A stretch of DNA of 24,000 nt. Source: Candidatus Micrarchaeota archaeon (GTDB lineage Archaea; Micrarchaeota; Micrarchaeia; Micrarchaeales; Micrarchaeaceae). The position numbers and the translations under genes are program-made. Under the pieces are notes generated by a model. The model was not told where the DNA came from and made no database searches. It worked only from the letters and a program-made list of their open reading frames with translations. Of this stretch, positions 1 to 24,000 are shown piece by piece. How positions within the stretch are numbered: the first letter of the stretch is position 1; every line of letters starts with the position of its first letter. The stretch is taken from positions 104,272-128,271 of the forward strand of contig JAJYYB010000010.1 in assembly GCA_021801355.1 (NCBI GenBank). Reading direction: 5' to 3'.

Positions 1-1197
1 GTTGTTGAGCTCTGAATAAGCGTTTGCAAGTTCCATGCCTGCGACATAAAGCTCGAATCGCTCAACCAGCTCAGGGTTGCCGCGCTTAGGTCGCGTCAAC
101 GGCGATGTCTCGCGCGGGAAATCCAAGACGAAGGTAGGATTTAGCAGCTCTGGCTGCACAAGAACCTCCAGCAGTTTCTCGTAGGCGTGCGCCCTTGTGC
201 GCTTCCCCTTTTCGAACTTGATGCCGCGCTCTCCAGCCGCCTTGAAAAGCTGATCGTCGGCTAATTTCAGCACGTCAAGCCCTAGTTTCTTATTGATGCT
301 TTCAACGAAACTGATCCGCTTGAAAGATGGGCCGAAATCTATCTCGTTATCGCCGTATTTGATTTTTGCAGAGCCGCACACCTCGCCGACCACATCGCGA
401 AGCATTTCTTCGACGAGCCTCATCATCTCATTGTAGTCTGCATATGCCTGATACCACTCGACCATGGTGAATTCTGGGCTGTGGGTCGTGTCTATGTCTT
501 CGTTCCTGAAAGCCTTGTATACTTCGTACACCTTGGTGAAGCCACCTATTATGAGCCTCTTCAGGTAAAGTTCGTTAGCTATCCTCAGGTAGTCCTCCTC
601 GCCAAGAGTGTTCACAAATGTCTTGAACGGCTCAGCATCTGCTCCCCCGTAAAGAGGCTGTATCACAGGCGTTTCAATCTCCATGAAGCCGCGGTTCTCC
701 AGGAACCTTCGTACAGCGACTATGGTCCTGCTCCTCTTCCTGAAAACTTCCCTTACCTCCGGATTTACTATAAGATCAAGGAACCTTTTCCTGTATCTGA
801 GCTCGACATCCTGTATACCATGCCACTTGTCAGGCAGTTGCCGCAGTGCCTTGGATAAGAGTATAACGCTGCTGGATTTGATGGTAATCTCGCCGGCCTT
901 TGTCTTGAATATCGTGCCTGAAACACCGATGATGTCGCCCGCATTGAAGGCTTTTATCCTGGAGAAACTCTCCTCGCCTATAGATGAGAATTCTATATAG
1001 CATTGTATCTTCCCTGTTTCGTCAAGCAAATCAAGGAATATGAGCTTCCCGGAAGCCCTGACTCCGGTTATACGGCCCGCTACTGACACTTCCTTGCCTT
1101 CGTATTTGTCGTAGCCTGCCTTTATGTCTGCTGCCCTGTTCTTTGCATCATACGAATATGGCAGGCTAGATATAATGTCGCTTAGCGGTTCACCCAT
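1..1197 (-). CDS. lysS: Lysyl-tRNA synthetase, class II type. The N-terminal 399 codons are present and the C-terminal part lies beyond the window edge.
   Basis: The ORF is absent from the track because it is open at the window edge. I translated the reverse strand from the ATG at 1195-1197. It reads MGEPLSDIISSLPYSYDAKNRAADIKAGYDKYEGKEVSVAGRITGVRASGKLIFLDLLDETGKIQCYI (OB-fold anticodon-binding domain), then LPDKWHGIQDVELRYRKRFLDLIVNPEVREVFRKRS, FMEIETPVIQPLYGGADAEPF, FRNEDIDTTHSPEFTMVEWYQAYADY and ERFELYVAGMELANAYSELN. These are the class II LysRS catalytic-core signatures. The frame stays open for all 399 codons. Confidence 0.9.
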   Translation of the reverse strand, partial: MGEPLSDIISSLPYSYDAKNRAADIKAGYDKYEGKEVSVAGRITGVRASGKLIFLDLLDETGKIQCYIEFSSIGEESFSRIKAFNAGDIIGVSGTIFKTKAGEITIKSSSVILLSKALRQLPDKWHGIQDVELRYRKRFLDLIVNPEVREVFRKRSRTIVAVRRFLENRGFMEIETPVIQPLYGGADAEPFKTFVNTLGEEDYLRIANELYLKRLIIGGFTKVYEVYKAFRNEDIDTTHSPEFTMVEWYQAYADYNEMMRLVEEMLRDVVGEVCGSAKIKYGDNEIDFGPSFKRISFVESINKKLGLDVLKLADDQLFKAAGERGIKFEKGKRTRAHAYEKLLEVLVQPELLNPTFVLDFPRETSPLTRPKRGNPELVERFELYVAGMELANAYSELNN

Positions 1198-1225
1198 TTA
1201 ATCCCATAAATTCATTAAGCAGAGC

Positions 1226-2557
1226 TTACTTCTTGTGCAGCTTCGCATCGGCCTTCTTCACTGCCTCCTCGAAGAGATCCATACCGCTGGCCAGCACTCT
1301 GTCGTCTATTGTAAGCGGCGGTATTATCCTTATGCAGGACATCCCTGCGGGCAGCACTATGAGGCCGTTTTCAAAGCAGTCATCAGCTATCTCGTCCTTC
1401 TCAGTCACAGCAGGATCCTTGGTCTTCCTGTCCCTTACAAACTCTACGCCTATCATGAGGCCTAAGCCCCTAACGTCGCCGATTATTTCGTACTTGTCCT
1501 TCATCTCCTCAAGACGCTTCATTACATAAGCGCCTTTCTTGATTATTCCTGTCTGAAGGCTCGGCATGTTCTTGTTTATGTAGTCGAGCGATGCCTCCGC
1601 ACCTGCTATTGCCAGAAGGTTGCCTCCGAAAGTGGTAGAGTGAGAGCCTGCAGGTATGTCGCCAAGAGAGCCACGCACAAGAGTTGCGCCCATTGGCACC
1701 CCGCCGCCTATTGATTTGGCCATCGTGTAGATGTCGGCTTGGACTCCGAAATTGTCCATCGCAAAGAACTTTCCAGTTCTCATGTACCCAGCCTGGACCT
1801 CATCGGAAACCAGAACTGCCCCGGCGTCATCAGCGATCTTGCGCACCTCCTTCACGAATTCCTTCGGAGGCACTACGTATCCGCCCTCTCCCTGTATTGG
1901 CTCCATGACTATAGCTGCAAGCTCCTTCTTTGACACTTCCTTCGCGAGCGGGTACTTCCTTATGTAGTCAGCGCATGCTATGCCGCAGGATGGATATTCA
2001 AGGTGTAGCGGGCATCTGTAGCAGTAAGCGTACGGGGCGTGGACTGAGGCGCTGAATGGGCCGAATGCCTCCTTTTGCACTATCTTAGACGCGGTGAGCG
2101 ACAGCGACCCGAGAGTCCTACCGTGGAAGCCACCATAAAACGCCATCAGATAAGGCCTCCTTGTAAATATCTTGGAGAACTTTATGGCCGCTTCGACAGC
2201 CTCGGTGCCGGAATTTGAGAAAAACACCTTGCCTTTGAATCCGGGCGGTGCCATCCGCACAAGCTTTTCAGCGAACCTGACCGGGAGTTCGTTATAGAAG
2301 TCAGCGAAAGCAGGATGCATCAACTTGTCAACCTGCTTCTTTATCGCCTCCCTTATCTCCCTATTGGAGTTTAGTCCGAGATTGTAAACGCTTATGAAGC
2401 TTGAGAAGTCTATGAACTTGTTGCCCTCTACATCGCAAACGTATTCGCCTTCTATGTGATCCGGTATAAGCGGGTAGGTTTCGCGCGTAACTGTTAGGAT
2501 GACCTTTTTGTCCCTCTTGATTATGTCGTTAGTCTTATTTCCGATTTTAACCTTCAT
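1226..2557 (-). CDS. Class III PLP-dependent aminotransferase (GabT/ArgD/LysJ-like omega-aminotransferase)
   Basis: The motifs FFSNSGTEAVEAAIKF, AAIVMEPIQGEGGYVVPP, SDEVQAGYMRTGKFFAMDNFGVQADIYTMAKSIGGGVPMGA (PLP lysine in AKS) and STTFGGN are typical of the family. I prefer the ATG at 2557 (MKVKIGNKTND...) over the track start at 2680. The first 41 track codons look non-coding (basic, low complexity). An ATATATAC TATA-like box lies on the coding strand at about 2588-2596, roughly 31-39 nt upstream of 2557. Confidence 0.85.
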   Translation of the reverse strand: MKVKIGNKTNDIIKRDKKVILTVTRETYPLIPDHIEGEYVCDVEGNKFIDFSSFISVYNLGLNSNREIREAIKKQVDKLMHPAFADFYNELPVRFAEKLVRMAPPGFKGKVFFSNSGTEAVEAAIKFSKIFTRRPYLMAFYGGFHGRTLGSLSLTASKIVQKEAFGPFSASVHAPYAYCYRCPLHLEYPSCGIACADYIRKYPLAKEVSKKELAAIVMEPIQGEGGYVVPPKEFVKEVRKIADDAGAVLVSDEVQAGYMRTGKFFAMDNFGVQADIYTMAKSIGGGVPMGATLVRGSLGDIPAGSHSTTFGGNLLAIAGAEASLDYINKNMPSLQTGIIKKGAYVMKRLEEMKDKYEIIGDVRGLGLMIGVEFVRDRKTKDPAVTEKDEIADDCFENGLIVLPAGMSCIRIIPPLTIDDRVLASGMDLFEEAVKKADAKLHKK

Positions 2558-2691
2558 GATATGCACCGCTTTTATTGCTCGAACAAAGTATATATTGATT
2601 GTTGTATTTTTAGGGCGTTGCCGCCCCTCTGGTTTTAGTCGCCTTGCCAGTATGTTAGCCCGCCATGGGCTTAATTTCACTCCTCAAACTT

Positions 2692-2728
2692 AAAAAAGAG
2701 CCTGCGGTTCTCGTGCAGGCTCTTTTTT
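2692..2728 (-). terminator. Perfect palindromic hairpin flanked by A6/T6 runs. It looks like an intrinsic-type terminator and could act in both directions.
   Basis: The arm aaaaaagagcctgc (2692-2705) is the exact reverse complement of gcaggctctttttt (2715-2728), with a 9-nt loop ggttctcgt. On the minus strand it starts directly at the TGA stop (2728-2730) of the upstream gene and ends in T6. Archaeal termination is oligo-T driven. Confidence 0.5.
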
Positions 2729-3279
2729 CACTGTGGGGGTGAAAGAATAAGCAGTTTAGTCGCCTTGCCAGCATCAAATTTGTAATAAACCTTGTGACCT
2801 AGTTGGTACCTGTCCAACACGCCTGCCTTGTACAGCTTGTTGAGCCTGGTGCAGGCCGCATTCCTGCCCTTGTAATGGAGCTTATCCTTGACATCATCAG
2901 CACACACCATGTTGTTCGGAGAACGCTGTATCAGCTCTATTATGCCTGCGTCAATACCGGAAACCGCCAATTCACGCTTGCCATTGCTTGCCTCGATCTC
3001 CTCTACTGCTGAGGAAGTCTGGGGGATCTCTTCGACTTCCTCGATGCCGCTCAACTCACTATCTATCTTGTTAAGGGCGGTTGACATTGTCTGAAGAAGC
3101 ATTGTGGTCTTCTTGTTTTCATCAACAAGGAATTTTATCAGAGTAAGTAGGTTTGAGCTTACTTTATCAGAATCGATGTCACTCAATTTTTTATTGTTTG
3201 ATACGGTCTTGCGCTTAAGGAGCTTGACCTGCTTCCTTATCTTGGTCACCTCATTTTCGAGTTGGCGCCTTGAACGCAT
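2728..3279 (-). CDS. Hypothetical DNA-binding protein with an N-terminal coiled-coil and a C-terminal winged helix-turn-helix
   Basis: The 183-aa ORF starts at the ATG at 3279. The N-terminal half is heptad-like and charged (RRQLENEVTKIRKQVKLLKRK...). The C-terminal part, GIDAGIIELIQRSPNNMVCADDVKDKLHYKGRNAACTRLNKLYKAGVLDRYQLGHKVYYKF, has the helix-turn-helix plus beta-wing pattern of MarR/TrmB/ArsR-type wHTH domains. A terminator hairpin sits at its stop. I recognise no specific family. Confidence 0.6.
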   Translation of the reverse strand: MRSRRQLENEVTKIRKQVKLLKRKTVSNNKKLSDIDSDKVSSNLLTLIKFLVDENKKTTMLLQTMSTALNKIDSELSGIEEVEEIPQTSSAVEEIEASNGKRELAVSGIDAGIIELIQRSPNNMVCADDVKDKLHYKGRNAACTRLNKLYKAGVLDRYQLGHKVYYKFDAGKATKLLILSPPQ

Positions 3280-3291
3280 TCAAACACCTTT

Positions 3292-3361
3292 GATTCATGA
3301 ATCCTGAATGATTAGTTTGTTAATCTTTCATGACTCATTCATGATTCTATTGTGAATGAAT
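3292..3361. promoter_or_regulatory. Cluster of five TTCATGA/TGAATGA-type half-sites, including a 12-bp perfect palindrome. It is a candidate operator array in the leader of the wHTH gene.
   Basis: GATTCATGAATC at 3292-3303 is a perfect palindrome. TCATGA recurs at 3328-3333 and 3339-3344. TGAATGA occurs at 3305-3311 and 3353-3359, and tcattca (3335-3341) with tgaatga (3353-3359) forms a 7-bp inverted repeat. The array lies between a TTTAAATA box (minus-strand sense, 3365-3372) and the ATG at 3279. Confidence 0.3.
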
Positions 3362-3466
3362 AGGTATTTAAACACTTCCTTAAAGCGCATAATAGTGGAA
3401 ATTTCGATGCGACTGATGGAAATAATATCAATGCTTGGCAAACTTTGGATTTGAAATCTAGAAACC

Positions 3467-3474
3467 TATAAAAG
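3467..3474 (+). promoter_or_regulatory. TATA box (TATAAAAG) for the Sec61-beta gene
   Basis: This archaeal TATA-like octamer ends 32 nt upstream of the ATG at 3507. That spacing implies a very short leader. Confidence 0.4.
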
Positions 3475-3506
3475 CTTAATCCGCAAATCACTTATCGAGT
3501 GGACAT

Positions 3507-3674
3507 ATGGCAAGCTTATATTCACCTCAGAGCCAGGCAGGAATAATGAGCTTTTACGACGCTCCTACCAAGGGACCTAAGCTCAACCCTAAAATCGTAA
3601 TAATTGCGGTACTAATATTCGGACTTGTAATACTTTATGCAGACCGCCTCATCTTCGGCGTATCTGTGGCGTGA
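3507..3674 (+). CDS. secG: Preprotein translocase subunit Sec61-beta / archaeal SecG (55 aa, tail-anchored)
   Basis: The ORF is below the size cut-off of the track. My translation is MASLYSPQSQAGIMSFYDAPTKGPKLNPKIVIIAVLIFGLVILYADRLIFGVSVA, ending at the TGA at 3672-3674. The pattern AG-[IL]-x-x-[FY]-[YD]-[DE]...GPK-[IL]-x-PK-x-V followed by a single C-terminal TM helix is the Sec61-beta signature. A TATA box lies upstream. Confidence 0.7.
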   Translation: MASLYSPQSQAGIMSFYDAPTKGPKLNPKIVIIAVLIFGLVILYADRLIFGVSVA

Positions 3675-3687
3675 TTGCAAGAACGCT

Positions 3688-4578
3688 TCATTCTATTACT
3701 CTGAAAACATCCTTTTTTAGCTCTGTTATGTCGCCAGATTCGAGCAATATATAGAGTATTGACCTTATCCCGTCTTCAGGTATCCCGGTGATCTTGGATA
3801 TCTCGCTCACATTCATGCTCTTGTGACCAAGCGTTTTTATTATCTTGACGGTGTTCTTCTCTATGAAACCCTTGAGCGCAACGTAGAATTTCTTGTTGAA
3901 GGCGCGCGTGCCTATGACAAGGCCGTGGCGTATACTGTCTTCTAAAGCTATGGACAGGTTTGAAGCCTCTGCCTCCGTTGGCAGGACTATGAAGCCATTG
4001 GTCTCCAACAGGCTTATGTTTGAATCGTTGCTGGCGAAACGCTTCTCCCAAGTTTTTGGCTCCTTCTCCTTTACCGGCTCAGGCTGCGGCGCAGGCTTCT
4101 GCCATTTGAGCATCTCCAGCTCCTTGGCCGGAGTTATGCCTCTCATCCTGAAAAGGAACTTCTTGTAAATATCGTTTGGTATGCTGTAGTGATAGTCCTG
4201 CTCGCCGGGCTTCCTGTAAGGCACGACCAGTTTCTTTTTTATAAGCTTCTGAAGCACCTGCCTTTCATCATCATTGAGCTTGGCGTTCACCTTGTCCTTA
4301 GTCCTATCAGTGTACTTGAACTCATCCAGCTTCTTCAACAGCCCAAGCTCTTCTGCATCGACCATTATGCCTGATTCTGAACCTCCTTGCTCGGTGCGCT
4401 GAATGGTCTGTTGAGGCTTCTGGGTAAGTGCCGCAACTATCTCGCTCTTCTTTGAGAAAATGAAGAACCCTTCTGGATGTTTGAAGAAGTCTACCTCATC
4501 GCCGTCCTTAATCTGGAGGGCGTTTATTGCATCGAATGGCACGTTTACTGCAAACTTTCCGTTTCTCAGCTTGTACAC
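3688..4578 (-). CDS. Hypothetical protein with an AbrB/SpoVT-like N-terminal beta-hairpin domain and at least two winged-helix-like modules
   Basis: The 296-aa ORF has a GTG start (cac at 4576-4578). The N-terminus, KFAVNVPFDAINALQIKDGDEVDFFKHPEGFFIF, resembles AbrB/MazE swapped-hairpin DNA-binding domains. LNDDERQVLQKLIKKKLVVPYRK and MNVSEISKITGIPEDGIRSILYILLESGDITELKKDVFRV look like wHTH units. A Pro/Glu/Lys linker (KPAPQPEPVKEKEPK) lies between them. I recognise no family. Confidence 0.55.
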   Translation of the reverse strand: MYKLRNGKFAVNVPFDAINALQIKDGDEVDFFKHPEGFFIFSKKSEIVAALTQKPQQTIQRTEQGGSESGIMVDAEELGLLKKLDEFKYTDRTKDKVNAKLNDDERQVLQKLIKKKLVVPYRKPGEQDYHYSIPNDIYKKFLFRMRGITPAKELEMLKWQKPAPQPEPVKEKEPKTWEKRFASNDSNISLLETNGFIVLPTEAEASNLSIALEDSIRHGLVIGTRAFNKKFYVALKGFIEKNTVKIIKTLGHKSMNVSEISKITGIPEDGIRSILYILLESGDITELKKDVFRVIE

Positions 4579-4702
4579 TTTAGGTATTGAACCACCACAG
4601 CGATTATCTTAGCGCATGCAAGATTTAAAATACCGCACAGATTTCATATCACTTTTAGTCATCACATAAAGACATTTTAAACTTGTTAATGAATCATATA
4701 CC

Positions 4703-6262
4703 ATGCAAAAGCTATCGCTTGGGGAATTCTCTATTTATACCGATAAAATACTTAGCTCCAGCTCGGCATACGCGATAAAAGCTAATGCCGAGGCGCTGGG
4801 ATTGAATGAAGCTTTACAGGTTGAAAACGCAGGTGCAGCAGTTGCAAATAGGATAAGAAAGGCGCACAAAAACGCCAAGATGCTTTTCATATGCGGTGCA
4901 GGTGGGAAGGGTGCGGTCGGGCTTTCTGCCGCAAGGCACTTATCTGACTACAGTGAAATCGTGGCATGCTTTCTTGGCAGCTTAGACGGCATATCGAACG
5001 AGACAACAAGGCTTAACTACACCCTGCTTTCCGACATTCTTGAGATACATGATGTAGAAGCCGGGGAAAGCGCGATTGTTAAGGCCGAAGCGAGGGATGC
5101 GGATATAATCGTTGACGCGATTACAGGGATAGGGCTTAGGGGGAAACTGCACGAGGATACGGCAAAGATTATAGGGATTATCAACGATGCCAAAAGGCAT
5201 CTTGTCTCGATAGATATCCCTAGCGGCGTAAATCCCGACATAGGGGATGCGACCGGGGCCTATGTGCATGCAGATGAACTCCTTGCGCTGCACAAGCTCA
5301 AAAGCGGTATCATGGGGAGCACATTCGTAGGCAGTACAACAGTATTGGACATCGGAATACCTATTAGCGCTGAACTCCTTACAGGAGCAGGTGATGTCAG
5401 ATTGGCTGCGCTTAGTAGGCCCGCTAATGCTAACAAGTACACAGTAGGCAGCGTGCTCGTAGTGGGAGGCGGCGAGGAGTACCATGGGGCGCCCATACTT
5501 GCAGCAAATGCAGCAAATTCGGCACTTGCTGCGCTCAGGACAGGTGCTGGTTACGCCACGATTTTTGCACCTAAGAGCAAGGCGGAGATAATTAGGAAAC
5601 TATCGCCTAACATAATAGTGCGCGCTTACAAGGATGAGAACTTATCTAAGGATGTAGTGGCTGGAGTAGAAAATATCAGGCACGATGTTGCGGTCATAGG
5701 CCCGGGTCTCGGGAAGGGCGAGGATGTTTATGACGGGATTGCTGCTCTGGTGGAAAACGAAACGCGCGCAGGAAAGTTGATATTGCTAGATGGAGACGCG
5801 ATAGGTGCCATAGCAAGGCATAAGAGGCTTCTCGGGAAGAACATCGTCTTGACTCCGCACCATGGTGAATTCAGTGCATTGGTAGGCGTAGACCAGAAAG
5901 ATGCGGAGCCAGAGCAGCTTGCAAATAGGGCCATATCTTTCGCAAAAAACTATAACTGCGTAATTGTGCTGAAGGGCCACGAAACATTCATAAGCGATGG
6001 CAACAGGCTAAAGATAAACAGGGCGAAGAGCAGCGCGCTGGCGACCATGGGAACGGGCGACGTACTTTCAGGCATAATAGGCGCTTATCTTGCCATGAAC
6101 CGCAGACCGTTCGAAAGCGCTACCGCCGGGGTTTACTTGCATTCGGTGATAGGGGATGCGCTCAATAAATCACATGGCAATCACATACTGGCCGAGGATG
6201 TGATTTTGGGGATTAGGGACCTGGCAGGTTCGCTGGGCAGTGGCAAGGGTGTGTTAGTTTGA
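4703..6262 (+). CDS. nnr: Bifunctional NAD(P)H-hydrate repair enzyme Nnr (YjeF_N epimerase plus ADP-dependent dehydratase)
   Basis: The 519-aa ORF has an N-terminal LMENAG-like region (QVENAGAAVAN, FICGAGGKGAVG, VDAITGIGLRG, SIDIPSG). Its C-terminal carbohydrate-kinase-like half reads KYTVGSVLVVGGGEEYHGAPILAANAA, GPGLG, LTPHHGEF and GTGDVLSGIIGAYLA. A TTTTAAAC TATA-like box lies about 25-30 nt upstream of the ATG. Confidence 0.9.
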   Translation: MQKLSLGEFSIYTDKILSSSSAYAIKANAEALGLNEALQVENAGAAVANRIRKAHKNAKMLFICGAGGKGAVGLSAARHLSDYSEIVACFLGSLDGISNETTRLNYTLLSDILEIHDVEAGESAIVKAEARDADIIVDAITGIGLRGKLHEDTAKIIGIINDAKRHLVSIDIPSGVNPDIGDATGAYVHADELLALHKLKSGIMGSTFVGSTTVLDIGIPISAELLTGAGDVRLAALSRPANANKYTVGSVLVVGGGEEYHGAPILAANAANSALAALRTGAGYATIFAPKSKAEIIRKLSPNIIVRAYKDENLSKDVVAGVENIRHDVAVIGPGLGKGEDVYDGIAALVENETRAGKLILLDGDAIGAIARHKRLLGKNIVLTPHHGEFSALVGVDQKDAEPEQLANRAISFAKNYNCVIVLKGHETFISDGNRLKINRAKSSALATMGTGDVLSGIIGAYLAMNRRPFESATAGVYLHSVIGDALNKSHGNHILAEDVILGIRDLAGSLGSGKGVLV

Positions 6263-8241
6263 GCGCTGATGTTGGAGCTTCGCCTTATAAGGCAATGGAG
6301 GGGCAGTTGGTTGCAGCGTTGACCGAAGCTGCGCGGCTCTGCGGCTATCCGACCGAAGAAAACGAAGTCGGGCAGAGCATTGATATGGCTAGGGGATACG
6401 GCGACATATCATCAACGATAGCGCTAAGGATAGGAAAGAAATTGGACAAAAACCCGATTGATATAGCGAACGCCATAGCTTCCAAAACTAAAATGCCGAA
6501 ATGCATTAAGGAGATTACAAAGGAGAACGGGTTCATAAATTTCCATATAGACAGGGAGATTTTCCCTGTACTTGTACTGCCCGAGATATTGAAGCAGAAA
6601 GATTCTTACACAAGGTCCAACTTAGGTAATGGCAAGAAGGCCATAGTAGAATATCCGAGCGTAAATCCTGTGCACCCTTGGCATGTGGGCCAAGTAAGGA
6701 GCGCGCTCTTGGGCGACACTGTGGCAAACATAATGGAGCGTTGCGGCTACATCACCGAAAGGATAGACTATATCGATGATTTGGGGCTTCAGGTCGCAGA
6801 AGTAATTTGGGGATGGCTGCATCCTGGCGTGCTGAATGACTACATACAGGGCGAAGACCTGAAGTCGATAGACCTGCTCTTGGGGCTTAGCAAGCCGAAC
6901 CTCACGACACCGAAAGACGGGAAAGGCAAAAGGGTCGACTACATTATAGGAGAGATTTATGTTGCCGTAAACAAGTACATGAACGACCATAAGATAGACG
7001 ATCAGGTGAAGGACGTGCTCAAGCTGATGGAGCAGCCGGGCACTAGGGAAGCGAAGCTGGCGAGGAGCATAGCAGAATATTACGTCAGGGCGGAGTACGA
7101 AACGGCTTTCGCGTACAACATGTACCATAGCGCGCTCATATGGGAGAGCGATATAATCAGGGACCGCATGCTAGAGAGAGCGCTCGATAAGCTCAAGGGC
7201 AGCAAGATCGTGAAGGTCGCTACCGATGAGAAGTACGCAAACTGCCTGGTTATAGATTTCAATTCTGTTGAGAACCTGCCGCAAGAATTCAAGGGCCTCA
7301 AGGAGGAGGTCAAGGTGTTAATAAGGAGCAACGGGACACCAAACTATCTAGCGAAGGATATAGCGTTCCACATGTGGAAATTCGGCATAATACCGAGCTC
7401 CTTCACGTACACTAAATTCATTGATAAGCAGCCGAACGGAGTCGCCCTTTATACCACAGGCGCAGAGGGGGCGCAGATGGACTTCGGTGACGCTTCAATA
7501 GCCGTGAACACGATAGACTCAAGGCAGAGTTACGAACAAGCACTTGTCAGACTTGCAATAAAAGAGACCGGGTATCCGCAAAAAGCCTCTGGATTCAAGC
7601 ACCTCGCCTACGGCATCGTAGAACTTGAGAGCGGCGCGCTGGCAGGCAGGAAGGGCACCTGGATTGGTTATACTGCGGATGACCTCCTTAGGGAGGCCAG
7701 AGAGAAGGCGCTTTCGCTCATAGGGGAGAGGTTCAAGCTAAGCGATGAAGAGAAGGTTGGGATAGCAAACGAAACTGCTTTATCCGCAATAAAATTCGAG
7801 TTCCTGAGGCTTTCTTCGGAGAAGAACTTAGTGTTTTCATGGGAGAGGGCATTGAACTTTGAGGGTAATTCGGGCCCTTATTGCGAGTACATGTATGCGC
7901 GTTCGACAAGGATCATGGAGAATGCGGGCGTGAAGGATGGTGCGCTCGGCATGGCGGAATTCGCACTGCTGAACAGCGAGATAGAATTCGAGCTAATAAA
8001 GAAGATGTCGATTGCAAAGGACATACTCGAGAAGTCATGCAACGAATACAAGCCCAACATGATAGTCGAGTATATGTGCGAGTTAGCGCTGCTCTTCGGA
8101 AAGTTCTATGAGCAGAAGCAGGTGCTCAAAGCAACCACGGATGCTGAGAGGGTGGCGAGGCTGGCAATTGTGGAGTGCTTCAGGACGGTCATGCAAGGCA
8201 TGTTCAGGGCATGCGGCGTAAATCCAATCAATAGGATGTGA
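6259..8241 (+). CDS. argS: Arginyl-tRNA synthetase
   Basis: VEYPSVNPVHPWHVGQVRSALLGD is the HIGH region. LIRSNGTPNYLAKDIAF is the ArgRS omega-loop motif. A DALR anticodon-binding C-terminus ends in ...GVNPINRM, the typical terminal Met. The start is ambiguous. TTG at 6259 overlaps the nnr stop (TTGA, 4-nt overlap), while the first ATG is at 6295 (MEGQLVAAL...). Confidence 0.9.
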   Translation: MSADVGASPYKAMEGQLVAALTEAARLCGYPTEENEVGQSIDMARGYGDISSTIALRIGKKLDKNPIDIANAIASKTKMPKCIKEITKENGFINFHIDREIFPVLVLPEILKQKDSYTRSNLGNGKKAIVEYPSVNPVHPWHVGQVRSALLGDTVANIMERCGYITERIDYIDDLGLQVAEVIWGWLHPGVLNDYIQGEDLKSIDLLLGLSKPNLTTPKDGKGKRVDYIIGEIYVAVNKYMNDHKIDDQVKDVLKLMEQPGTREAKLARSIAEYYVRAEYETAFAYNMYHSALIWESDIIRDRMLERALDKLKGSKIVKVATDEKYANCLVIDFNSVENLPQEFKGLKEEVKVLIRSNGTPNYLAKDIAFHMWKFGIIPSSFTYTKFIDKQPNGVALYTTGAEGAQMDFGDASIAVNTIDSRQSYEQALVRLAIKETGYPQKASGFKHLAYGIVELESGALAGRKGTWIGYTADDLLREAREKALSLIGERFKLSDEEKVGIANETALSAIKFEFLRLSSEKNLVFSWERALNFEGNSGPYCEYMYARSTRIMENAGVKDGALGMAEFALLNSEIEFELIKKMSIAKDILEKSCNEYKPNMIVEYMCELALLFGKFYEQKQVLKATTDAERVARLAIVECFRTVMQGMFRACGVNPINRM

Positions 8242-8263
8242 AGGGACGGGCCCAAAACGAAAA

Positions 8264-8271
8264 TTTATAAA
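8264..8271 (+). promoter_or_regulatory. TATA box (TTTATAAA) with a purine-rich BRE-like stretch (cgaaaa) for tRNA-Arg
   Basis: The TATA box ends 29 nt upstream of the first tRNA nucleotide (8301). This is the canonical archaeal spacing. Confidence 0.5.
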
Positions 8272-8300
8272 CCTGAATCGGCTAATAGAATGGTGTTTAC

Positions 8301-8411
8301 GGGCCCGTAGCTCAGTTTGGATAGAGCAGCATCCTCCTAAGGTGATGGTCGCGGGTTCAAAGTTGTCTTTTCATTAAAAATGCTTAAGCAATGAAAATCC
8401 CGCCGGGCCCG
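8301..8411 (+). tRNA. tRNA-Arg (anticodon CCU) interrupted by a 36-nt non-canonical intron in the T-loop
   Basis: I folded it by hand. The acceptor is GGGCCCG/CGGGCCC with discriminator G. The D-arm is GCTC-AGTTTGGATA-GAGC. The anticodon arm is GCATC-CTCCTAA-GGTGA, with U33, anticodon CCT, A37 and one G27-A43 mismatch. The variable loop is TGGTC. The T-stem is GCGGG (8351-8355) / CCCGC (8399-8403). The T-loop TTCAAA|T is split by gttgtcttttcattaaaaatgcttaagcaatgaaaa (about 8362-8397), which contains an 8-bp internal helix ttttcatt/aatgaaaa. Mature length is 75 nt and CCA is not encoded. The intron borders are ambiguous by 1-2 nt because of flanking A residues. Confidence 0.78.
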
Positions 8412-8427
8412 TTTACAACGTGATTGG

Positions 8428-9522
8428 ATGGAAGGTTCTAAGACTCAAAAGATGCGCGGCGCGAAAGAACCGGTCTTCGTAATAAAGCCGGCGTTCAAGC
8501 GGTTCGGCTTGGACAACTTGCACATAGCGCTGATTGCATTAGTAATCATATTGGTAGCGCTCGCGTTCGCTCTGTCTACTTTCAAGCTAGGCCCGATAGT
8601 GTACAACTGCCCTTACGGGGTGATTAACACTACAAACCAGTCAAGCCAGCTAAATTGCATAACGCCTAAGTATAACCAATCCCAGGCGCTTTCGGCTGCA
8701 GAGAGCATAATAGCGAGCTATGGCTCGGTCAACTCATCCGAGGCGATACTGCCCTATTATTCTCTGGTTAACGAGGCCAACATTTCCTACATAAACAGAA
8801 CGAACGAATGGCTCGTTTCGATACCTTATGTACTGCCTGCCAGTTACGGTTCCTCCAACGGACCATATGGGATCTCGCTCCTGCTTTCAGGCGATAATCT
8901 TTCTTTGATATCGGCTTACCTGCTGACCCACAAGCCTGCATCTTACACTACTGACAAAACCATCGCGCTCGGCGTAGTCGATGTGAACACTGCGACGCCT
9001 GCCACATCAAAGCCGCCGTTCCCGGTCTACGCGATCGTGGACCCTTACGAGCCAGGCGCGATATCAAGCCTTTTCACAGCAGTAAATGCCTCCAAACTTT
9101 ATGGGAACAGGATAAACATGAGTTATAAGTTCATATACACTCCAGAGTACGGTGAGCGGTTCTACAGCAGTGTCGGCATAAACGACACCCAACTTCTTGG
9201 ATATTACCTGTTTTGTGGAGCGAACCAGAGGAACTTCTACGGGTTCCTGAAGAACCTAAGTATAGAGTATATCGGGACGCCGCTCAGCAACCTTACACTG
9301 TATGAAACTGCAGTTGGTTCAGGGCTCAATGTGAGCTCATTGAACGCTTGCTTCGGCCCAGCTTACAACAATGCGACGCAAAAGCTGGATGCGCAGGTAT
9401 ATCTCGTAGACTACTACGGAATAACGCAGACGCCTGCGTTCCTGGTAAACGATAAGTACCTAACTTTGCCGCAGACGCTTAACGAGGCCATAAATTACGT
9501 ACTCAACACGACTGCGAAGTAG
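8428..9522 (+). CDS. Membrane-anchored or exported putative glycoprotein with a C-terminal DsbA-like thioredoxin-fold domain that lacks the CXXC active site
   Basis: The 364-aa ORF has an N-terminal TM/signal anchor (LHIALIALVIILVALAFALSTF). I counted about 15 N-x-S/T sequons by eye. The C-terminal region aligns by eye with the DsbA/Thioredoxin_4 pattern: VYAIVDPYEPGAISSLF (the CXXC position reads EPGA), YYLFCGANQRNFYGFLKNL, LNVSSLNACFGP and YGITQTPAFLVNDKY (compare GV-x-GTPTFF[IV]NG). Confidence 0.6.
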   Translation: MEGSKTQKMRGAKEPVFVIKPAFKRFGLDNLHIALIALVIILVALAFALSTFKLGPIVYNCPYGVINTTNQSSQLNCITPKYNQSQALSAAESIIASYGSVNSSEAILPYYSLVNEANISYINRTNEWLVSIPYVLPASYGSSNGPYGISLLLSGDNLSLISAYLLTHKPASYTTDKTIALGVVDVNTATPATSKPPFPVYAIVDPYEPGAISSLFTAVNASKLYGNRINMSYKFIYTPEYGERFYSSVGINDTQLLGYYLFCGANQRNFYGFLKNLSIEYIGTPLSNLTLYETAVGSGLNVSSLNACFGPAYNNATQKLDAQVYLVDYYGITQTPAFLVNDKYLTLPQTLNEAINYVLNTTAK

Positions 9523-9536
9523 GCGCGAATGGTTTA

Positions 9537-9838
9537 ATGTGCATAATAGTAGGCGTTGACCCTGGCAAAACAGTTGGAATAGCATGCATATCGCTTGACG
9601 GAAACTTGGTTTACAGCCCCCACCGGACATTCGCCGGAATCGGATGGGCGGTAAGCGAGATAAGCACGCTTACGTGGCTGCGCTGAAGGCTTACAATGCT
9701 TATGCGAACAAGCTCAACCAAGCTGAACACATAGCCAGGGAGAGCAATGTTGCTGACATAGATATCGTCAAATCCGGGGTGATAAGCCGATATCCGATAA
9801 ATGAAGCTACACTGAATAAAAAATTTAACAGGAGATAA
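9537..9838 (+). pseudogene. Decayed remnant of a DUF460/COG2433-type RNase H-fold protein gene, frameshifted and internally deleted
   Basis: Fragment A (ATG 9537 to TGA 9686) reads MCIIVGVDPGKTVGIACISLDGNLVYSP..., matching the IVG[IV]DPG-x-T-x-GIA-x-LDL-x-G N-terminus of the family as I remember it. Fragment B is in another frame, open from 9599, and is the track ORF 9644-9838. It reads GGKRDKHAYVAALKAYNAYANKL, matching the H-E-R-D-A-L-A-A-A-L-K-A-Y motif region. Only about 100 of the more than 500 codons expected for this family remain. Confidence 0.5.
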
Positions 9839-9873
9839 TAGCATTAGGCTAATCGCTTGCCATCTATCCCTGT

Positions 9874-9881
9874 ATTTTAAA
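9874..9881 (+). promoter_or_regulatory. TATA-like box (ATTTTAAA) for tRNA-Glu
   Basis: The box ends 26 nt upstream of the first tRNA nucleotide (9908). Confidence 0.45.
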
Positions 9882-9907
9882 CTTTTCGCACCAAATAGGT
9901 TACTGCA

Positions 9908-9982
9908 GCTCTGATCGTCTAGTCCGGTCAAGGACACGGCCCTCTCAAGGCCGGAACTCGGGTTCAAATCCCGATCAGAGCA
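9908..9982 (+). tRNA. tRNA-Glu (anticodon CUC)
   Basis: I folded it by hand. The acceptor is GCTCTGA/TCAGAGC with discriminator A. The D-arm is GTCT-AGTCCGGTCAA-GGAC. The anticodon arm is CGGCC-CTCTCAA-GGCCG (U33, CTC, A37). The variable loop is GAAC. The T-arm is TCGGG-TTCAAAT-CCCGA. All stems pair fully apart from one G-U. It is 75 nt, with no intron and no encoded CCA. Confidence 0.9.
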
Positions 9983-10129
9983 TTTCCAATTTGCGAGCAC
10001 AAGCCAGGGTTCGAATAGGGAGGAACCCGCCAATTCCTCAAGCCCAAAACTAGCAAAAGGGGGGTTCGATTACAGCTCATTCCTGAAGCTCATTTTTGAT
10101 ATATGTGTCGATATTGGATTGTGTCTGTG

Positions 10130-10900
10130 TCAACGCTTACCGTATTTCCTGTAAAGCAGGTATGAGAGATTGCCTACCAGAAGTACTATAAGCAACGGAT
10201 ATGCAAGTCCAAGATAGGCGAAGACCAGATATAAAACTGCAAGCGACGCCCCATAGGCAAGTTGGGCGTAATTATTGTGCGGCGAGGTTTTGGGCTCTAT
10301 TAGCATCACAAATGCAAAGAAAAAGTTTATACTGAAGAGAATCGAGACCGCAGTTGCAAGAGATAGCTGGCTTGCATTCGTTATGATGTATAGAAAGAAG
10401 CTCACTACAACAAACGATATTGCGGTAGGCAGGCGTCTTGCCTCATATGCCAATATGATAAGTACAGGGGTTAGAGTTATTGCAATCCCATATATGTTGT
10501 AATTGCTCGCTACCCACCACTCATCTCCGAGACCGAAGAGAGGCAGGGCCGCTATCATGCCTAGCGTCGCAGGGTTGAATATGTTTGTGCTTTTGTACTG
10601 GATGAAGAATTTTGATGCTACTGCGATTAACGAGGCAATTATGATTAGCAGGATAGGCGCATTTATCGGGACTACGGAACCGATTATCAGTCCAGTAATG
10701 AGACCAGAATATGGTATCTTAAATGCATGCTTTAGGTAGTATTTTCTTATCAGGATTTCCATTATGCCAGAAGCGATGATAGCTGATATTAGGGCTAGTG
10801 GAAAAGTATGCAGCGTGTAGCTTGAGATTATTGCAAGTGCAGAAAGCAGTACGATTGCCCAGATGTACATTGAGCTGACTGGCTGGCCTAGTATTTTCAT
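10130..10900 (-). CDS. Polytopic membrane protein of the RnfD/NqrB-like (NQR2_RnfD_RnfE) family, short form
   Basis: The 256-aa ORF has about 8 predicted TM segments. The motif KSTNIFNPATLGMIAALPLFGLGDEWW resembles the conserved H-[IL]-FNPA-[LA]-x-G-R...W block of RnfD/NqrB. It is the last gene of a tightly spaced three-gene unit, with a 7-nt gap to the upstream gene. Confidence 0.5.
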   Translation of the reverse strand: MKILGQPVSSMYIWAIVLLSALAIISSYTLHTFPLALISAIIASGIMEILIRKYYLKHAFKIPYSGLITGLIIGSVVPINAPILLIIIASLIAVASKFFIQYKSTNIFNPATLGMIAALPLFGLGDEWWVASNYNIYGIAITLTPVLIILAYEARRLPTAISFVVVSFFLYIITNASQLSLATAVSILFSINFFFAFVMLIEPKTSPHNNYAQLAYGASLAVLYLVFAYLGLAYPLLIVLLVGNLSYLLYRKYGKR

Positions 10901-10907
10901 GGCATCA

Positions 10908-11381
10908 TTAGGCGGCTACATAACCGTTAGGGTCTACCAGAACGAACCCATCATCTCCAAGGGATGAGTCGAAGTGGTATCCGTCGTCGCCAAATGTGGC
11001 CTCTATTATGTAGAGTTTGTAGCCTGGCTTGATTATCAGTATATGGCTTTGGTTCGTAGCCGTGAGGGAGAGTTTTACTTCTGAAGAGCTATTTTGCAAT
11101 TGGATTGATGTTATATTGAATCCAGCAAGAGCCGAAGCAGCTTGCTGGGAGATGGGCTCCGGGTATATCTGGTACGAGTACGGTGCATATTGGGTATTGG
11201 CAAATAGTACTTTTGATGAGTTTGTGCTCGTCTGATTTGACGGTGCGGCCTGCTGGCTATTCTGCGAATTTATTAGTGTACCGGAAGTTCCTTGATGACC
11301 GACTAATATGAATGCAAATGCGCCAACTATTAGTGCAAGTATAAGTATGCCCCCTATTAATTTTGTATTCATATGGATCAC
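10908..11381 (-). CDS. Hypothetical exported or membrane-anchored protein
   Basis: The 157-aa ORF has an N-terminal anchor (KLIGGILILALIVGAFAFILV) followed by a Ser/Asn/Gln-rich linker with sequons (NQT, NSS, NIT, NSS, NQS) and a beta-rich C-terminus. The start may instead be the second Met (MNTK, 11372). I recognise no family. Confidence 0.5.
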   Translation of the reverse strand: MIHMNTKLIGGILILALIVGAFAFILVGHQGTSGTLINSQNSQQAAPSNQTSTNSSKVLFANTQYAPYSYQIYPEPISQQAASALAGFNITSIQLQNSSSEVKLSLTATNQSHILIIKPGYKLYIIEATFGDDGYHFDSSLGDDGFVLVDPNGYVAA

Positions 11382-11402
11382 TTACCGCATTGAACTATTA
11401 AA

Positions 11403-11927
11403 TCATACAGGACTGAACTCTGCTAGTTTCTTCCACCATTTTATTCTTTTCTCGATATAATAATCTATCGAGTATTTACTTGGTCCATACTTAGCGTTTA
11501 TAAGTATGAGAGCGAGGAAGACAAAAGCGTATATCACCCCTGTACCTATATCTGTAGAACCTGGACCGTACGGACCCCCGAAACCTTCTGGTACGGACCA
11601 TATTATTAAACTCAATAGGATTCCAGCTGTATACGTTATCTTCCTCAGGCTTCCAGAGATTAACGCTATGCCTAACAGTAGTTCGCCACCACCTATAAGA
11701 TAAACCCAAATAGCCGGATTTTGACTTACGACACCTGCCCAAAAGTTAAACCATGGCATGAGCCATGCGGGCTGGCCCTGACCTGCAGCCTGAACCAATT
11801 GCGGGAATACTGATACCATGCCAGGCTGGAACTTTAATGACCCATCAATGACCCACACAAAGCCAAAGACTACCCTCATAAAGATTTTCAGTCCTTCGCT
11901 GTTCCTGTATAACCAGTGTTCTTTCAT
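11403..11927 (-). CDS. DoxX-like family integral membrane protein (putative)
   Basis: The 174-aa ORF has 4 TM segments. Its pattern FMRVVFGFVWVIDGSLKF ... GGGELLLGIALISG ... resembles the DoxX/DoxD small membrane protein architecture, with the R-x-x-x-G...G-x-x-K and E-x-x-x-G motifs. A TTAAATAT box lies about 30-39 nt upstream on the coding strand. Confidence 0.45.
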   Translation of the reverse strand: MKEHWLYRNSEGLKIFMRVVFGFVWVIDGSLKFQPGMVSVFPQLVQAAGQGQPAWLMPWFNFWAGVVSQNPAIWVYLIGGGELLLGIALISGSLRKITYTAGILLSLIIWSVPEGFGGPYGPGSTDIGTGVIYAFVFLALILINAKYGPSKYSIDYYIEKRIKWWKKLAEFSPV

Positions 11928-12076
11928 AAAAAGCCCCTAATAGGCTAACTTTTCTTACATATTTAACTTGCCGGGTATAAAAAATTATACCTGCACTTGC
12001 TATTAAAATGTATGATGGATGGGGCTGATTACAGGTTATCCGTCATTATAAGTTAACAAATGGAAAAGGATTAGAA

Positions 12077-12577
12077 TCAAGCTTCCTCTGTCAGGTCGGC
12101 TCCTTCATCATCGAATTCTGCTGTCTCGAAGTCCTCTGGACCGTATTCCTCGAATTCGGTAGAGCCAGGGACATCTACGAATTGCGGCCCTCTTTTTGCG
12201 TTTTCACGGGCCTCTTCAGCTGCAGCCACGTGCCGATGCTGGTAGATGTTCATTGCTAAATATACTGCGCCGAGACCAACTGCCACAGGGAATGCAACTG
12301 TGGCCACGACTACCGTAGCAGCGCTGCTTGCAGCCCCGGCTGCTATAGCGAGCGAACCGAGCGCTGCAAGAGAGACTGGCCGCTTGTTTTTATTGTACAC
12401 TCTTGCAAAGTCCTCTTCCCTCTTAGCTATCGCGTTTTGCTCCTTCTTGTACTCGGCTTCATAATCAGAATCAGAGTACTTCTTTGATGCGCGCTGCCTG
12501 AGCAGATGCTCGTCAGTATAGTTGCGTTGAGCGTTTGTCGATTCTTTTTTCGTCTTCTCGGCCTCCATGATTACCAT
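12077..12577 (-). CDS. Hypothetical single-pass (or hairpin) membrane protein with a charged N-terminus and an acidic C-terminal tail
   Basis: The 166-aa ORF has an Ala/Gly/Val-rich hydrophobic core (LAALGSLAIAAGAASSAATVVVATVAFPVAVGLGAVYLAMNI). This is flanked by a Lys/Glu-rich N-terminus and a C-terminus rich in D/E/F (EFEEYGPEDFETAEFDDEGADLTEEA). A CTATATAC box lies about 34-41 nt upstream. I recognise no family. Confidence 0.45.
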   Translation of the reverse strand: MVIMEAEKTKKESTNAQRNYTDEHLLRQRASKKYSDSDYEAEYKKEQNAIAKREEDFARVYNKNKRPVSLAALGSLAIAAGAASSAATVVVATVAFPVAVGLGAVYLAMNIYQHRHVAAAEEARENAKRGPQFVDVPGSTEFEEYGPEDFETAEFDDEGADLTEEA

Positions 12578-12632
12578 CGTTATTTACGTTAATTTAATGG
12601 AACTACGTGTATATAGCGCTTCCGTGTAAGCT

Positions 12633-14030
12633 TTATTTGGGCTGTGGCTGCCCTAATAGCCTCAGGAGCTTTGAGAGGCTGGACTTCGGCGGCTTGGCCT
12701 TTATTACGGGCTGGCTGTCATACGTGTAATCGTAGTCGGAAACGCCCATGAACTGTATGAAAGCGTGGTTTTTGTCGCGCTCCCCTGCTATCATGTATGG
12801 TAGCGGGTTCGTAGGATCTATCACAAAAGTCCTTCCGTCTATCTCAACCTCGACCCATGCATGCAGAGCGTTGCTGTTGCTGCTCATTGCCGTGCCGCCC
12901 ACGAAAAGCGGTGCCGCACTGGACTTCCCCTCAGCAAGCTCCTTCTTGAGGATCATGCACGTTATAAGTGCATACTCAAAGCAGACGCCGGTGCCGTTCT
13001 TGCCGAAGATACTCCTTTTCTTGTACTTTATAAAGTGGTCAAGCGGAATGTCTTCGACATTGTCATTGTATTTGGTAACTATCTTCTCGTAGCCGTGCAG
13101 ATCGTATTGTATGTTGTTATGGACGTAGTTTGCCAAGAGTATGACCTTGAGCAGTTTCTCTGCGGTAGCCTTGTTTCCTACAAATTTGATAAGCTGCTGC
13201 TTTGTCCCATCCGAGAGAGTGTTCTTGGTGGCGTAGGTTTCCGCATCGGTTATGAACTTTGACAGGATCCCGTCTGTCGGCTGGGGTATGCGTATGCCGT
13301 ATCCGCCATTGGTAACGCGCTCACCATAATTGAATGGATATGCGTAGTTGTTGGGATCTGGCCTTATTTCCGAATTGCTAGGGATTTTCTTGTTCAGTAT
13401 GTCCATCCTCGGAGGATTCTTGTCAAGCACTATTGTCGAGTCGTTGCCTATCTCTGTCTGCTCGATATCTAGTATTGTCAGCCTGTCCAGCTGGGCGCCG
13501 TTTTCAGTGGCGCTTGTGACGTTGCTCTTTATGTGCGATATGAATACCAGAAGCTTGCCCTCCCCTACGTCTATAGATGTGCCGCTTTCAATCTTTGAAT
13601 GTATGACAGTTATAACGCTGTTCTTTCCGTGGGCTATCAGCGTGACGTTCTTGTCTATCTGTGAGTTCTCTATGTAGTTGTTATCATCATCGCTCGCGTT
13701 CTTCTTGCGCGAACCGAAGCTCACTATGGTGCAGTGGGACCCTATCTTGCAGTCCTTCAACTCTATGTCCCCATACACGACAGCGCTTTTCGCTATAGTG
13801 GTGTTATCCAGGCGCACGTTTGCGCCGACCCAGCCGCCCTTGCTGCCGTCCGGATTGCTGTGCCTCCTGAGCTCTATCTCTCTCTCCTTGCCGTTGATGT
13901 TCAGCTTGGCCTTTATGGGCGTGTCCTCATTCTTTAGGTTGCTAACGTAATTGGAAAGGCTCTCAGCACTTTCGAAAACAAGCATCTTCTGTGCGCTTGC
14001 ATCGTTCTTGCGCTCTATGCTCTTCGACAT
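12633..14030 (-). CDS. Transglutaminase-like cysteine protease-fold protein with an N-terminal beta-helix-like repeat domain
   Basis: The 465-aa ORF has a C-terminal core carrying the transglutaminase-like triad context: GTGVCFEYALITCMIL (Cys350), NALHAWVEVEIDGRTF (His390) and VIDPTN (Asp405). Residues about 68-205 show hexad-periodic short beta-strand repeats (YIENSQIDKNVTLIAHGKNSVITVIHSKIESGTSIDVGEGKLLVFISHIKSN...). These are reminiscent of left-handed beta-helix or bactofilin-like folds. I see no signal peptide. GGGGAG lies 5 nt upstream of the ATG. Confidence 0.7.
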   Translation of the reverse strand: MSKSIERKNDASAQKMLVFESAESLSNYVSNLKNEDTPIKAKLNINGKEREIELRRHSNPDGSKGGWVGANVRLDNTTIAKSAVVYGDIELKDCKIGSHCTIVSFGSRKKNASDDDNNYIENSQIDKNVTLIAHGKNSVITVIHSKIESGTSIDVGEGKLLVFISHIKSNVTSATENGAQLDRLTILDIEQTEIGNDSTIVLDKNPPRMDILNKKIPSNSEIRPDPNNYAYPFNYGERVTNGGYGIRIPQPTDGILSKFITDAETYATKNTLSDGTKQQLIKFVGNKATAEKLLKVILLANYVHNNIQYDLHGYEKIVTKYNDNVEDIPLDHFIKYKKRSIFGKNGTGVCFEYALITCMILKKELAEGKSSAAPLFVGGTAMSSNSNALHAWVEVEIDGRTFVIDPTNPLPYMIAGERDKNHAFIQFMGVSDYDYTYDSQPVIKAKPPKSSLSKLLRLLGQPQPK

Positions 14031-14118
14031 TTTTACTCCCCTTTTTATTATAATGAAGTTACTGGCGTATTTATACCCTTCCTAGACAGCAGAATTCCAT
14101 GTTTGGACTGCTTCGCAT

Positions 14119-15339
14119 CTAGTCAAATGCCCTAAATTCGTCCCCGAGCACTGCAGCAGCTATCTTCAGCTCCTGAATCTCGTCACTTCCCTCATATATC
14201 CTCGCCACGCGGCTGTCGCAGAAAAGCCTGCCAACAGGGGAGAGCAGGGAGTATCCGAAGCCGCCGAAGACCTGCACGCCCCGGTCTGCGGACTCGAAAG
14301 CTAGCCTTGAGGCGATCTTCTTGGCAAGCGAAACGCGCATGTCCACCTCTTCCCGTAGCTCATGGTTTCCTGGATTCTGCTCGTATTCGGCTTTCCTAAG
14401 AGCAGCGAAATAGACAGGCCAGCGCGCCATCTCGAGATTCTGCCTTATCTCTGCTATGTGCCTCTGTATCAGCTGGTGCCTGCCTATCGGCTTGCCGAAC
14501 TGGACGCGCTCCTTAGACCTCGCCACCACTGCGTTTAGGCACCCCTCTATTACACCTACACAGCCGGATGCGACACCAAGGCGTGCGTTCAAAAGGGCGG
14601 AGTAAGCTATGCCGAGGCCTTTTCCTGGTTCGCCGAGCATATCGCCTTCTGAAACCTCTACACCATTAAATTCAAGCATGGCTGTATCGGATGTCAGCAA
14701 GCCTATCTTGTCCCTCAATGCCATTCTGTTCAATCCTGCGGAATTACCGTCTACTATGAAAGCGCTTATCTGATCCGATTTGTCCTTTGATCGTGCGAAA
14801 ACGATTATGTTGTCTGCTATCGTTCCGTTGGATATCAGGTATTTTGTGCCGTTGAGGATGAACCGGTCGCCCTTCTTCTCGTACTGCATTTTCAATGAAG
14901 CTGGATCGCTGCCTGCCTCAGGCTCAGTCAGCCCAAAGGCGAACACCTTATCCGCGCTCACTATGGATTTGAGATAACGACTCTTCTGCCCATCGTTGCC
15001 CCACCTCTGCAGGGTTTGGCCGCATAGCAGTACCTGCACATTGTAGAAACTCGAGAATCCAAGGCCTATCTGGCCAAGTCTTTCCTTCGTCAGCACAGTT
15101 ATTAGGGGCTTGGCGCCAGAGCCGCCGAACTCTTTCTTTATCGGTATGCCGAGTAAGCCGTACTTAGCAGCTATCTTCGGTGCATCTGAATTGAATTCAT
15201 GCTTTATGTAGTGCTCAAATTCAGGAACCGTCATTTCTTCAGCGGCCTTGTCAGCTTTTTCAAGTATAGAAAACTCCTCATTTGAGAAATTGTAAAAATT
15301 CTTTAGGTCGTCTATCGCCTGTTGTAAAAGCTTCTCCAT
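14119..15339 (-). CDS. Acyl-CoA dehydrogenase (FAD-dependent)
   Basis: The motifs FGLTEPEAGSDPASL, YLISNG, GLGIAYSALLNARLGVASGCVG, RVQFGKPIGRHQLIQ, VQVFGGFGY and ARIYEGSDEIQ (catalytic Glu region) are diagnostic. I place the start at the ATG at 15339 (MEKLLQQ...), not the track start at 15378, which would overlap the upstream stop. GGTG lies upstream. The gap to the coaBC stop is 16 nt, so co-transcription is likely. Confidence 0.9.
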   Translation of the reverse strand: MEKLLQQAIDDLKNFYNFSNEEFSILEKADKAAEEMTVPEFEHYIKHEFNSDAPKIAAKYGLLGIPIKKEFGGSGAKPLITVLTKERLGQIGLGFSSFYNVQVLLCGQTLQRWGNDGQKSRYLKSIVSADKVFAFGLTEPEAGSDPASLKMQYEKKGDRFILNGTKYLISNGTIADNIIVFARSKDKSDQISAFIVDGNSAGLNRMALRDKIGLLTSDTAMLEFNGVEVSEGDMLGEPGKGLGIAYSALLNARLGVASGCVGVIEGCLNAVVARSKERVQFGKPIGRHQLIQRHIAEIRQNLEMARWPVYFAALRKAEYEQNPGNHELREEVDMRVSLAKKIASRLAFESADRGVQVFGGFGYSLLSPVGRLFCDSRVARIYEGSDEIQELKIAAAVLGDEFRAFD

Positions 15340-15355
15340 GTTCACACCATCGTAT

Positions 15356-17314
15356 TCATTGAATAGAACCAAGCTCACTTATTATCTGGAATGCCAATTC
15401 CTCTTTTGTACCATCTATAAATCTTGCTTTCCCGCTCTTTGATATAATATATGCAGGATGCTTTTTACCATTTATCTTGTTCAAGTCGTTTACGACCATG
15501 AGAGCGGCACCTATCTCTTTCATTCTCTTGGTGCCTGCACTTATGAGTTTTGTATCTGGAAGTCCTGCCTCTAACTTAAATCCTACGATTAAAATTTTTG
15601 GGAACATCTTTGATATCTTCTCTATTGTCTTTGGTGTCGGCTTCAATGTAATCTTCCATTCGGCATCTGATTTTACTTTGGAGCTGACATATGCACTAGG
15701 CTTAAAGTCTAGTATCGCTGCAGGAAACATTACTATGTCGTACTTGTTGGAACTGAGTTCTGAGACAGTGCTTTCAAGCATCTCCTCCACGGTTGCTACA
15801 TTTATGGACCTTAAATGCCTTGGAGGCTTAACGATCGCAGGACCAGTTATTACTGTGACGTTAGAACCGGCTTTGAAAGCTTCCCTTGCGATTGAAGCGC
15901 CAAGCCCGCCGCTTGAGTAATTTGATATGTAGCGCACCGCATCTAAGTTGTATCTGGTAGGGCCGGAAAGTACCAACACGCCCTTGCCATTGAGCCTTCC
16001 CACCGCTATCTTCCTGAAAACGTTTTCTATGACCTCATCCCTGCGCGGTATTTTAGCTATTCCCTCCTCGATGCGCGGCGCTATTACCGTGGCGCCTCTC
16101 TTTCTCAATTCATCAAGCCCCTCCTTAAGGAGGTGGTTCTGATACAGTTTCATGTTCATTGCAGGCACTATAACTAATTTGTCACCAGGATTTGAAGCGC
16201 ATAAAGTAGTAACTGCATTGTCGGCTATCCCCAATACGATCTTCCTTATAGTATTGAACGTAGCTGGATAGACGAGCACCACGTCATAATCGGATAGATG
16301 TTCGGCCAGGCCGCTAAGCTCAACGAAGACCTTCCTTCCAGTCGCCCATTCCATAAGCTTTGGGCTCAGACCGAACTCTATGGCGCCATGGGTCATGAAG
16401 CAGTCAATAGTGCATCCGTTCCTCCTGAGTTCCCTCGCGATTTTTGGAGCGCCTATGCAGGCTACGCTGCCTGACATACAGAACGCAACTTTTACGTCAT
16501 TCATCCTGTTATTCTTAAGCTCTATCTCTCCGCCTGGTGCATGCTCCGCCATCAAGTTACTATAATCATTGAAATGCCCTGTGCACGAATTGCCTTCGCA
16601 GTACAGTATCCTTGATTCTGTCTTATTCTTCGATATTGATATGATTGTGGAAGAAGTCATTGTCCAGTCATTTTTACCATGGAAGCAGATTGCAGGGTGG
16701 CCGTGTTCCGATTTATGGTCTGCTGAGAGAACCTTGAGCCCCTCTATGGCTGAATTCGCATCTTTAAGCGAGAGTTTTGATGCTAGGTCGATGGCACGCT
16801 TCTCCCTCTCTTCAGAAGCGTGGATTATGTCTGCAAACACAGAGCCATATTTCGTATTCTCCCGTCTTGTAAATGATGTCATCACATGGATCCCTGGTTT
16901 AAGCTCTGATTTTTTAATGTGGCCGTCCTCGAAAAGTATCCTGAACGCGTTCTGCCTGTCAGCGATTATGAAGTTGCCCCTCTTATATCCGTTAAGCAGT
17001 TCCTTCTCGAGGTATTTTACTGCGTCCTTCGAGTTTTTGAACATGCCAAGCACATCCTGGATGAGAAGGCCACGGCTTCGCCTGAACTGCGTATCTATAC
17101 CGCTGTGCTGGTCGCTTACGGCTGCAAAAACTCCGGAATCGTTGAAGCCCACCCATGTGCCGTTGCTTCTGACGTCAACTGGAGCGTATATCTTTTGTGA
17201 AGATGCTGTTTTCCTAGGAGGGTACTCTAGAGTGCCTGCCCTTTCGTACCTGTTGTGCATAGCTACTATCGGCGCGTCTTTTACTACCTTATACAGGAAT
17301 ACAAGTGTGCACAT
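15356..17314 (-). CDS. coaBC: Three-domain fusion protein: NRDE/TANGO2-family (Cys2 Ntn-like) domain, phosphopantothenoylcysteine decarboxylase (CoaC) and phosphopantothenate-cysteine ligase (CoaB)
   Basis: This is one uninterrupted 652-codon ORF. Residues 1 to about 255 read MCTLVFLY...IVAMHNRYERAG...NGTWVGFNDSGVFAAVSD...RSRGLLIQDVL...NGYKRGNFIIAD...PAICFHGKNDWTMTSSTIISI. By eye these match the NRDE/TANGO2 blocks (MC start, NRDE, GGTWLG, G-x-x-AALTN, RG-x-L, YGTR-x-x-T). Residues 271 to about 432 read VAFCMSGSVA, YPATFNTIRKIVLGIADNAVTT and VIVPAMNMKLYQN (flavoprotein CoaC). Residues about 443-652 read VLSGPTRYNLDAVRYISNYSSGGLGASIAREAFKAGSNVTVITGP and PAAILDFKP (CoaB/DFP). Confidence 0.85.
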   Translation of the reverse strand: MCTLVFLYKVVKDAPIVAMHNRYERAGTLEYPPRKTASSQKIYAPVDVRSNGTWVGFNDSGVFAAVSDQHSGIDTQFRRSRGLLIQDVLGMFKNSKDAVKYLEKELLNGYKRGNFIIADRQNAFRILFEDGHIKKSELKPGIHVMTSFTRRENTKYGSVFADIIHASEEREKRAIDLASKLSLKDANSAIEGLKVLSADHKSEHGHPAICFHGKNDWTMTSSTIISISKNKTESRILYCEGNSCTGHFNDYSNLMAEHAPGGEIELKNNRMNDVKVAFCMSGSVACIGAPKIARELRRNGCTIDCFMTHGAIEFGLSPKLMEWATGRKVFVELSGLAEHLSDYDVVLVYPATFNTIRKIVLGIADNAVTTLCASNPGDKLVIVPAMNMKLYQNHLLKEGLDELRKRGATVIAPRIEEGIAKIPRRDEVIENVFRKIAVGRLNGKGVLVLSGPTRYNLDAVRYISNYSSGGLGASIAREAFKAGSNVTVITGPAIVKPPRHLRSINVATVEEMLESTVSELSSNKYDIVMFPAAILDFKPSAYVSSKVKSDAEWKITLKPTPKTIEKISKMFPKILIVGFKLEAGLPDTKLISAGTKRMKEIGAALMVVNDLNKINGKKHPAYIISKSGKARFIDGTKEELAFQIISELGSIQ

Positions 17315-17481
17315 TTAATCCGTGTTTGATTTCGCTGACAAGAAATAAACACATGAAACTTCCTTAATACTTTCCTTGCAATTGAATGGCTATTTCTTCT
17401 CTAATAAATTTTACGCGCCTCAGGTACAAATCCACACCGCCATATTTTGCTTAAAGTAGCAAAATGGGCAGTAGATATGTC

Positions 17482-17489
17482 TTTAAATA
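17482..17489 (+). promoter_or_regulatory. TATA box (TTTAAATA) for coaD
   Basis: The box ends 26 nt upstream of the ATG at 17516, which implies a leaderless or near-leaderless transcript. It lies in the 201-bp divergent intergenic region shared with the NRDE-coaBC gene. Confidence 0.4.
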
Positions 17490-17515
17490 TAAAACTGCAC
17501 TTTATATGGAGTTAA

Positions 17516-18007
17516 ATGAGGATTGCGATTTACGCGGGAAGCTTTGACCCGCCTACCCTTGGCCATCTATGGATGATAGAGCGAGGAGCCTCGCTTTTCG
17601 ACAGACTGGTAGTCGCTATAGGCACCAACACTGAGAAAAGGTACACTTTCTCAGTCGAGGAGAGGCTAGATATGCTTGCCAAGCTCACAGAGAAGTACAA
17701 GAACGTAAAAGTAGACTTTTTCAAGAACCAGTTTCTGGTAAAATATGCGAAAATTATGGGAGCAAACTACATCATACGTGGCATAAGGACCGAGGCTGAT
17801 TTTCAGTATGAAAGAGATATGCGCCTGATAAATGGAGACTTGGAGCCGAGCATAGAGACTGTGTTCCTGATGCCACCGCGTGAAATAGCTGAGATAAGTT
17901 CAAGCTTTGTCAAGGGGCTCGTTGGTCCGCCGGGTTGGGAGAAGATCGTTAGCAGATACCTGCCTGGACCCGTCTACAAGAAGTTCATAACCAAGCTTGG
18001 CAAGTAG
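17516..18007 (+). CDS. coaD: Phosphopantetheine adenylyltransferase, bacterial CoaD type
   Basis: The 163-aa ORF reads IAIYAGSFDPPTLGHLWMIERGASLFDRLVVAI (T/H-x-G-H nucleotidyltransferase motif), YIIRGIRTEADFQYERDMRLIN and ISSSFVKGL. It is collinear with bacterial CoaD (for example the E. coli motifs AVYPGTFDPITNGH, IRGLRAVADFEYE and ISSSLVKEV, recalled from memory). Confidence 0.88.
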   Translation: MRIAIYAGSFDPPTLGHLWMIERGASLFDRLVVAIGTNTEKRYTFSVEERLDMLAKLTEKYKNVKVDFFKNQFLVKYAKIMGANYIIRGIRTEADFQYERDMRLINGDLEPSIETVFLMPPREIAEISSSFVKGLVGPPGWEKIVSRYLPGPVYKKFITKLGK

Positions 18008-18008
18008 A

Positions 18009-19247
18009 TCATTTCACGTACTCTATTATTCTGCGCTGGGTGATTAAGTCCTTGAGTATCCTGCTGTTGGCTATCCAGTTGACTTTCGGTATCTCTAACC
18101 TTTTGGCTATCATGTCCCACATTTCTTTGGTGCCGTGAAGGACTGTCGGCTCCGTCTCAAGAGTCTGCCTCACATGCTCTCTCACGTTCCAGACGCCCAC
18201 AGGCATTATGTAGCCGTCGTGTACCTCTCTTAGTATGAGTATCGTCCCTTGTCTGCCCAACTTCTTGAGCTTCTCCGTCACTGCCAATCTTGCAGCATAG
18301 TAGCATCCTCCTATTTCTGCATAGGTCGACCTTCCGTGATAACCCTCATACGACGAGTATATCGATATGTCAGTCCCGTTCTCGTTCCATATGGTCTTTG
18401 GATACCATGCCTCTATCGACTCATACTGCCAGTTGCCTGGCATGAAGAAGATGAGCCATCTGTTATCAAGTGCTATATTGTAGTATGCGTAAATAACATC
18501 CATAGGGTTGTTCTGCTTTATCTCCTCCCTCAGGTCCTTCGATATTGTGTCATCTACGGCAGTTATGCTCCACCTTGTCGGTACGAACCTCCTCTGGTTT
18601 TTTATCCCGAACAGACCTGCTGAAAGACCCTGCTGGATTTTTGATACCTGAAGGCCTTTATCGTAAAGCTCCAGTATGGCCGTTGAAGCTTTTGCATCGA
18701 TATCCTGGTAAAGCGCCTCCATCTTGCTTTCGGCCTTTATGTTGTACAACTCGACCTGCTTTATCTCACCGGTCGGGCCGAACGGCTGCACCTCGTCATT
18801 TAAGGCTATCTTTATGGACGGCTTCCTTGAAAATGACATGTCCGCAACTGCTGGCTTCTCCGCAAGGGCCAAGTCCCTTACCTGCTCCTCTATCCTGCCT
18901 TTCTCTACATCGTGTATGTTTGACAGATGGACTCCACGTACAAGCTTGGAACGCATATCAACTATGCTCTCCATCGACATGTCACGCCACTGCTCCGGAG
19001 TTCCTAGTATTGAGGTGTCTCCAAATTCTGGGGGAACAAGGGGGCCTATGAAAACCTTCGGATACCCGAATCTGCCAATGAATATGTCTGTTGGCGATGA
19101 ACCTGAGATATCAAGCTTATCAACTAGATTCAACATCTTGACTCCGTAGTAATAGCGCATAAGGGCCGGATCTCTCATGTGCTTATACACTATGGTAGAA
19201 CGCTTTACGTTAAGCCCGCCGGGCATCTGCGCAAGCTCTTCTATCAT
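18009..19247 (-). CDS. nreA: Nre-family (DUF650/DUF651) archaeal DNA-repair-associated protein, NreA-like
   Basis: The motifs SSPTDIFIGRFGYPKVFIGPLVPP, RRFVPTRWSITAVDDTIS, GGCYYAARLAVTE and YIMPVGVWNVREHVR match my memory of the Nre family. The C-terminus QRRIIEYVK is PIP-box-like (Q-x-x-I-x-x-Y). I prefer the ATG at 19247 (MIEELAQ...) over the TTG at 19262 used by the track. Confidence 0.6.
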   Translation of the reverse strand: MIEELAQMPGGLNVKRSTIVYKHMRDPALMRYYYGVKMLNLVDKLDISGSSPTDIFIGRFGYPKVFIGPLVPPEFGDTSILGTPEQWRDMSMESIVDMRSKLVRGVHLSNIHDVEKGRIEEQVRDLALAEKPAVADMSFSRKPSIKIALNDEVQPFGPTGEIKQVELYNIKAESKMEALYQDIDAKASTAILELYDKGLQVSKIQQGLSAGLFGIKNQRRFVPTRWSITAVDDTISKDLREEIKQNNPMDVIYAYYNIALDNRWLIFFMPGNWQYESIEAWYPKTIWNENGTDISIYSSYEGYHGRSTYAEIGGCYYAARLAVTEKLKKLGRQGTILILREVHDGYIMPVGVWNVREHVRQTLETEPTVLHGTKEMWDMIAKRLEIPKVNWIANSRILKDLITQRRIIEYVK

Positions 19248-19330
19248 GTTGCCCCTATCCAAATCTGTTCACCAAGCCTAATTCACATGGTAATAATTTA
19301 TCTCTTTCCTTACATTAAATTACTGATTTG

Positions 19331-20413
19331 ATGAGAAGCGTCGCGAATAGGATTGCAAGGATATTCGAATCGTTCAAGGGCGACGCGGTGCTGCTTTACA
19401 ACACCGGGCTAGTTGACAGCAACTTCCTTTACATGAGCGGCTTCACGAGCGGCATATTCGAAAATAGCACCTTGATTGTGACCAGGCGTGGAATGCTGCT
19501 GCTGACCAGCGAACTTGAGTACGACACTGCGCGCTCTCAGATGCCGAGGGAGATGACAGTGGAGAAGTGTGCCGGAGGCAAGCAACTGGGGGATAAGCTC
19601 TCCGCGCATCTCAGGGGCAAGGTTGTTGGGGTAAATGCCGACTTCCTCCCTTACAAACACTTTATTAATCTGAAGAAGCTCTCCAAGGCGAAGGGCTTCA
19701 TTGATGCGTCTGCAGCGTTCTCGGATGCTAGGCTGATAAAGGACCCGGACGAGATAGGGAGTATAAGGGAAGCGGTAAATATAGTAAAAAGGTCTTTCGC
19801 AGAGATTGATAGGTATTTTAAGGAAGGGATTACGGAAAAGGAGCTGGCGGCTGAGTTCGATTATATAATGAGAAAACACGGTGCAGCGGAGCCATCGTTC
19901 AAAACCATAATAGCCTTTGGGAAGAACGCAGCGCTACCGCATCACGCCCCTGATAATACGCGATTGAAGGAGAATGAATTCGTGCTTATAGACGCCGGTG
20001 CGAAGTACAAGAACTACTGCTCGGACCTTACGCGCACCTTCATATTCAAGCCGGATACCAAATCAGAAAAGTACAGGAGGATGCAGGATATGATAGAAGT
20101 CGTAAGGAAGGCCCAGTCGCTTGCGCTTAAGGCGATAAGACCCGGGGAGGAGGGCAGCGATATACACAAGGTAGCTGCCGATTACATAAACAGCGCGCAC
20201 AACGGCATTTACAAGGGCAAATTCATACACGGGCTCGGCCATTCGATAGGCATAGATGTGCACGATGGTGCAAGGATTTCTAGCTTAGCAAAGACAAAAC
20301 TGGAAAAAGGCATGATCTTCAGCGACGAACCAGGCATCTACTTGGTAGGATTCGGAGGGGTAAGATTTGAAGACGACGTTCTTGTAGAGGAAAACGGTGG
20401 AAGATTCTTGTGA
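19331..20413 (+). CDS. pepQ: M24B family Xaa-Pro dipeptidase/aminopeptidase (prolidase-like)
   Basis: The pita-bread fold metal ligands sit in the expected context: LIDAGAKYKNYCSDLTRTF (Asp, Asp), HGLGHSIGIDVHD (His), FSDEPGIY (Glu) and GGVRFEDDVLV (Glu). The ATG is at 19331, whereas the track begins one codon earlier at TTG 19328. Confidence 0.85.
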   Translation: MRSVANRIARIFESFKGDAVLLYNTGLVDSNFLYMSGFTSGIFENSTLIVTRRGMLLLTSELEYDTARSQMPREMTVEKCAGGKQLGDKLSAHLRGKVVGVNADFLPYKHFINLKKLSKAKGFIDASAAFSDARLIKDPDEIGSIREAVNIVKRSFAEIDRYFKEGITEKELAAEFDYIMRKHGAAEPSFKTIIAFGKNAALPHHAPDNTRLKENEFVLIDAGAKYKNYCSDLTRTFIFKPDTKSEKYRRMQDMIEVVRKAQSLALKAIRPGEEGSDIHKVAADYINSAHNGIYKGKFIHGLGHSIGIDVHDGARISSLAKTKLEKGMIFSDEPGIYLVGFGGVRFEDDVLVEENGGRFL

Positions 20414-20419
20414 GCGCGT

Positions 20420-22297
20420 TCAGGTCTTTGCCTCGCCCAGCAGCATTTCGTTGAGTTCCGAACCATCCACGTTCAGCCTGTATTTTGACATTATCAATCT
20501 GCGCACCTCGTCTGGCTGACCGCTTTTAGCCTCCTTCGTAGTAGAATTCACGAGGTCGAGCAATTTCTCACCTCGGATTCGCTCAAGCTTTAGTTCTCTT
20601 ACTAACCCAGGCACATCGCGCTTGCCTGAGGAGAGCGCCTTTAGCAGTTCGTCCACTGCTTGCTTGGTTATCGAGCCATCCGCATACTGAGAGAACACAT
20701 CCATTACGCTCGCCTCCGGTATGCTGTCAACATCGAAACCGCTGCGCTTAAGCTCCGTGAATTTTTGCAATAGTATGTTTGCGACGAATGAGCTGTCTAT
20801 TTTCAAAGACGATGCAACGCGCTTGTACAAGCCTAATCTGGGAGAGAGCAACATGCTGTCAGCCAAGGCTGCACTTGAAAGCTGTGCCTTGAGTCTACCA
20901 TGTTCTTTGGCCGAATCGGGGGCGTTAGCCGTGGCCGAATCAAGCATCTCTTTTGTAGCGCCTATTGGCTTGACATCGGTCTCTGGATACATTCTTGAAC
21001 CTGTGGGCAGCGGCCTCAGGAATCTCGTTGTGCACAGATCTGTATTGGCCACACCTCGCGTTTCGAGGGGTATTCCCTCCATGCATGCTTCTGCTCTTCC
21101 AACTGCAAGTGAGGCAGCCTTCATCGCCTGGCTTTTCTGACCTGCGATAAGTATGAAAGCATCGTTCTTGCCGAGTCCTAGCGCCTTTGATATATTCGCC
21201 TTTTCATCATCCGAGAATCCATATCTATCGAGGTTCTCATCGCTGTGTATTATTCCGTGCACGCCTGCAGCCTTGGCATAGTCACTTATCTCGCTGCCAA
21301 GCCGCCTGTCTGGATTAACTTCCTTCCCTAGCAAGCCCGAGAATCCCTCGAGCCTGAATCCAGCTACCGCGCCGTTTTTAGCCAGCTGCGTCTTTATTAT
21401 CTTGACGGATGTATCAGCGAATATTTCAGTGATATCCTTAGGCGTGTGTATTTTCGGATTTCTTTGTTTCAGCTCATCCTTTATTTCAAGGAGCTTCATC
21501 TGCCTAGTTATCTCATTCATAATGAACTTGTCCATCAGGTCAAGCTCTTGCAATCCCTTTATCTCGGCTCTTGCACCTCCCCTTATCGAAACGTTTACGT
21601 CCTGCCTTATTGTACCGAGACCTCTTTGAACGCCTCCGGAAATCCTGAGTAGCATGCCTATCGCAAGCGCTACCGACTTTGCGGCTGCAGGTGTTGGTAT
21701 GTACGGATCGGTATCTATCTCGACCAGAGGTATTCCCAACCTGTCCGTGTTGTATACTATGGAATTCTCCGATGAAGACTCTATGCCGCTCGATTCCTCC
21801 TCAAGGAAGAGCTTTTGTACCATGACCTTCAAGCCTTCGGGAGTGGTTATACTGCCGTTTAGGCCTATGAGGATGGTGCGTTGGAAGGCGCTCGGATCGC
21901 TGCCATCCACCACGCTCTTGCGCATGACCTGAAATTCGTCGATTATTTCCATGCTCAACGACTTTGAGAAGGCGAGAGCTAGTGAAAGGGCCTCCTTGTT
22001 GAGCTCGTGCGGTGGCTCCTCGTCTATCTCGACCAGGCACGTATTGTCGCCGTAGATGTTGTATGTGAATTCCCTGTCCTTGAATTCCTCATACTGGGCT
22101 GATAGATCCACCGAGCCCAGTTCTCCTGCTACCGCTCTCTGGTGCCTTCTTATGCTTGCAATAGGTTTTTCTGAAAGTGGCGGCATGCCTGTTGAGCAGC
22201 TGCAGAAAAGCTTCTCCTTTGTAGCAAGCCTCTGGTGTACCTCTATCCCGCAGAGGAATCCTATTTTCTTATAAAATTCAGAATCATTAGCTTCCAT
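20420..22297 (-). CDS. gatE: Glutamyl-tRNA(Gln) amidotransferase subunit E
   Basis: The 625-aa ORF reads GIEVHQRL, KLFCSC, NTCLVEIDEEPP, IPLVEIDTDP, IRQDVNVSI and RMYPETD, with a GatB/YqeY-like C-terminal tail. It starts 9 nt after the gatD stop. Confidence 0.93.
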   Translation of the reverse strand: MEANDSEFYKKIGFLCGIEVHQRLATKEKLFCSCSTGMPPLSEKPIASIRRHQRAVAGELGSVDLSAQYEEFKDREFTYNIYGDNTCLVEIDEEPPHELNKEALSLALAFSKSLSMEIIDEFQVMRKSVVDGSDPSAFQRTILIGLNGSITTPEGLKVMVQKLFLEEESSGIESSSENSIVYNTDRLGIPLVEIDTDPYIPTPAAAKSVALAIGMLLRISGGVQRGLGTIRQDVNVSIRGGARAEIKGLQELDLMDKFIMNEITRQMKLLEIKDELKQRNPKIHTPKDITEIFADTSVKIIKTQLAKNGAVAGFRLEGFSGLLGKEVNPDRRLGSEISDYAKAAGVHGIIHSDENLDRYGFSDDEKANISKALGLGKNDAFILIAGQKSQAMKAASLAVGRAEACMEGIPLETRGVANTDLCTTRFLRPLPTGSRMYPETDVKPIGATKEMLDSATANAPDSAKEHGRLKAQLSSAALADSMLLSPRLGLYKRVASSLKIDSSFVANILLQKFTELKRSGFDVDSIPEASVMDVFSQYADGSITKQAVDELLKALSSGKRDVPGLVRELKLERIRGEKLLDLVNSTTKEAKSGQPDEVRRLIMSKYRLNVDGSELNEMLLGEAKT

Positions 22298-22306
22298 ACC
22301 ATTTCA

Positions 22307-23647
22307 CTAAACAAGGAACTCGTCGAATTCCAGCCTCCGGTGTATCTCCCCGGCTATGTTGCTGCCGAGCATGGACTTGGCCTTTTCCTTTCCGTAGTTG
22401 CCCAGTAGCCAGCAGAGTTTTATCTGGGCGACCTCTGGCATCATGTCTTCGCAGTAGATTACACCTAGGTTGCTTAAAAGCCTGAGGTTCTTGTAAACGT
22501 TTGGATGCACCCTGCCGTAAAGGCACTGCGATGTCATGCCAACTATCAGGCCGCTATCCAATGCATTTTTTATATGCGGAAGCCACATGAACTCATCGTG
22601 CTTGGTCGAGACAGGGGCGTGGCCGAGCCCTGTGCCCTCGATTATTATACCGTTGTAGCCTTCCCTTATGTAAAAGTCGATTATCTTCGGGTCTGAGTTT
22701 GGATATACCTTAACTAGCGCCACCTTCGGATCGAATTTTGTCTTTAATTCCAGTGTGGAGGGCTTTTTGGCCTCGGCTTTGTTGTACCCCTTTGAATAGC
22801 TTATCGATCCGTTCTTATCGACATATGCCATCGGCTTGTCGTTTATAGGCCTGAACGCGTCCCTCCTTGATGTATGCATCTTCCTCGCCTTTACGCCCCT
22901 GATGAATATGCACCTCCCATCAGAGCTCTGCTCGTGCATGCATATTCCTACCTCTGCTATGTCAGAGAAGGCAGCGAGCCTTGTGGCAGAGACCAGATTT
23001 ATGAAGCCGTCGCTAGAGCCCCTGTCGCTGCTCCTTTGAGCGCCAGTAATGACAACGGGGCCGTCGAGGTTGCGGAGCATGAAGCTAAGGGCTGCTGCAG
23101 TGTAGTGCATTGCGTCTGTTCCCATTGTTATTATGACTCCGCGCGCACCGTTGTTGAAAGCTTTTGTAACGCTTTCCGCTATCTTGACCCATTCCATGTA
23201 CGATAGGTCCTCGCTGGCCACGCTCATTAGCATGTCTACTGATATGTTGGCTATGTCCTGGATTTCCGGAACCTTGTATAGTAACTCCTCGGGCTTGAGC
23301 AGCATTGATACCCCTCCCGTTTCGTAGTCCACCCTGCTCCCTATTGTGCCACCAGTGTAGATGAGTGTTACGTTGGGCGCTGATTTGTCGTGCTTGAGTG
23401 CAACCTTTGGGAACGATCCTATATTTGCAACTCCGCTCGAAAGCTTCTCTATCTTCAGATCGGATGTAAGCTTTATGCCGACGTTGTAGCCGTCCTTCAT
23501 CTTTATTATTACGGTATCCTTGCCGCCTATGTTGGCCTTGGGCATAAGTTCCCCCTCCAACTGCGTGGCGCCCTTGGATAGCATTATCTGGTCGCCTACC
23601 TTTATCCCGTTCTTGTCAAGCAGCTTCTGTATCTCTTCGCTATACAA
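22307..23647 (-). CDS. gatD: Glutamyl-tRNA(Gln) amidotransferase subunit D (asparaginase-like)
   Basis: The 446-aa ORF has an N-terminal GatD-specific domain (GDQIMLSKGATQLEGELMP). It also carries the asparaginase signature LIYTGGTIGS and, further on, ITMGTDAMHYTAAALSF. It has a TTG start (caa at 23645-23647). The full-length N-terminal domain supports this start. It begins 5 nt after the upstream stop. Confidence 0.92.
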   Translation of the reverse strand: MYSEEIQKLLDKNGIKVGDQIMLSKGATQLEGELMPKANIGGKDTVIIKMKDGYNVGIKLTSDLKIEKLSSGVANIGSFPKVALKHDKSAPNVTLIYTGGTIGSRVDYETGGVSMLLKPEELLYKVPEIQDIANISVDMLMSVASEDLSYMEWVKIAESVTKAFNNGARGVIITMGTDAMHYTAAALSFMLRNLDGPVVITGAQRSSDRGSSDGFINLVSATRLAAFSDIAEVGICMHEQSSDGRCIFIRGVKARKMHTSRRDAFRPINDKPMAYVDKNGSISYSKGYNKAEAKKPSTLELKTKFDPKVALVKVYPNSDPKIIDFYIREGYNGIIIEGTGLGHAPVSTKHDEFMWLPHIKNALDSGLIVGMTSQCLYGRVHPNVYKNLRLLSNLGVIYCEDMMPEVAQIKLCWLLGNYGKEKAKSMLGSNIAGEIHRRLEFDEFLV

Positions 23648-23652
23648 TCAAA

Positions 23653-24000
23653 TCATCTGCGTTTACTGCGCCTTTCCATAGACGCCGCTTATTGAGGCCT
23701 CGTATATGTTTGCCGAAATGGTTGAACCCAAGAGGAGTGAATCGTCAGCATCCCTTATGACGACCTCCTTGTATTCTCCTGTCCTGCCGTTTATGGAACG
23801 AATGTCTTTCTCTGTAATAAGTACCGGCACCGTCTTACCTATGAGCCTCGAGTTTTCCTTGTGCTGCAGAGCTCTAGTGAAGCGGTACAGGTCCGTACTC
23901 CTGTTGTTCAGAGTTGACTGGGGAAGTTGCTTTAGCTTTGAAGCCCTTGCATGGGGTCTCTGGGCGAATCTCGATATGTTTGTTATGCCAGGCTTTATCT
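23653..24000 (-). CDS. C-terminal 115 codons of a MiaB/MtaB-like radical-SAM methylthiotransferase (TRAM domain end). The N-terminus lies beyond the window end.
   Basis: I translated the reverse strand by hand. It reads ...IKPGITNISRFAQRPHARASKLKQLPSQSTLNNRSTDLYRFTRALQHKENSRLIGKTVPVLITEKDIRSINGRTGEYKEVVIRDADDSLLLGSTISANIYEASISGVYGKAQ, with the stop at 23653-23655. The layout fits the C-terminal end of archaeal MtaB-type enzymes: a G-T-x-A-type segment, an [ILV]-G-x-x-x-x-V-L-[IV]-E strand, then a TRAM beta-barrel. Only the tail is visible. Confidence 0.6.

Follow-up and report, generated by a model that had tools for sequence, protein, structure and literature searches.

The locus and its spacers

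At the locus lie three adjacent genes, all within the window, the 24,000-nucleotide stretch of DNA that was analyzed: an acyl-CoA dehydrogenase (ACAD) gene (14119-15339, minus strand; 406 aa, ATG start), a TANGO2(NRDE)-CoaC-CoaB fusion gene (15356-17314, minus strand; 652 aa, no internal stop), and a divergently oriented gene for a bacterial-type phosphopantetheine adenylyltransferase (PPAT), CoaD (17516-18007, plus strand; 163 aa). The open reading frame listing and a reading of the sequence give the same three genes, in agreement with the first-pass annotation of this DNA, and Pfam and NCBIfam matches back its statement that all three are CoA-related. The host is a tiny symbiont-type archaeon of the Micrarchaeota type (DPANN); its genome (G000) comprises about 1.07 Mb and is 96% complete. 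Three contigs of independent origin, from ENA (179 kb), JGI (51 kb), and Logan (12 kb), encode the identical fusion protein with the same neighbors, ruling out an assembly chimera.

The spacers have the lengths first described: 16 nt (15340-15355, minus strand) separate the TGA stop of the fusion (15358-15356) from the ACAD ATG at 15339, and a 201-bp divergent intergenic region (17315-17515) separates the fusion gene from coaD. The shorter spacer holds part of a Shine-Dalgarno-like GGTG upstream of ACAD, already pointed out in the annotation and located at 15348-15345, which can be assigned to the ACAD gene, since L123, the closest relative, retains it although no fusion gene precedes ACAD there. 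The gap lacks a T-run and is too short for a promoter, and with both genes on the minus strand only 16 nt apart, read-through from the fusion into ACAD is plausible. An overlapping GTG at 15378 is disfavored as the ACAD start, since homologs are 405-407 aa long and homology with L123 begins 9 nt upstream of the ATG.

Of the divergent region, the last 34 bp alone are common to L123. A TATA-box-like TTTAAATAT (17482-17490, plus strand), 26-34 nt upstream of the CoaD ATG, is conserved there (TTTAAATAT...GGAGTTAAA), and a GGAG at 17508-17511 also precedes the ATG; we infer that the box is the coaD promoter. A repeat search found a perfect 8-bp inverted repeat, ATTTTGCT-N6-AGCAAAAT (17444-17465), which sits inside a lineage-specific segment (see below) and thus would have come with the upstream region of the fusion, outside the conserved CoaD promoter.

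Protein families and predicted activities

The fusion protein matches three Pfam domains and the coaBC model TIGR00521 (268.5 bits; cut-off, 219.7). A TANGO2-like Cys-Ntn domain (residues 1-231; 16622-17314, minus strand; PF05742, 50.1 bits against a cut-off of 22.6) is followed by a CoaC, or PPCDC flavoprotein, domain (residues 275-420; 16055-16492, minus strand; Flavoprotein PF02441, motif PAMNMKLY) and a CoaB, or PPCS, domain (residues 441-614; 15473-15994, minus strand; DFP PF04127, motifs ISNYSSG and AAILDFKP). The order PF02441 then PF04127, with a TIGR00521 score above the cut-off, is that of a bifunctional CoaBC, and conservation of PAMNMKLY, ISNYSSG, and AAILDF predicts both PPCS and PPCDC activities. 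The matches to TIGR00521 and to structure 6tgv are shared with bacterial CoaBC (Dfp), whereas in a CoaBC tree the window sequence groups with archaeal sequences and not with bacterial ones.

About 34 full-length homologs have the same architecture, at 41-58% identity; a profile built from them hits CoaBC 6tgv, with weak matches to human TANGO2 (8sv7 and 9bwa) as well, and a single-sequence search of the PDB with the fusion gave no significant TANGO2 match. The N-terminal domain resembles human TANGO2 (PDB 8SV7, 9BWA; PF05742) in its above-cut-off Pfam match and its N-terminal Cys2; the fusion starts with MCTL, and Cys2 is kept in homologs whose called start aligns. Unlike the human protein, the domain is fused to CoaBC and carries NRY[A/E] instead of NRDE: the window reads NRYE, and an alignment of the fused clade shows a conserved N21 and invariant R22 and Y23, whereas the fourth motif position is variable, with A as the consensus.

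The ACAD is of the short/branched-chain type, with N-terminal, middle, and C-terminal domains (PF02771, PF02770, and PF00441) and the catalytic Glu in IYEGSDE. Its best solved relatives, the butyryl/short-chain ACADs 4l1f, 5lnx, and 1buc, share the three domains and the Glu of the YEG motif; a difference is that ETF (PF01012), the electron acceptor partner for ACAD, was not found in the 96% complete host genome. Three ACAD paralogs, the window copy included, are encoded there, and one of the others adjoins a methylmalonyl-CoA mutase cluster. In an ACAD tree the window copy groups only with that of L123 (support 99), the copies of congeners being other paralogs.

CoaD matches TIGR01510 (179.7 bits; cut-off, 103.3) and has the motifs GSFDPPTLGH (TLGH) and EISSSFVKG (ISSS), both aligned to PPAT 3nd5. 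Its best solved relatives are all bacterial PPATs, with 3nd5 first (E 2e-33), and in family, structure matches, and the TLGH and ISSS motifs it is like bacterial CoaD (3nd5, 1b6t); family membership predicts 4'-phosphopantetheine adenylyltransferase activity. The protein has 11 NCBIfam hits, none of them to the model for the archaeal/eukaryotic-type PPAT (COG1019; NF001985). The only other nucleotidyltransferase of the CoaD fold in the host genome is NMNAT.

CoA synthesis in the genome and the order

Judged by family matches, CoaB, CoaC, and CoaD are predicted to be the enzymes of the steps from phosphopantothenate to dephospho-CoA, as the annotation had proposed. Searches of the whole host genome (96% completeness) recovered none of the known enzymes that open or close CoA synthesis: no PoK/PPS, no PanK I-III, no PanC, no CoaE, and no archaeal DPCK. 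The window's CoaBC and CoaD thus differ from their bacterial counterparts in having an archaeal host and no CoaA/CoaX or CoaE alongside. The comparison with Thermococcus kodakarensis, whose pathway consists of PoK, PPS, PPCS/PPCDC, a COG1019-type PPAT, and DPCK TK1697 (PMC6650551), shows a bifunctional CoaB/CoaC for the two middle steps in both organisms; however, neither PoK/PPS nor the archaeal DPCK (PF04019) was detected in the window's genome, its PPAT is of the bacterial CoaD type rather than the archaeal/eukaryotic type, and CoaBC bears an extra N-terminal TANGO2-like domain. The absence of PoK/PPS and DPCK, from which salvage of a late precursor had been suggested for this organism, holds genome-wide, as does that of PanK and PanC, and such salvage is plausible, but it fails to account for the retention of CoaBC, which it would bypass. 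CoA biosynthesis is almost entirely missing from other members of the order: a survey of 41 of its genomes detected CoaBC in 2, CoaD in 6, archaeal DPCK in 2, and PPS in none.

Gene order in relatives and origin of the fusion

Three congeners (G001, G002, and G003), the L123 contig, and 12 related loci were compared with the window; all compared genomes except the window's own are MAGs of 60-97% completeness, so the absence of an undetected gene there is not proven. The first-pass annotation had proposed a conserved, co-regulated CoA module and had named beforehand, as the observation that would speak against it, scattering of these genes in related genomes. The genes are scattered in all three congeners, and the proposal is not supported. 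G001 has them on four contigs (fusion on C1, CoaD on C13, ACADs on C20 and C8). G002 and G003 retain the order CoaD-Nre-M24-GatE-GatD, with a DUF218 gene and an ABC1 kinase gene upstream of CoaD in the place taken by the fusion and ACAD in the window.

L123, known from one 5.1-kb contig alone, encodes an ACAD and a CoaD that are each 83% identical to those of the window, in the order Nre-CoaD, with ACAD facing CoaD directly and no intervening fusion gene. In blastn it matches window positions 20056-17482 and 15348-14123 at about 74.5% identity. Absent from this L123 locus is a lineage-specific segment of 2,133 bp (15349-17481), made up of the fusion gene with 167 bp of its upstream sequence, in place of which stand 351 unrelated bp. 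This spacer contains no fusion remnant detectable by tblastn; the segment junctions have no direct repeats, and no mobile-element genes or junction repeats that would hint at a mechanism were seen. Elsewhere in the genus the fusion is associated with another neighbor: the G001 copy and a malic-enzyme gene are about 2 kb apart, and G002 retains an N-terminal remnant of 32 aa (32-38 aa) at a distance of 134 bp from the ortholog of that malic-enzyme gene. The fusion in two congeners, intact or decayed, thus sits beside the malic-enzyme gene, which suggests that it probably moved in the window lineage; the orthologous site of G000 has no fusion remnant.

The 12 related loci, 11 non-micrarchaeal and that of G001, carry either the fusion or TANGO2 and CoaBC as neighboring reading frames. 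At none of them does the window's ACAD or CoaD have a match within 6 kb, so that among the fusion loci compared only the window has flanking coaD and ACAD, and their 62 flanking ORFs include no recurring CoA family. The CoaBC tree places the window sequence with that of G001 and one unfused sequence in a clade (support 100), which is nested in a clade of 15 sequences (support 100) whose other members are Bathyarchaeia/Thermoproteota. The TANGO2-CoaBC fusions of these MAGs have the same three-domain architecture at 41-49% identity, whereas the window's gene resides in a DPANN genome whose order is otherwise without CoaBC. The genus probably acquired its fusion gene by horizontal transfer, a reading suggested by the nesting of the CoaBC part; the direction of transfer is drawn mainly from the lack of CoaBC elsewhere in the order, not from branching order within the 15-member clade.

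A probable recent juxtaposition and its alternatives

We consider it likely that the trio is a recent, lineage-specific juxtaposition and not a conserved CoA module. The genus would have gained the TANGO2-CoaBC fusion gene, probably horizontally, and a 2.1-kb segment consisting of the fusion and its own upstream region would now lie between two older neighbors, coaD and an ACAD paralog, that formerly stood face to face. This relocation, confined to one species-level lineage, would have brought CoaB, CoaC, and CoaD side by side. The polarity of the change, with the fusion gained beside coaD rather than lost in L123, is one that we infer.

An unlikely alternative is that the three genes form a functional, co-regulated CoA module, with fusion and ACAD in one operon and coaD driven from the shared divergent region; that selection maintains the clustering, and that clustering informs the role of the NRDE domain, is doubtful to the same degree. 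The tight fusion-ACAD spacing with its missing T-run and the perfect inverted repeat in the divergent spacer would fit such a module, but the repeat belongs to the inserted segment, and the coaD promoter of L123 lacks it. The arrangement persists across samples from the three sources, yet the order is kept in none of the three congeners, nor in L123 or the twelve other loci. The ACAD has paralogs elsewhere, including the one beside the mutase cluster, and its adjacency to coaD is probably older than the arrival of the fusion and is itself limited to two close lineages. The fusion does adjoin the sole other CoA-biosynthesis gene in the genome, for which our own post hoc estimate of random chance is about 1 in 1,000. 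As support for the function of the fused NRDE domain, claimed in the annotation, the locus is weak, and the three genes together add little. Somewhat less probable still is the reverse polarity, by which ACAD-fusion-coaD was ancestral to the species and its closest relative, or to the genus, L123 deleted the fusion, and the copies beside the malic-enzyme gene are secondary. DPANN genomes are prone to gene loss, the fusion is visibly decaying in the genus, as the G002 remnant attests, and the short L123 contig establishes its absence for the coaD-ACAD locus alone. However, the L123 spacer retains no trace of a fusion, two congeners independently hold the gene or its remnant by the malic-enzyme block while the orthologous G000 site has none, and G002 and G003 share a different neighborhood upstream of coaD.

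Less probable than either is a salvage loop centered on TANGO2, in which the Cys-Ntn amidase would act on 4'-phosphopantetheine or CoA species, scavenged or damaged, and cleave their cysteamine amide to yield the CoaB substrate; CoaBC and CoaD would then restore the thiol end, and the clustering with coaD would consolidate the loop. In its favor, Cys2 of human TANGO2 has been modeled as attacking acyl-CoA at the pantothenate amide (PMC12359130), neither PanC nor any type of PanK was detected in G000, and PPS is found in none of 12 fusion-bearing genomes tested, whereas DPCK is present in nine of the ten Bathyarchaeia among them. Yet 71% of Bathyarchaeia lack PPS regardless of TANGO2, an absence already stated for this group (PMC6650551), and in a sample of 151 genomes TANGO2 occurs in 21, PPS in 44, and both in 3 (Fisher p = 0.13). 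TANGO2 does not occur in the PPS-less archaea whose CoaBC is unfused, the NRDE motif altered in the fusion is reportedly required for acyl-CoA binding, and no biochemistry is known for the reaction.

Under recent juxtaposition, the fusion gene would have replaced the former 351-bp upstream region of ACAD, which would most likely now be read through from the fusion promoter, whereas coaD would still be driven by its conserved TATA-box promoter. From their families, the fusion and CoaD are predicted to convert 4'-phosphopantothenate jointly to dephospho-CoA. The host or unrecognized enzymes would presumably supply 4'-phosphopantothenate and carry out the final kinase reaction; the placement of ACAD would reflect history rather than a role in CoA synthesis. 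Random landing beside coaD among about 1,100 intergenic sites is improbable, and selection for clustering may therefore act in the window lineage.

Gene content of the locus

The CoA-related trio consists of an acyl-CoA dehydrogenase (ACAD) gene at 14119-15339 on the minus strand, a 652-residue TANGO2(NRDE)-CoaC-CoaB fusion at 15356-17314 on the same strand, and a 163-residue CoaD at 17516-18007 on the plus strand. The first-pass annotation had called these genes correctly: the ORF listing, reading of the sequence, and Pfam/NCBIfam assignments return all three, ACAD with all three domains of its family, and the 16-nt gap with its GGTG element and the 201-bp divergent spacer are exact. In the fusion, TANGO2/NRDE (residues 1-231) precedes CoaC (275-420) and CoaB (441-614), and the protein scores 268.5 bits against TIGR00521 (cutoff, 219.7). 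CoaD scores 179.7 bits against TIGR01510 (cutoff, 103.3), which makes it a bacterial-type pantetheine-phosphate adenylyltransferase (PPAT); it has the TLGH and ISSS motifs, and its best PDB matches are all bacterial PPATs. The ATG at 15339 is the better choice of ACAD start, since the homologs are 405-407 residues long and homology to L123, a 5.1-kb ENA contig from the closest relative, starts 9 nt upstream of it. An identical fusion protein with the same neighbors occurs on contigs from the ENA, JGI, and Logan assemblies; the same gene order in three independent assemblies rules out a chimera, and the arrangement is thus real. The window lies at C21:104272-128271 of genome G000, which comprises 1.07 Mb in 21 contigs and is 96% complete. 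Genome sizes span 0.6-1.3 Mb among 40 relatives sampled from its genus, family, and order; the source organism is a DPANN-type reduced archaeon.

A juxtaposition confined to one lineage

Proximity of the three genes had been taken as a sign of a CoA module, but synteny comparison finds them scattered in the congeners G001-G003, with no conserved linkage. G001 carries the fusion on contig C1, CoaD on C13, and ACADs on C20 and C8. G002 and G003 retain the right-hand block of CoaD, Nre, an M24 peptidase, GatE, and GatD; the opposite side of CoaD is occupied by a DUF218 gene and an ABC1 kinase, plus a CLC channel in G002. CoaD neighbors in other genera of the family are SHMT/IMPDH (G021) and a beta-propeller protein (G008). 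Outside the family, eleven genomes carry the fusion or have TANGO2 and CoaBC as neighboring reading frames (loci L002-L009 and L011-L014); they are labeled mostly Bathyarchaeota/Bathyarchaeia or Thermoprotei and individually Nitrososphaerales, "Scotarchaeum", or uncultured archaeon. No match to the ACAD or CoaD of the window was found within 6 kb of these loci or of the congener locus L010; among 62 flanking ORFs of fusion loci, no family is CoA-related and none exceeds three occurrences. Two additional contigs, judged by their called genes, are consistent with the absence of a recurring CoA neighbor. The trio is a species-level, one-lineage juxtaposition rather than a conserved module; beyond the fusion itself, no association persists across genomes. 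The locus does not independently strengthen the functional assignment of the NRDE domain, as had been proposed, and should not be cited as independent neighborhood evidence for TANGO2-family function.

In three related Bathyarchaeia contigs, the gene immediately preceding the fusion is of the isochorismatase (cysteine hydrolase) family, and such a gene also lies divergently upstream of the unfused CoaBC closest to that of the window (L002:5321-5944, L008:5353-5940, L114:7315-7896, and L124:217-792). This could be a small recurring neighbor or could just reflect shared ancestry.

A site without the fusion in the closest relative

L123 presents the window's arrangement minus the fusion: Nre, CoaD on the reverse strand, a 397-bp spacer, and ACAD. 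Its ACAD and CoaD are each 83% identical to those of the window and are the best matches for both among 5.8 billion clusters. By blastn, L123 aligns to window positions 20056-17482 and 15348-14123 at ~74.5% identity, and window 15349-17481 (2,133 bp, encompassing the fusion and 167 bp upstream) is replaced by 351 unrelated bases, in which tblastn detects no fusion remnant. On the CoaD side, the shared stretch starts with a TATA-like box (TTTAAATAT) located 26-34 nt ahead of the CoaD ATG, and on the ACAD side with the GGTG element; these edges indicate that coaD retained its own putative promoter and that ACAD retained a ribosome-binding-like element while its former upstream region is gone. 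Neither junction repeats nor mobile-element signatures were found around the 2.1-kb segment, and its GC content is unremarkable (45.9%, compared to 48.3% genome-wide). The divergent spacer contains a perfect inverted repeat of 8 bp (17444-17465), which falls inside the segment missing from L123 and is thus part of the fusion upstream region, not of the conserved coaD promoter.

With the former upstream region of ACAD gone and no T-run in the 16-nt spacer, read-through from the promoter of the fusion would be the economical expectation for ACAD transcription; an internal promoter in the 3' end of the fusion could serve ACAD instead. Sigma-70 promoter-like sites (8, compared to 6.4 in shuffled sequence) and terminator-like sites (3, compared to 4.1) occur at about the numbers expected by chance and come from models not suited to an archaeon.

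Window 10130-14030, which separates ACAD from the conserved flank (8428-10033), encodes an RnfD-like membrane protein, a 465-residue transglutaminase-like protein, and three ORFs without a family match at cutoff, one of which has only a subthreshold DoxX match; congeners carry the CLC channel, ABC1 kinase, and DUF218 genes instead. Within the genus, the whole 10130-17481 stretch is variable.

The trio is a clean natural case of a reduced genome in which relocation has united pathway genes. Because the closest relative retains the site without the fusion, the states before and after can be compared. The value of the locus lies in this fusion-free site, in an accessory fusion and coaD in a DPANN genus, and in a sharply truncated CoA pathway.

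Origin and probable earlier position of the fusion

Only 2 of the order's 41 genomes, both from this genus, yielded CoaBC of any kind. In a tree of 80 CoaBC sequences, the window sequence groups with that of G001 and a single unfused metagenomic sequence (branch support, 100), and this clade is nested in a clade of 15 (support, 100) otherwise made up of Bathyarchaeia/Thermoproteota fusions, with unresolved internal branching. This topology fits the transfer of an already fused gene into the genus. CoaD is found in 6 of the 41 genomes, and its nearest named homologs include Woesearchaeota, Parcubacteria, and Planctomycetes. The evidence points to both the Bathyarchaeia-type fusion and the bacterial-type coaD being accessory genes in this DPANN genus. 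Elsewhere among the CoaBC sequences, that of L080 (CAVFUJ010000044.1, labeled Anaerovoracaceae bacterium) is nearly identical to those of Methanomassiliicoccales MAGs (branch lengths, 0.003-0.008), suggesting a misbinned archaeal contig in a bacterial MAG.

Where the fusion resided before can be approached through a malic-enzyme gene, which lies ~2 kb from the fusion in G001. In G002, the ortholog of this gene is 134 bp from a decayed fusion (L108:7605-7774, on G002:C16) reduced to residues 1-32 and 68-105, the 32-residue N-terminal remnant being 56-62% identical to the fusion; coaD is still present there, which argues that the fusion is being lost within the genus. The malic-enzyme site of G000 is syntenic with both congeners downstream (C12:19715 onward) and broken upstream, and it contains no fusion remnant. 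In the simplest and probable reading, the fusion would have been next to the malic-enzyme block in the genus ancestor, G002 would be losing it from there, and in the G000 lineage it would have relocated to the spacer between CoaD and ACAD. The reverse polarity, in which the trio is ancestral and L123 lost the fusion, can draw on the ongoing loss in G002, but that remnant sits at the malic-enzyme block, and we regard this order of events as unlikely.

The 642-residue protein adjoining the fusion in G001 matches no Pfam family apart from a weak DUF2341 hit; it has more than 12 partial or whole paralogs across G000 contigs C12, C9, C13, C2, and C8 (e.g., C12:101223-102830), suggesting a large, probably fast-evolving family.

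A truncated CoA pathway

A genome-wide inventory extends the earlier remark that further CoA genes are not visible in the window. Searches of G000 found no phosphopantothenate synthetase (PPS; PF02006), archaeal dephospho-CoA kinase (DPCK; PF04019), PanC, or type III or type II PanK. CoaE (PF01121) was likewise not found, with only three matches limited to the N-terminal P-loop region at no more than 16.9 bits each, and type I PanK/PRK gave only weak matches, which proved to be MeaB, a cytidylate-kinase-like protein, an ABC ATPase, an AAA_18 kinase (L117), and a family-less ORF. The sole other CTP_transf_like gene of the PPAT fold is NMNAT. AAA_18 P-loop kinases (L115, L116, and L117), with weak similarity to CoaE, were considered for the missing DPCK and set aside: the family is present in 30 of the 41 genomes and CoaD in 6, and the two do not track each other. 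Two such paralogs in G000 (C14:23520-24080 and C6:4737-5291) are 81% identical, with weak CoaE/CMP-kinase similarity, and each congener has one copy; in T. kodakarensis, related archaeal P-loop proteins are reported to show no DPCK activity (PMC6650551).

Across the order, PPS was found in none of the 41 genomes and archaeal DPCK in two, in agreement with the reported lack of DPCK in some host-dependent DPANN (PMC6650551). What this DPANN lineage retains of the CoA pathway is the middle section alone, with CoaB, CoaC, and a bacterial-type CoaD. The first-pass suggestion of late-precursor salvage is sound insofar as salvage or host dependence is well supported by the undetected PPS, PanK, PanC, DPCK, and CoaE, but it leaves the retention of CoaBC unaccounted for: salvage of pantetheine or 4'-phosphopantetheine would bypass CoaBC, so its retention implies some source of 4'-phosphopantothenate. 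The truncated pathway sharpens a question posed before for Bathyarchaeota, Korarchaeota, and DPANN (PMC6650551), namely how such archaea obtain 4'-phosphopantothenate and phosphorylate dephospho-CoA.

The TANGO2 domain

The fusion has ~34 full-length homologs (41-58% identity), in which the N-terminal Cys is retained and the NRDE motif reads NRY[A/E]. In one genome (L013), the TANGO2 and CoaBC parts are overlapping ORFs. A Nitrososphaerota MAG has an Ntn-like ORF immediately after CoaBC; with 17.9 bits for TANGO2 and 17.7 bits for AAT, this ORF misses the threshold of either family. The fusion contains the only TANGO2 domain in G000. Searched alone against the PDB with phmmer, this domain has no match; 8sv7 and 9bwa are reached only by profile search. 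We found no mention of a CoaBC fusion in the structure papers on human TANGO2 that were searched.

Could TANGO2 stand in for PoK/PPS? PPS is found in none of 12 fusion-bearing genomes, compared to 11 of 15 archaea with unfused CoaBC (Fisher p = 2e-4), and 9 of the 10 Bathyarchaeia among the former have DPCK. However, among 151 Bathyarchaeia genomes sampled class-wide at completeness of at least 80%, PPS is absent from 71% (107/151); 21 have TANGO2 (only 2 fused and 1 split), 44 have PPS, 3 have both, and 89 have neither, an association that is not significant (Fisher p = 0.13). Stand-alone TANGO2-family genes, mostly open frames of 247-306 residues, occur in 18 of the 151. The four PPS-less genomes with unfused CoaBC contain no TANGO2. 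Since a lack of PPS is the default across the class, the pattern in fusion-bearing genomes adds little, and we down-weight substitution for PoK/PPS. A more elaborate possibility is that the Cys-Ntn domain acts as an amidase that takes phosphopantetheine or CoA species, scavenged or damaged, removes their cysteamine end, and so feeds CoaB; the fusion and CoaD would then renew the thiol end, and the move next to coaD would have been selected to consolidate this loop. Taken as a whole, we consider this very improbable.

Acyl-CoA dehydrogenases

The window ACAD is one of three paralogs in G000. In the ACAD tree, it pairs only with the L123 copy (support, 99) and next with copies from other genera (support, 97); congeners bear different paralogs. 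Six homologs (P0129, P0140, P0165, P0189, P0205, and P0231), with 56-68% identity, are named Micrarchaeota, Micrarchaeaceae, or Micrarchaeum acidiphilum ARMAN-2. Despite the three ACADs, no electron-transfer flavoprotein (PF01012) was found in the 96% complete genome. Outside the window, at G000:C7:30197-35756 (L118 and an ACAD paralog at C7:34536-35756), the paralog is 66% identical to the window's and lies ~3 kb from the large and B12-binding subunits of methylmalonyl-CoA mutase and the MeaB GTPase; this locus looks more like an acyl-CoA catabolic cluster than that of the window.

Follow-up and report, generated by a model that had tools for sequence, protein, structure and literature searches.

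A single reading frame in the archaeal DNA stretch analysed here (24,000 nucleotides, hereafter the window) joins a TANGO2-like domain to the N-terminus of a complete CoaBC, and this TANGO2-then-CoaBC pairing is evolutionarily maintained, either fused or as overlapping genes. CoaBC makes 4'-phosphopantetheine from 4'-phosphopantothenate and cysteine. In children, TANGO2 deficiency causes a lethal metabolic disease, and the functions proposed for the protein (haem carrier, acyl-CoA binder, Ntn hydrolase) are disputed; the clinical and fly data implicating vitamin B5 and CoA are not anchored in a mechanism. The conserved pairing gives independent genomic support for a link between TANGO2 and CoA, and a fusion or translationally coupled pair is another kind of evidence than cell-biological data.

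The fusion gene (15356-17314, minus strand, stop included) comprises the TANGO2-like domain, a linker, CoaC and CoaB in a 652-codon ORF, which opens with ATG-TGC and translates into 652 residues. By sequence inspection, an in-frame TAA (17315-17317) directly abuts the ATG, making an N-terminal extension of the fusion protein impossible. All motifs quoted in the initial annotation of this stretch were found in the translation, namely HNRYE (residues 20-24), NGTWVG, GVFAAVSD and RGLLIQDVL, followed by CFHG...TSSTIISI, the linker AEHAPGGEIELKNNR, PATFNT, PAMNMKLY, DAVRYISNYSSGGLG and Met271. The three-domain architecture that it proposed, NRDE/TANGO2 plus CoaC plus CoaB, is real, with three Pfam matches each above its curated cutoff. 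Two genes could also be merged in this way by a frameshift, a mis-called ORF or chimeric assembly, and relatives with split, overlapping genes do exist. However, eight contigs, taken from ENA and Logan among other sources and representing several samples and assemblers, encode the identical 652-aa protein, and in three of them (the ones displayed) the flanking genes are identical as well. Moreover, the same architecture is present in 36 homologous clusters, and the linker is in frame and kept as a GE/ELxxK-type junction. The eight-contig and 36-cluster evidence effectively refutes an assembly artefact, whose probability we regard as negligible. None of the full-text literature searched mentions a TANGO2-CoaBC fusion, in agreement with the earlier impression that the architecture was undescribed; in databases, such proteins are at present labelled merely 'CoaBC'.

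The N-terminal domain (residues 1-255; 16550-17314, minus strand) belongs to a divergent archaeal subfamily of the TANGO2/NRDE family and has a predicted Cys-Ntn hydrolase fold. The Pfam TANGO2 profile PF05742 matches residues 1-231 with E=5.5e-13 and 50.1 bits against a cutoff of 22.6, and the alignment spans profile positions 1-246 of 257. The same profile is matched by 15/15 aligned homologues (best E=1.6e-20), and Pfam AAT is matched weakly by 2/15. The AF2 model of the domain has a pLDDT of 94.7 and a pTM of 0.92. Searched with Foldseek, it returned human TANGO2 as the top matches (8sv7/9bwa; E 2e-12 to 1e-11, TM 0.65-0.68), followed in order by bacterial CV2077 (3gvz), acyl-CoA:isopenicillin-N acyltransferase (2x1d), C69 dipeptidase, BSH/PVA and NAAA, with a TM of ~0.70 against 2x1d/e. 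The predicted fold is alpha-beta-beta-alpha, like that of solved human TANGO2 (AF2, Foldseek). The direct sequence match to the solved human protein is weak (E=0.24 with a single sequence, 0.0017 with a profile), so that the case for family membership is made by the Pfam profile together with the predicted fold. Both bear out the earlier assignment of residues 1 to ~255 to the TANGO2 family, and the structural comparison with Ntn enzymes that had been suggested yields a confidently predicted Cys-Ntn hydrolase fold (AF2, Foldseek).

Human TANGO2 (8SV7, 9BWA; PF05742, formerly DUF833) is thus the closest reference, being the best structural match and sharing a profile match across almost the entire domain, together with the Met-Cys N-terminus and the N-R, GTW-G and RxRG blocks, at ~14% identity. 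It is a standalone protein, whereas the window domain is fused to CoaBC, carries NRYE for NRDE, and is archaeal and cytosolic. The fold and the N-terminal Cys are also common to isopenicillin-N acyltransferase (2X1C/D/E), BSH, PVA, NAAA and acid ceramidase. These enzymes expose their nucleophile by autoproteolysis, whereas the window domain would do so by Met removal, and the conserved Asp of the Cys-Ntn clan is replaced by Tyr in the window domain.

The in-frame TAA and the ATG-TGC behind it (17309-17317, minus strand) define Met1-Cys2, with Cys2 as the putative N-terminal nucleophile after Met removal. C2 is invariant in 36/36 aligned family members, and a start codon with Cys directly after it is found at nearly all of 39 genomic loci, fully in line with the earlier proposal of Cys2 as a potential nucleophile. 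From the specificity of MetAP, we infer that Met1 is removed to expose Cys2. Across fused, standalone and distant members, the alignment shows C2, R22, W54, R81, G82, H212 and S221 to be invariant. HNRYE (17243-17257, minus strand) lies at the family NRDE position, with N21 and R22 kept and the proposed catalytic Asp changed to Tyr23. R22 and Y23 are invariant in a 15-member alignment, in which N21 is Ser in two sequences; the fourth motif residue, E24 in the window protein, is mostly Ala across the archaeal subfamily, and the corresponding columns hold canonical NRDE in distant homologues. The initial reading of HNRYE as the NRDE motif therefore holds for its position but not for an intact motif, as the window protein has N21-R22-Y23-E24 and the Tyr for Asp is invariant across the subfamily. 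Measured against the Cys-Ntn partner residues, Cys2 and R22 are conserved and the clan Asp has become Tyr.

Two further positions, N75 and N157, have been proposed as catalytic in human TANGO2 (PMC13044924). The window protein has D68 at the N75 position and S147 at the N157 position, the S147-N157 equivalence being an alignment read by eye. The S147 column is Asn in the subfamily consensus and in canonical members, and the N157-equivalent position varies among homologues (N, S or P). Given Tyr23 for Asp, D68 and S147, the human active-site model is not simply transferable to the window protein. D68 versus N is the sole residue that separates CoaBC-linked from standalone members, and since this split falls at a proposed active-site position, it suggests functional tuning tied to CoaBC linkage.

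CoaC (phosphopantothenoylcysteine decarboxylase flavoprotein; residues 273-430; 16025-16498, minus strand) and CoaB (phosphopantothenate-cysteine ligase; residues 441-652; 15359-15994, minus strand) make up a complete CoaC-CoaB, both domains having been recognised in the initial annotation. Pfam Flavoprotein (PF02441) covers residues 275-420 with E=1.6e-17 and DFP (PF04127) residues 441-614 with E=2e-40, each above its curated cutoff, and the CoaB domain matches PDB 5int with E=9e-26. The NCBIfam equivalog coaBC_dfp (TIGR00521) spans residues 273-648 with 268.5 bits against a cutoff of 219.7, using profile positions 3-391 of 392, and the CoaBC part aligns over its full length to M. smegmatis CoaBC 6tgv. 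The signature motifs EH... and PAMN, GPTRxxLDxVRxISNxSSG and AAxxDFKP...K are all present, H339 and PAMN being conserved in CoaC, and GPTRxxLDxVRxISNxSSG and K546 in CoaB. In 27 sequences, H339, M386, G451, D458, R461, G469, G472, K546 and S549 are invariant, and P452 and T453 nearly so. Compared with known CoaBC/Dfp proteins (E. coli Dfp, M. smegmatis 6TGV, TIGR00521), the window protein adds the N-terminal domain of ~255 residues and the linker.

The linker itself (residues 256-272; 16499-16549, minus strand) comprises ~17 residues, differs between homologues in both length and sequence, and is predicted to be flexible. In the full-length AF2 monomer, the linker region has a pLDDT of 64-66, with residues 258-261 below 50, and with an overall pTM of 0.64 no confident inter-domain contact was seen in this model. 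Met271 (16502-16504, minus strand), once suggested with its upstream GGAG as a separate CoaBC start, does not hold up as a conserved feature: most homologues have Leu there, the closest GGAG lies ~24 nt upstream and thus too far away for a Shine-Dalgarno site, and in relatives with split genes CoaBC begins ~8 codons upstream of the Met271 position.

The fusion occurs in 36 protein clusters with 41-58% identity in both halves, and in eight species genomes, mostly of Bathyarchaeia, one of which has a frameshifted N-domain. The closest species genomes in the N-domain search are likewise Bathyarchaeia, at <=46% identity. At two loci, L037 and L038, frameshifts break the N-domain and leave CoaBC intact. 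A TANGO2-like gene sits immediately upstream of CoaBC in all four informative nearest unfused relatives (4/4): in three of them it overlaps the CoaBC start, and in the fourth the gene calls place it 35 nt upstream. One of these split pairs recurs in two independent samples. In the N-domain tree, fused, adjacent and standalone forms interleave. The domain order is fixed, with TANGO2 first in every case; no other position would give the putative nucleophile a free N-terminus. Because the N-domain has been split off or has decayed in some relatives, it is accessory rather than essential to CoaBC.

The linkage to CoaBC is restricted to one archaeal clade. None of 28 standalone subfamily genes has CoaBC, CoaD or an acyl-CoA dehydrogenase gene within ~8 kb; their recurrent neighbours encode a HibA-like CBS protein, 2-hydroxyacid dehydrogenase, ornithine cyclodeaminase, radical SAM proteins, ATP_bind_1 and inositol-1-P synthase. 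In a bacterial sample of four distant NRDE genes, too small for statistics, the neighbours were lipid-type or unrelated and none belonged to the CoA pathway. In the next tier of archaeal CoaBC (e.g. P0045), a KPR / pantoate kinase / PPS cluster is found without TANGO2. CoA-pathway neighbours, which the initial annotation had suggested looking for around prokaryotic NRDE genes, were absent in the 28 standalone and four bacterial cases. The use of the fusion as evidence for a CoA link fared better, being strengthened by a pairing maintained in 36 clusters and eight genomes but limited by its confinement to one clade.

To our knowledge, no member of the TANGO2/NRDE family has a known activity. 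We tentatively propose that the N-domain is an accessory enzyme on a pantetheine-type substrate that is coupled to CoaBC for the salvage, repair or editing of CoA, a reading that we regard as a serious possibility while stopping short of calling it probable. After loss of Met1, Cys2 would act as N-terminal nucleophile, and the domain would cleave or transfer the amide or thioester of a pantetheine-type metabolite. Its target would be a spent, damaged or mis-ligated (phospho)pantetheine-type species, which would yield 4'-phosphopantothenate for the attached CoaBC to re-ligate to fresh cysteine. Consecutive or corrective steps of this kind would account for a fusion most economically. NAAA and bile-salt hydrolase cut amides of ethanolamine, taurine and glycine, and the pantothenoyl-cysteamine or -cysteine amide built by CoaB and CoaC may be seen as chemically similar to their substrates. 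Isopenicillin-N acyltransferase takes an acyl-CoA thioester as acyl donor. Vanin-type pantetheinases hydrolyse the pantothenoyl-cysteamine amide via a Cys nucleophile; these eukaryotic ectoenzymes belong to the nitrilase superfamily, which has an unrelated fold, and are comparable only in the reaction proposed here, with no homology to the N-domain detected.

Several reports on TANGO2 bear on this proposal. The human protein binds CoA and acyl-CoA, and acyltransferase activity was reported excluded, with no enzymatic activity found (PMC11867700). Vitamin B5 rescues TANGO2 model phenotypes (bioRxiv 10.1101/2022.11.04.514597), and a CoA-salvage defect has been suggested for TANGO2 deficiency (PMC11179719). 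Two crystal-structure papers propose that TANGO2 is a Cys-Ntn hydrolase (PMC13044924, PMC12359130), one of which docked Cys2 onto the pantothenate amide of palmitoyl-CoA. On the other side, hydrolysing the product class of its own CoaBC risks a futile cycle unless the domain is specific for aberrant species. The absence of a known family activity, the invariant Tyr for the NRDE Asp, D68 and S147 at the two further human positions, the standalone and bacterial genes without CoA context, the L037/L038 frameshifts and a full-length model with no confident inter-domain contact also count against the salvage reading.

Binding without turnover would offer another explanation, in which the TANGO2-like domain senses CoA or acyl-CoA and allosterically throttles the attached CoaBC as feedback on CoA synthesis. 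Bacterial CoaBC is inhibited by CoA thioesters, which speaks for such a regulatory role. So do the dispensability of the domain, split off or decayed in relatives, and the loss of the NRDE Asp with the variable N157-equivalent (N, S, P), which fits relaxed catalysis; the binding of acyl-CoA and CoA by an apparently inactive human TANGO2 (PMC11867700) points the same way. Yet a strict start codon plus Cys2, with a stop just upstream, is what a nucleophile needs and not a binding module; the very motif altered here, NRDE, is reported to be required by human TANGO2 for acyl-CoA binding; separate-gene versions would require a stable protein-protein complex; and the linker is predicted to be flexible, with no confident interface (AF2). 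We therefore consider a sensor possible but doubtful. An analogy with class II glutamine amidotransferases (PurF, GlmS, AsnB), whose N-terminal Cys domain is followed by a synthetase, would instead make the domain a supplier that hydrolyses a cysteine conjugate or precursor amide and passes L-cysteine or 4'-phosphopantothenate to CoaB. The obligatorily N-terminal Cys domain ahead of a synthetase, the C69 cysteine dipeptidases among the structural neighbours (Foldseek) and an M24 peptidase ~2 kb off in the window and at three standalone loci would suit this idea. However, it is entirely speculative and, in our judgement, improbable: there is no sign of a channel or interface (AF2 pTM 0.64), the domain adjoining TANGO2 is CoaC and not CoaB, and the best Foldseek matches belong to the choloylglycine-hydrolase-like group and not to GATase-2. 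The analogy is architectural only, class II glutamine amidotransferases being of another Ntn branch and not appearing in the Foldseek listing of the 50 best matches. The ammonia that they produce is not used by CoaB.

The domain could also have a CoA-unrelated function, such as lipid-amide hydrolysis or haem handling, and have been a chance neighbour of CoaBC in one archaeal ancestor, later fused via small indels. Most subfamily members are indeed standalone with non-CoA neighbours, lipid-type or unrelated genes surround the bacterial homologues sampled, and overlaps of 11-50 nt ease accidental fusion. Furthermore, Shewanella HtpA, a bacterial TANGO2 homologue, has been assigned to haem trafficking (PMC10470608). 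Like the window domain, HtpA is a prokaryotic, cytosolic member of PF05742; unlike it, HtpA is a canonical DUF833 member, standalone and beside a metal transporter. Doubt has been cast on a haem role of animal TANGO2 homologues (PMC12782551, PMC13044924), and no haem-related features were found at the fusion locus. Against a chance association, the pairing persists at 41-58% identity over at least 36 clusters, with fused and split states interleaving in the tree, fusion to an essential enzyme would probably not have lasted so long if it were neutral, and the D68 versus N split falls at a proposed active-site position. We thus think an uncoupled function quite unlikely.

The pairing narrows the search for a TANGO2 substrate to pantetheine-type molecules and adds an unrecognised accessory module to archaeal CoA biosynthesis, and the fusion is a tractable prokaryotic protein for study of the TANGO2 domain. 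A broader version of the salvage reading, to which we give rather little credence, is that the whole TANGO2 family, including the human protein, consists of Cys-Ntn amidohydrolases on damaged or acylated 4'-phosphopantetheine or CoA that feed 4'-phosphopantothenate to CoaBC, or to its human counterpart PPCS/PPCDC. If true, this would explain how pantothenate supplementation bypasses TANGO2 deficiency, and the archaeal fusion would be a Rosetta stone for TANGO2 function. The divergence of the subfamily (NRYE) and the clade-restricted link make any transfer to human TANGO2 a hypothesis, not a conclusion.

The genes next to the fusion complete the picture of the locus. On the same strand, an acyl-CoA dehydrogenase gene (14119-15339, minus strand; Pfam Acyl-CoA_dh N, M and C domains) has its called start 17 nt past the fusion stop and is a probable operon partner in the window's lineage only; it scores under every NCBIfam equivalog cutoff. 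On the other side, a divergently transcribed gene (17516-18007, plus strand) encodes a bacterial-type CoaD (phosphopantetheine adenylyltransferase), with 179.7 bits against a cutoff of 103.3 for the TIGR01510 equivalog. The CoaD step comes next after CoaBC in the CoA pathway. The 198-bp region between CoaD and the fusion (17318-17515) presumably holds the promoters of both. CoaD adjoining the fusion in the window's lineage counts for the CoA-linked salvage reading. As a conserved neighbourhood, the CoaD/acyl-CoA dehydrogenase arrangement was rejected, being absent from every other fusion or paired locus examined by BLAST (39 genomic loci). The M24 peptidase gene mentioned above lies within the window, which also encodes Nre and GatDE.

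The ORF at 15356..17314 (- strand, 652 codons) starts with ATG-TGC, and an in-frame TAA stands immediately before this ATG, so that no further N-terminal extension is possible and the cysteine is residue 2. The initial annotation had read this ORF as an NRDE/TANGO2-family domain fused to CoaC-CoaB, and every sequence block that it quoted was found in the translation. Pfam searches matched all three expected profiles above their gathering cutoffs: TANGO2 (PF05742) at residues 1-231 (E=5.5e-13, with 246 of 257 profile positions covered), Flavoprotein (PF02441) at residues 275-420 and DFP (PF04127) at residues 441-614. The NCBIfam equivalog for bifunctional CoaBC, TIGR00521, matched residues 273-648 with 268.5 bits against a cutoff of 219.7. 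Over its whole length the CoaBC part also aligns to the M. smegmatis CoaBC structure, and it retains the signature motifs of both CoaC and CoaB. The same protein was found on 8 contigs from several samples (ENA, Logan and other sources), with identical flanking genes in the three contigs displayed. This rules out an assembly error as the origin of the fusion, leaving an artefact of any kind with practically no probability. The ORF encodes a genuine CoaBC with a TANGO2-family domain added, and the protein is probably dodecameric.

A model of the full-length protein shows well-folded domains (pLDDT 89.8). Because the linker at residues 256-272 has low confidence and the pTM is 0.64, the model predicts a flexible tether and gives no trustworthy domain orientation. 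Separate expression of CoaBC from an internal Met271 had been suggested as well. The data do not support this as a conserved trait: residue 271 is Leu in most homologues, the GGAG once taken as its signal lies ~24 nt upstream of the ATG, and the CoaBC gene of split relatives, which carry a separate TANGO2-like gene upstream, begins ~8 codons before this position.

We modeled the N-domain (residues 1 to ~255) with AlphaFold2 from 36 homologues, which yielded a pLDDT of 94.7 and a pTM of 0.92. The best match among solved structures is human TANGO2 (8sv7 and 9bwa, E about 1e-12 to 1e-11), followed in order by the bacterial family member CV2077 (3gvz), acyl-CoA:isopenicillin-N acyltransferase (IAT), C69 cysteine dipeptidase, bile-salt hydrolase (BSH)/penicillin V acylases, and NAAA. 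Two recent crystal-structure papers assigned human TANGO2 to the Cys-Ntn hydrolase fold (PMC12359130, PMC13044924), and the N-domain is predicted to have this same fold. C2, R22, P33, G52, W54, R81, G82, H212 and S221 are invariant in fused, standalone and distant members, and N21 is nearly so. At nearly all of 39 genomic loci, Cys is the first residue after the start codon, which is ATG, GTG or TTG. The TANGO2 domain is always N-terminal or encoded by an upstream gene, and no other arrangement would leave a nucleophile at the N-terminus; the domain order is obligatory. Six database versions of the fusion protein (P0003, P0005, P0017, P0021, P0026 and P0031) are annotated from a Met further downstream, which removes the MC... 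N-terminus. In two cases, P0017 (locus L002) and P0021 (locus L003), the DNA reveals an upstream start codon followed by Cys, showing that automated gene calls have hidden the putative nucleophile.

The active site departs from that of canonical members. At the NRDE position, all fused and all close standalone members carry H-N-R-Y-(A/E) with an invariant Tyr, and more distant prokaryotic homologues carry NRDE in the same alignment columns. In the window protein, S147 replaces the Asn of the consensus and of canonical members, and D68 (codon 17111-17113, - strand) aligns with human N75, which adjoins the site of the pathogenic T74P. D68 is the sole position separating CoaBC-linked (n=24) from standalone (n=39) N-domains, being Asp in 88% of the former and Asn in 74% of the latter, with Asn in all canonical NRDE outgroups. 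In human TANGO2, the Asp of NRDE is among the residues proposed to be catalytic, and the motif is reported to be necessary for acyl-CoA binding (PMC13044924, PMC11867700). Profile, N-terminus and fold place the N-domain in PF05742 as proposed, but it departs from the family at the NRDE motif and at two more of the positions proposed as catalytic, which makes it a divergent subfamily.

We then examined how widely the architecture occurs. A whole-protein search returned 36 clusters (defined at 90% identity) with all three Pfam domains. Their lengths are 589-681 aa and their identities to the query 41-58%, and sources that name these proteins call them only 'CoaBC'. Scanning the N-domain profile against one genome per prokaryotic species, with loci classed by BLAST against the window proteins, yielded 39 loci, nearly all from Bathyarchaeia, alongside Baldrarchaeota and a small number of MAGs under the label Thermoprotei or Nitrososphaerales. 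Seven of these hold a single fused ORF (L001, L002, L003, L007, L009, L010 and L012) and one a fusion whose N-domain is broken across three frames (L037). In two, CoaBC is immediately preceded by a distinct TANGO2-like gene, which overlaps it in L011 and is broken across three frames in L038. Another 28 are standalone genes of ~255-270 codons with no CoaBC within ~8 kb (L004-L006, L008 and L013-L036), and L039 is a 50-aa fragment. One of the standalone genes, L026 (DATKWN010000038.1), is binned as 'Candidatus Krumholzibacteriaceae bacterium' and shares its neighbours with the Bathyarchaeia loci L020, L023 and L028; the contig is probably mis-binned. The TANGO2-like frame is split into two or three frames at L037:7995-9952, L038:7977-8747 and L036:7995-8742; either the domain is dispensable and decaying there, or the MAGs contain sequencing errors. 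The CoaBC attached in L037 and adjacent in L038 is intact.

Among the nearest unfused CoaBC proteins of the whole-protein search, the genes of P0040, P0041, P0042 and P0043 directly follow a TANGO2-like gene of the same orientation. In three cases the two genes share 11-50 nt at the start of CoaBC, and in P0042 the called genes are 35 nt apart; the P0043 pair is present in two independent samples. The contig of P0044 starts 80 nt before its CoaBC gene and so provides no upstream context. At the next level of divergence, the gene of P0045 (40% identity) belongs to a classical archaeal CoA cluster, which comprises ketopantoate reductase, pantoate kinase and phosphopantothenate synthetase and contains no TANGO2 gene. 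Pairing of TANGO2 and then CoaBC therefore characterises one CoaBC clade, within which it exists both fused and as closely adjacent or overlapping genes and is kept over deep divergence. Fused, adjacent and standalone forms are intermixed in a neighbour-joining tree of N-domains built without support values, tentatively suggesting several fusion, fission or relocation events.

Standalone genes of the subfamily have other recurrent neighbours, namely a CBS + S30AE protein, a 2-hydroxyacid dehydrogenase, an ornithine cyclodeaminase/mu-crystallin homologue and radical SAM proteins, with no CoA-pathway gene among them. Likewise, no CoA biosynthesis gene lies near four distant bacterial NRDE genes, whose neighbours are patatin, KAS III-like, DedA/SDR/OlsB-like or GH2_N2-like. 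The family's genomic connection to CoA synthesis is thus real but limited to one archaeal clade. In Bathyarchaeia, the CBS + S30AE/HPF gene adjoins the standalone gene divergently (L013:716-1960, - strand, with equivalents in 24 loci, L013-L036); this architecture is that of the recently described archaeal ribosome hibernation factor HibA (PMC13324472). An exhaustive profile search found ~2,950 family representatives, and among the best 150 the only non-standalone architectures were the CoaBC fusion (P0163 and fragment P0164) and a ~410-aa protein joining TANGO2 to a glycosyl-hydrolase-2 sugar-binding-like domain (P0212, P0290). In one bacterial locus, the gene right after a standalone TANGO2 gene codes for this small domain (L050:4806-5258).

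Methionine aminopeptidase tolerates Cys as the second residue, and Met1 would be removed to expose Cys2 as the nucleophile, presumably acting on a pantetheine-type amide or thioester. The closest characterised enzymes are NAAA and BSH, which cut amides with ethanolamine, taurine or glycine as the amine part, and IAT, which takes its acyl groups from acyl-CoA. Their substrates closely resemble the pantothenoyl-cysteine and pantothenoyl-cysteamine amides that CoaB and CoaC make. By this analogy, the N-domain may cleave spent, damaged or mis-ligated species to 4'-phosphopantothenate, which CoaBC would then re-ligate to cysteine. Such a corrective or recycling step would be the most economical reason for tethering a hydrolase to CoaBC. 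TANGO2 deficiency has been suggested in print to impair CoA salvage (PMC11179719), and docking put Cys2 onto the pantothenate amide (PMC12359130); the proposed step is consistent with both, and we favor it tentatively, at somewhat less than even odds.

Three other readings are each less probable. The N-domain could be a regulatory domain that senses acyl-CoA, the most probable of them though still unlikely. The TANGO2-like domain and CoaBC might also have no direct biochemical coupling, which we consider more doubtful still. Least probable of the three is that the domain supplies substrate to CoaBC in the manner of Ntn amidotransferases. The observation in the initial annotation was confirmed, and its interpretation is supported in part only. 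A full-text literature search found no paper mentioning the TANGO2-CoaBC architecture, and public annotations of the fusion proteins give CoaBC only. For the TANGO2 field, the fusion offers independent, testable evidence pointing to the phosphopantothenate-to-phosphopantetheine step, although the divergent active site and the restriction of the linkage to one clade reduce its value.

The window is archaeal in content, with Nre and GatD/GatE present. An acyl-CoA dehydrogenase (ACAD) gene starts 17 nt downstream of the fusion on the same strand (-). A bacterial-type CoaD gene (17516-18007, + strand; TIGR01510, 179.7 bits against a cutoff of 103.3) lies divergently ~200 bp upstream. CoaD catalyses the step following CoaBC, and archaeal phosphopantetheine adenylyltransferase is normally of the eukaryote-like type; given its bacterial type within an otherwise archaeal window, this gene looks horizontally acquired. 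The window holds no further CoA-pathway gene, and CoaD and ACAD homologues were found beside the fusion at no other locus examined. A Creatinase_N + M24 peptidase gene (19328-20413, + strand) lies ~2 kb from the fusion, and such genes also occur ~2-3 kb from the TANGO2-like gene in three standalone loci (L004:10046-11176, L006:3659-4864 and L051:7972-9081), two of them in Baldrarchaeota MAGs. This proximity may be a remnant of synteny that marks where the TANGO2-like gene originally lay. Elsewhere in the window, a bifunctional NAD(P)HX epimerase/dehydratase gene for metabolite repair (4703-6262, + strand) overlaps the start of the arginyl-tRNA synthetase gene (6259-8241, + strand) by 4 nt. Three consecutive ORFs of 157-174 aa without a Pfam match (10908-12577, - strand) lie downstream of a 465-aa protein (12633-14030, - strand) whose sole hit is a C-terminal transglutaminase-like DUF553, all on the strand of the ACAD and fusion genes.
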